Positions 1 to 64,000 of a DNA stretch of 64,000 nt are shown here, in pieces (the stretch's first letter is position 1; each line of letters opens with the position of its first letter). The notes under the pieces are model-generated. The model was not told where the DNA came from and ran no database searches. It saw only the letters and a list, made by a program, of their open reading frames with translations. The translations under genes were made by a program, and so were the position numbers. Source of the stretch: Mobula hypostoma (Eukaryota); the NCBI RefSeq assembly GCF_963921235.1, contig NC_086097.1:64048001-64112000 (forward strand), written 5' to 3'.

Positions 1-1231
1 GTAGAGTGGATAGGGGAGAACCAGTGGATGTGGTATATTTGGATTTTCAAAAGGCTTTTGACAAGGTCCCACACAGGAGATTAGTGTGCAAACTTAAAGC
101 ACACGGTATTGGGGGTAAGATATTGGTGTGGGTGGAGAATTGGTTAGCAGACAGGAAGCAAAGAGTGGGAATAAACGGGACCTTTTCAGAATAGCAGGCG
201 GTGACTAGTGGGGTACCGCAAGGCTCAGTGCTGGGACCCCAGTTGTTTACAATATATATTAATGACTTGGATGAGGGAATTAAATGCAGCATCTCCAAGT
301 TTGCGGATGACACGAAGCTGGGTGGCAGTGTTAGCAGTGAGGAGGATGCTAAGAGGATGCAGGGTGACTTGGATAGGTTGGGTGAGTGGGCAAATTCATG
401 GCAGATGCAATTTAATGTGGATAAATGTGAAGTTATCCACTTTGGTGGCAAAAATAGGAAAACAGATTATTATCTGAATGGTGGCCGATTAGGAAAAGGG
501 GAGGTGCAACGAGACCTGGGTGTCATTATACACCAGTCATTGAAAGTGGGCATGCAGGTACAGCAGGCGGTGAAAAGGGCAAATGGTATGCTGGCATTTA
601 TAGCAAGAGGATTCGAGTACAGGAGCAGGGAGGTACTACTGCAGTTGTACAAGGCCTTGGTGAGACCACACCTGGAGTATTGTGTGCAGTTTTGGTCCCC
701 TAATCTGAGGAAAGACATCTTTGCCATAGAGGGAGTACAAAGAAGGTTCACTAGATTGATTCCTGGGATGGCAGGACTTTCATATGAAGAAAGACTGGAT
801 GAACTGGGCTTGTACTCGTTGGAATTTAGAAGATTGAGGGGGGATCTGATTGAAACGTATAAGATCCTAAAGGGATTGGACAGGCTAGATGCAGGAAGAT
901 TGTTCCCGATGTTGGGGAAGTCCAGAACGAGGGGCCACAGTTTGAGGATAGATGGGAAGCCTTTTAGGACCGAGATTAGGAAAAACTTCTTCACACAGAG
1001 AGTGGTGAATCTGTGGAATTCTCTGCCACAGGAAACAGTTGAGGCCAGTTTATTGACTATATTTAAGAGGGAGTTAGATATGGCCCTTGTGGCTACGGGG
1101 GGTCAGGGGGTATGGAGGGAAGACTGGGGCGGGGTTCTGAGTTGGAGGATCAGCCATGATCATAATAAATGGCGGTGCAGGCTCGAAGGGCCGAATGGCC
1201 TACTCCTGCACCTATTTTCTATGTTTCTATG
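1..1231 (+). mobile_element. CR1 LINE, 3' part of ORF2 (reverse transcriptase) plus 3' tail, in the PSMA6 intron upstream of the first visible exon
   Basis: RT motifs YLDFQKAFDKVPH, GVPQGSVLGP and KFADDTKL. One TAG replaces TGG at 192-194. The element ends in the CR1 octamer tail TTTCTATG x2 (to 1231). Confidence 0.95.
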
Positions 1232-2706
1232 ATACCGAATTCCTTCCCAACAGAGGAGATAAAAGATTTGAGCTATGGATAAAGAAAGGTCTTACAACCT
1301 ACCTCTCATTTATAGATAAAAGAGTATTACAAAGTTTCCAAATCCTGCAGGACAAACATGGCCTAGAACACAATGACTTTTTTAGGTACCTTCAAGTACG
1401 AAACTATGTTAACCAGAGTTGTAGATATACAGACCTATCAACAGTAGAATTAGAATTTTTCAAGATTCTGAATTCGGCTTGCAGTTCAATACCTAGTAAA
1501 TCAGTTTCTCGATTATATAATGCACTCTCCCATGCTAAAAATGTAAATACACTGTATATTAAAGAGAAGTGGGAGAAAGAAGCGGGGTTGGTACTTTCAG
1601 AGGAGGCTTGGGGGAAAATCTGCAGCTTTCAATGGTCCTCGACTAATTCTTTGACTTGGAGAGAACATTGTTGGAAATCATTATAAGATACTTCAAGACC
1701 CCATATCAGGAAAAATATAAAGATACAAACGTGACGTGTTGGAGAAGGTGCGGCTCCAAGGAGGCAAATCATTTTCATATTTTCTGGGATTGCCCTAAAT
1801 TAAGTCTATATTGGGAAGGTATTCATAGAACATTAGTTAAGGTACTTAGGTCCCAGATACCTCTGAACTTTGAGACGCTCTATTTGGGGCATGTATTATT
1901 TCTTGAACAGAAGGAAGATATAAAGTTGCTGCAGGCCCTCTTAGCGGCAAGTAAGAAATCAATCACTAGAAAGTGGCTAAATCCAATACCACCTACATTA
2001 GAAGATTGGCACGAAATTATCTTGGAAATATTTAAAATGGAAAAGTTGACTTACTCCCTGAGAATTCAAAAAGAAAAGTTTTATCAAATCTGGAATAAAT
2101 GGATTGAATATATAACCCCAATGCGAGCAGACTTTAGATGACTCTCCTAATGATTTATACTGCTCTTCTCATCAACACAGTAATATTACTAACGTAAGCA
2201 CCCCGAGTCTAAATGTCTTTTTTTTTTGTTTTCTTTTGGAAAATGGAGAATTAACACAAGTAAAGGGAAAGATTTGGGGAAGGGATAAAAAATGAAAAAA
2301 TTAAGTAAGTAAGTACATAGGGATTGGATAATTATGTCTGTGGGCAGGAGCAAGCATGAACAAATTAGGATATAAACACCTACAATGGTTGTTACATAGG
2401 CTTACATACAACATTTTGGACCAGTGAAATGGTCCAGAAGAGTTAAATGGAAACTATTATTACTATTTTTCTTAACAACTAATACCATTACTTAGCCTAA
2501 TAGATTAGAATTACCACAGTACATAATTATCTATTTGTGTCTAATTTCCTTTTATATCATCTCCATGTGTACTTAAGAATGTATAAATAATTATAGTTTT
2601 ATACATATTAAAAAATGGAAAAGGTTATATGTGTGAAAAAAGTACATGATATTTGTGAATTCCTTATCCAAATAAAAATAAAATTTAAAAAAATAATTTA
2701 AAAAAA
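1232..2706 (+). mobile_element. L1/Tx1-type LINE 3' end (ORF2 C-terminus with CCHC zinc knuckle, 3' UTR, A-rich tail), abutted or interrupted by the CR1 copy
   Basis: The frameshifted ORFs 1232-1686 and 1656-2141 contain FFRYLQVRNY and CWRRCGSKEANHFHIFWDCPKL...KW, typical of L1-clade ORF2 ends. AATAAA and a poly-A-like tail lie at about 2670-2706. Confidence 0.8.
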
Positions 2707-3239
2707 GGAAATACACCAACCAGTTTGTATCCTGCAACAAGGTTGAGATCAATTTTAGTAATATTAAAATTACTGGATAAATATTCAATCACAGCTCTGC
2801 TTTTTCATCACTCTATGACACCCATATTTCAACAATCTTTCGATATTCGTAGCTCCTACTTGAATAATGATTGTTGGGATGATAAAAGCAAGAGAGTTTA
2901 TGGTCTGGGTGGAAGAAGGCTAAGAAAATGTGTAAACCTTGTAAAAAAGATTTGAAGGACCAAAATTACGAAAACCTGTAATTTTGTTACAAGCCTGCTT
3001 TTTACAAGAAGTTTATTGTATAATACTGGCACTGTTAAAGTCAGCAGCATGTATATATATCTACTGCAGAATTCCTCATTAATTCAAACTCACCATGGTA
3101 TTGGAAAAAAATGTCTGCAAATATTTGTTTTCAAATTTATTAGTATCTTTATTGCATCTGGAATTCAAGAAAGGATAATTGCTTTATGGTGGGTGGGATA
3201 TTTAACTTGCTGAACAAATTCAGATCTTGTGGGTGAAAA

Positions 3240-3360
3240 GCAAAAAAAACTGTTGATGCTGGAAATCTAAAATCAAATTGGAAATGCTGAGAATATCCAG
3301 TAGGTCAGGCTCCATCTGTAGAAAGAGTAATAGAGTTCATATTTCAGGTTGAATATCCAT
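3240..3360 (-). repeat. Old degenerate copy of the Penelope-like terminal repeat family; a second copy lies at about 3597-3690
   Basis: GATGCTGGAAATCT...CATCTGT motif is shared with the copies at 14720, 40735 and 60449. Confidence 0.5.
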
Positions 3361-4021
3361 CATTGGTACTTTAGATTTTTGAAAAACTGGATTTGTTGTT
3401 ACAAATACAGCATTTTTGCTTAGGAAAAATAGAAATGCCCTTAATGTATAATTCGGATGTACTGTATCAGAAAGACTTACTTCTTTCTGGCTGGCAGGCA
3501 TAGAATTGTGTTGTGACAATGATGAATTTTAGTAGAAAGAGGGTGTATCCAAATCATCGTTCTTTCTCTTCCCTTAAACATTTGACTAGTTAGCAAAAGC
3601 AATATACTGCAGATACTGGAAATCTGAATTTGAAAGATAAAATGTTGGAAATATTCAGTAGTTCGTCTGTGGGGAGAAAAGGTTTATCAATCTAAGCCAC
3701 CAGCTTGGTTACACTCTTGTTTGTTGTTTATACTTTTTACTTCAATCAGGATGTAGAAACCTTTACCTGAAAAAGTGATGGAAGCTGTTACAAGAAAGCA
3801 GTTTGAGGAGGACTGGTGACAGATGTAATGATGGTGATTTTGCAGGTTTACACAATGAGGATTTGGGGTTTTGTGCAACTGCACTTTTAGTGGGCCATTG
3901 TGAATATTATAAACCAAAATGCTGCCTCTAGTGCTACATATATCTCTGATTCCATGAAATGGCTATTTTAAACCATTTGTATAAAATGTTTTTCCACTTG
4001 GACTGTTCTCTCCTTCTGTAG

Positions 4022-4200
4022 GTATGATTCTGATAGGTGTGGATGAAGAGCTTGGAGCTCAGGTGTATAAGTGTGACCCTGCTGGTTATTATTGCGGTTT
4101 CAAGGCCACTGCTGCAGGAGTGAAACAGACAGAAGCCACAAGCTTCTTGGAAAAGAAGATAAAGAAAAAACTTGACTGGACTTATAACCAAACTGTAGAG
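4022..4200 (+). CDS. PSMA6: Proteasome subunit alpha type-6, antepenultimate exon (exon 5 by vertebrate numbering)
   Basis: Encodes (C)[60 protein letters not shown] polypyrimidine tract and AG acceptor lie at 4020-4021 and a GT donor at 4201. Length is 179 bp. Confidence 0.97.
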
Positions 4201-4299
4201 GTAGGAAAGTGCAATATCTTACAGTAATGATTAACTTATTTACCTGGTCAACTTACTTCCAATGTTGATTTTCTGTTATAGAGTTATCCAATATAGAAA

Positions 4300-5420
4300 A
4301 CAGACCTATAGGCTCAGTTACCTAACTGCTGCATTTGACCCATATCCCTCACAATTTCTGATCCATGTACTTGTCCAAATATAAATTAAATGTTGTAATA
4401 GTATCCACATCTTCCAGTTCCTCCAGCAGCTCATTCCACCACCCTCTATATAAAAATTTTGCGCCTCAAGTCCCCTTAAAATCCCTTCCTTCACTCTTTA
4501 AACTTATCCGTTATAGTTTGGACTCACCTACACGGGGGGGGGGGGGCAGAAACAATGGCTACTCACCCTATCTATGCTCTTTACAATTTTATAAACATCT
4601 AGTTGGTCATCTTTCAACCTTGGCCACTCCAGGGAGGACATCTGTACTATCTTTGTAACTCAAACCCTTAGATCTGTTTGCATTCTGGTAAATCTTTTTA
4701 TACCCTTTCCAGTTTAATGACATCTTTTGTGTCACTTGGTGACCTGAACTGTGCATTATTCTTAATGTGCTCTTACCAATGTCTAGTTTAACTGTAACAT
4801 GAAGTCCCAACTCCTGAACTCAACCCACTGACTAATGAACCCAAGTGTGCCAGACTTCTGCTCTATCCTGTCTACCTGTGTCACCACCTTCAAGAAACTA
4901 TGTATATTCACCCCTTGGTCTTTCTGTTCTGTAGCACTCCCCAGGACCCTGCTATTTACTGTGCAAGTCCTGCCCTGGCTTGCTTTACCAAAATGCAACA
5001 CCCCACATGTATCTGAATTAAACTGCATCTCCCATTTCTCGGCCCACTGACCCAATCGATTAAGATCCCACTGTAATCCTAAATAATCTCCTTCACTATC
5101 CACTATACCACCAAATTTAGTTCCATCAGCATTCTCCACCAGATCTTTAAACGATGAACAGCAGTGAGCCCAACATCAATCCCACCTGGGACATTTTTGG
5201 GCACAGGGCTCCAGTTTGAGAAACAACTCTTGTACAGTCAAGCCAATTTGATTTTCCAGTTGGCTAACTTGTCCTGGATCCCATGTGCTCTGTCCTAGCC
5301 TACCTACCATATGATATCTTGTCAAAGAGATTACTAAAATCCATGTACAATGTTTACCGAGCTGCCGTCATCTATGTTCTTGGTAACATTGTCAAAAAAA
5401 ACTTAAGTTTGTGCAACACA
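4300..5420 (-). mobile_element. Degraded CR1 LINE fragment in a PSMA6 intron
   Basis: ORF 4783-5139 (ADGTKFGGIVDSE...LGQWAEKWEMQFN) is homologous to the CR1 RT at 201-1232. Confidence 0.85.
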
Positions 5421-5549
5421 CTATCCTACATACAAAGACACACTAAGATTGTTAGATTGTTTCCTTTGAAATGTAATGAACCATAAATCGACATGCATTT
5501 ATGTTAAGATATGTACTCATTCTGAATTAATCTATTTTTTTACCTCTAG

Positions 5550-5645
<96 letters not shown>

Positions 5646-6000
5646 TAAATGAAACCTTTTCAACTGTACAAATCAAGTGCTGATCAAAGATTCTAAATTG
5701 CAAATTTATTGTCTCATTTTAATGCTAAGTTTATGTTTCTTGTTGATTTATTTTCCTTCATTTATGTAATTAGTATATTCAGTGTTAAGGATTTTGCAAA
5801 AATGTAACCAAATAAAATAGTACATTGTAATATACTTTAAACTACATAGACTACAGGGATGTTTGATAACAGTCTGTTTCTGTACATGTTGTTCCTGCTG
5901 CCTTACTGCTTAAATCATAGCTTCCTATTTTTTGCATGTGTTTGTCACTATTACAAAGTACTTCGGCTTGCAAACTTTCATTTTAACTTTTATTTTTCAG

Positions 6001-6058
6001 GATTCTTTCAGAAGCTGAAATTGATGCACATCTGGTTGCTCTAGCAGAGAGAGATTGA
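6001..6058 (+). CDS. PSMA6: PSMA6 last coding exon
   Basis: A TTTTTCAG acceptor is followed by (R)ILSEAEIDAHLVALAERD and TGA, the canonical PSMA6 C-terminus. Confidence 0.97.
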
Positions 6059-6161
6059 AATTCGTTTTGTTTAAGACTGTTTGTTACATAAGGAACACTG
6101 TTAATGGAAAGCTGTATGTTGCTGTAACAATGCTCATCTGCACTGTATTTTATTCTGTTCA

Positions 6162-6167
6162 AATAAA
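6162..6167 (+). terminator. PSMA6 polyadenylation signal AATAAA
   Basis: AATAAA lies about 100 nt after the stop codon and is followed by GT/T-rich sequence. Confidence 0.75.
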
Positions 6168-6589
6168 ACAGGTTTTTGAAAATAGTGTTCTTTAATATAT
6201 GCAGAAATGTTTGTGTCCTGCTAAAGACAAAGTAATGGGTTATATATAATAAGAAAGAAAAAAAATCAATCTGTCTGCTTCACTTCTGATAAACACCCAA
6301 ATTTCTCCACATTTAAAGTATGACTTGTAAATTTGGAAATTAGCAAAATAAGAAGATCTGGAATCCTCAGACATTATATAAAGTAAGAAGCCAATTCAGC
6401 ATCATAGGGGAACTGGTTTCCAATATGGCAATCAGCTGGTGAAAATACTATTCAGCAGCCATTTTCTTCTATAGTTAAATGTTGGGATAAAAAAACTTGG
6501 TTTGCTTTTTGAGTTGGCACTTCGCATGTGTTACATTTGAAGAGCAACTGCCAATTTTGAAAGACTGGTAACAACAGAAAGAAACGAAT

Positions 6590-6985
6590 GTTTTACAAAC
6601 TCTGAAATGTCACAAAGGCCTGTGCAGTGAATGAAGTACTGTTGAAATGTAATCATTGTTAGTATGCAAGATTAGCAGCAGCCATTTGTACATACCAAAC
6701 TCCTACGAACAAAGTTAAAAACTTGATACGTGGTTCTTTGTGGTGTTTCTCTGACCAATGCATTTTAATCAGAATGCTAAAGATAATGTCTCAGTTTTTC
6801 ATGTGATGCTCAGAGATCTTTTATGGCCACCTATGCTAATAGATTTTTATATGAAAAGTGGAATCTTAGATACTTCAATACTCCAACTCAGTACAACTCT
6901 ACCAGTCTCAGTATTTGTGCTGAAGTCTCTGAAGTGAGTCTTTAACCCTTAACTCACAAGCAAGAATGTTACCAGGACTTGGTGC
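6590..6985 (-). mobile_element. Old DeuSINE-like (SacSINE1/AmnSINE-type) element
   Basis: Recalled similarity to the reverse-complement Deu-domain SINE consensus (AATGAAGTAC..TTGAA.TGTA.TCA.TGTT...GCAGCCA.TT; GAGATCTTTTA..CCACCT). Not aligned computationally. Confidence 0.5.
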
Positions 6986-7479
6986 AAAAGTAAATGAACA
7001 TGTAAATTGCTTCTATCTTGGGCAGTGGTTGCAAGGTTTTTGTTGTATGCTGACACGAGAGTTCAGATGCTTAGTGCAAAGGAGGATAAGAAGAATTTTA
7101 ACACTTCAAAATTTAGAAAAATTAAATGAGTAAAAATGGGAGATATACTAGCAATTCATAGGAATATCAGTAGCCAGAAGATACATGAAGATAAATGATA
7201 AAAGAACCAAAAAATAATTGAGTACTGTTTTTATCCCCTAGATAATCTGGAATACACCAAAAGGGTGGTAAAGGTAATTCGGAGGAAGAGTCACTTGGAT
7301 AAGGGGGAAGAGAAGGCAAGTAGGGCTAATTGAGTGGCACAAGTTAAATAATACTGAATGATGTTGATTTGTTTGTGACACTACCAGCGAACTATTCACA
7401 GTTACTGTAAATCCATACCGAGCTTTAGACGGCAGTAAAGAGTTGAGTGTGGCTTTAGATTACAGTTGATTTACTAATG

Positions 7480-8900
7480 GAAGAACCCGAATCAGGTTTA
7501 TTATCACTGGCATATGTCATGAAATTTGCTGCTTGGCAGCAGTACATTGCAATACATAACTTTAAAAAGCTATAAATTAAAGTAAGAAATGTATATTTAA
7601 AAAAATAAAAGTAGTACAAAAAGAGAGAAAAATATCTAGTGTACATAGGTTCATTGTCCATTCAGAAATGTGACGGCAAAGGGGAAGAAGCTGTTCCTGA
7701 AACATTTCAATAATGGAGCAAGTGAAGTTACCTGCTTTGGTTCAAGAGCCTGATGGTTGAGGGATGATTTTTTTCGTGAACCTGTTTTTTGTAAGTCCTG
7801 TGACTCCTGTGTTTTATTCCTGATGGCAACAGTGGGAAGAGAACATGTCCTGGGTGGTGGGGGTCCCTGATGATGGATGCTACTTTCCTGTGACAATGTT
7901 TCATGTAGATGTGCTCAGTGGTGGGAAGGGCTTTACCCATGATGGGCTGGGCTGTATCCACCACTTTTTGTTGGATTTTCTGTTTAAGGACATTGGTGCT
8001 TCCATACCAGGCTGTGTTGCAGCCAATCAATATACTCTCCATTACACTTCTATTGCAGTTCGTCAAAGTTTTAGATATCATGCCAAATCTTGGCAAACTC
8101 CAAAGGAAGTAGAGGTGCTGCTGTGCTTTCTTCATAATTGCACTTAGGTACTGGGCCCGGGACAGGTCCTCTGAAATGATAATGCTGAGGAATTTAAAGT
8201 TGCTGACCATCTCCACCTATGGTCCTCCAATGAGCACTGGCTTATGGACCTCTGGTTACCTTATCCTGAAGTCAACAGTCAGCTCCTAGTCTTGCTGACA
8301 TTGAGTAAGAGGTTGTTGCTATGACACCACTCAGCCAGATGTTCATTCTCCTTCCTATATGCTGATTTGTCACCACCTTTGATTCAGGCTGTGACAGCAG
8401 GATCATCAGCAAAGTTAAATATGGCATTAGAGCTGTCCTTAGCCATGCAGGAACGGGAGTAAGCACACAGCCTTTTGGTACACCTGTACTGATGGAGATC
8501 ATGGAGAAGATGTTGCTGCCAAACTGAAATAACTAGGATCTGCAAGTGAGGAAATCGAGGATGCACTTGCACAAGGAGATACTGAGGCCAAGGTCTCGGA
8601 GCTTATTGATTAGTCATGAGGATATGATGGTGTTGAGTTCTGAGCTGTTGATGAAGAACATCCTAATGTATTCATCTTTGCTATCCAGATATTCCAGGGT
8701 TGAGTGAAGAGCCAATGAGATGGTGTCTGCTGTGGACCTGTTGCTCTGCTAGGTAAATTGGAGCAGATCCAAGTTGCTTCTCAGGCAGGAGTTGATATGT
8801 TTCATCATCAATTTCTCAAAGCACTTCTTCATTGTGGATGTAAGTGCTACTGGACGATGGTCTTTGAGGTAGGTTACTACGCTCTTCTTAGGCACTGATG
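7480..8900 (-). mobile_element. Rex1/Babar-type LINE, 3' part of RT and tail, degraded
   Basis: KKAQQHLYFL...ESILIGCNTAWYG...IIRDPHHPGHVLF motifs; GVPKGCVL and FADD remnants at 8400-8490; tail GATAATAAACCTGATTC. Confidence 0.85.
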
Positions 8901-8989
8901 AAGAGGGCAAGAAGGTCTAAAAGAAGTGAGGGGGGACAGCCGGCACATTTTGCGTGTAACATTTCCCAAGGATTGTGGATAATTAGGCA

Positions 8990-11765
8990 CTTGGCAGGAT
9001 TCAATAGAAAGAAGTTAGGTTTCAGCTGAGTGGCCATTTTGCAAATAGGCCAGTGCTAGAGTGGGGAATTGAGGATTTGGCTCATCAAGGCTTTAGCAAG
9101 GAGAGGCATAGGTTGTAAGTTGATTTTTTTTCATTTATTCTTTCTTTCTTATTGCACATTTAGAGCACTGGGGATGCCAGACAGGATAATGGCATGCTCC
9201 TCTTGCAGGATTTGGGATGGCAGGAAGACCTCCAGTGTCCCTGACAACTACAGCTGCAAGAAGTACATCCGTCTGCAGCTTGTAACAGTCCGTGTTAGGG
9301 AAAAGGAGCTGGAACTGGATGAAGTCTGTATTATTTGGGAGGCTGAAGGTTGATAAGACATACTGGGAGGTAGTTACACCCAAGGTGTGCAAGACACAGG
9401 TAACTGGGTGACCGTCAGGAGGGGGAAAGCAGATAGGCAGCTAGTGCAGAGTACTCCAGTGACCATTCCCCTCAACAAAAGGTATACCGTACTGCTTTGG
9501 ATACTGTTAGGGTGTGGTGGATGACTAAGCAGAAGAGAGCCACGGCGGTCAGCTCTCTGGCTCTGTGATTCAGAAGGGAAGTGGGGAGAAGTTATGAGCT
9601 GTATTGATAGGGGACTAATTGGATTGGAAAACAAAAAGGAGGTTCTGTGGATGATATGAGGCCTCCCGCATGCCAGGATAGGGACACCTTAGGTCAAATC
9701 CATAGCATTCTTAAGTGGGAGGATGAGCAGCCAGAGGTCGAGGTCCATGCTGGTACAAATTACATGGGTAGGAGGAATGACGTCCTGCAAAGTGAGTTCA
9801 GGGAGTTAGGTGCTAAGTTGTGATCTCAGGATTGCTACCTAGGCCTCGTGCTAGTGAGGTCAGAAATAATCATAGCGTTTAACACATGGCTATGGAGATG
9901 GTGCAGGAGAGAGGGCTTCAGATTTTTGGAATATTGTGTCTCTCTCAGGAAATGCAGGACCTGTATAAAAGGAATGGTTTGCACCTGAACTGGAGGTGGA
10001 CTGATATCCTAGCGGGAAGGTTGCTAGCACCACAAGAGGGTGTTTAAACTAGACTTGCAGGGGGATGGGAAACAGCACCAGAACAGATAGTGGAGTGCCT
10101 GTGAAGAACAATGTTGTTATGCCTACATACAGTCAGGAATCTAAAGGTTGAGCATGATGGGACTGAGCTGTATATATTTCAATACTGTACATTATAATCA
10201 CTATATAGAATACTTGAGAGAGTGTGATACTGGATCTCCCATTAGGGAATGAGACAGGGCACAACTGACAGAAGTTTGTGTAGGGGAACACATTATATTG
10301 AGTGATCATAATGCCATTATTTTCAAGGTCATGGAAATGGTGGGTCTAGTCAATGTGTTGAGATTCTAAATTGGAGAAAGGTCAATTTGGATGGTATAAA
10401 GGATCTGGTAAGTGTGGATTGTTTTCTGGCAAAGGTGTACTTGGTAAGCAGGAGGCATTCACAAGTGAGTACAGAGTTTGCATATTCCTATCAGAATAAA
10501 AGGCAAGGATAACAGGTTTAGGGAACCTTGGTTTTTGAGAGATATTGAGGCCCTAATTAAGGAGAAGGAGGTACATAGCAGGTACAAGCAGGTTGGAACA
10601 AATGAGGTAGTTATGGACTGTAAGAAGTGCAATTAGAGGGAAATCAGGAGGGCTAAATAAAAGCATAAGGGTTGCTCCAACAGACAAGGTGAAGGGAATC
10701 TTAAGAGCATCCACAGGTATATTAGGAGGATAGCAAGGGACAAAATTGTTCCTCTGCAAGATCTGACTGGTAACCTATGCATAGAGTCGAAAGAGATGGG
10801 GGAGATCTTAACTTGATTTTTTTGCATCTGTATTTACTCGGGAGATGGACAGAGTCAACAGATGTGAAGCACAGCAGCAGTGAGGTCATGGACCCTATAC
10901 AGATTACAGAGGAGGAGGAGTTTGCTGTCTTGAGGCAAATCAGGGTGGATAAATCCCCAGGACCTAACAAGGTGTTCCCTTGGACCCTGTGGGGGGCTAG
11001 TGCAGATATTGCAGGGACCCTAGTGGAGATATTTAAAACATCCTTAGCCACAGGATTGGAGGATAGCTAATGTTATTCTGTTTCTTAAGAAAGACTCTAA
11101 GAATAAGCTAGTCCCATGGCTTTGTGCATGTTAGGTTGTGTCTAAATAATCTTAGGAATTTTTCTAGAAAATTATCAAGAAAGCTGATGAAGACAGGGCA
11201 GTGGATGTTGTTTACATGGACTTTAGCAAGGCCTTTGACAAGGTCCCATATGGGAGGTTGGTCAAGAAGGTTCAATTGCTTGGGATTCAAAATGAGATAG
11301 TAAATTGGATCAGACACTGGCTTCACAGGAGAAGCCAGAGAGTGGTAGTAGATGGTTGCCTCTCTGACTGGAAGCCTGTGACTAGTGATGTGCCACAGGG
11401 ATCTGTGCTGGGTCTATTGTTGTTTGACATCGATATCAATGATCTGAATGATCATGTAAACTGGATTAGCAGATAGTGGACAATGAGGAAGATTTGCAGA
11501 TAAATCTGGACCAGCTGGAAAAATGGGCTGAAAAATTGCAGTTAGAATTTAATACAGACAAGTATACGGTGTTGCACTTTGAAAGGACCAACCATGGTTG
11601 GTCTTACACGATGAACAGTAGGGCACTGAGGAGTGCAGTAGAACAGAGGGATCTGGGAATACAGATCCATAATTCCTTGAAACTGGTGTCTCAGATAGGG
11701 TTATAAAGAAAGCTTTTGGAACAATGGCCTTCATAAATCAAGGTATTGAGTACAGGATTGGGATT
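8990..11765 (+). mobile_element. Near full-length but decayed CR1 LINE (ORF1 zinc finger and esterase, ORF2 RT)
   Basis: ORF1 has CSSCRIW...YSCKK..LQL...ELELDE and SGNH-like VHAGTN and GLHLN remnants. ORF2 has DKSPGP, YMDFSKAFDKVP and VPQGSVLG. Confidence 0.85.
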
Positions 11766-11819
11766 GGCTCAGAGCTTTTTCTGGTGACCTGGGATAGGTC
11801 AGCAGATTGAGCAACTTGC

Positions 11820-13127
11820 CACTGTTCGGGATGCCAACATGTCCAGAAGATGTCAAGAGCAGTGCCTCTCCATCTCTGGGAATGCCCTGCATTAACCTAG
11901 CGGAGGATTCATGCAGATTTTGCCAGACCATTCATTGGCACAAACTGCTTGGTAGTAGAGAATACAACTTTAAAGTGGCTGAAATGATCCCCATAGCTTC
12001 CATTACAGCCCCACACACTATTGAGATGTTGAGAAGCCTTCTGTCAAGGTCAGATGTTCCAGAACACTAAGTGGGTGACACTAGACCACAGTTTGTTGCT
12101 GAACAGTTTCAGTCATCCTGAAAGTGAACAGAATAAGATGTATTACATCTGCAAATACCACCCAGCTACAAGTAGCTTGGTGGAAAGGTTTGTCCAGAGT
12201 CTAAAGAATGTACTGTGAGCAATGCCAGCAGAACACACTACACTGCCACTGAACCATATCAAAATACAGCACACTCCACAACCAACAACTGACGAGCTAT
12301 GCAGTTATGCTTGTGGTCACGCTTGGATCTCCTCGAGCCTAATCTCAGAAGGAGTATGCAAGACAAGCAACTGGGACAAGTTGCAGGCTCCTCAAACAAG
12401 GAGGTTCAATCCTGGACAAGCAGTCCTGGAGAGGGACCACAGAGCTGATCAAAAGTGAGTACTCAGAAAGATAAAGGACAGAACTGGACCACTCTCCTGC
12501 ACACTGAAGATTACATCCGATGTCATCTGGAGACAACACATTGATCAGTTGAGGAACACAGAGTCTATTGATAGAGAAGAAAGGTGTCCAGAGCTGTCAG
12601 AATCACTTCCTGCAGTCCCAGAGTCAACTCCTACAGCCACCACGGGGAGGCCCCAGAAACTGCAATAGTTTCACAGCTGAAAATCTCACCTACCAAGCAG
12701 AGTGATTCCACTTATCAAGAAAGATATGGTCCCACAAGAGTAAGAAAGCCTCCACAATGATTAAATCTTTAGGCCTGAATGGGACAATTTTAAATTTACT
12801 GTGCTGTGAATGTCTGTATAGTTGTATTATATAGTGTACTGTGTGTAACTTGAGATGCATTCTATATTGAGTTGAAGTTTATAACTAAGCAGGGAGGAAT
12901 GTTGTGTATTTAATATTTCAGTAATATTGTGAATATGCTATTGATTAAGCATTCTTTATGTGTTTAAATAATTCATTACAGGTTATATGTAAAAATATGT
13001 AAGCTGCGTTCATCATGACACTACCACATAATACGTGCTTGCCTCACTTAAAGAAAGTATGACTCACTTTTCAGACTCCTGTCTTTTCCTTTCAATTAGT
13101 TTAATGTTAGAATTACAATATGTAACA
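11820..13127 (+). mobile_element. Gypsy LTR retrotransposon 3' fragment: integrase remnant, PPT and 3' LTR (12900-13127)
   Basis: Integrase-like TIEMLRSLLSR.DVPEH and ERFVQSLK remnants. The purine tract AAGCAGGGAGGAA sits immediately before TGTTG at 12900, and the LTR ends in TAACA at 13127. Confidence 0.75.
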
Positions 13128-13129
13128 GG

Positions 13130-13562
13130 GGCCAGTGCACAGGATTGGCAAAAGTTACAGTACTTGTAAACTCAGCCAGCTCTATCATGGGCACTAGCCT
13201 CCCAGCATTCAGACACCTTCAAAAGGTGATGCCTCAAGAAGGTGGCATTCATCACTGATGTCCCCTCATCACCCAGGCCATACCCCCCTTCTCATTGCTG
13301 CCATCAAGGAGGAGGTACAGGAGCCTGAAGACACATCCTCAATGTTTCAAGAATAGCTTCTTCCCTTCTTCCATCAGATTTCTGAATGGACAATGAACTC
13401 AGTAGTTTTCCTCTTTTTGCAGAACATTTAATTCAATGTTTTATATACTGTGTATATTTCTTATCGTAATGTATAGCTTTAATAATTATATATTGCAATG
13501 TACTACTGCCACAAAACAAGAAATTTCACAATATATGCCAGTGATATTAAACCTGATTCTGA
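13130..13562 (+). mobile_element. Rex1/Babar LINE 3' fragment
   Basis: Same CACCCAGG..ATG.CC..TTCTCATTGCTGCCATC...AGGTACAGGAGCCTGAAG and AAACCTGATTCTGA tail as the other copies. Confidence 0.8.
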
Positions 13563-13564
13563 AG

Positions 13565-14675
13565 AGCCCATTGTATTACAGAAAAGATAGTAGCATGGAT
13601 AGAAGATTGGTTGAATGGTAGGAGGCAAAGAGTGGGAATAAAGGAGTACTTTTATGGTTGGCTGCTGGTGACTAGTGGTGGTCTGCAGGGCTTGGTGCTG
13701 GGATCACTTCATGTTATATGTCAATGATTTGGATGATGGAATTGATAGTTTTTGTGGCCAAGTTTGTGGATGATACGAAGATAGGTGGAGGTGCAGGTAG
13801 TGTTGAGAAAGCAGGGAGTCTGCAGAAGGACTTATTCAGATTAGGAAAATGGACAAAGAAATGACAGATGCAATATTGTGTAGGGAAGTGTATGGTCAGG
13901 CACTTTGGTAGAAGGAATAAAGGCATATGCTATTTGTAAACAGGGTATAAATTCAGAAATCAGAGGTGAACAGGGATTTGGGAGTCTTCGTGCAAGTTTC
14001 CATAAAGATTAACTTGCATGTTGAGTGGATGGTGAAGAAGGCAAATGTAATGTTAGCACTCATTTTGAGAGGACTGGAATATAAGAACAAGGATGTGATG
14101 CTAAGCATTTTTAAGGCATTGGTCAGACCATACTTGGAGTATTATGAGCAGTTTTGGTACCCTTATCTAAGAAAAGATGTGCTAGTATTGGAGAGGGTCC
14201 AGAGGAGATTCACTAGAATGATTCCAGGAATGAATGTGTTAATGTATGAAGATAGTTTGATGGTTCTGGGTGTGTACTTGCTGGAGTTTAAAAGAATTGG
14301 GGGGGGGGGAATCTCATTGAAACCTATTGAATATTGAAAGGCCTAGATAGAGTAGATGTGGAGAGGATGTTTCCTATAGTGGGTTAGACTAGGGCCAGAG
14401 GGCACAACCTCAGAATAGAAGAACATCCCTTTGGAAGAGAGATAAGGAATAATTTCTTTAACCAGAGAGTAGTGAATCTATTGCTGGAGATAGCTGTGGA
14501 AGCCAAGTTATTGGGTATATTTAAAACAGAGGTTGATGGGCTCTCAATGAGCAAGGGTGCCAAAAGTTACAGGAGAATGGGGCTGAGAGGGATAACAAAT
14601 CAATCATGAAGTAATGGTGGAGCAAACTTGATAAATCAACTGGCCTAACTCTGCTCCTATGTCTTATGGTCTTAA
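13565..14675 (+). mobile_element. CR1 LINE 3' fragment
   Basis: ORF 13966-14337 has ALVRPYLEY...RRFTRMIPGM, and the element ends in the tail CTATGTCTTATGGTCTTA. Confidence 0.9.
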
Positions 14676-14717
14676 CTCTTTGCAGACCTTCTTGGCAACT
14701 GTTCACTCCAGCAGGTG

Positions 14718-15209
14718 AAAGCAACACACATAAAAATTGCTGGTGAACGCAGCAGGCAAGGCAGCATCTATAGGAAAAGGTACAGTCGACGTTTGGGGCC
14801 GAGACCCTTCATCAGGACTAACTGAGAGAAGAGCTAGTAAGAGATTTGAAAGTGGGAGGGGGAGATCCAAAATGATAGGAGAAGACAGGAGGGGGAGGGA
14901 TTCAGCCAAGAGCTGGACAGGTGATTGGCAAAAGGGATATGAGAGGATCATGGGACGGGAGGCCTAGGGAGAAGGAAAGGGGGAGGGGGGAAGCCAGAGG
15001 ATGGGCAAGGAGTATAGTGAGAGGGACAAAAAGGAGAGAAAGGGAAAAAAATTAATAATAAATAACGGATGGGGTACGAAGGGGAAGTGGGACATTAACG
15101 GAAGTTAGAGAAGTCAGTGTTCATGCCAGCAGGTTGGAGGCTACCCAGACAGAATATAAGGTGTTGTTCCTCCAACCTGAGTGTGGCTTCATCTTGACAG
15201 TAGAGGAGG
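14718..15209 (-). mobile_element. Penelope-like element 3' end: GIY-YIG C-terminus, pyrimidine-rich UTR and terminal repeat with a hammerhead motif
   Basis: Minus strand 15206-15095 translates LYCQDEATLRLEEQHLIFCLGSLQPAGMNTDFSNFR*, matching the PLE GIY-YIG end motif (E..hI..L.tL.P.GhN). Confidence 0.8.
14784..14819 (-). ncRNA. Minimal hammerhead ribozyme motif with a G12-to-C core mutation (probably inactive)
   Basis: AGUC-CUGAUGA-A-GGGU CUCG GCCC-CAAAC-GUC^GACU. It matches the intact copy except for CAAA in place of GAAA (position 14795). Confidence 0.7.
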
Positions 15210-15534
15210 TGGATAACATTTTCATCCCCACCTTAACTATCCCCTTTGTGATGCATGGTAGTGCTGAAACCCCAGTTGTACACAAAGGATCTGACAGGGC
15301 ACTTCCTACTCTCATCCATTTAAGGTCTTGGTGCTTGTTTGAAAGTTCTAGTGATGAGACATTCAGCCAAGGGGTTCTGATAGTGTGCACAAGAACCAAA
15401 TGGTAGGATTGGCAGGGCCCTGAGGATATTCGCTGCAGATCATTGGCTTATTGACTAATTGATAAAGGAATTGTCATTTGTTTATTATTGTCAGTTGCAC
15501 TGAGATACAGTGAAACACTTTTGTTTGCATCCAG

Positions 15535-15845
15535 GGCTTGCCCTTTTCTCATTGTTACCATTGGGAAGGAGGTATAGAAGCCTGAAGGCACACACTCAGC
15601 GATTCAGGAACAGCTTCTTCCCCTCTGCCATACAATTCCTAAATGGACATTGAACCCGCAAACACTACCTCACCTTTTTTTTAATATATATATAATTTCT
15701 GTTTTTGCACAATTTTTAATATATGCAATATGCATATACTCTAATTGATTTATTTTTTTTCTTCTGTGTTATGTATTGCATTGAACTGCTGCTGCTAAGT
15801 TAACAAATTTCACATCACATGCCGGTGATAATAAACCTGATTCTT
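15535..15845 (+). mobile_element. Rex1/Babar LINE 3' end
   Basis: AGGAACAGCTTCTTCCCCTCTGCC and the GATAATAAACCTGATTCT tail. Confidence 0.8.
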
Positions 15846-16939
15846 ATTCATCCAGACAGGACAGTCCATCCATACTGTAAGTCAGAAAAAGATTTATTAT
15901 CACTGACATAGGACATAAAATTTGTTGTTTTGCATCAAGATTTACAAAAAAAATGTAGAATATGGTGTTACAGTTACAGAAAGTGCAGTGCACTGGAATG
16001 AAACATTTCACACCAAATTACAACGACTGGAATTTGTTTCAACCTCAACATGTAGCGACAGATGGTATATGTACTCCTGGATGGTGCACACACACATAGG
16101 GGCCACAATGGGTATATTTTTTCCTTTTGTTTTATGCATGGTTGTCAATGAACACTCATAAATTCTGTACAGTTCGCAAAAACCTGCAGCCAAATGCAGA
16201 ACATTCAAAATCTTATTGTAGAAAAGAACTGATGCAAAATAGTTCACACCAAGTGCAACAGTGACTATAACATTGTTGTATATCACATGGTACAATTACA
16301 GCCAATCAAATAGCTCTTGCCCTCTTTACCACTGCATGAGAACTGTAGATATTTTGAACGGGCCACACAACCTCAGAGCTTTCGGTGGCAGACGTGAACC
16401 CGCAGTGCAAAAATAAACCAAATCTAATTCAGCAATAACCATCATGTTTGTTTAGTTATCATCCCATATGGTAAATTCTGCTAGGTATCAATTTATTGGT
16501 TGCCAGTTATAAATATTTGTGATACTTGTATATGTTTCTTTGTACTTGATACCATTGACAGGATTGAGTGTGCAAATATCAAGTTAAAAGAAGGCTGATA
16601 ATTCAGCTTATGTTTAATGCAGGTGATCACTGAAATTTTGTCCTGCACTGTGACTTTTATGCCCCTCAATTCAATCCCAATGTATCATCAGGACCTACGG
16701 CTGGTATACTTATTAAATAGGCTTTTTCAGTCCTGTACAACAGCTTCAATTAATTTCACCTGACTTTATTTTTAACAAATAAATCGTTCTTTAATACAAG
16801 TCCCTGGTGTCAAATCACACTCAGCTTTGCTAATTGTATCTATTGAAACTATCTGCATTTAACCGTGTAAATGCTGTAGGTGGCAAAGTGGCAAATTTTT
16901 GCTTGCTCTGTGAGATGTGAAGTTGGAGAATAATTGGCT

Positions 16940-17930
16940 TGCAACATCCTTGTAGATATTCTCTCTACTCTTTCAACCTTATTAATAGTTTCCCTGTAGG
17001 CAGGTGACCAGAACATCACACAACACTTCAAATTTACCCTTACTGATATCTTATACAACTTCAGCATAACTTTCCAACTCCTGAACTCAATGCTCTGATT
17101 TACGAAAGTTAATGCACCAAAAGCTCTCTTTGCAATTCTGTCTAGCTGCGACACCACTTTCAAGAAATTGTGAATCTGTATACACTGATCCCGCTGTTCT
17201 ACCGCATTCCTAAATGCTCTACCAGTCATGCTAAAAATCCGACCCTGGTTTGTTCTCCCACAAGGGTCTTCATTGCCCACGTGCTCCAGAGATTAGCACA
17301 GGACCAGTCATCAGCCATCATCCTGATTTGGTCATAGGCGAAATGTAGTGGGTTGAGGTTATCTGGGAGGCTGAAGTTAATGCAAGCCATGACCAGCCTT
17401 CCAAAGCACCTCATGATGGTGGATGTCAGGGCCGTTGGGCGGTAGTTATTAAGGCACATTGTCTTGTTTCCCTTAGGTACTGGGATGATAGCGATCATCT
17501 TAAAGCATTGGAGGCTGCTGGGCTGGGTGTTCAAAACATGTATAGAATGGGTTCAGCCCATTGGGAAGGGGTGCTCTGCTGTTGGTGATGCTGCCTGGCT
17601 CTGTTTTGTGGCCTGTTATAGCATGTAAGTCCTGCCACAATGGACTGGCGTCCCTGATAGCTTTACGGAAGTCATATCACAATTTCTTGTAAAGGTCAGG
17701 GCACCCTGATTTGAATGCCACCACCCTAAACTTCAGTAAGGAGTGGTCTTCCTGTTAATCCAATGTTTCCAGTTTGGAAACGCTCTCTTTGGTACACAGT
17801 TCTCACACTTATTAACAAAGACCACATACTTATCTAGGCTGAGTGCTGAGTCTTTGAACATGGACCAATCTACTTACTCAAAGCAGTCGCAGAGAACCTC
17901 ATCTGTTTCCATTGTGTAGCTGTCCTGATG
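16940..17930 (-). mobile_element. Adjacent CR1 (about 16940-17260) and Rex1 (about 17260-17930) fragments
   Basis: ORF 16849-17280 is CR1-like (EQRD...MLKLYK). ORF 17226-17534 is Rex1-like (IIPVPK...LNNYRPTALTSTIMRCF). Confidence 0.8.
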
Positions 17931-18529
17931 ATCTTTAATTACTTACTTCAACTTGAGTATGTGTGTCTAAATATCAGGGATCTTTACAAAACCTTATCAA
18001 AGTGATTTACATGTTTTCAAGTTCCATTTCTAAATTTGCTGGCTTTTAAGAACTTTCAAGGGTGGGCCCTGCATACTTTTTTCCCCTGAGACCTAGTTGC
18101 CATCTGAAACCCAGGGTGCGGAGGACCAGTAAAATGGACCTTCATTAGCTGGCTCAGATAAATATGGGCAAGGACGGACTTTGGATGGTGGTTCCAGAGG
18201 CAGTCTGGGTCCAGTACAATCTGATCCATTATCTACTGAACATAAGAATGATGCTTGGGAACAATACATAAAGATCAGCCTTTCCTCCTGATTCACCTCT
18301 GTTCAGGCAATAGGAAGATCAACAACTGTGGGGAGAGTGAAAGGACAGCACCTGGTATTAAAAACTAAACTATCTTTGTGAGTTCTGTCAGGTCCCTCTC
18401 AATGCTTCACAATAAGGCAGGCGTTGCTGCTGGTGCTATAAATTCAGATATTTAGTACAGCAAACTATTTTAAAGTCATTGAGTTATTCAGATTGAAACA
18501 TAGCATTCAGCTCATTATATCCACACTGA

Positions 18530-21210
18530 CAGGCGCCACAGTGGGGCGACGTTTTGTATGGGGCTTCTGTCAAGTGCTCCTTTTTGGAACTACAGTACTG
18601 CAGTTGTAATCTGCAACCACAGGCACTGCGGGAAGTAACATTGTTTCACGGCATTTCAAAGAACTGGCTAGATTCAAAGCCAGCAGATTCGGGTCTGTTG
18701 GCCATCCAGAGTGTGAGAGGAGCAGCTGGAAGCTCAGGAAATGTCTCCCTTGTTTCAGGAAACAAGGCCGCTGGGGAGAGCTTCAGGTAAAACTGAAGTG
18801 CGGGGCCCTAAGACCTGCCCCCGATCATCCTCCTGGCTAATGTACAGTGTCGAGAAAATAAAACTGAAGACCTCAGAGCAAGTCTGCTCTACCAAAGGGA
18901 TGTCAGGACTGTTGTTCACTCTATAGTCCACGTTACTCCAGATTAAACCCCCTGTGCTCAAAGGACAGGGAGAACTTGCTAGAAGATCGAAAGGATATCA
19001 ATGATTGATGGTGGCCACTGATATTAAACCTGGTTCTGATTTTGACTTTCAAGAGCTTCTTAACCACAACAGCACTCCTGAACCAGAGATTATGAATCAG
19101 AATCTCCAGAGGCCTGTGCGAGTAGACAAGGGGGAACCTTGCAGTATGAAAGAGGTTCGTGATAGTGCCTGGACACTGAAAAGCAATGAAGCCATGGGTC
19201 CTGACGCAATCCCAGCAGAGACCCTTAAGGAATGTGGACCAGCACTCCTGCACCTCAAGTATGCCTTCCTCCTAAAGGTCTGGGAAAAGGAAGAGCAGGG
19301 GGCTCCCTCAGAGCAGGGGGATTCTCTTAACAGTGACATATTCAAGAAGAGAGATAAGGCAAATTGAGGCAATTACAGGGGTATCTCCCTGCTGTCATCA
19401 CAGGCAATGTGCTTGCATGTATTCTTGTCCAGCAACTCTGAAGAAGTACTCCCTGAACACAGTGTGGTTTCTACCCATCTAGAGGTACCGCAGACATGAT
19501 CTTCACAGCACGCCAATTACAGGGAAAATGCCATGAACAAAGGCAACCCTTAGACTTGGCTTTCATAGATTTCACAAAGGCATTTGCCTCAGGAGACTGC
19601 CAAGTGCTCTGGCATATACTATCCTGGCAAGTACTTACAAATACAGAGACTACTGCATGATGGCATGTAGGCCTCAGTACTCAGTAATAGTGGCACTGAA
19701 TCTGAACCCTTCACTGTCAAGACAGGAGTCAAACAGGGCTGTATCACTGCACCTAGCCCATTTGCCATCTTTATTGCTATCATCTTTCACCTTGTAGGAT
19801 CTTGGGAATAAAACACGCAAGAATCGTTTTTGTGTTTAATAAAAGCCACAGTTCTTTACTTCCATTGGGAACAAAATAAAAGCAGCCGCTTTACACAGAT
19901 GTCATTATGTCAGGTACCATCTCTTAAAGTGAGCACAACAACTCAATGTCAGTGTTTGTGATTTGTGTAGAACAGTGTCTATTATGAACAATATGTGTTA
20001 TCTGTCTCCCATTATACTACCCTGCAACCTCACTGGCCAAGACCTACCACAGGGAATCCCTTTTGAGTATAGAATGGACAACAGGCTTTCAAACTTCAGC
20101 TGGGTCAAGGCCAAGAATAAGGCCAACTATCATGGAGTTTCAGTATGTGGACGACAACGCCATCACAGCACGCTCTGAAGAAGATCTACAATGCATCCTG
20201 AATGCCTTCTGTAAAGGCATATAGAGCCCTGGGTCTTGTTTTGAATATAAAAAAAGACACAAGTCCAAAATCAGCTACCACCCAACCAACCATTATCCGG
20301 CTCTCCATAAAAGTTGACAGTCATCCTTGAAAATGTAGACTACTTTCCCTGCCTTGGCAGCATTCTCTCCTCAAAAGCAGACATGGACTCCAAGATCAAC
20401 CATCGCCTAAGTAGCACTGGTGGAGCCTGTGCAAGATTAAGGAAAAATTAAGGAAGAGTGTTGTCCTTCCTACATTACTGTATAGAACTGAACAATGGAC
20501 CACCTGCAGTATCTGAAAGCCCTGGAACAATGACACCAAATAACATTACACCAAAGATTTTGAAGATCAGCTGGAAGGACAGACAAGCATACGGGAGGAG
20601 GACAACATGAACAGCATCACCACTATGATAAAGCCACACTAAATCCAATGGATAGGTCATGTCATTCAGATGCCTAACTCATGTCTCCCCAAGCAGACCC
20701 TTTACTTCCACTTAAAGGCAGGTCAGCGATCCCCTGGTGGGCAAAGAGAATGCTTCAAAGCTAACATTAAAATCAACCTGAAGAAATTCAACATTACACC
20801 TAAAAACTGCAGAGAGCAAGTGGACACAAAATAATCTGCAGATGCTGGGGTCAAAGCAACACTCACAACAAGCTGGAGGAACTCAGCAGGTTGGGCAGCA
20901 TCCGTGGAAAAGATCGGTCGACGTTTCGGGCCAGAACCCTGACAAAGGGTTCCAGCCCGAAACGTTGACCAATCTTTTCCACGGATGCTGCCCACCCTGC
21001 TGAGTTCCTCCAGCTTGTCGTGAGTGTTGCAGAGAACAAGTGGAGGCTGGGAAAGAAGAGAATGACCCAACCACTATCCACAGTCACACTTACTCTTGGC
21101 CACACTGCACCAGAATATGTGGATCCTGGATCCTGGATTGGCCTCGGCAGCCACCTGAGGACCCACCAACAGACAAACCCTTAGGAGAGCATCATACTCA
21201 ACTTGGTAAC
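18530..21210 (+). mobile_element. Decayed RTE-clade LINE carrying younger insertions
   Basis: AMGPDAIPAETLK, NYRGISLL, FIDFTKAF, GVKQGC and QYVDD remnants, plus a C-terminal C2H2-like PHCTRICGS...HLRTH motif typical of RTE ORFs. Confidence 0.75.
20825..21030. repeat. Head-to-head inverted pair of Penelope-like terminal repeats (85-bp arms, 5-nt spacer) with a roughly 17-bp TSD
   Basis: Arms at 20856-20940 and 20946-21030 are near-perfect reverse complements. The flanking direct repeat TGCAGAGA(G/A)CAAGTGGA lies at 20808-20824 and 21028-21044. Confidence 0.85.
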
Positions 21211-21824
21211 CACAAGAAGACTCTGCTTCACAGAGACATGGCTCACCCCAGGCACTCCAGACACTGAACTCTAGTCCAAAGGCATCACCTTCCTCCGCCC
21301 AGACTGGAAGATGGCATCAGATGAAGGCGGAGGCGGCTGTGTTTGCTTCATTGTGGTGACAGACATGACAGTTCTCTCTTAGTCCTGCTCCGCCAACCTG
21401 GAACACCTTGCAGTCGAGTTTTGTCCATTTTCCCTGCCAAGAGAGATCTCTGGTGTCATTCTAGTAGTGGTTGATCTCCTACCACTGGCAAGCATTACGG
21501 TAGTACTCGAGGGACGGGCATCATTCACGAGACACCGTGTCCTGATGCCTTCTTGATCATCACGGGTACTTCCACCGAGTCAGCTGGATGAAGCATCTGA
21601 CAAATTACTACCAACATGTCATGTGCAGAGCCAGAGGAGCCAACTCACTTTCTCACTGTTAGACCGCCATTAAGAGAATGCCTACCTTTCCATCTCACAC
21701 CCGCCATTAAAGTTCTGAACGGACAGTGAACCCATGAACACCACCTCACCATCTATCTCACTAATTTTGCTCCCCTTTGCACTACATATATAAAACATTT
21801 TTTAAAAGTTATGTATATACCTCT

Positions 21825-23250
21825 ACAGACACAATGCATTCCGGTTAATTGCGACACACGGGGAACAGTACATTTTGGCCCAATTAAGTGGCTGCCCCAA
21901 TTGGCCAAATTTGCCTGGAAATAGTTAAAAAGATATAAAAAAGACAAACTGAGGAACAAATAATGTATTTAAATGAAATACAAAACAAATTACATCACTA
22001 CCAATAGTACTACAGCATTATAAAATGGTGTAGTAGCTCTCAATAGTTATCACCGGAGGAATTCATCCACTGTATGCAATGGACAAATTTGGTTAATCGT
22101 GGCAGCCGCTTATTTGAGATAACTGTTAAAGAGCAAAAACTAATTGAGAAAATAGCCTTTGTTTATTTCGAGCACAATGCCACTTAATTGGGACAGGAGA
22201 CTGTTGCCGAACAGTTTCTATCTAGTGTCAGTCGCGTGCACTTGTGTGGACGTTAGACACTACACCATGCTTTAAGGCTGATTTATACTTGTGCGTACTA
22301 GCTTATGCTGCAGCCTACGCAAGTGGGCTATGCCATTATGAGCATTTAAACTTGTGCGTTGGTGTGTCTGCATCGCTCTGCAATTCACCGCCAATATGCT
22401 AGTTGCTAGTGGGGTTTCTATGCCACCGTATTGAGTTTCTTCGTGTTGAAACTCAACACGAAGAAACTCAAACTTCAAACAATAGCGACTGAAACTGAAG
22501 GATAGTGAATTTTCTGTGCTTGTCCGGCCACTGAGAGACATGGACGAGGAAATGCATTTCAAATATTTTCGGATGTCGGCAGGTAGATTTGACGATTTGG
22601 TTCATCGTCTCCAACCATTTATTTCGCATCAGTGTACACACAGTATACTCAGAGACTGGCAGTCACCATTCGAGTTTTAGCTTCAGGTGGAAGTCAACAA
22701 GCTGTAGCAGCTAGCTACAAACTGGCGTCAAGCACAGGGTCCTCCATAATTTCGGAGGTCTGTAAAGCTTTATGGAAAGCATTGCAGCCAGAGTTCCTTC
22801 CCTGCCCTTCAGTCGCCCAATGGGAAGCTATTGCAGCATAGGAGGAAATGCAATGCTACCAAGCAGACCAATCACAGTTGTTGCAGTCTGCGACGCCGCG
22901 ATGTGTAGTTACATTTTGGGACAGGTGCGTATTAGGCTAGGGTGTAAGATTCGGTGTAGATACAGGGTAGGGTTCACAGCTATGCCGTACCTACGGCGTA
23001 TATTTGACGCACAAGTTTAAATCAGCCTTTAGAGTGAACAGTTTTTAAATAGCATCAGTTGCGTGCATTTGTGTTCAAAAAGCAGTGGTTTTTATCACTG
23101 ACAGTTTGTGAGAAGTAAGCAGTAAAACAATTTAGAATTGTTCTGCTCACTATGATTTCAAGCATTGGGGCTCGGAGATGCCAGAAATGGCTGGGAGTGA
23201 ATATGAAAGAATTTCACTACTTCAACAAGCTAAGAACAATGAAGCAGGTA
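21825..23250 (+). mobile_element. Tigger/pogo-like non-autonomous element hosting the Harbinger insertion
   Basis: The left end resembles Tigger TIRs (CA.TG.ATTCCGGTTAATTG...CCCAATTAA). The sequence rejoins as CATGCTTTAGAG when the Harbinger is removed. Confidence 0.5.
22275..23028 (+). mobile_element. PIF/Harbinger internally deleted DNA transposon with TIRs and TTA TSD
   Basis: The left TIR AGGCTGATTTATACTTGTGCGT pairs with ACGCACAAGTTTAAATCAGCCT, and TTA flanks both sides (22272-22274, 23029-23031). The transposase remnant reads [14 protein letters not shown]...[24 protein letters not shown]...[11 protein letters not shown]. Confidence 0.9.
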
Positions 23251-24934
23251 AAAGGTTTCTTAGCACTCGGACAAGAATTATTAGGATAGAAAGCAGCTTT
23301 TTTCACCCGGCCGTGAGACTACCGAAATCCCAGCCACCACCCAGCTCTCACCACGTATGAAGTGCTAGTGGCATCATACTGTTTGGCGGTATGCATGTAA
23401 AGAGTTGAAATGATAACAAACTTGAACTTGATACAAAAATGTGCACATTCTCACTATTTCACTTAAAGCATTAATCTGGGATAATGTGCGATAAACACCA
23501 TTGAATGTTGAAATTTAATAAACTGAGTTTTGACTGGGAGATCGTTTGATTCCTTTGATTTTGTATCAATGGGATAATCTGTAATGGGGAATTCCAATGT
23601 AAATAAAATACTCCAGCTCAGCCTGATCTCACAAGTTCAGATGTGCTGAACATGACGTTCGTCACCATGGCATCAGTAAAATAAGACGATGATTGTATTT
23701 ATCATGTACGTATGTACTGTTTCACATCTCTCTTAAGAAGGGTGACTCAACATTGAGCTGTCGTGTACTTGAATATTTGTATGCCACAAATACTCTGTAT
23801 GCAGTAACTAACTGACTCACTAAATATTTATTGCTTCACCAAACATAATACGGGCAGACAGTTTATTTCAGTGCAGTTGTTACACGAAATATTATATAAA
23901 ATGCTATTTCAGGCACATTTTGAACTCAAATTATGCAACATTTTGGCAATAAACATGAGGTTGTAGTTTTAGTTTATTCCAGACAATCCATCTGCAGGTG
24001 ATGACTGCAGATAGCAACTGGAGCACCTTCTCAGAAATTAACAGTCACAAGACAATCACTGCACTGGTGTACGACATGTGAGGCAATTCACGTGTGAAAC
24101 CAACTGAATTACAGCCGGCTGAATGCAGAAGTCAAACCTTTGGCATATTCCCCAGTGTAAGTGAAGGGGAGATTGTTATTAAAATCACTGATAATTTAAA
24201 GCGTCTTACACTTGGTGATTTGCCAGGCAATATTTGATTCCATTCTACTTTGGTCAGATCCTCAGTCCCCTCATATGAATATTTTTTATTGACTCATTAC
24301 AACACCACCGGCTCCATGCCAGCTTCCAGAAGAACAATCCCAGTCCCATTATCCTCATTTTCTTGCAACTTATTCCATCTTACTTGCTCATTAAATCCCC
24401 TTTGGCTTTTTTTTCATTTACCTGTACTTAGGTGTCATATACGGTTGCAAATTTATCAATAACATGCCCTTGAGCGGTGGGAGGAACCCAGGGCATCCAA
24501 TGGGAACCTATAGAGCCAGAGAGACAGCAGCCGAGATCAGGATCAAACCCAGATCCTTGAAGCTGCGAGGCAGCGGTGCTAAATTGCTGTGTCACTCTGC
24601 TCTCTGTTTTTCCTTTGTTTACATTTGAGACCATTGAAGTAGCACTATAACTGCAGGTTCTGAAATAACCTGCACTTTTACATTTCCCACCTGCGTGCTT
24701 TAATCCTTGGAACCACATCCAGCACTACTTCCTTCCTTTTGGGTTGGAAACACAGTGAACATGAAAGGCCTCTTCGAAAAATATCAGCAAAATTAACGTT
24801 TGGTAAAGGTCATTGACTGGAAACATTAACTCTGCTCCTTTGACAACAGATACTGAAAGTTTCCAGTATACAGTACTTGTTTTGTTTAAGATTTTTACTT
24901 TCTGTAGCATTTTCCTAAGTTTAGGGAGTTTAGA

Positions 24935-25130
24935 GTCTTGGAGCACTACAGCACAGAATCAGGCCCTTTGGCCCATCTAGTCCATTCTGAACTACAATTC
25001 TGCCTGGTCCCATTGACCTGCACCAGGACCATTCCCCTCCAATCCATGTATTTATCCAAACTTCTCTTAAATATTGAAAACGAACCTGCAACTACCACTT
25101 CAATTGGCAGCTTGTCCCACACTCTCATCA
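24935..25130 (-). mobile_element. CR1 3' terminal fragment
   Basis: VWDKLPIEVVVAGSFSIFKRSLDKYM, followed by the CR1 3' UTR GGGCC.AAGGGCCTG. Confidence 0.8.
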
Positions 25131-25184
25131 CTTCAGGAGTTACTCTCCCCTTTGTCTTTTTAAAGCTTTTCTATTTTGAGATAA

Positions 25185-25415
25185 AGCACGGAAACAGGTC
25201 CTTCTGGCTTAATGAGCCCACGCTGCCCAATTACACTCATGTGACCAATTCACCTACTAACCTGCCCGTCTTTGGAATGTGGGAGGAAACTGGAGCACCC
25301 GGAGGAAATCCACATGATCACAAAGACAATGTACAAACTCCTCACAGCAAGCAGCGAGGTTGAAGCCAGGTCGGTGGCCCTGAAGTCGTGTTATGCTAAC
25401 CACTATGCTACTGTT
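25185..25415 (-). mobile_element. tRNA-derived V-SINE (HE1-like); a related copy lies at about 24470-24610
   Basis: The V-domain-like core TGTGGGAGGAAAC.GGAGCACCCGGAGGAAA.CCAC is present. A tRNA-like head (GTAGCATAGTGGTTAGC) is on the minus strand, and the 3' end is CR1-like. Confidence 0.65.
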
Positions 25416-25623
25416 CTGCTCATCTTACCCTGCCGTTTTGTTGTGATTCCTTTTTTAATTGTCAAAGTAGCTTTCAAAATATTCACTTAAAAGAAGATGT
25501 GCATACTTGCATTCAGTAGGCCAGATACTCTTTTATGTCGATGTAACCTGTAAAATAAATATTGGCTTGGAGGCATAGGATAAACCAGGTATTCTTCAAA
25601 GTACTGCAGAGCGACCCTCTACC

Positions 25624-28252
25624 CAGTAGTACCCAAACCTTTTTGAGTCACTGTCCCCTTTGGATCCCAGACCATATCCCTGCATTCCACTCTCCCTCTC
25701 CTGCTATTGCATGAAAAAGACAAAGAATTTTGATTTACGATGCACAATAAAAGAAAATAGGAACTGCAAATTCAAAGCTGTGACAAATAATCGCAAAAAG
25801 TAATTCAAATCTATTCAAAGCTACAAGTAAAATTATTTCTTTATTAAATTACAGTAAAAGCAATTTTCATCAGCAATTTTAGAGCATACATTAGTAGTTC
25901 AACTATTCACTACTTTATTGCGTTTTCACCTCTCAATGAGATAGATGGGCTTGGTGCAGTGATATCAGCTTCTCAACGTCGGACTGAATGTCACTCGTAA
26001 GGAGTCTCAGATCCCCACATTCAGTAATTTGCAGTCTGTTTCATTCCTTTGAAAGAAGTTGGGTGACTGCACTGAAACTGCACTCCAATAAGTATAAAGT
26101 TGGAAAGGCTGTAAAGAACATCTTGACCTTTTTCCACAGTGCAGGATAGTATTTAGAGATTTATTTCTGTTACCAAAAGTCTTGATATGACTTTTTGTAC
26201 CTCGGCTTCAGCTCAAAGTTATGTTGTAGTGAGATCAGTTCGTCCTTCATTCTTCCTGTTAATTCCTCGTTACAGGTGTTCAGAAATGGATTTATTACCC
26301 AATCTGGAGATTCTGAGATCTCTCTGAAGTGTTTTATGCAGATCACCCAAATGGACACAGTATACTTGAAGATCGTCATCTTGAATTCTTTCTTTCTCTT
26401 CCAACTCAGAGAGGCTCAGAAACTGGGAGAGGTCGCAATGGCCAACATTGCATTTAAATAGGGTTAACTTGAACAGAAATGTGGAGACAACTGGTTTGAC
26501 TTTGATAAGATTCACAACATTTCCTTCCAATTGAGAACAGTTTTCATTAAAATTTGCAAATAATTCTGACAAATAAGAATTGCCATGCATAATATCCTTG
26601 AGTTGATTATTGAATGAAGCATTTGTGTCTTCAAAGAATTTGATCGCAGTTTCAAAAATTGCATAAAAGCATCTCAGGCAGTTTCCTTTTGAGAGCCATC
26701 TGACTTCTGTGTGCAACAGCAAGTGTTCAAACTGCTCATCATTCTCAATACAACGCTCTCGAAATAGATGAGATTTGAGAACATGGGACTTGATGTTATT
26801 TACTGCTGTGATAACAGTATTTAATGATCTGTGCAGTTGATCACTGAGTTTTTTGTGACAATATATTCTCTGTGAATTACGCAGTGAATGGTAAATAAGG
26901 TAGGTACAGCTTTGTTTCAAGAAAGTAATAACCCCACAGTGGCATCCTGTCATTGATGGTGTCCCAGTGTTGTATAAGCAAGAATGCTGCTGAGTGAAAT
27001 GTCCTCCTCTTTGAAAAATTGCTCAATAAGCCAAAATATTGACTTCCCCTTCGTATCGGTTTCTAGTTCCCCTGCAAATAACAACTCCTGAACCAGGCTT
27101 TCATCTTTTATGAAGCAAACACAACCAAGAAGTGAAGATTCATTGCCTGGCAATGATGACTCATCCAATTGTGGAGCAAATTCTGTTGTTGTCACGTTCT
27201 CTGACATTTCATCTATTTATCTTTGAACAGAGTTGTCGCTGAGTGGAATGGCCTTAATTACTTGGTCTGGTGACTTGTGCAAAACCATATTCAGAACTTC
27301 CCTTACTGCTGGCAGAATCAGTTCTTCTCCAATCTGGGGCTTTCCAGATTTGGCAATGAGCAATGAAATGTATGAAGCATGCAAACCATCATTGTGAGGT
27401 GCTGGAAAACATGTTTTGATGTGTTTTCTGTTTCTGAAAATTCTTGTTTGCTTTATCAGAGAGCTTTCTTTTTAAATGTTCAAGAAACCTGGATGGTTTC
27501 ATTGCTCCATCTGAAAAAAAAACTTTTTCTCAAACCATACTGCTGTTGGATGCTTGGTGCTGGGATACAGTCAATCCATACTTCTGATAGTCCACACTAT
27601 ACTGTCTACACTTCTTTTTCATTTGGTCTGTTTCTGCCGATTTGTTATGGATTAACAACCACGGTCAGTTGCCCATGGTCAACCTCAAGTGCACAGTCAA
27701 TGAAGGAGAGAGTTACGATGTCATCATAGCTCAGGCAAAGCCTGTCTGAAAGTACATGAAGTGAGGCAGCAACATCTTGGTTGGCCCATAGTCTAGAGAA
27801 GTGCTGTCAACACCATTCGAAAAGGCAGGTTCTGAACTTTACCTCGCTGAACTAATTCACAGCAATCATGTCACTGCCTGCTTAGAGTATGGGAATCGTT
27901 CTAGCTAACACTGTACCACAGTAGTGAACAGCAGTAATGTGCGGGCCAGGCCCGGAAATAACATTACTTCTTAAGTCTAGGTTTCTCAAGATGTGCCAAA
28001 TACAGAACTGTCACATTGCTTATAATGTGCTTTGAGCAAAGTCTAAGAGAACTGTGTGTTAGCAAGAGATGAAGTGATTACAATGATCATGTAATCAATT
28101 ACAAGGCATTGAGGATCAAATTATTATAATAAGTAATTCATTTCTTAAGTTAAACATGTAATCCCTTGCTAATAAGTGCCCCCACCACCACCACCCCCAC
28201 CCCCTTTATCTTTATTGCCCCCATAGGTGGGGGGGGGCGATATCACCCACTG
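25624..28252 (-). mobile_element. hAT (Charlie/Buster-type) DNA transposon with a disrupted transposase
   Basis: Fragments FAPQLDESS, LLLHTEVRWLSKGNCL, PDWVINPF and FPTLYLLECSFSAV are spread over several frames. The ends are CAGT... and ...CACTG, with a degenerate CTCTAC duplication on both sides. Confidence 0.85.
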
Positions 28253-28850
28253 CTCTACAACTACCTGTAAGTGCAGGCAGGAACTTAGTTTATCTTCTCA
28301 ACCATCTCTTCGTCAACAGTGCATTGAGTATCAGCCTAATGTTTTTGCCTTTAGAGCGGGATGTATGCCTATAACCTTCTTTCTTGTGTGCTGCTAATGG
28401 AGCTACCGCCGACTTGCATTCTTCAGTTCTAATGAGTATGCAAGTGGTTAATATATCTGACAATAAACTGGCTGTTTACAACACTCTGTTCTGGATTCCC
28501 CACATGCTCGAAGTCTGCACTGATATTGAGTTCAAGGTGAGGTGACTGTCTACAGTGAAGAAGGTAAGAAAGATCAGAAGGTTAACCCCAAGCCAGCACT
28601 GCATGGTGGCACTGTAGGAGGCTCAGTGTTCGAATGTTATTTGTGGTAAAATTGTTTTCAGAGATATGGGAGTGGACTGACAACTAAAAAAGTGGGAAAA
28701 GATTAAAGATTATTCTCAGTAAAAGCTAAAATAAATTCTGCAGTCCTCTGAATGAGGTAAAAAATTACTCTTAGATAATGTTTGTGTGAATAAGGATAAG
28801 CTTATCGTTATTAATTCAGCAAAGTTGTATTCCTAGTTATACAAAAAAGA

Positions 28851-29040
28851 AACAAAATGTTGGAGGAACTCATTGGGTCACACAGCGTCTGTGAAGGGCA
28901 ATGGACAGTCAATGTTTAAGACATCTGGGCCCAAAATGTTGATCGTCCGTTTCTCCTCACAGATACTGCTGGACCTGCTGCGTCCTGCTGGCTTTTTGCT
29001 TTTTTGTTGTCCCACAGATTCCAGCAGCTGCTTTCTCTTT
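28851..29040. repeat. Older inverted pair of Penelope-like terminal repeats
   Basis: GGAGGAACTCA...CAGCGTCTGTG...GTCAATGTTT, then the reverse-oriented AAAATGTTGA...CACAGATACTGCT.GACCTGCTG. The architecture matches 20825-21030. Confidence 0.55.
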
Positions 29041-30081
29041 TGTCTCCTAGTTATACAGCATGGTTATATGGCATGCCATGTAAAAAAAGTCTCTTCAACT
29101 CAAATGCTCCAGCACTTGTTCTGAAAACCCAATATACCGCAGAAATAACTATCTACCCGCACTATAGATTACAAACAATGCAAAGGCATTCATTTGCCTG
29201 TCTCTGTTAGCTTGAGGCTACAGTTTTATCTTTGATGAGCTTATCAGTTAGTTACATCCTCTGAGCCGACATTGGCGGAAATGTGAAGCTGATCACATGA
29301 TAGGCTGTTGCTCTTTACAGAGATACATTTGAGAGGAAATTTATTAGACTGGAAATTTTGGTGGTAGTTTTACACAGAATAGAACTCTCATTTCTGTCCA
29401 AGTGTTTGGAAACAATGTAGCATGTCTCTGTACCTGAATTGCTCAAACCCAGAGAGAATCTAGGAAGGTTTACTGCACAATGGAAGTTAACTGCATAATG
29501 GATTTTTTGTGTGTGTGTATTTACTGCATAGAATCTGAGGCTTTGCAGTAAAGATATATTCACAGAACAAAGTGAAATTGTGAGATCTGGATAGATACTT
29601 GCATCAGACTTCAGTTTACCGTTATGGTCATTTTTAATATTTTCCTTCAATAACAACATTAATAGACCTGGTGTATGGTTAATTTTTAAAACAAAACTCT
29701 TCTATTTCCATGAACTTAAATAAATAGTGCAAATGATAATGGTCATCCACTACTACTAAAGGCATAAAAGTTATGGATGTGCAGTACTGTACTAGAGACT
29801 AGAATATCACTAAAGTGGAAGAAGGTCTAGGATTTTTCTGAAGGTAATAGGATTATAATACGTGATACAGATCAGGATAGTCCAGAATTGCCTAACTTTC
29901 TTAGTTTGGGAGATTAAGTAAGAACTCTTGATAACCATGAATCGAACCCTGTGGGAAAAAAATAACAGGATGTAGACCAGGAAGTCAAAGAATTTTTACA
30001 ACATTCTGTAAAGTTAGAAATACAAAGTAAATTAATTATCAGAATACATATATATTACAATATACTACCCCAATCATTTTC

Positions 30082-32190
30082 AGAATCAGAACCAGATTTA
30101 ATATCACCAGCATATGTCATGAAATTTGTTGTTTTGCAGTACCAGTACACGGCAGTATGTAGTAATAAACACTAAATTACAATGAGAAGCAAGTATAAAA
30201 TAAATTAGCTCAGTAGTACAAGAAGAGAGGGAGTCTTCATGGGTTCATTGTCCATTCAGAAATCTGAAGGCGGGGAAGAAGAATCTGTTCCTGAAATGTT
30301 GAGTGTGTGTCTTCAGGCTCCTGTACCTCCTCCTTGATGGTAGCAATGAGAAGAGGGCATGTCCTGGGTGAGGGGGGTCCTTAATGATGGATGCCGCCTT
30401 TCTGAGGCGTCACCTTTTGAAGGTGTCTTAAATGCCAAGGAGGCTAGTGCCCATGATAGAGCTGGCTGAGTTTACAACTTTATTGCAGGTTTTATCGATC
30501 CTGTGCAGTGGCTCCTCCATACCAAACAATTATGCAACCAGTTAGAATGCTGTAGAAACCTGTGAGTGTCTTTGGTGACATACCAATTCTTTTCAGACTC
30601 CTAATTAAATACAGTTGCTGTTGTGCCTTCTTTTGTAATTGCATCAATATGTTGGGCCTAGGATAGATCTTCAGAGATGTTGACACCCAGAAACTTGAAA
30701 CTGCTCACCTTTTCTACTTCTGATTCCTTGATGAGGCTGTGTGTGTCCCCTTGATTTACCCTTTCTGAAATCTGCAAGCAATTCCTTGGTCTTTCTGATG
30801 TCAAATACAAGGTTGTTGTTGTGACATCACTCAGCTAGCTGACCTATCTGGTTCCTGTACCCCTCTTCATCAGCATCTGAAATTCTGCCAACAATAGTTG
30901 TGTTGCCGGCAAGTTTATGGATGGTGTTTGAGCTGTGCCTAGCCACACAGTCATGGGTGTAGACAGAGTAGAGCAGTCCTTGGGGTGTGTCAGTGTTGAT
31001 TGTCAGCGAGAAGGAGATGTTATATCCGATCTGTACAAACTGTGGTCCCCTGTGAGGAAGTTAAGGATCCAGTTGCAGAGGGAGCTACAGAAGCCCAGTT
31101 TTGGAGCTTGTTGATTAGAACTGAGAGTATGATTGTGTTGAATGTTGAGCTGTAATCAATAAACAGCAGCCTGACATTAAATATTACTATTGTGCAGGCG
31201 ATTCAAGGCCGAGTGGAGAGCCGGAGAGATTTCATCTGCTATAGACCTATTTTCTAATGGCAATCCACAGTAAAAACAACAAAACATAATAGGGTCAATG
31301 AAAAACTGTACAGAAACAAAGACAGACAATCAATGTGCAATAGACATAAAATGTTGCCAAAATCAAAATAAATAAACAAACAAACAAATAAATAAATTGA
31401 TAAATGGGCGGATGGATGAATAAATGAAAGATATTGAGAACATCAGTGTGGTGCCCTTGAAAATGAGTCCATAGGTTATGGAATCAGTTCAGTGTTGGGC
31501 TGAGTGAAGTTATTCACTCTGGTTCTGGAGCCTGATGGTTGAGAGGTAACAACTGTTCCTGAACCTGGTGGTGTGGGTCCTGAGGCTCCTGTACCTCCTT
31601 CCTGATGGCAGCAGTGAGCAGGAACATGGTCTGGATGGTGATGGTACTTTATGATGGATACCGCTTTCCTGCGACAGCACTCCTTATAGATGCGGTCAGT
31701 GGTGGGGAGGGCTTCATTTGTGATGGACTCGACTGTATCCATTACTTTTTGTGGGTTTTTCTGTTCAAGGGCATTGGTGTTTCCATAGCAGGTCTTGATG
31801 CAACCAGTCAATATACTCTCCACCGTGCAGCTAATGAAGTTTGTCAAAGTTTTAGATGGTATGTCGAATCTTCACAAACTTTTAAGAAAATAGAGGAGCT
31901 GTCATGCCTTCTAAGAGATGACACTTGCTTCCTGGACCCAGGTCAGTTGCTCTTTAATGGTAACGGCAAGGAATTTAAAGTTGCTGAAGCTCTCCACCTC
32001 TAATCCCCTGATGAGAACTGGCTCTTGGATACCTGGTTTCCTCCATAATCAGCTCTTCAGTTTTACTGAGTTGATTGAGTGGTTGTTGTTGTGGTGCCAT
32101 TCAGCCAGACTTTCAATCTCTCTCCTAGCCGTCACCACCTTTGATTTGGCCTACCACAGTGGTGTCATCAGCAAACTTAAATCTGTCAGT
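30082..32190 (-). mobile_element. Two tandem Rex1/Babar LINE fragments (about 30082-31250 and 31250-32190)
   Basis: KKAQQQLYLIRSLKR..SILTGCIIVWYG and ESILTGCIKTCYGN motifs; tail TGATTCTGA. Confidence 0.85.
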
Positions 32191-32324
32191 GGAGCCTATT
32201 ATTCATTCACAGAGGCAGAGGTAACAAATAGTGCTGCTTTAAGGAACTATGCTGTATATTTGACTGAGAGGATTATAATGGATCACAGTCCCTTACGTAA
32301 ATCTTATCAATGACATGGTGCCGG

Positions 32325-35310
32325 TTCAAAGGTACAACTTAATGTCAGAGAAATGTAGACAATATACATCCTGAAATGCTTTTCCTTCGCAAACATCCAC
32401 AAAAAGAGAGAAGTGCCCCAAAGAATGAACAACAGTTAAACGTGAAAACCCCAAGTTCCCCCCACCCAGCTACCCGCCCCCGCACATAAGTGGCAGCAAG
32501 CAGTGATCTCACCTCCCCCCCAGCAGAGAAAAGCACACCCGCTACCAAGCACAAGCATGACTTAGGTGATAGCAAAGACACAGATCTTGCAGTTATCCCA
32601 AAGACTATCGCAATTCATCCAGCATTCGACAAACCCCAGGTTCTCTCTCTCCCTAATAAGGGAGAAGGAGGTGTCCCCCATTTTCACAGCGAGCAAGAGA
32701 CATAAGAACAACCCACTGGTTTACAATATTAAAAAGTCCATTTTGTCACTTTTTACGATCTCTGTGACTGAAGATCGCAAAGATCTCGGGTCTTCGGACC
32801 TACAGCGAAAGATTTTCTGGCCTCCCTGATGACACACGAGTCTCCTGCCATGACACTGATCCTTGATCTGCCTGTCTTCAGAGCCCCGAGACCTTAGGCT
32901 TCCAAATACCATAAAACCATAAGACCATAAGACAGAGGAGCAGAAGTAGGCCATTCGGCCCATCGAGTCTGCTCCACCATTTTATCATGAGCTGATCTAT
33001 TTTATCCTATTTAGTCCCACTGCCCCGCCTTCTCATCATAACCTTTGATGCCCTGGCTACTCAGATACCTATCAATCTCTGCCTTAAATACACCCAATGA
33101 CTTGGCCTCCACTGCTGCCCGTGGCAACAAATGCCATAGATTCACCACCCTCTGACTAAAAAAATGTTTTCGCATTTCTGTTCTGAAAGGGCGCCCTTCA
33201 ATCCTGAAGTCATGCCCTCTCGTACTAGACTCCCCCATCATGGGAAACAACTTTGCCACATCCACTCTGTCCATGCCTTTTAACATTCGAAATGTTTCTA
33301 TGAGGTCTCCCCTCATTCTTCTAAACTCCAAGGAATACAGTCCAAGAGCGGACAAACGTTCCTCATATGTTAACCCTCTCATTCCCGGAATCATTCTAGT
33401 GAATCTTCTCTGTACCTTCTCCAACGTCAGCATCCTTTCTTAAATAAGGAGACCAAAACTGCCCACAGTACTCCAAGTGAGGTCTCACCAGCGCCTTATA
33501 GAGCCTCAACATCACATCCCTGCTCCTATACTCTATTCTTCCAGAAATGAATGCCAACATTGCATTCGCCTTCTTCACTACCGACTCAACCTGGAGGTTA
33601 ACTTTAAGGGAATCCTGTACGAGGACTCCCAAGTCCCGTTGCATCTCAGAACTTTGAATTCTTTCCCCATTTAAAAAATAGTCTGCCCGTTTATTTTTTC
33701 TGCCAAAGTGCATAACCATACACTTTCCAACATTGTACTTCATTTGCCACTTCTCTGCCCATTCTTCCAATCTATCCAAGTCTCTCTGCAGACTCTCCGT
33801 TTCCTCAGCACTACTGGCCCCTCCACCTACCTTGGTATTATCAGCAAACTTAGCCACAAAGCCATCTATTCCATAATCCAAATTGTTGATGTACAATGTA
33901 AAAAGAAGTGGCCCCAACACGGACCCCTGTGGAACACCACTGGTAACTGGCAGCCAACCAGAATAGGATCCCTTTATTCCCACTCTCTGATTCCTGCCAG
34001 TCAGCCAACGCTCTATCCACGTATGTAACTTTCCTGTAATTCCATGGGCTCTTATCTTGTTAAGCAGCCTCATGTGTGGCACCTTGTCAAAGGCCTTCTG
34101 AAAATCCAAATATAGAACATCCACTGCATCTCCCTTGTCTAGCCTACTGGTAATTTCCTCAAAAAATAGTAATAGGTTTGTCAGGCAGGATTTTCCTTTA
34201 AGGAATCCATGCTGAGTTCTGCCTATCTTGTCATATGCATCCAGGTACTCTGTAACCTCATCCTTGACAATCGACTCCAACAACTTCCCAACCACCGATA
34301 TCAAGCTAACAGGTCTATAATTTCCTTTTTGCTTCCTTGCCCCCTTCTTAAATAGCGGAGTGACATTTGCAATCTTCCAGTCTTCCGGAACCATGCCAGA
34401 ATCTATCGACTTTTGAAAGATCATCGCTAATGCCTCCACAATCTCCACAGCTACTTCCTTCAGAACACGAGGGTGCATTCCATCTGGTCCAGAAGATTTA
34501 TCGACCTTTAGCCTATTCAGCTTCCTGAGTACTTTCTCTGTCGTAATTGTGACTGTGCACACTTCTCTTCCCTGCCACCCTTGAGTGTCCGGTATCCTGC
34601 TGTCTTCCTCAGTGAAGACTGATGCAAAATACTTGTTCAGTTCCTCTGCCTTCTCCTCATCTCCCATTACAATTTCTCCAGTATCATTTTCTATTGGTCC
34701 TATATCTACTCTCACCTGTCTTTTACTCTTTATATACTTGAAAAGGCTTTTAGTATCCTCTTTGATATTATTTGCTAGTTTCCTTTCATAGTTAATCTTT
34801 TCTCTCTTAATGACCTTCTTGGTTTCCTTTTGTAAGGTTTTAAAAACTTCCCAATCCTCTGTCTTCCCACTAATTTTTGCTTCCTTGTATGCCCTCTCCT
34901 TTGCTTTAACTTTGGCTTTGACTTCTCTTGTCAGCCACGGTTGCATCCTTTTTCCACTTGAAAATTTCTTCTTTTTTGGAATATACCTGTCTTGCACATT
35001 CCTCATTTCTCGCATAAACTCCAGCCACTGCTGCTCTGCCGTCTTTCCCGTCAGTGTCTCTTTCCAGTCAACTTTGGTCAGTTCCTCTCTCATGTCACTG
35101 CCGGACTCTCAGGCTGAACCCTTGGCGTGCCGAACAACGGCCAGTCCTGAAACCCTGAGAACAGGTCCTATTCCCGCAAAGAACCGAAGTCTGTGTGTAA
35201 CTCCAGGTGAGGGTCTTCAAAGGAACCCTGAAAGGGAAAAATAAAGATATTAAAGATGGTAATAGAGCTGTTTCCGAAGGTGCAAGCAAAGGACTCTCCG
35301 TTTAGTGCCA
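32325..35310 (-). mobile_element. Non-autonomous element with a Rex1-like tail, split by the young CR1 (host parts 32325-32907 and 35099-35310)
   Basis: The tail ...GACATTAAGTTGTACCTTTGAA resembles the Rex1 3' end at about 40490-40520. CpG-containing unique sequence lies on both sides of the CR1. Confidence 0.45.
32908..35098 (-). mobile_element. Young 5'-truncated CR1 LINE with a nearly intact RT
   Basis: A 565-aa ORF (35093-33396) and a 140-aa ORF (33433-33011) are separated by one 2-bp deletion. The catalytic FADD reads FADN. The tail is (CTTATGGT)n. Confidence 0.95.
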
Positions 35311-36881
35311 GTGGAGCATTACGAGATAAATCCCTGGTTAACGAAGGGCTGGAAGATTACAAAGATGGATAATATGACATTGAGCTGACTGAGCAGCAAA
35401 TGTTAAATCCAAGAAAATGGGTGATATGATTTCCTCAGGGCACCAGCATGTAATACGATGAGAGACTTTTCTTAAAGTATTCAGTACAATCACAAAAAGG
35501 GAAATCACTGAGAAGTTTGAAAGGAATATGGGAATGTTTCTTGGGCCTCATGTGTGCAGAGGTTGCCAAAGAACTTGATTACCTAGGCACGGAGCCCAAA
35601 AACAGAGGAAGAGACCGAGGTAAGGATTATGATGAGGAGTCGGCCAGCTGTCCTGTTGAAACCTTTGACAACTGCAGTTGAAAAAAATTCCAGAAGGGAC
35701 TATTATCAGCGGTAATGCAAAGGAGTTAGTGAACACCAATCACCATAAATTGGGCCCAAAATGTTATCCAGATGTCTAATGCAATGCTACATTTTACTTC
35801 AAGGAGAATGACAAACGAAGTGATGTTCTATTTAATTGGAGCCTTTGTAAATTGGTATCTACTTGCCATTAATCTACATTAATTCAAGTTGCTTGTATGC
35901 ACAAGTCTTCAATTGTAAAGTCATCTGAAGAGATTTTTTAGTTATGGCATGTCATGAAGCCACGTTGTGTGATTAGGAGACAGCCCACGCTGGATTATGG
36001 AGGGAAAATAAGGAAAAGCAGGCTGAACTCAGCAGTATCATGAATGAATGCAACTGAGAACAGTCTTTTCCAAGCCATTATTAAATAACAAAGTTTTAAC
36101 ATAAATAAGACCAGATTGCCCAAGCAAGTTCGGCCATTTGTCTTAGGCACAAATGGAATACATCTTATCTACTGAATCATTCAAACTTACATAGACGTTT
36201 GTTAATGTGTGTTGAGTTTTATGCCACGTGTTAAGCAGTTCAATTTGCCATAATAATTATGCTTACTCTTTATTTTCACACCATCTATGTCTTTAAGTTA
36301 TATCTGATTAATACCGCACAGGAAACTGGCAAATTTTTTCAAGAGTCACTGGGTAGTACGTCATAATGTCAAAGTATTCATTTCAGAAGGTTAGTATGGT
36401 TTTATGAACCCTGAGCTAAGATCTAATTTCCATAAATGAGAAATGGGAGAGTACATTTTCTATGTACTTTAACAGAAGAATGAAACAACAGAGAGAAAAA
36501 GAAAATATTACGTTGAAAATTGCAAAAGTCCCAACTAATTTAAGAGCAGCATTAATTTAAAAGTATTCCTCACCTTCCATTCTCAAAGTTATTGCAATGG
36601 TGGTAAGTAGTGTTCCTTAGTAACAGGACACATATACAAATAGAAGTTTTCAGAACTGGCTGATACACGCCCGGTTCTTTGAATGACACAACACGTTCAA
36701 CCAAATTTATAGTTTAAGCAAGAACATTATAAATACAAGGAAATACACCAGATGCCTGTAAACACTGGGAAATAAAGATAAGAAAGGTGCCCTAATTGTG
36801 AGTATTTGTCAGTATGCAAAGCCGGTGAGAAATGATTCTAAAATCTAATGCCACTGAAAGTATGTGATCTTGATAAAAACA

Positions 36882-37414
36882 CACTCAATGGCCACTTTAT
36901 TAGGTACACCTGTACACCTGCTCATTAAGGCAAATATTTAATCAGCCAATTTTATGTGGCAGCAGCTCAATTCATAAAAGCATACAGACGTGGTCATAAG
37001 GTTCAGTTGCTGTTCAGACCAAACATCAGAATAAGGAAGAAATGTGATCTAAGTGACTTTGACCGTGGGATGATTGTTGGTTGTCAGGCGAGGTGGTTTG
37101 AGCAACTCGAGCTGCTGATCTCTCGGGATTTTCACATGCAACCGTGTCAGGAATTTATGGAGAATGATGTGAAAACAAAAAAAAAAGCATCCAGTGAGTG
37201 GCAGCTCTGAGGGTAACAGCACCTTATTAATGAGAGAGGTCAGGGGAGAATGGCCAGATGTCTTCAAGCTGTAACAGTAACTCAAATAACCACACATTAC
37301 AACAGTGGGTGCAGATCTCTGAATGCACAGCATGTCGAACCTTGAAGTGGATAGGCTACAGCAGCAGAAGACCATGAACATACTGGAGGTATCTAACGAA
37401 ATGGCCTCCGAGTG
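36882..37414 (+). mobile_element. Tc1/mariner non-autonomous element
   Basis: The left TIR CACTCAATGGCCACTTTATTAGGTAC matches the right end GGTATCTAACGAAATGGCCTCCGAGTG. A transposase N-terminal HTH remnant reads KKCDLSDFDRGMIVG. Confidence 0.8.
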
Positions 37415-39099
37415 CACATGCTCCTCTTTCACATGCCTCTTTTGTTCTACTAAAGGGGAAATAAACTCATTGGTTTTCAGTTTCAGAAATTTGGAATTTT
37501 ATGCTTGAGTAGAAACCACCCAACTGGTTACTTCCTCCAGGGAAATGCAATGTGAAAAATTCCGTCTTTTATTTCCCTTGCAAACAGCTGACTTCATTTG
37601 TGGAGTGGCAGAGGAATTAGGGAACACAAATTGATTGAAAATTAGTAATGCTGTCTTTATTCTAATACAACGCTGCCTTTTATTTTAAGAGGATTAGTAG
37701 TCAAAATGACATCTAATTACCTAGAGCCTTGTCAGACTTCAACTGCAGTTCTTGACCTTGCAGCTCTGAAAGGATACATCAGCTGTGGGAGAAGTGCGAC
37801 AGAGGTTCACCAGTACAATACACAGTCTTTTAAAGCTTTTAATTATGAATAATGCATAAACTTGGTGTGCATTCCTGGAGTCTTAAGGGATGACAGGAGA
37901 TTCAATTGAGATGTCTAAAACTATATAAGCAATTGTCTGACTGGGCGTAGAGATGTAATTTCCTCATGTGGGAGACTTAGGTGCATATCATTCAAAAGTA
38001 AAATCAGGAAGTAATTTCAAAGAGGAAATTTATAGTTATTTTTCCTAAGTGCTTGGAACTGCTAAACCAGTTGCAATTTTCTACACTGAATAGCTAGTGT
38101 AGTCTTTATTTCGTGAGGATGTGAAGTTAGAATAAGAGCAGTCATACAGATGTGAAGGGGTGAATGAGCTTTCTTCATTGCTGTGCTCCCAGTAAAAGGG
38201 CTGAATTGCGGGCAGGTGTTTCATAAGTCAGCTATTACACAACACTAACCCCATTTTGATAGTAATGAATTGCATTGTGAACTTCAGTACATTTACCTGT
38301 CATTCATCAAAATCACACCCAGAACAGAATTTGGCAAAAATACAGACCCAATGACAACAAAATTAAAAGGTGATGCTAATCAGGTTACATTTTATAAAAC
38401 AGCAGATTTGTCTATGGTTCCACACACATTAATCTGTTTTTTACTTGTCTATCTACACAAAAGGAGTTCTGACATGAAAATGAAGAATGACAAAACAGCA
38501 AGAAAATACAGATGGCAAATTCAAGCCTTGTACCTCACTACAGCATCCGAACAATAGCTGTTCATTTGTTGTTATAACATCACTTGGGTCTCTTCATTAG
38601 ATTACAGCCTTGTAATGCTCTCAAAGTATCCTTCATTCTCCACAGGACCAGGGAGCAATGCTATGAATCTACTATATAAAAGGCCTTGTTACTTACTCTG
38701 TGAATCATACAGTACTCTAAATCCGTTTAATGGATGACATTATATGGTCTTGGGAATGTCAGTGTGACACTACTTCCAGCTTCCAGCAGCGACCACCTCA
38801 CATGAATTCATTTCAGCAGCACCACACTTTGATTTCTAATATTTGTGAGCTGACAGAAGGAGATTTTTCAATGATTTTTTTCACCTTCCATGAGCCAACT
38901 ATCCCTGAAACAATTTTCCAGAAAAACTCCATTGACTCACCTTTATTTGACTTGAGTGCAGCTTTCTTGTAGCTCTCTTTAAATTCCACCCTGTGTCTGT
39001 CTTCCCCTGAGATCTACCTACAAGACATTACAATTTCCCCCGTTGCCTAGGAAGATGAGTACTAGACCACTTTGCAGTGCTAATCAATGTTCATTGTAG

Positions 39100-41060
39100 A
39101 TCTTTTACCTCAGCGCTCTTTTCTGGCAATAAGCTGATAGCCATGCATAACCTATCATCCAAAAAACTACCAGCCCTTGTCTTGAATATACTCATCAACT
39201 GAGCCTCCACGTCTTTCTTTAATAAAGGATTCCAAAGATTCCCCATTCTGAATAGCTGACATTTCAGTGGATTACCTCTGCTCTTCCAACTCGACACTGT
39301 AACCATCCACCCTCCATCCCCTCTCTCTACACCCCACCTCCAACACTCACATATTCCTCTAAACTCGGGAAAACACAAACCCTTCATCACGTCAATCAGG
39401 CTGATGAGCTTTCAGAGCCCTAAAGCATTTTCTCAGTCACAAGTAGACCAGACTTGTAAACGATATTCCATATGTGATCTCTCCAGGGCCCCTTTTCACT
39501 TCCGCAATCCGTCCAAACCCTTGTACTCAATACCTTTACCATCATACCATTTTCCTTTCTAATGACTTGCATATTAACCTTCACTGATTCCTGTACAAGG
39601 ACATCCAGGTCCATCTGAACACCAACAATTTTCAAACACGTCACTTAGAAGACACTCGGCTTTTGTTTTTTTTCTACCAAAGTGATTGACTTTACATTTT
39701 TCCACATTATATTCCATCTGATACTGTATGTTCCTGCCCATTCCCTTAACCAATTTCTCCCTGAAATCTTTCTGAATACACCCCATAACCTGCAGTATGC
39801 CCCAGTTGTGTCATGAGCAAAGTTGGGTACATTGCACTCACTGTCTTCACCCATATCAATGGGTGCCTCTACCTAGAAGTTTGTGAACAGTCAGCATGTC
39901 GACTAAAACTCTGACAAACTTCTATCAGTGTGTGGTGGAGAGTATATTGACTGCTTGCATCATGGCCTGGTATGAAAACACCAATGCCTTTGGATGGAAA
40001 ATCCTACAAAAGGAAGTGGATACAGCCTAGTCCACCATGGGTAAAGCCCTCCCCATCACTGAGCACACCTACATGGAGCGCTGTTGCAGGAAAGCAGCAT
40101 CCGTCATCAAGGACCCTCACCGTCCAGGCCCTGCTCACTTCTTGCTGCTGCCATTAGGAAAAAGGTACAGGATCCTCAGGTCCCACACCACCAGGTTCAG
40201 GAGCAGTTAATAACCCTCCACTATCAAGCTATATAACCAAAGAGGATAACTTCACTCAACTTTACTCACTCCAACACAGAACGATTCCCTAAACCTATGG
40301 ACTCACTTTCAAGGATCCTTCATCTAATGTTGTCAATTGATTGATTGATTTATCTATTTATTTATTTGCTTTCTTTCTTTCTTGTTCATCTTGTTGGATG
40401 TGTTCTTTAATTGATTCTATTGTTTCTTGTATTTACTATGAATGCCCACAAGAGAATGAATCTCAGTTGTATATGGTGACATACATGTACTTTGACAATA
40501 AACTTGCTTTGAACTTTGAATACGTTTGGATTGACAATTCTCTAGGATTGCATTAGTCTCAATTTCTAAACCTGAAAATTATTTATTCATCCAAAGTCAT
40601 TCTTTTTGCTTGTTAACCAATCCACAGTGCAATCTTTTATGCCCGAAACAGTGTACTCAAATTGTGTTTATTAATCTTTTGTGTGATGCTCAAAGATCTT
40701 CTGAAAATCGAAATACACCACATCATCTATTCGCAAACAACAGGAATTCTGCAGATGCTGGAAATTCAAGCAACACACATCAAAGTTGCTGGTGAACGCA
40801 GCAGGCCAAGCAGCATCTATAGGAAGAGGCGCAGTCAACGTTTCAGGCCGAGACCCTGTTAGTTAGTCTCAAAAAGATTTTAACAGATTTTTCAAACTTA
40901 ATTTCCCTGTCATAGATTCATGCTGGCCCTGTCCAATCCTCGTTTTATTTTCCAAATGCTCTGTTAACATCCTTTTATTAATAGCTTTCAAAAATTTCCC
41001 CATGGTTTTAATCATACTAATGTCTATACTTAGTTCCTGGTTTTGTCTCCCGCCTTGTAA
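39100..41060 (-). mobile_element. Old CR1 LINE with nested Rex1 (about 39890-40520, +) and Penelope repeat (40735-40857)
   Basis: CR1-like QMEYNVEKCKVNHFG and NFAHDT. The insert has Rex1 VESILT.CI.AWY and a tail ending CTTTGAACTTTGAA. Confidence 0.75.
40735..40857 (-). repeat. Penelope-like terminal repeat truncated inside the hammerhead (lacks CUGANGA)
   Basis: Nearly identical to 60449-60570. It stops at GAGACCCT, the start of stem II. Confidence 0.85.
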
Positions 41061-43597
41061 AGTGGAGTTACACCTGCAAGCAGCATAGACTAGTTCTGCT
41101 TCTCATGCTCTCTCCTTTCCTGATTTTAGTTTCTTGGGCTTCAGTTCAACCATTTCTACGTTCTTTAAGAAAGGTTTCACTTTAAAACAAAACAGACATG
41201 TTTTCCATGTATTAATGGAACACAAATTTTATTAACGTGCCACTACCCCACAGAGAAAAGTGCTACCGTCGATCTGTGTTGAATTTGAGAATCTAAACTA
41301 GGCGCAGCGGTGAGAAGCTATAATGGCCTCATGGTCCCTAGGGCCTACAGAAGATCTAGAACGTATGAAGAGAATTTAATATTTCCAACATGCGGATGTG
41401 GGGAGCAGGTGGAAATATTAAGAACCTATGGTTTGCAATATTCTTAACATAAACATCTGCAGAGGCAGGGATATCTAATAAATTGGCCCCAGCAAACTCA
41501 CCAATTGACACAAACCATCTTTTTTTCATTCACTTACAACTACTGAGAGACTACTAGACAGGTATATGGAGGAATTTAAGGTGGGGGGTTATATGGGAGA
41601 CAGGGTTTGAGGGTTGGCGCAACATTGTGGGCCAAAGAGCCTGTACTGGGCTGTACTATTCTATGTTTTATGTTCTAACTACTTTCAAACAAGATAAAAT
41701 TCAACCTATGCGATAGAGTTGGTAGCTCAGTGTTGGTGTGTAACAATGAAGTGAAAGAGGGAATTAGTGTTGACTCCTAATATTTTGCCCCTATAACAAT
41801 GACTATTAAAAAACTTATAACCTATCTGAACCAAAGAGGGATTTTCTTTCCAGAGAGCCAAACCAGCAGATTTGCCACAGAAATGCTGATGGGTTTAAAG
41901 TGCCAAGCCACAATTGTCAAACTTCCGATGCCAGCTTTTGACTTCAAATTATGATTTAACTTTATGATCACTGAGATACAACCTAAAATTTGGGATGAAT
42001 CTCAAAAAAAAACATGGTTGATTTGTTGACAAAGGAAATAAAGTGTAGAAATGTTGATTTTTTTTAATTAATTGTGGTAACTTGCAAAACTGGAGCTTTG
42101 ACATGTTATAGGGTGGAAACACGTTACTGAGATTGGGCAGTGTACTTACACAGGGATTTGGGAAGCAGAAGGCGGGTTTTAATAGGGGTCTGCTAAAGTA
42201 GAAGCTGCTGTATATCGGTGAGCTCAAGCATCACTTGATTGGCATGAAATACAGAATTTTAGATGACCTCACATTTGCAGAGTGTAAAAGGTGGACGTTT
42301 GGGTAGATTATCAAGAGACAAATCCGAGGGTAAATAAGTCCGTCACTGAGTGCTTCCAGCAAAAAATGAGCATGGACATTACAGAATTGGAAACACGGGA
42401 TCGTAGACTCTCTGAGGGGTTGCTGTTCTCTTTTTTATCTCTTCACATATGCAAGCTATCACATCCTTGTGTGTCTATACACACAGAGGGCTGGAACAAT
42501 GCAGGTGATAAGCAGAATACTGCTATCCTGTCTTGCTGCCCTTACGTGATTTTGAACATGGCCACTCTCTGGTAAACACCACCACTGTTAACACCATCAT
42601 TTCTCTTTTTTCTAGTTTTACCTCACAATTCTCTTTTTCTAGTTCATTACAATGATCACAAAAGGACAAAGGGAAGCAAGTGCATGGAGACACCACCACC
42701 AGACTGTAGGCTGCCCTCCATGTCACTCAGCATCCTGATTCGGAGATATGTTAGTTTCTTCACCATTGCTAGATCTAAATCAGGAAACTTCCCACCCAAT
42801 TGCAATGCATTGCAGCATTGAAGTTTAAAAGGTTCAATGGGAGAATTCATTTGCACGGTAATAATTCACCCACTTCCTCTGGTTAGTAATATTCCTGGTA
42901 TGCAATTTCTACTCAGTGATGTATTAAAAACCCATCAATCAGAACATCCCCTTAAATCTCTCGTTAAGCCTCAGTTCTAAGAACAGTAAGGGATGCCAAC
43001 TGGGCCCTTTCATATTTCATTCTTGCAAACCCACTGACCTCTTCCAGCTAATACAGAAGATGAAGTATCACTTCCTTGTGCTACAGGCTTTTTGGAATAT
43101 TTTTGTCTGCTGACCACAGTGCTTCATTCCTGCATACACAGCAGTAATGCAAGGTTTAAGTTAATCCTTGCTATCCCACTGCTATCAGACTCCAGTACCA
43201 GAAAAGCACTCTTGGCCTTGTGATCTAATTTGTTATGATCTTACACTATCATTTACCTACACAGCACTTTGTCAGCAGTGTTTGTACTTTGCTACTGTTC
43301 TAGCTGAAAGCACTGCAAAACGGTTTCATCTATATGAACAGTAAGCAAGACACGATTTTCACTGCAGGTGACAATATAAACCAATGCCTCTGCTGTTATT
43401 TTTTCAATAAGTTTCCTCAATTTGTCATGAGCGCACATGGCTGTTTTGTACTGAGAACAGCACAAAGGGATTTTGAGAAGTGCGGTGCCCCAGATTGTAT
43501 GCAAGTGAAACGCGCAATGCAATATGAGCGTCAATATAATATTATCTAAATGTACGTGCTGTAATACTGTACAAGGAATTTTAAATGCTTCATTAAC

Positions 43598-43603
43598 TTT
43601 ATT
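43598..43603 (-). terminator. Likely NFKBIA polyadenylation signal AATAAA
   Basis: TTTATT on the + strand, about 430 nt after the stop codon, at the end of an AU-rich UTR. Confidence 0.65.
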
Positions 43604-44036
43604 TGACAAAAATAAATATCAAAGAGTTGTATCAAATATTCTCACTAGATAATGTACAGTATTTACAGTACTTTACACATTTACACTTTATACATGACAA
43701 ATATAGGCAGTATGCTAAAATACAACATTTCAGTCATCCGCTCCATGCAATTGAGAATACAGTGCATTCAGTAAATCCCTTTATACCAGGAGATCTCATT
43801 TTACATCTATAACTTACAACATCACATCCTCTGCTTCCGAATACTTTTTAAATTACATAAAAATTATTTAAGATACATGGGCACCCAGCTGCATGACTTG
43901 TAAATATTAGTGTCTGTCATTGATGTTTTTCATCAAAGGAGATGATTGGGTAACCATGCTTCAATACATGTCTCCAACTCTTTAGATGAATTGAAATACA
44001 GAAAGTGCAGAGTAGCAATGTGTAAAGGGATCATCT

Positions 44037-44090
44037 TCAGCACCCAAGTGGCCGTCCCCCAATTACGCAGTCATCATATGAGAAAGGAAC
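44037..44090 (-). CDS. NFKBIA: NF-kappa-B inhibitor alpha, exon 6
   Basis: A TTTTCCCAG acceptor is followed by VPFSYDDCVIGGRPLGC and TGA, containing the IkB-alpha YDDCVxGG motif. Confidence 0.93.
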   Translation of the reverse strand, partial: VPFSYDDCVIGGRPLGC

Positions 44091-44261
44091 CTGGGAAAAT
44101 AAGGAATTGCACATGAGCAACAAATTTGGTGGCAAACATATTTCACCTCATATTATATAAGACAATGGTTTTAGTCCATACAAATTTAGTCGTCCACATT
44201 ATCAGCTACCAAAATGTGTGTTTTAAACATTGCACAGATAATAATCTTCCAGCTCACTCAC

Positions 44262-44510
44262 CTCCCAGTCAGAAGATTCATAATCCCACATCTGATTATC
44301 TTCATAGAAAATGTGCAGAGATGGATCTGTCACATTGATAAGTTCCTTCTGTATCGTCAGATTATCCCGTCCCAAGGTCAGATGGTAGGGCGCACAGTCA
44401 TTGTACATTAGGACATTGGGATCTGCTCCACACTGCACCAGCAGTGACACCATTTCAGCATCCTGCTCCTCCACTGCAAGATGAAGCGAAGTCCTGCCAC
44501 TGGATGGCTC
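44262..44510 (-). CDS. NFKBIA: NFKBIA exon 5 (ankyrin repeats 5-6 and acidic region)
   Basis: Encodes EPSSGRTSLHLAVEEQDAEMVSLLVQCGADPN...YESSDWE, with a CAG acceptor and a GTGAGT donor. Length is 249 bp. Confidence 0.95.
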
Positions 44511-44618
44511 CTGAGGGGGGAAAGCAGAGCTTGTGGTTAGGGACATGCAAGGGAAAAGTGACCGGTTATCAGCCATCAAAGCAAAAGCTGCCAATTCGAA
44601 AGAAATCAATCAAGTTAC

Positions 44619-44707
44619 CTGCGCATTAATATCAGCTCCTAGCTGTATTAAGTATTTCACCATATGGGGAAGTCTGTTCTTCACTGCCAAATGCAAACAG
44701 GTAAGAC
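44619..44707 (-). CDS. NFKBIA: NFKBIA exon 4
   Basis: Encodes (G)LTCLHLAVKNRLPHMVKYLIQLGADINAQ with AG/GT boundaries. Length is 89 bp. Confidence 0.95.
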
Positions 44708-44940
44708 CTGAAATTGAAAAACATGGAAATATTTCAAATATTGCAACCAACCAGTATTCAAAGATGTTAAATCTCATGAAAATTCCATATTATTGCCAAA
44801 ACAAGGACTGTATAAAATAGCAAATGATTTTGTTTAGAATTATCCAATGTTATTTTGTGTCAATTTCCAACTTACAGATATCAAATTGAATGAGAAATTA
44901 GTATTCCTAGTGGACCTGTAGAAATAATAGATAACTGTAC

Positions 44941-45151
44941 CATTGTAGTTCTTGCTATCCAGGAGGCTCTGGATATCACGTCTTGTGCAGAACTCATTGA
45001 TGATGTTCACACACGCAAACAAATTCATCTCGCAAGCGATGTGCAGAGGTGTGTTGCCACTAATGTCCCTCTGTCCCAGGTCTCCTCCGACCCAAAGCAA
45101 AGACTGCAGCACATCAGTCTGTTGTGTGATCACTGCCAGATGCATGGCACT
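44941..45151 (-). CDS. NFKBIA: NFKBIA exon 3
   Basis: Encodes SAMHLAVITQQ...GNTPLHIACE...KNYN(G) with AG/GT boundaries. Length is 211 bp. Confidence 0.95.
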
Positions 45152-45265
45152 CTGGGAAAATGGAAAAAAAGAGAGAACAATTCCAGTTAGAGTGCTGAAT
45201 GGAAAACGTCAGAGCGGGAAAACTGAGCGTGACGTCTTTGTTCCATTTGTCAGTTAAATACACCT

Positions 45266-45275
45266 GGGACTTCCC
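45266..45275. promoter_or_regulatory. kB site GGGACTTCCC in NFKBIA intron 2
   Basis: Exact GGGRNNYYCC match. A CRE-like TGACGTCT lies nearby at 45230. Confidence 0.6.
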
Positions 45276-45430
45276 AGCCTCAGGAAACCACCCTTTTCAC
45301 CCGCGCCTCGGTTCTTTACAACAATCTACACCCAGCTTCTAAGCAATCTAATTTACAATAGAGCATAAAAAGGCTGCTAATATTATTACCAAAAAAAGCA
45401 TAAACTTGCAAACAGAAAGATCATAGCTAC

Positions 45431-45539
45431 CTGTTTCAGGTTATTCTGGCGGTGGAGATACTGATCTCCATCCTGGATATTTTTGAGGATCTGGAGAGCA
45501 ACGTCTTTGGCAGTATGGATGATGGCCAGATGCAGGAAC
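45431..45539 (-). CDS. NFKBIA: NFKBIA exon 2
   Basis: Encodes (T)FLHLAIIHTAKDVALQILKNIQDGDQYLHRQNNLKQ with AG/GT boundaries. Length is 109 bp. Confidence 0.95.
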
Positions 45540-45620
45540 CTAAGACAAGGAAAATGCCACGTTAAAACTTGCTGTTCGGGCCTCGGCTGCAGCGACGCAC
45601 CGTAACTCACGGCAAGAGAC

Positions 45621-45775
45621 GGAACTCTCCAGGATTGCGCAAGCTCGGTTTTTTTTGGGTACTTTCCACACTGTTAAATATTTATCAGTTAACCAGAGGT
45701 TGGCCACCTGCCAGGGACTTTCCAAGCTTAGACAGGAACTGCACCGCCCAGCGCCTCGACAGAACATGGTGTTCT
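45621..45775. promoter_or_regulatory. NFKBIA intron-1 enhancer candidate with C/EBP, kB and GRE sites
   Basis: TTGCGCAA (45635-45642), GGGTACTTTCC (45657-45667), GGGACTTTCC (45714-45723) and AGAACATGGTGTTCT (45761-45775). Confidence 0.75.
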
Positions 45776-46119
45776 CAACAATTTCTTAATCAGATCCTTT
45801 CTTCAACCCCCAACCCCAGCAGAAACTTCTGCACGGACATTTTAATCTGACTAAAAATTAAGTTGGAATAAAACTCTCATAAATTAAGCATAAATTTTCC
45901 AATCTGATTTGAACTCTACATTTTATCACTTTACGCGCTAGTTACAATGTTGAGTTATTCGACTAGGCATGTTTTTTTTTCTCCCCAGCGAGAACTTCTT
46001 TACGGATGCACTTTTAGAATGCAAGGTTTTTTTTGAATAAGATGCATTTGCATTCCCCTTTTTATAAAACCAGGAAAAAAATGCAAACTAATTAAAGTAA
46101 CAGCTTCCAAACGACTTAC

Positions 46120-46388
46120 GTGTCTCCGTCCTCCGAGACGAAGTCTTTCCAAGACTGGGGTGTCTCGGGCTTGTCGGTCAGGCTGAGTTCCCTGATCTCC
46201 CGCAACACCTCCTCATCCTTCTCATTCATGGAGCCGATACCACTGTCACAACGCTCCTCGTACAGCCCGGCCAGTTTGCCGTTGGCCCCGCTCTGCCCCG
46301 CTCCGCTCGCAGCGTCCAGCTTGCCCTTCCCACCGTAGTGCTGATCCAAGCCATCGATGCAATTGTTAAATAAAACGTAGTCGGCCAT
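46120..46388 (-). CDS. NFKBIA: NFKBIA exon 1 coding part (signal-response domain)
   Basis: ATG at 46388. It contains the IKK/beta-TrCP degron DSGIGS, the NES-like VLREIRELSL and ...EDGD(T), with a GTAAGT donor. The six exons join into an open 981-nt CDS. Confidence 0.96.
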
Positions 46389-46499
46389 GCTTCAAACACA
46401 AGGAAAAGTTTTCCCCGCGAAAGAGGGACACACGGGGTGAGAAATTAAAAAAAAAACAAAACCCACAAAAATCGAGTATCTCCCAGGCCAGCGAGCTCG

Positions 46500-47000
46500 A
46501 CCGTCGCGTTTGAGCTGCTGGTCGACGCTGCAACAGATTTAAAACTTCGCATTTCGGGGATTTTTCTGGGCGGGGTTACTTGTCTCCGCCTTCTGCTCGA
46601 GTCACGAAAAGCCTCTGTGCTTTTCGCTGGGAAATTCCGGAGGATAGCAAGTACATACAATTAAATAGAGAACTTAGTGTGCCGAGTGGGGAAATGAGGG
46701 AAAATACCCACGGTTGGAGCGTGCAGTCCACTGAGCAACGGGAAGCTCCACCGAGTAATGGGCAGAGTGTTCAAGAATCCTTTCCCACCAGTATGGGGTG
46801 TGCTGTGATGCATTACTTAGTAATCATCCACATATTCACGGGGTACTTTTATTGGGGTAATAATTTGCAGAGTTTTCCCCCTTTTTCGAGGTGAACTTCT
46901 GGTGGAGTAACGGAACACTTTGGAAGCTGTGTGAAAATTTTGGGAAACCCCCAATCGTTAGCGTATTTTGTGCGCGGGAACATCCCGACTTCCGAAGGGG
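46500..47000 (-). promoter_or_regulatory. NFKBIA promoter / CpG-rich region with clustered kB sites
   Basis: TTTAAA (46538-46543), GGGATTTTTC (46557-46566), GC box (46568-46575), GGGAAATTCC (46629-46638), GGGAAACCCC (46942-46951) and GGAACATCCC (46977-46986). CpG density is visibly high. Confidence 0.85.
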
Positions 47001-50000
47001 TTTTGGCGTTCAAAGTCTGCATATCCTCTCCCGTGGAAAGTATGCATGGGAGGGGGGAGTTTAAGCGAAGGTGGTTTTGAAACAAATGACCTTTGGTTAT
47101 TCTGCTCTTTTTTTAGAGCAATGGGAATGTGGGAGTGCTAGAAATGAAATCAGAATGCTAATAGTTGTATTCTGCAGATTGCTTCCGCTACAAAACATTC
47201 CATGAACTAGCCGGAGAGATCCTGAAGTAAGTTCACAACTTCCCGCCTAATATCAAACTCCACTGCACTGCTCAGCAAGGCCTCCAGTGTTTCTCCTCAA
47301 ATAGGCCTCAACACAAAAGCAATGGTGCAGCAGTTTGCAATATCAAAATTAAGTTTTTTTTATTATTATCACTTAATATTAGAAAATAATGCTATCATGA
47401 AAACAAAAAAAAGATGCAATCTTCTTTACATTGCAATAAGAACTATCACCACACATTAAATAAAATACATATTGTAAATTATGGCCAGCAGTTACTGGTG
47501 TAATTAACACAATTTAAATGGATCTTTGAAGGAGAAAGAAAACCCTTCCTTATACCCGTTTTCCAGAGTATTTTTCCCCAAAGATAGAAACAAAGGGAAA
47601 TACAAAAGACCCACCAGTTACCTGTTTGATAAATGTTCCACGGGTAGGATGCCAAGCTCTATGTATCCACTAGCAATGTACAGTTCTCACTTACACCAAC
47701 TCCCCCGTGACTTTCCACTTCGGAAGGGCCACACTGATTAGCTGATATCCAGTACTGGACATCTGTGACATCCTGAAATTAAACACTGAGTAATTGGAGG
47801 CTCCTTCCTTCTGCCTCCATCCCACATTCTACTCTCTAATCATCGATTCTATCTTCCTCACTTGTCCAGTCTCAAGTTTGGTTACCCTAAGCTAAGTTAT
47901 CAGTTCTTTCCATCTTAAAGACTGCCCACTGCTACCACTGTGAGAGTTCCTTATCTTCAAGCCGGAATCACACGATGGAACTGTCACTGGTGATTTTGTT
48001 AATTAAAGACCAGTGTTGTCTTAATTATACTTTCACATTTTACCTTCCAAAATCTTGAGCTCATCCAGCATTCTATTGCAAATAACCAGATCCACACCAA
48101 TTTCCTACATCTAACCCTTCTGTGTGCTGACCTACAGTACATTGGTTTCAGGTATACCAAATGTTCAGTCATAAAACTCTCAGCCTTGTGTCCAGTTGGC
48201 TCCATGGTTACACCCTTTCCTTTGTCTGTGGCCTTTTCCAGTGTAACAAGCCTACAAAAACACATATACACGACTGTGCCCTAGTGAATCTCACATTGCC
48301 CATGAATGCCATCAGCCTTCTAGATATTAGGAACTGAGCACAAATTCATTTTCTACCATTTCCACTTCTGACAGAAGTCACCTTCCTGATGTTTTAACTT
48401 TGTTTCTCTCTCCACGGATCCTGCTATTTCCAGGAAAAAAATGCTCAGGCATTTTTAAAATCATGTTGAAGACTGGATTTTTTTTTAGCATTTGATGCAC
48501 AGATGTATGTGATTCAGAAAAAAATAGGTTTGTGCACGTTTTTAAAATGTCACATAAGACCAGCACAAATTTATATCTGGATTTCTGGGGAACTACTGAT
48601 GAAACATGTCTTTTCACAGCTGTACGTCCTCGTAAGTATCCGCGGCATTGCATCAGTAGTAGTGACTGAATAGGCAAGATCAGGCTGAAGGCCTCAACCA
48701 CTTCGTTAGTGCAATATGGAAAATAATACTCAGGATTGGCTCAGGGCCTAAGGAGCGCCCTCTTCTGGATCAGCAGTAATTCTTGTGCCTTTTTAAAAAT
48801 ATTATCTCAGGGTTCTTGTTGGTTCTTTTTTGCTCCATTTTTTCCTTAAAGGTACTAACTTCTGACTGGTTTACTAGTTATCCTCTGATAAATATATTTA
48901 ACATGTTATTTTCTTTAAAAGTCCCTATCTAGTCTTCTTGAGCATGAATAACAATGAATTGAGCCTTTTACAGACTCTTTGCACTTCTCTTCTGCAATGT
49001 AATTCTTGTTGCAACATGGGTACACTGGTGACCTGGTGCTTAAACAACAGCAGCTGTAGAATTTTACTTCAGATTAATAAAATGATTGTGGATCTATCGG
49101 ATTATAGATTAGAATCTATTACAACCTATTAATAACAAACTGGTTCATTAATATCCTTTAATAATCTGCATAGCTCCCTGGTCTGGTCTTTAGACCAGCA
49201 CCAATGTGGCTGATCTTGAAATGGTCCAGCAAGCCACTCACTTCAGTGCCAGTTAAGAAAATGCAAGAAGATGAAGCTCCTAAAAATAAATTATATACGT
49301 ATACTTGTGCAAATGTGTACAGATATCTGAAGTGTAGTTTACTTGCAAAACTAAATCTGCCTGCGTGACCCAGAAGCAGGTGCTGCACAGTCTGCATTAT
49401 CCCCGACTGGGTGGATCACTTTGGAGTTTGGACCTCTTCCAGTACTGCCAACACCTAGCATCTCCAAAGCCGAATCTTGCCTATTGACAGACTCAGGTAA
49501 CTGCCAGGGGAGCAGAGCAATATACCATCCTCCACTCTTACCTGAGGTGTTAGAATTGCATATCTGCACTCTTAGCCTTCATTACCACAGCTCTACTTTC
49601 TAATCCAGACATCAGAATGTCCTGTAGTGCTCGAGGCACTCTCCAGCCCTGGAGAATCATTGCTTTTCCAAAGCCCACAAGAAGGCAGCATGCAGTGGCT
49701 AGAAGCAAATAGTTAGGTCGCCTTGGAGCTAAAAATAGAATCCTGATCTTTCTGTTAATGCAACAAATTCAAAATAAATGAACATATATTTGTTGGTTGT
49801 GGCTGGGAGGGAAAACTGGAGTGGAAGCAGGCCGAATGCAAATTTACTCAACTTCCTGAAGGAAAGTTAGTTAATTTATTACCATATGCAAGTGGCCAAG
49901 TGTCTGTTTTAGGTAGTCTTCTTATTGAATGAATACCCTGCAAGCTCAAAATGGTGTTGGACATTTTTAAGGAGCTTTTGGACTATGAAATTTGTCTTTT

Positions 50001-50364
50001 TCGTTTTTCATTCTGAAGGCCGGTACAATAATGACCAACTTCTAATCTTTGTCGTCTAAATAACATTTAACTGCCCATTTAAGGAAATGTCATAGCTTGC
50101 TCACGCCAAGAAAGTATTAGAGATTAGTGTTCATTAACATGTAGAAACCAACTTATTACTGATTTTTTAAAACAACACAATGTGTTATCACATTATGCAA
50201 AAATCATCAATAACTGTTTTTGTACAATCTATATTTTTGAAAATAGAGCTGATGTGCGTGGCACAGAGACATGGAGGCAGAGGAACCCAATCTATACTTT
50301 AAATTGGTGAAACAGATTAATTCAACAGCTTTGTTTTGTTCATTGTTGGACTTCATGAATAAAT

Positions 50365-52790
50365 ACAGAAACATAGAAAACAGGAACAGGTAAAGTTACT
50401 CAGCCCTTTGAATCTGCACTATTCAATAACATCTTTGCTAATCTCCAAATTCAAGACCCTGGTCCTGTTTCCTCTTCATATTCCTTCATCTTCCTAGCAT
50501 AGATCCTTCTTGAATATAGTTAGTTATTTGACCTCAAGTAGCTTCTGTGGAAGAGATTTCTACACGTTCACTACTCTCTGGATGAAGGAATTTCCCTTTA
50601 GCTTATTGATCTACACCATGTCCTTTGGCTGCGACCTGTAATTCTGGACTTCCCCATAATCAGGTACATCTTTCTAATCTTTCCGATTGCATCAGTGATC
50701 TGCAAGTCTGATTCTTCAGAACTCTAGTGAGCAGTGGTCAATTATCTGAAACTCTTGCTCATAGGTAAGTGGTGCAACTCCAGGAGTTGGCCTGATGAGC
50801 GTGCTGTTTTCTCCATCCACAGCAAGAGTACCCTTCCCCGGGTAAAAAGGCTAAAACTGTGCTCAATGAGTAGACTGCTCAAGGCAGTAGGACATCCCTG
50901 CTCTTGTACTTAATTCTTAATATGAAGGCCAGCATTCCATTTGCTTTCTTAACATCTGCTGCACAGACATGGTTCCTTTCATTGCCTTGTGCACAACAAC
51001 ACCAAGACCACCTTGCATTTTCCCTTTTCCAAACCTATTACTGTTCAGGTAAAAATCAGCCTTCCTGTTTTTGTCTTTGGAGTAGTTAACCTCACCTTTA
51101 TCCACATTATATGGCACTGGTCACATACAGTATTTGCCCATTCATTCAATCTGTCCAAATTGCCTTGAAAGCTCTCCGTGTCTTCCACATGGCTCATACC
51201 CCACCCAGACTGGAGTCATGTGCAAACCTTTAGATATTACATTTAATTTGCTCATCTATGTATATTGTGAATAACTGAGATCCAAGGATCAAAGCCTGCC
51301 AGTCACTGCTCTCTACTTGTTTGTCAACTAGTTCTATGTTCATCTCAGTGAACAGCCCATGATCCATGTGCTTTAAGTCTACTTATAATCACTCATATGG
51401 GACCTGATCAAAAGCCTTCAGAAAATCTAAGTACATCCCTGTACTAGCTATGTGTAAAAATTTCCACTGAATTTTTCAATCCTAATTTTCTTTTTATTAA
51501 TACAGGTCAAATACCCTTTATCTGAAACTCCAAAATCTGAAATCCCAAAATCTGAAATCCAGAATTTTTTTGAGCGCTGACATGATGTCACAAATGGAAA
51601 ATTCCACAAGGTGCAGGTCTCTGCACACCACAGACAATGCTGAGAAGTGACCTCAAATACGTAATGAACAGAAGTTAATGAAAAATAGAGTAACAGTACA
51701 TAAAGCAAGAAAACAAAGATCCTGATGGTGTATTGACAGAGTGGGTTCATCAGCATCAGAGTGAATACGTGCTGCTTAGCAGTAACCTGCTCATGAAACA
51801 AGCAAACATCTATCACGATAAACTGAAAATTGAAGGTAATTGGAAATATTCAGCAGGCTGGTTGCAGAAATTTAAGAGAAGGCACAGCATTAAATTTTTT
51901 AAAAATTGTGATAAAGTGTCTGCTGATCACGAAGCAGCAGAGAAATTCATTGATGAGTTTGACAAGATAGTCACTGATGAAAACCGAACATGCTGAACAG
52001 CTGCATCGGTATGTATGTGTGATGAACAAACGTAAGACGAAGACTGCTTCCCAGTAGCACTTACACTCAGAGTTGGAAATGATGGCGATCTCAGGCTATC
52101 TCGTTAGATATTCCAGAATCTGAAATAATCCAAGGCACTTCCAGCCCCAAGTATTGCAGCTAAGAGGTACTCAACCTCTATATGCTGATTTTGACCAATC
52201 CTGTCAATGTTTTCCAAAAGTGTTGCTATTACATCTTTAATGACTTGAACATCTTCCCAATGACCAATGTTAGGCTGACTAGCCACTCACTCACAATTTT
52301 CTCTCCTCCCTTTTTTAGATGTGTTGCATTAGATGGTTGGAAAATGACTACCATGATCCATTCTTTCTACTGTCAATTCCTTAAGTACCCTGTGAGACAT
52401 ACTATTGGGCCTTGGGCATTTATTGGCCAACAATCTTATCACTTTCCTTAAAATCATTTCACACTAATACTGATTTATTTCAGATCCTTTTCTGTGTATC
52501 AATTCTGAAAGATTATTTGTGTCTTCCTTGGTGAACACTAAACCAAAGTATTTGCCAGTTGTTTGTTTCTTTATTTTCTATTATTAAAACATCTGTTTCC
52601 AACGATAAAGGGCCTACATTTGTCTTCACCAATACTTTTGTGTTTACGTATATATAGAAGATTGCACAGTCCGTTTTTATGTTCTCTGCAAGCATACATT
52701 CATCCTCTATTTTCCCCCTTTTTATCGCTTTGTCCTTCTTTGAAGATCTATGAATTTTTCCCAGTCATGCTTACTTTGACAAGTCCAATC
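50365..52790 (-). mobile_element. Old CR1 LINE interrupted by a Tigger-like element
   Basis: CR1-like peptides YNVDKGEVNY...KADFYLN and LAENIKTD...NVGPL. A TTCTATGTTTCT tail lies near 50370. Confidence 0.7.
51503..52178 (+). mobile_element. Tigger/pogo DNA transposon remnant (CENP-B-type HTH)
   Basis: TA-flanked ends CAGGTCAAATACC and GGTACTCAACCTC. ORF 51733-51996 has LLMKQA...WKYSAGWLQKFKRRHSI. Confidence 0.8.
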
Positions 52791-55700
52791 ATCTGGCTGT
52801 ATTTCTGCTCTGGGCATACAGGCAGAGACTGAGGACCACAGCACCAATGATTAGGTGCATGAGGGAGGCAGTGGAATCGGTGGACTGGACAATGTTCAGG
52901 GACTCATCTTCCAATCTGACTGAATTATACCACAGTCATCATTGGCTTCATTGAGACCTGTGTGGATGATTCTGTACCTTCAAGAACACACAAAACATAC
53001 CTTCTTCTTCTTAAACCCATCACCCCAACTAGGCCATAGGTCACAACAGCAGCTTCCCAGATTCCTCTGTCTTGGACCAGTCTTTCAAGTTTAGTCCATC
53101 TTCAAAGATCCTTCCTTTTCCAGGCTGAGGTCTTTGGACTTTCCGTTGGTGTTTCTGTAGCTCTGGGTTTTCACAGGGTGGGGTTGATATCCCCAAGCCC
53201 AACACTCCAATTTTCGCAGCCAGGCTTGGGGCCAGAGTTACATACCGAACATACCCAAACCGAGAACTATGGATGAATCAGGAGATTCACAGTCTACTGA
53301 GGGCTAGATCTGCAGCAATCAAGAGTGATGATGCAGAACTATACAACCTGCAGAAGGCTTTTTAAAGAGCAAATAAACAATTCTGATTGAAGTTGGAGAT
53401 GAAATCAAATGCATGTTGGCTCTGGCAGGGATTGCAGGCTATTACTTCCTACCAGGCGAAACCTAGCATCAAGAAAGGTTGAGATGCTTCTTTCCCAGAT
53501 GAACTCAATGCCTTTTATGCACATAAAACTACATACATCTGTGCAAATCCCTGCAGTATCTGGTGAACTAGTGATCTTTGTCTTGGAGGCTGATGTCAGA
53601 ACTTCTTTCAAGAAGGTGAACCCTCACAAAGTGTCAGTCCCTGATGGTGTACCTGGTTGACACAGGAAACCTGTGCCAACCACCCGGCGGGAGTGTTTAA
53701 GAACATCTTCAATCTCTCATTGCTGCAGTCGGCTGTCCTTCAAAAGGGCAACAATCATATCACTGCCCAAGAAGAGCAGGCTGAGCTGCTCAGTGACTAT
53801 TGCCCAGATACATTCACATCTACTGTGATGAAGTACTTTGAGAAGTTGGTCATAAGACCATAAGACAAAGGAACAGAAGTTGGCCATTCGGCCCATTGAG
53901 TCTGCTCCGCCATTTTATCATGTGCTGATCCGTTCTCCCATTTAGTCCCACTCCCCCACCTTCTCACCATAACCTTTGATACCCTGGCTACTCAGATACC
54001 TATCAATCTCTGCCTTAAATACACCCAATGACTTGGCCTCCACTGCTGCCCCGGCAACAAATTCCATGGATTCACCACCCTCTGACTAAAAAAATTTCTT
54101 CGCATTTCTGTTCTGAATGGGCGCCCTTCAATCCTTAAGTCATGCCCTCTCGTACTAGACTCCCCCATCATGGGAAACAACTTTGCCACATCCACTCTGT
54201 CCATGCCTTTTAACATTCGAAATGTTTCTATGAGGTCTCCCCTCATTCTTCTAAACTCCAAGGAATACAGCCCAAGAGCAGACAAACGTTCCTCATAAGT
54301 TAGCCCTCTCATTCCCGGAATCATTCTAGTGAATCTTCTCTGTACCCTCTGCAACGTCAGCACATCCTTTCTTAAATAAGGAGACCAAAACTGCCACAGT
54401 ACTCCAAGTGAGGTCTCACCAGCGCCTTATAGAGCTGCAACATCACATCCCTGCTCCTATACTCTATTCCTCTAGAAATGAATGCCAACATTGCATTCGC
54501 CTTCTTCACTACTGACTCAACCTGGAGGTTAACCTTAAGGGTATCCTGTACGAGGACTCCCAAGTCCCATTGCATCTCAGAACTTTGAATTCTTTCCCCA
54601 TTTAAACAATAGTCTGCCCGTTTATTCATGACTAGAATCAACTCATGTCTCTGCAAAGAACACGGCCTCGCTGCAATTTTCCTATCACCACAATAGGTCA
54701 ACAGTAGATACAGTCTCATTGGCTCTCCACTTGGCCTTGGATCGCCGGACAATTGCAATACCTACATCACACTGCTGTTTATTGATTTCAGATCAGCATT
54801 CAACACAAATATGCCCTCAGTACTAATCAACAAGCTCCAAAACCTGGTCTTTATACCTCCCTCTGTAACTGGATTCTTGACATCCTCATTGGGAGACCAT
54901 AGTTAGTGCAGATGGGAAATAACATCTCTACCACTCTGACACTCAACACTGGCTCACCTCAAGGATGGGGGCATCACTGCTCTACTCTCTCTATACCTAC
55001 GACTGTGTGGTTAGCACAGTTCAAATGCCAACTATAAGTTTGCTAATGCTACAACTATTGCTGCCTAAATTTCTGCAGGTGACAAGAAGATATACAAGAG
55101 TGAGATAGATCAGCTGGTTGTGTGGTGTTGCAACAACAATCCTGCACTCAACATCAATAAGACCAAGGAGTTGATTGTGGACTTCAGGAAGGGGAACTCA
55201 AAGGAACACACAGCAGTTCTCATTGAGGGATCAGAAGTGGAAAGGATGAGCAGTTTCAAGTTCCTGGATGTCAGCATCTCCAAGGATCAATCCTGGACCC
55301 AACATATTGGTGCAATTACAAAGAAGCACGATAATGACTATATTTTATTAGGAGTTTGAGGAGTTTTGGTATGTCACCAAAGACTCTTGCAAATTTCTAC
55401 TGATGTCTGTGGAGCGCATTCTGACTGGTTGAATCACCATCTGGAATGGAGGGGCCACTGCCCAGGATCAGAAAAAGCTGCAGAAAGTTTTAAATTCAGC
55501 TAGCTCCATCATAGGCCTTCCCTGCATCAAAGACGTCTTCAAAAGGAAGTGCCCCAAAAGGACTCCTACCATCCAGGGCATGCCCTCTTCCCCTTGCTAC
55601 TATTAAGGAGGAAATACAGGAGCCTGAAGACACATTCTCAACATTTTAGGAACAGCTTCTTCCCCTCTGCTGTGAGGTTTCTGAACAGGTAATGAACCAA
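52790..55700 (+). mobile_element. Long decayed Rex1/Babar LINE with nested insertions
   Basis: KVNPHKVSVPDGVPG, FTSTVMKYFEKLV, FIDFRSAFNT and LNINKTKELIVDFRK motifs. Confidence 0.85.
53851..54626 (-). mobile_element. Young CR1 3' fragment inserted in Rex1 (same subfamily as 32908-35098)
   Basis: Near-identical to 32920-33695 with the same CTTATGGT tail. The host rejoins at GGTCAT|GACTAGA with a short TCAT duplication. Confidence 0.92.
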
Positions 55701-55705
55701 TGTAC

Positions 55706-58700
55706 TGTCAGGAAATGGAGGGAATGTTTGTCCCAAAAGCAGAGCAGTGGATACAATTCGGCAATGTACAATAACTTTAATATAAACGGCGAAAATAACA
55801 AGCCATGAGGGGGTCACAAAACAAAAGAGAGCAAATACTAAACACCACAGGAAACAAGGTGACAGAAGGCTAGGACCAACTGATTGAGGCTGGCTGGTTT
55901 GATGAGTGAACCAGGACTATGGGTGAGAGATGGGTTTAAATAGGCTGCAGGTGATGAGTTGTAAATGAGTGGAACGCGACTTCTGTTAGCTGGGTGGAGA
56001 CTGGGAGGTGTCTGCCTGTACAGACCTGACAGGACCTCCTACCCCCCCTCCCACCCCCACTTGCCTACAGCTGGCACCCGATCCAGATGGGTCTGCTGGA
56101 ACTGCTTGATGAGTGATGGATCCAAGATGAAACTGGACAGGCGATCAGGGACTGTACATCTCGTACACAACAATGTGAATCCATTGACAGGTGAACCACG
56201 TACACTGGACCTCCTTCCACCATTCTAGGCTCGGGTGAGTTGGTGGGCCATGGACAATGAACTTGAGGCAGGACATGGGACGTAGGTGTGATCCTGAGGG
56301 ACGGTGGGGGCGCAGCTGGAGACAGGAAGTGATTGGATTGATGCGACGGGTGATCTTGAAGGGATCAATGAACTTAGGCGAGCGCTTGTGGGAGTCGGTG
56401 CAGGGGCAGATCTCGGACAGCCAGACATGATTCTCAGGCCAGAGTAGGCACAGTTGGCACCGACGATGGCCCTCTTCCAAGCATTCAAGCAGTGGGGTAT
56501 CAAGGCTCTCGCAGGTGGGATCTTTACCACTGGCACCTCCACAAGGAGCAATGGGGGTTGGTAGCCATGAAGTATATTAAAGAGTCTGACACCCAAGGCA
56601 GGGAAGCAGTGTAGATTGTGGGACAGTTCAGCCCAGAACAGATCTGTCTTCCACGTGGAAGGGGTAGAGGCGGTGAAGCGTTGTAGTAACCTCTCCAATT
56701 GCTGAGTGGCTCTTTGTGACCAAGTGTTGTTCTGCAGATGATAGCCAGAGGACAAATTCACTGAGGTGTGGACGAGGGAGCAGAGGCTCACCAAAGTGGA
56801 GGCCCCAGTCCGATGCAATATCCTGAGGGAAGCAGTGGAGATGAACTACATATTGGAGAACCAGGGTCCACCATCTCAGATGCTGACAGAAGCTTGGGGA
56901 GGGCAATGAAGTGGGCCACCTTGGAGAACCAGTCCACCACCGCCCTGATCACCACGGTCACACCAGAAGATGGCAGGGATACAGAGGGTCACTGGTTGGA
57001 GAAATTGGACCGGACACATTGAGGGCAGGCGTACATCTGCGATCACGGTGAGCCACTAGAACCAGCGTCACAGAAAATCCAGTCTGTCGTGTGCCCGTAT
57101 GGCCAGGGATGGGTGAGGAGTGGGCCGACTGAGGTGCCTCAAAGTGCATGGCTTCCGGTACATACATGTGGTTGTCAGGCGTGTCAGCCAGAGTAGGGTC
57201 GCGTTGTAGGGCCTGGTGGATCTGGTTCTCCAGATAATCGGGGTGAGGATCTGGGAGGAGGGAATGGTAGGCTGAGGATGAATCTCCATTTCAGCTGGGT
57301 TTATCTGTCGTGACAGGGCATCTGCCTTAGTGTTCTTGGAGCCAGGTCATTTGGAGAAGGTGAGGTTGAATCAGTCGAAGAAGACCCGGTGAGCATGACG
57401 AGGGTTGAGTTGGCAGGTTTGTCGTATGAATACGAGGTTCTGGTTGCCAGTTCAGATCAGGAAGGGCTCGGTGTTTCCAATCAGCCAATGTCGCCATTCC
57501 TGCAAGGCCCATTTCATTGTGGGTAGCTCCTGGTCTCTACAGTGCTGTGTACAGTTGAACATGCCTGAGAAGGCAGCACAAGGGTGTGTCTGCCCATCCA
57601 GTCCTTGCCAGGAGAGGAATGCCCCAGTGCCCTATTCAGATGTGCCCACCTCTACCACAGGAGGCCTGGAGGGGTTTGGATGGCAGAGAATGGGAGTTGT
57701 GGTGAAGCGTCTCTTGAGCTGCTGGAAAGCTTGGTCTGCGGCAGCAGACCAGGTTATCTGTCAGATAGACGACTTGGTAGGGAAGGTGAAAGGAGCAGAG
57801 AATGGGCTGTAATTTCTGAAGAACTTGGAGAAGCACGAGGAGTGCTGGAACTGTTTGAGGGAGTGCAGTTGGGGCCACTCAGTGACAGCTCACACTTTCT
57901 CTGGTCCATGGTTTTGCCTTGGGGTGAAAGGACGTAACCCAGGAAGGAAATGACTGGGGCGTGGAACTGGCATTTCTCTAATTTGCAGTACTGTTGGTTT
58001 TTGAGGAGATGTTGAAGGACTGACGTGGTCTTGGGGGTTCCTGGAGAAGATAAGGATGTCGTCGAGGTAGATGAACACAAACCGGTATAATATGTCTCGA
58101 AGGATTTTGTGAATGAAAGCTTGTAAAACAGCCGGACAGCTGGAACATCCGAAAGGCATCAGCAAGTATTGGTAGTGGCCAGTGGGTGTTATAAATGCTC
58201 TCTTCCACTCAACACCCTGATGGATGCACATTAGATTGTATGCACTCCGCTGATCCAGTCTGGCGAAGATCTGGGCCCCATGGTTTATTTTGACTGTGCT
58301 ATCCATCAGTGGGAGAGGGCTGCTGTTCTTAATGGTGATTTTGTTGAGTCCACATAGCTGAGGCCGTGGCAGAGACCCCCATTTTTCTTGTTGACAAAGA
58401 AGAATCCTGCACTGGCTTGGAACTGGGATGGTCGAATGAAGCGGTGATATCATGCTTCATTCATGGCTTGGTCTCTGGAGTGAAGAGCAAGAACAGACAG
58501 CCTCGGGGAGGGGTGGTGCCCGGGAGGAGGCTGATTGCGCAGTCGTGTGGTCTATGAAGTGGCAGGGCACTGGCTTCCCTCTTACTGAAGGCAACGGCTA
58601 AGTTGTGGTGTTCCTGCAGGAGCTTTGTGAGGCCAAGGGTTTCCTCCATCTTCACGGATTTACGGGGTGAAGTGAACTAAGGTTACAGGCAGGTGGGTCG

Positions 58701-60255
58701 CGAACTCAACAGTGAAGCAGATGGCCAGGCAGAGTGAGGGTGGTAACTGGAGAGCCAGGATGAGAGGAGTGTTGGATGAGTCAATCAGAAGGAATGGGAT
58801 GGACTTGCGGTGCTCTGTGATGCTCATGTGCGCAGGCCGTGTGCACGCTCTGACCACCCAGACCCCAAGGATCTGTCAAAGGCTGTGATGCAGAAGGAGT
58901 GAGACATAGGCTTGGTAGGGAGTACAAGCTGCACACAGGAAGTTGCTTGCTGTGCTGGAGTCCATCAGAGCCTCCTGTGCGCGTGAGCCATTGGGGTGTG
59001 GAGGAGGACAGGCTGTGGTTCTGGAGCAAGGACCGGGGGAGCTTACCAGGTTGAAGGCCCCTCAACTCTACCCAGTGGTGCCATTTCCCAGATGCAGTGG
59101 GTACTTGATGTGTGAGCAATCGGCTGATGCACAGTAGGTTCACATGCTGATTGTCCACTGATGCTCGCGTTCTTGGGGAGTTAGGGGAGCTCTCCCCAAA
59201 CGCATGCGTTCTGGAGGCATTGCCGATGAGAGTCCTGCAGCCAGGAATGGTTTGATTCTGGCTGATGATCTGGAAGGTTGTTCCATAAGGTGCTTGTCAG
59301 TATACAGGGCCAGACTGTTCAGGCTTTTTATGTCACTGGGCATCTCCTGAGCAGACAGCTTGGCTTCCAGGCTCCCCGAGAGGCCACAATGGTAAAAGGC
59401 CAGTGGCCCTGCCCTATTGCAGTTGCACTCTGCTGTGTGGGTACTGAGTTCCACATTGCAATGTAGCACCATGTGTCAGCCTTGACACAGGAGCAGTATC
59501 TGATCTGCTGCCTCCCATCCACTTCCCAGATGGTAAAAAACCCAGCGCATCTCAGCGGCGAATTCCTCATATTTATTGTAAATGGTAGTTTTATTGTCCC
59601 TGATAGCAGCGGCCCAGGTCAGTCAGGAGAGAGAGAGGGAGGGGGAGGGAGAGAGAAGGGGAGAGGGAGGGAGGGAGAGGGAGAGAGGGAGGGAGGGAGG
59701 GAGGGAGAGAGGGGGAGATATATCTATATATGAAGGCAGACTTAGCTCGGTCCGTAGAATACAGAGTTGGCTGGAGCTTGAAGTGCAAGATGTACTGCAA
59801 TATGAATTGCAGTTTCGGGTTGGGGAATCTGGCAAACTGTTTGGGCACCGAGGAAGGAGGCAGACTGGCTTGGGGTTGCTGTAATGAGACGGAGAGTGGG
59901 TTGAGGGTGGCGAGCAGGTGGTCAGTGCTTTCCTGCTGCTTCTGGATTGTGTGCTCCCGTCAATGGACGACTTCCCTCAGGTGAGCAAACTCTACTGGGT
60001 CAATCGATGGTCCATTTATCCTGTCAGGAAAGGTTTGGCCCAAAAGTAGAGCAGTGGAAACAACTGAGCAAAGAACAATAACTTTTAATAATAGTCTGTG
60101 AAAAAAACAAGCCTCAAGGGGCCACAAAACAAGAAAGAGCAGATGTGAAACACCACAGTCAACAAGGTTACTGAAGGCTGGGAACAACTGGATGAGGCCG
60201 GCTAGTTCAATGGGTGAACAAGGACTGTGGGTGAGAGCTGGGTTTAAATAGGCAA
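55706..60255 (-). mobile_element. Ty3/Gypsy chromovirus (Sushi-like) LTR retrotransposon, decayed
   Basis: The 3' LTR spans 55706-56031 (TGTCA...TGACA) next to a PPT, and a homologous 5' LTR starts at 60022. RT has FIYLDDILIFS and [11 protein letters not shown]. Integrase has HPGHTG and GPF-like remnants, with a chromodomain-like tail (...SSFILDPSLI). There are many frameshifts. Confidence 0.9.
59626..59731. repeat. (GA/GGGA)-rich microsatellite followed by (TA)n, inside the Gypsy gag region
   Basis: Seen directly in the sequence. Confidence 0.9.
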
Positions 60256-60448
60256 TGCATTGTGCATTAATATGATCCACAGAATATTAACAGAATGCAA
60301 AACAAGCTGACCACTATATTCTGGTACATGTGACAACAGTAGACCAATTCCATTTTCTATTTTTATGTCAATATTAATATGCCTAATTTGTGGGCCACAA
60401 TTAATCCAGACAAGAATGGACAACTGTTGCAACTCATTGAATCCTTCA

Positions 60449-60580
60449 AACAACAGGAATTCTGCAGATGCTGGAAATTCAAGCAACATACATCAAAGTT
60501 GCTGGTGAACGCAGCAGGCCAAGCAGCATCTATAGGAAGAGGCGCAGTCGACGTTTCAGGCCGAGACCCTTCGTCAGGAC
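60449..60580 (-). mobile_element. 132-bp Penelope-derived terminal-repeat insertion with a 12-bp TSD
   Basis: TTGAATCCTTCA at 60437-60448 and 60581-60592 flanks a sequence homologous to the PLE terminal repeat at 14718-14820. Confidence 0.9.
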
Positions 60581-60581
60581 T
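60546..60581 (-). ncRNA. Minimal type I hammerhead ribozyme with an intact core
   Basis: AGUC-CUGACGA-AGG GUCUCGG CCU-GAAAC-GUC^GACU. Both conserved core boxes, stem I (AGUC/GACU), stem II, a palindromic ACGU stem III and a GUC cleavage triplet are present. Confidence 0.8.
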
Positions 60582-60759
60582 TGAATCCTTCACATTGCTG
60601 ATCCATGATTAACCTCATTTATAACATTCCTCTGTCTCTCTGGGCTAATTTCACCTCACCCATCAGAGAATTCTTAGCTAGATGCAAAGTGCTGGAGATT
60701 ATACTGGAGTTATGAAATTAAAACGAGAACCAGTCTTCAAAAATAAAGAGCTGTTCACA

Positions 60760-61345
60760 ATTTAACTTCCATTGAGTTTAGGAGTAGGAACATTTTGTTG
60801 CAATTATGGAAGCCATTGGCGAACCTGCACTGGAAGTATTGTGTACAGTTCTGGTCGCTCTATTATAGGAAAGATGGTGTCAGGCTGGAGAGGCTACAGA
60901 GTTTATGAAGGTGCCACACTGGAGTAGAGGGCCTGAGTAACACAGAGAGGCTGGCCACACTGGATCTTTATTCCCTGGAGCACAAGAGAATGAGGGATGA
61001 CCTCATAAGTATTTTCAAAGTCATGAGGGGCAGGGATAGGGTTGGCATCTTTTCCCCAGGATTGAAGAGTCCAAGACTTGAGGACACTGATACAAGAGGG
61101 GAGGGATTTAAAAGAGACCTGAGAGGTCACTTCTTTACACTCGAGCATCTGGATGAGCTGTCAGAGGAGTGGCTGAGGCAGATATCATTGCAACATTTTA
61201 GAGGCAGTTTGATCGGTACCTGGAGTGGAGGGCTTGGGGGGCTATGGGCTAAATGTGGGCAGCAGGGAGAATGATGTGATCAGCATGGGCCAGTTGGCCC
61301 AAAGCACTTGTTTCCATCCTGACTTACTCTATGTCTCTATGACTT
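60760..61345 (+). mobile_element. Old CR1 3' fragment; another lies at about 62040-62350
   Basis: RMRDDLISIFKVMRG.DRV...FKRDLRGHFFT; tail CTCTATGTCTCTATG. Confidence 0.8.
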
Positions 61346-63524
61346 AATAATATTTTAAGGCTATTGAAAGAAGGATCAAGCGAGGGACATTCTGATTCTG
61401 CACCATCGTAACTACGCAGGGGAAGACATAGGTGAATGTCCATGTTGATTGGCTCTTGTTGAAATACCCATGATGAGATCAGGGAAGGCTATGACTGGCT
61501 ATCTCCCGCATTTACACCTATCCCTGGCTCTTTATACACAATCCGGGAGATGTCTGTTTTGTTACTTAATATTCCGGTTGTCGACTGTGGGGAGAGGATC
61601 CTTTGGCACTGAGGGCTGGCATTCTAATAATTTTGTTTTGTATTGAGGATTGTCCACATGAAAACTAGAAAAAAACTCGCAGTAAGATCTAACGCTACCT
61701 GTTGATAATTTGCACCATAAAAATAATAAATAAGTAACTACTAAAGTCTGTTGTCATTCTTGAGTTTGTTAAAACTGATCACCAAAGTCACTGATACACT
61801 TTAGTTACACCAAACAGCAGGATGTTTTTGACAAAATGTGGTCGGACTTTTGATGTACTCATATTGATAATCTGTCACCATTGGCCTGTTCACTCTGCAC
61901 TGTTCACCAACTGCACATAGTATTTGGTTATCAGGTGAAAACTGGGTGTTAAGTGAACTTGTGTTAATAGGTAAAGAGCTAGTGTTTCCCAGAACATAGA
62001 ATAATAGAGCAGAGAAACACGGTGCAAGGGTGATCACTTCGAGGTCTTGGATTGCTTAAAAAGGGTTTGATAAGGTAAATATGGAGAAAACCTTTGCACT
62101 TCAGGGAAATTCCAAAACCAGGAAACGGATATTAGATTGTCACTGATAAATTCAAAGAGAATTCAGCACACATTTCTTTACCCAGTATGATAAGAATGTG
62201 GAACTTGCTCTAATTTAAGGAAATATCAGAAATGCATTTGAAGTCAGGCTGGAAGAGAGGAATAGCAGAATATGTTGAAAGTCTAGATTACTGAGAGTGG
62301 GTAAAGGCATGTGTGCAGCATAAATACTGACACTGAACAGTGTTTCCAAACGCCTATAGGCCCAGGCAACTCTGTGTCTGTTATTGTAGCATTTGAAAAC
62401 CTATACTTCTGTCTTTTACCAGTTCCTCTTTCAAATTGTTGGAAGTTGGTGGCGTGAGAGAAGTTTTGAAAGCATGTTTTCTCTTGTAGTTATGCAGACT
62501 TCTGCAAACTTTGCAGGCTCTGGAATTTCCTGCCTAATTAAACTTTCTTTCCTTACCATTTGTGAGGCCCATCTGTTTGGTCATTTGGTATCTGTTTAGT
62601 TGATTTCTATGTCACATTTTGTTTGAAACCACATCTCAAGGACATTGGAATGCTTTGAGGTTAAAGGCATTATATAAGCTGTTGTTTGATGTTGTACTTT
62701 GAAAGAGTCAAAAAACACAACAGTGTGGTGAACACTGTAACTACTTTCAGGTCAGGTTTATGACATCTCCATTACTTTTGTATTTAATGTTCAGGTTTCT
62801 CTAACTTTAGTTCATGATGCTGAGGTCAACTTTAGTATTAGTGTTGCTGTTCCTTTTGTGCCTTGTGGTGCATTGGGCAGCATTTTTGCTGTTTCTGCAG
62901 CATTTGACCTTTTTTTATGAGGCTGATTTGCTAACTTGACTGTTGAATCCAGCACGGATGGAAAGAGTGCGAGGAGCCGGCCAGATCCAAACCTGGGATC
63001 ATTCGCCTTGAAGTCTGATGCTGATGCCACTACACCACCAGCCAGCTGTTACTGTAATGTGTCCACGTAGTCATCAAGAATAGTATTTTATACAATTTTA
63101 GGCCAATTGTATACACAAAGTCATTTTGTATACAATAAAGTTGCCTGTTTTCCTTTTCTTTACACTCGATAAATCTAGTATTTCTCCTTCTAATTATCCA
63201 TATAGAACTATGTCAGATTATGCTATAATTCAACTTCCTTTTGTTATTTACCAGTCAATATGTTTAAAACATTTACGTTAGTTTTAATCTATCTGAGACC
63301 TTTTTGTTCACATGGGCAACACTGAAGGAGGGTAGAAAATGCAGTTTAATTTTCTGAAAATTTGCTAAGAGTTGGTTTTCTGACTGATTGACAGCCCGGT
63401 TGAATGAATTGGTCCCAGGTTAACTTCTGAGTGGAAAATACTGGTCAAACATGGATGGTCTGGGCAGAGCCAAGCTTTGAAAGCTGAAATAAGTTTGGAA
63501 TGGGTTGGTTGAAATATTATAGAA

Positions 63525-63765
63525 ACATAGAAAACCTACAGCACAATACAGGCTTTTCGGCCTACAAAGCTGTGCTGAAAATGTCCTTACTTTAGAACTA
63601 CCTAGGCTTACCCATATCCCTCTATCTTTCTAAGCTCCATATATCCATCCAGAAGTCTCTTAAAAGACCCTATCGTTTCCACTTCCACCACTGCTGCTGG
63701 CAGCCCATTCCACACATTCGCCACTCTACGTAAAAAAACTTACCCCTGACATCTCCTCTGTACCT
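63525..63765 (-). mobile_element. CR1 3' terminal fragment
   Basis: FRGDVRGKFF-like coding end and a TTTCTATGTTTCTAT tail. Confidence 0.8.
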
Positions 63766-63932
63766 AATATTACTGGGTACAACAGGACACTGCCCTTCAA
63801 GAGGCAAAAGTGTCTGTGACAACCTTGTTAGACTCCAATTCCACTCCATGTGGTTGGGTGCTTTGCTCTTAATTATATCAGAAATGACTAAGAAAAACGT
63901 TGAATTAAAAGGAAGCCCAGTGAAAAACAAGC

Positions 63933-64000
63933 CACACACGTCAAAGTTGTTGGTGAACGCAGCAGGCCAGGCAGCATCTCTAGGAAGAGGTGCAGCTGAC
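63933..64000 (-). repeat. Penelope-like terminal repeat running off the window end
   Basis: AAAGTTG.TGGTGAACGCAGCAGGCCA.GCAGCATCT.TAGGAAGAGG is shared with 60490-60545. Confidence 0.85.

Follow-up and report, generated by a model that had tools for sequence, protein, structure and literature searches.

A minimal hammerhead ribozyme motif on short end-pieces of a Neptune-type Penelope-like element in Mobula hypostoma

Minimal hammerhead ribozymes (min-HHRs) occur in metazoan Penelope-like elements (PLEs), including Xena, Poseidon and Neptune of fish. The arrangement with a hammerhead in both pseudo-LTRs was published in 2014 (PMC4209133), and the class is also in print in PMC6765202, PMC7229834 and PMC6155905. 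Its traits include an unpaired base before stem II and a G-C first pair; in published tests such motifs were inactive as monomers and weakly active as dimers (PMC4209133). What hammerheads do in PLEs has been called unclear (PMC8557442). The Anolis element PAc is primed internally at two sites, with both strands cut and extended; its insertion product is shortened by 5' truncation of the RNA, and the main substrate is unprocessed RNA (PMC11167929). According to the same study, cleavage is unnecessary for insertion in vitro, and cleavage by the Anolis hammerhead needed its protein. PLE copies with an endonuclease (EN+) 'often' or 'optionally' carry a tail at one end, which has been credited to self-priming on antisense RNA or to endonuclease resolution (PMC8557442; PMC3846280).

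The window (the whole 64,000-nucleotide stretch analysed) carries a motif of this kind at 60.5 kb. It has the same core boxes and short stem I as the min-HHRs of PMC4209133, and likewise the unpaired base before stem II, the G-C first pair, the palindromic loopless stem III and the presence in both flanking repeats. Here too, the copies are mostly single and on truncated elements, with some close pairs on opposite strands, and they are very uniform, as in D. virilis. Stem II has four pairs, compared with seven to eight in Schistosoma motifs. The 35-base ribozyme has 41,774 exact matches in the genome, against about 9,000 copies in Xenopus and about 4,000 in coelacanth (PMC4209133); with 126,247 motifs in axolotl (PMC7229834; bioRxiv 10.64898/2026.07.22.740005), this is not a record. 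A hotspot of 5' ends at the ribozyme is seen here, and is not reported for min-HHRs in the accessible part of PMC4209133.

Poseidon PAc of Anolis carolinensis (PMC11167929) has the same two internal 3' ends, which define an optional tail, with the hammerhead just upstream; neither PAc nor the ray element gives a sign of cleaved RNA as template. PAc belongs to the Penelope/Poseidon clade and has its start codon inside the ribozyme. The ray element, in contrast, has a zinc-finger linker, and its first in-frame ATG is found beyond the tail, 110 bases past the anchor (5'-end positions are counted upstream of this anchor, with the cut at position 28 and stem I opening at position 60, window 60581). 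The 5' ends of genomic copies are not mapped in the accessible text of the PAc study. Other EN+ PLE insertions share partial tandems, an inverted 5'-truncated copy and a 30-40-bp tail on one arm (PMC3846280; PMC8557442).

Non-LTR retrozymes (PMC7229834; bioRxiv 10.64898/2026.07.22.740005) are likewise short, non-coding and hammerhead-bearing, are linked to PLE repeats and have long target duplications. They consist of 170-400-base units repeated head to tail, bear canonical type I hammerheads and have circular RNAs; the 60.5-kb insert, unlike these, is a single end-piece of a kind that varies in length, lying between target duplications, and ends vary among 102 sampled copies.

The motif is real and of a known kind, and the family is a new or unnamed member of that kind. 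A search of mostly open literature, outside Repbase and Dfam, found no account of the Neptune-type family or of a 5'-end hotspot at a PLE ribozyme. The ribozyme itself is of a published type and changes little. What the genomic copies add is a sharp 5' boundary at the ribozyme, of which that literature gave no account, and a one-end tail habit that becomes a strict rule. The family is young and has tens of thousands of near-identical copies; the ends of its insertions serve as a trace of the RNA template, and their statistics make the template question testable.

The hammerhead motif and its insertion

The features of the 60.5-kb locus are as follows.

60437-60448, unstranded: target-site duplication at the element's 3' end, read from the sequence; its last two bases (60447-60448) also match the element
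60449-60581, minus strand: short insertion, very probably the pseudo-LTR end and tail of a Neptune-type PLE; matches both repeats of L127 and sequence upstream of the ORFs in L101 and L117
60449-60484, minus strand: optional 'tail' between two putative reverse transcription start sites (60449 marks the long end, about 60485 the short one)
60546-60549, minus strand: stem I 3' arm (GACU), from sequence and the hammerhead consensus (PMC4209133)
60550-60557, minus strand: GAAA box (60557-60554), loopless palindromic stem III ACGU (60554-60551) and C17 at 60550 (GUC triplet)
60558-60570, minus strand: extra unpaired A at 60570, then stem II GGGU/GCCU with loop CUCG, by folding
60571-60577, minus strand: CUGACGA catalytic box, from sequence
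60578-60581, minus strand: stem I 5' arm (AGUC), from sequence; its AG is the main 5'-end hotspot genome-wide and terminates a pyrimidine tract in the full element
60581-60592, unstranded: target-site duplication at the element's 5' end; its first base is shared with stem I

A sequence-only reading of the window had proposed a minimal hammerhead here. On the minus strand at 60581-60546, both core boxes, the stems and the cut position can indeed be read; sequence and the hammerhead consensus place the predicted cut between 60550 and 60549. CUGANGA and GAAA boxes are present with a NUH triplet, as are a short stem I, an unpaired base before stem II, G10.1-C11.1 and a loopless palindromic 15.1-16.1 region. 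Two pairings had been offered for stem II, AGG/CCU and GGGU/GCCU after an extra A; the latter is the one mapped. Rfam at gathering scores gave no match within the 64-kb window. The ribozyme stretch folds like shuffled sequences (z 0.01), so it is the core motif and where it lies that speak for a ribozyme, rather than folding energy.

The best predicted monomer fold buries the core in a GACG/CGUC helix (-10.7 kcal/mol, compared with -6.7 kcal/mol for the fold with stems I and II). For the stem III/cut-site 10-mer, the best duplex pairs six bases across the cut (-10.3 kcal/mol); the productive ACGU pairing alone gives -1.7 kcal/mol. In silico, these predictions would count against dimer pairing and cleavage in trans. 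A second palindrome, GUCGAC at window 60547-60552, spans the cut and overlaps the stem III palindrome; it is a predicted competitor of the productive dimer.

The 12-bp target-site duplication (60437-60448 and 60581-60592) is real. The T at 60581 is both a base of the duplication and the first base of the ribozyme, and the insert is 132-135 bp long depending on how bases shared between duplication and element are assigned. Family pieces were sought in the window with blastn (word 7, E<=0.01), which found six: 60437-60592, 40734-40857, 14719-14819, 63922-63995 and two arms at 20835-21007. An earlier count had given five clear copies and several older relatives; further relatives of that sort were not found at this threshold. 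Only the 60.5-kb copy, one of the six, has an intact ribozyme core. The other pieces are the following.

14719-14900, minus strand: longer copy with GAAA>CAAA, which continues into the pyrimidine-rich upstream part; mapped as far as 14900
20823-21030, unstranded: head-to-head pair of a sister subfamily with both cores broken; outer limits approximate
40734-40857, minus strand: copy 98% identical (blastn), broken off inside the ribozyme and without the CUGA box
63922-64000, minus strand: diverged copy that the end of the window truncates; shows no core up to that point

The window also contains LINE-like repeat fragments (1-1231, 13562-14674, 32918-34147, 53851-54626 and 60740-61270), which we take to be of CR1/L2 type; 32918-33695 and 53851-54626 are 94.6% alike. 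At 56100-59300 on the minus strand there are GC-rich, broken frames that presumably derive from a Ty3/Gypsy-type pol, with RT and integrase-like motifs by eye. Taken as a whole, the repeats of the window resemble those of a cartilaginous fish, probably a ray.

The full element and its family

The insert had been described as a self-standing mobile unit of 132 bp. Neither part of this description is supported: there is no fixed length (53 of the 102 sampled copies continue further upstream, past position 63), and the insert is instead very probably an end-piece of a full PLE, namely the pseudo-LTR end and tail of a Neptune-type element. Full elements were sought through an N-terminal motif of the protein; 30 of its 1,329 matches were fetched and seven were extended. 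Going upstream, the long copies pass a pyrimidine-rich untranslated part and reach an ORF that carries YIDD, the linker C-x4-C-x2-C and GIY-YIG. In L127 (G000:C1:16881500-16888000, minus 2035-5163), a 1,043-codon open frame is flanked on either side by the ribozyme, with a period of 3,513 bp. This frame is out of phase for a short stretch around YIDD; DKG and YIDD are seen in L117. L127 also bears an inverted arm. The insert sequence matches both repeats of L127, and in L101 and L117 it lies upstream of the ORFs. Partial tandems are found in L125-L128; in L125, L126 and L127, two same-strand ribozyme copies lie 3,508-3,516 bp apart around the ORF and represent both pseudo-LTRs. Downstream of the 5' repeat, the last bases of the unit continue into the ORF leader. 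The partial tandem in L125 (G000:C1:65843500-65853400) has two near-complete ORFs and an inverted piece in front, which is the layout of active Penelope copies.

The single ORF encodes RT plus GIY-YIG as its C-terminal domain (CCHH type), as in EN+ PLEs. Pfam matches in the L127 frame are RVT_1 (E 0.0047) and GIY-YIG (E 0.0011), both below the curated cut-offs; among solved structures there was no match to the element protein. A C-x4-C-x2-C zinc-finger linker lies between RT and EN in the protein (P0001). A CX2-5CxxC linker in this place is common to Neptune and Nematis (PMC8557442). The element is provisionally assigned to the Neptune type by its linker and, for Neptune over Nematis, by vertebrate distribution (bioRxiv 10.64898/2026.07.22.740005).

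Genome counts and full-length elements both bear out the proposal that a min-HHR of the PLE kind sits on a very high-copy retroelement family. For the 28-mer adjoining the ribozyme, the 3.48-Gb genome contains 68,081 exact matches, split evenly between the strands; the reversed 28-mer used as a control has no exact match genome-wide. Exact counts drop with distance from the end, from 68,081 (end 28-mer) to 6,132 (RT motif) and 1,329 (N-terminal motif); the patterns differ in length, so these copy ratios are rough. Sister subfamilies add 76,280 exact 19-mer matches. They form at least four clusters with different upstream sequence and the same pyrimidine tract, YAG and ribozyme.

Copies were sampled as the first 100 listed places of the 28-mer, all in the first 3.8 Mb of C1, together with two window copies (102 in total). 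Core, stem I and stem III are intact in 49 of the 67 sampled copies that span the ribozyme. A core no better conserved than its flanks had been named as evidence against a working ribozyme. Across five subfamily clusters with differing upstream flanks, core and stems are retained better than the immediate flanks, and the stems are nearly invariant in the five cluster majority lines; by eye, no pair shows compensatory change. The segment downstream of the ribozyme is equally well kept, partly since the search pattern fixed it. In one sister cluster, core position 6 is C instead of A (17 of 40 readable sister copies), a variant which occurs in natural hammerheads. The copies with C at this position (L238, L266, L275, L280, L293, L299 and others, on C1 of G000) share it by descent. 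The ribozyme probably rides along; any cleavage is likely to depend on protein or dimer formation and would not be required for making the 60.5-kb copy.

Where genomic copies begin and end

The 3' ends of the 102 copies are bimodal, at about 37 and about 74 bases from the anchor, and the 60.5-kb insert belongs to the long-end class. Head-to-head arms are present in 51 of the 102; of the 51 non-inverted copies, 16 carry duplications of 12-19 bp. Every head-to-head pair has one long and one short tail (77/77, and 27/27 in a set not selected by 5' end), where the accessible parts of PMC3846280 and PMC8557442 have 'often' or 'optionally'. The rule suggests one start site per strand, used by a protein dimer. 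By analogy, it matches the two internal start sites of PAc and its two-strand cutting and extension.

The 5' ends cluster at the ribozyme. Seventeen of the 102 copies end at positions 59-63, or 3.4 per base, compared with 0.5 at 32-55 and 0.35 at 64-100; the 60.5-kb copy is one of the seventeen, nine of which are non-inverted (paired arms were counted singly). Genome-wide, exact patterns give 1,532 starts at position 60 and 105 at position 66. These patterns require two non-matching purines in front; the controls are imperfect: pattern lengths are unequal, with six more letters for position 66, and inversion joints are favoured by purine flanks. The observation that the insertion starts at the ribozyme therefore extends to the family, far above chance. 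Truncation of the 5' end is general in the 102-copy sample and in PLEs (PMC8557442), and the start at the ribozyme could be an accident of it. This is extremely unlikely, and for the family it is refuted by the 15-fold excess over the neighbouring position and by the 17 of 62 ends within 100 bases that sit in five bases (p 6e-9 against a uniform distribution). For the 60.5-kb copy taken alone, a chance start has a probability of about one in ten.

Starts at positions 58-64 number 4,811 (seven positions), against 1,862 at 66-76 (eleven positions). A hand tally of 100 matches listed for 58-64 gives 4, 27, 34, 11, 5, 12 and 7 and forms two peaks, each covering an A and the base that follows it; the matches listed for 66-76 were tallied by hand as 15, 5, 9, 5, 6, 4, 13, 10, 15, 14 and 4. 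The peaks thus lie at 59-60, at 63-64 and weakly at 72-75, all on an A behind pyrimidines and the base after it; both main peaks are on AG steps behind a pyrimidine tract. Of 73 distinct hotspot starts, 50 abut an antisense arm, 22 have plain flank (12 of these show a duplication of at least 10 bp) and one follows a sense piece, which is an ORF piece away from the donor-like site. Thirty stem I loci read by eye comprise 11 plain, 18 inverted and one sense start. No shared exon precedes the hotspot among the 73 starts, and in nine plain copies no distant duplication convincingly marks a captured host exon. Copies starting at the ribozyme may number about 10^4.

At the predicted cut there are 250 starts, compared with 111 two bases away, a 2.25-fold raw excess; both patterns miss a subfamily that has T at one position and accounts for 32 of the 67 copies sampled. 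Thirty cut-start loci were read by eye: 24 are inversion joints, many sharing GA, GAC or GACT, five are internal changes and one is a plain junction. By this estimate, stem I has some tens of times more plain starts than the cut, and the raw excess leaves room for a small cleaved fraction. A cleavage scar was also considered, as 3 of the 102 copies start at the cut, yet it was rejected, since the genome-wide loci are mostly inversion joints with short shared letters. Thousands of copies begin at the first letters of the ribozyme and not at the predicted cut, so genomic ends favour uncut RNA as the likely template. The scarcity of cut-site starts would fit the use of unprocessed RNA as the main substrate of PAc in vitro (PMC11167929).

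These ends also bear on the idea that the insert is a short ribozyme element in its own right, resembling a SINE or retrozyme, with RNAs that pair, cut one another in trans and are inserted anew. Very high copy number with intact cores, the perhaps 10^4 copies that start at the ribozyme and the existence of Penelope-derived retrozymes in vertebrates (bioRxiv 10.64898/2026.07.22.740005) are in keeping with such an element. It is nevertheless very unlikely. The unit starts 32 bases before the cut and is therefore not a copy of cleaved RNA, and the starts at the cut itself are mostly inversion joints; length is not fixed, diagnostic positions are common to short and long copies, and there is no head-to-tail array of the unit at the 60.5-kb locus.

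Candidate origins of the 60.5-kb copy

The best overall explanation is that the insert is an end-piece of the full element, which is very probable, and that it was likely made from internally primed cDNA that ran off the 5' end of uncut RNA. The element's own protein would nick the target DNA, and staggered nicks about 11-12 bp apart would yield the target duplication. Reverse transcription would be primed at the outer of two internal sites, and the cDNA would run off the uncut RNA at the first base of the ribozyme. Priming just behind the 5' repeat would give a short run-off cDNA, comparable to retroviral strong-stop DNA. The hotspot would then reflect transcription starts at pyrimidine-A steps, namely the stem I A, the A four bases upstream and a weaker A 15 bases upstream.

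A transcription start is the leading candidate for the cause of the stop, at somewhat less than even odds. Three observations weaken the run-off reading. An excess of G before the hotspot A, a possible trace of cap copying, is absent (8 of the first 30 matches listed, hand count). Where one arm of a pair lies at the hotspot, the partner passes it in 10 of 41 cases, which is not clearly below the 19 of 54 for all arms (Fisher p 0.37); provided that the two arms copy a single molecule, such partners argue against one RNA ending there. The end rate also stays raised upstream of the hotspot, at 0.0066 per base at risk over positions 64-100, with no immediate drop.

The same end-piece could arise if RT stalled at splicing factors on an unspliced template, both at the AGs and at the branch A; the AG of stem I would then serve as a 3' splice site, preceded by a branch-like motif and a pyrimidine tract. 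In five clusters with otherwise different upstream sequence, TCCTG directly follows a pyrimidine tract and YAG, and both main peaks are on AG. The weak rise at 72-75 is close to the branch-like A: of 81 ends at 67-75, 52 fall there, where 4/9 are expected (p 3e-4; a hand tally in which some pairs are counted twice). One donor-like site is present 682 bases upstream of the anchor. Published elements offer parallels: the 3' end of an intron in D. virilis maps to helix I (PMC4209133), and introns are retained in PLE copies (PMC2377424). In D. virilis Penelope, transcription starts 46 bases before the intron (PMC2377424). However, no spliced junction occurs among the 73 starts, the same three A positions also fit initiator-like pyrimidine-A steps, and some positions are over-counted through microhomology with the antisense arm. 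A protein roadblock, moreover, is expected to halt the enzyme ahead of the site, which speaks against a splice-site stop. This cause is on balance unlikely, though a serious candidate.

A stop on RNA structure would also leave the same end-piece, with RT halted at a long inactive hairpin based on the stem I A and cDNA ends released or trimmed there. The minimum-energy fold closes exactly at 60581/60546, as this requires, but it is no better than the shuffles mentioned above (z 0.01), and further assumptions are required for the rise at 72-75 and for the second peak, four bases upstream. The mirror fold in the cDNA is weak (-5 kcal/mol, 6% of the ensemble); protection of the cDNA by a hairpin was rejected on this ground. 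A hairpin stop is accordingly improbable, and causes other than transcription start, splice-site roadblock and hairpin are given the same low weight.

The run-off reading can be carried further. Some ten thousand short copies may be strong-stop-like cDNAs that map, at single-base resolution, the RNA start (or splicing factors) at the first base of the hammerhead. Along with the lack of a scar at the cut and the 77/77 tail rule, they would point to a dimeric Penelope-type enzyme that uses two sites in vivo to prime both strands on RNA neither cut nor spliced. This is put forward tentatively, as a possibility that falls short of an even chance. In the sister family, 14 of 95 copies have 5' ends at 58-62, but homology between subfamilies also stops there, so that just the nine ends with non-pyrimidine flanks by eye are a hint of the same hotspot.
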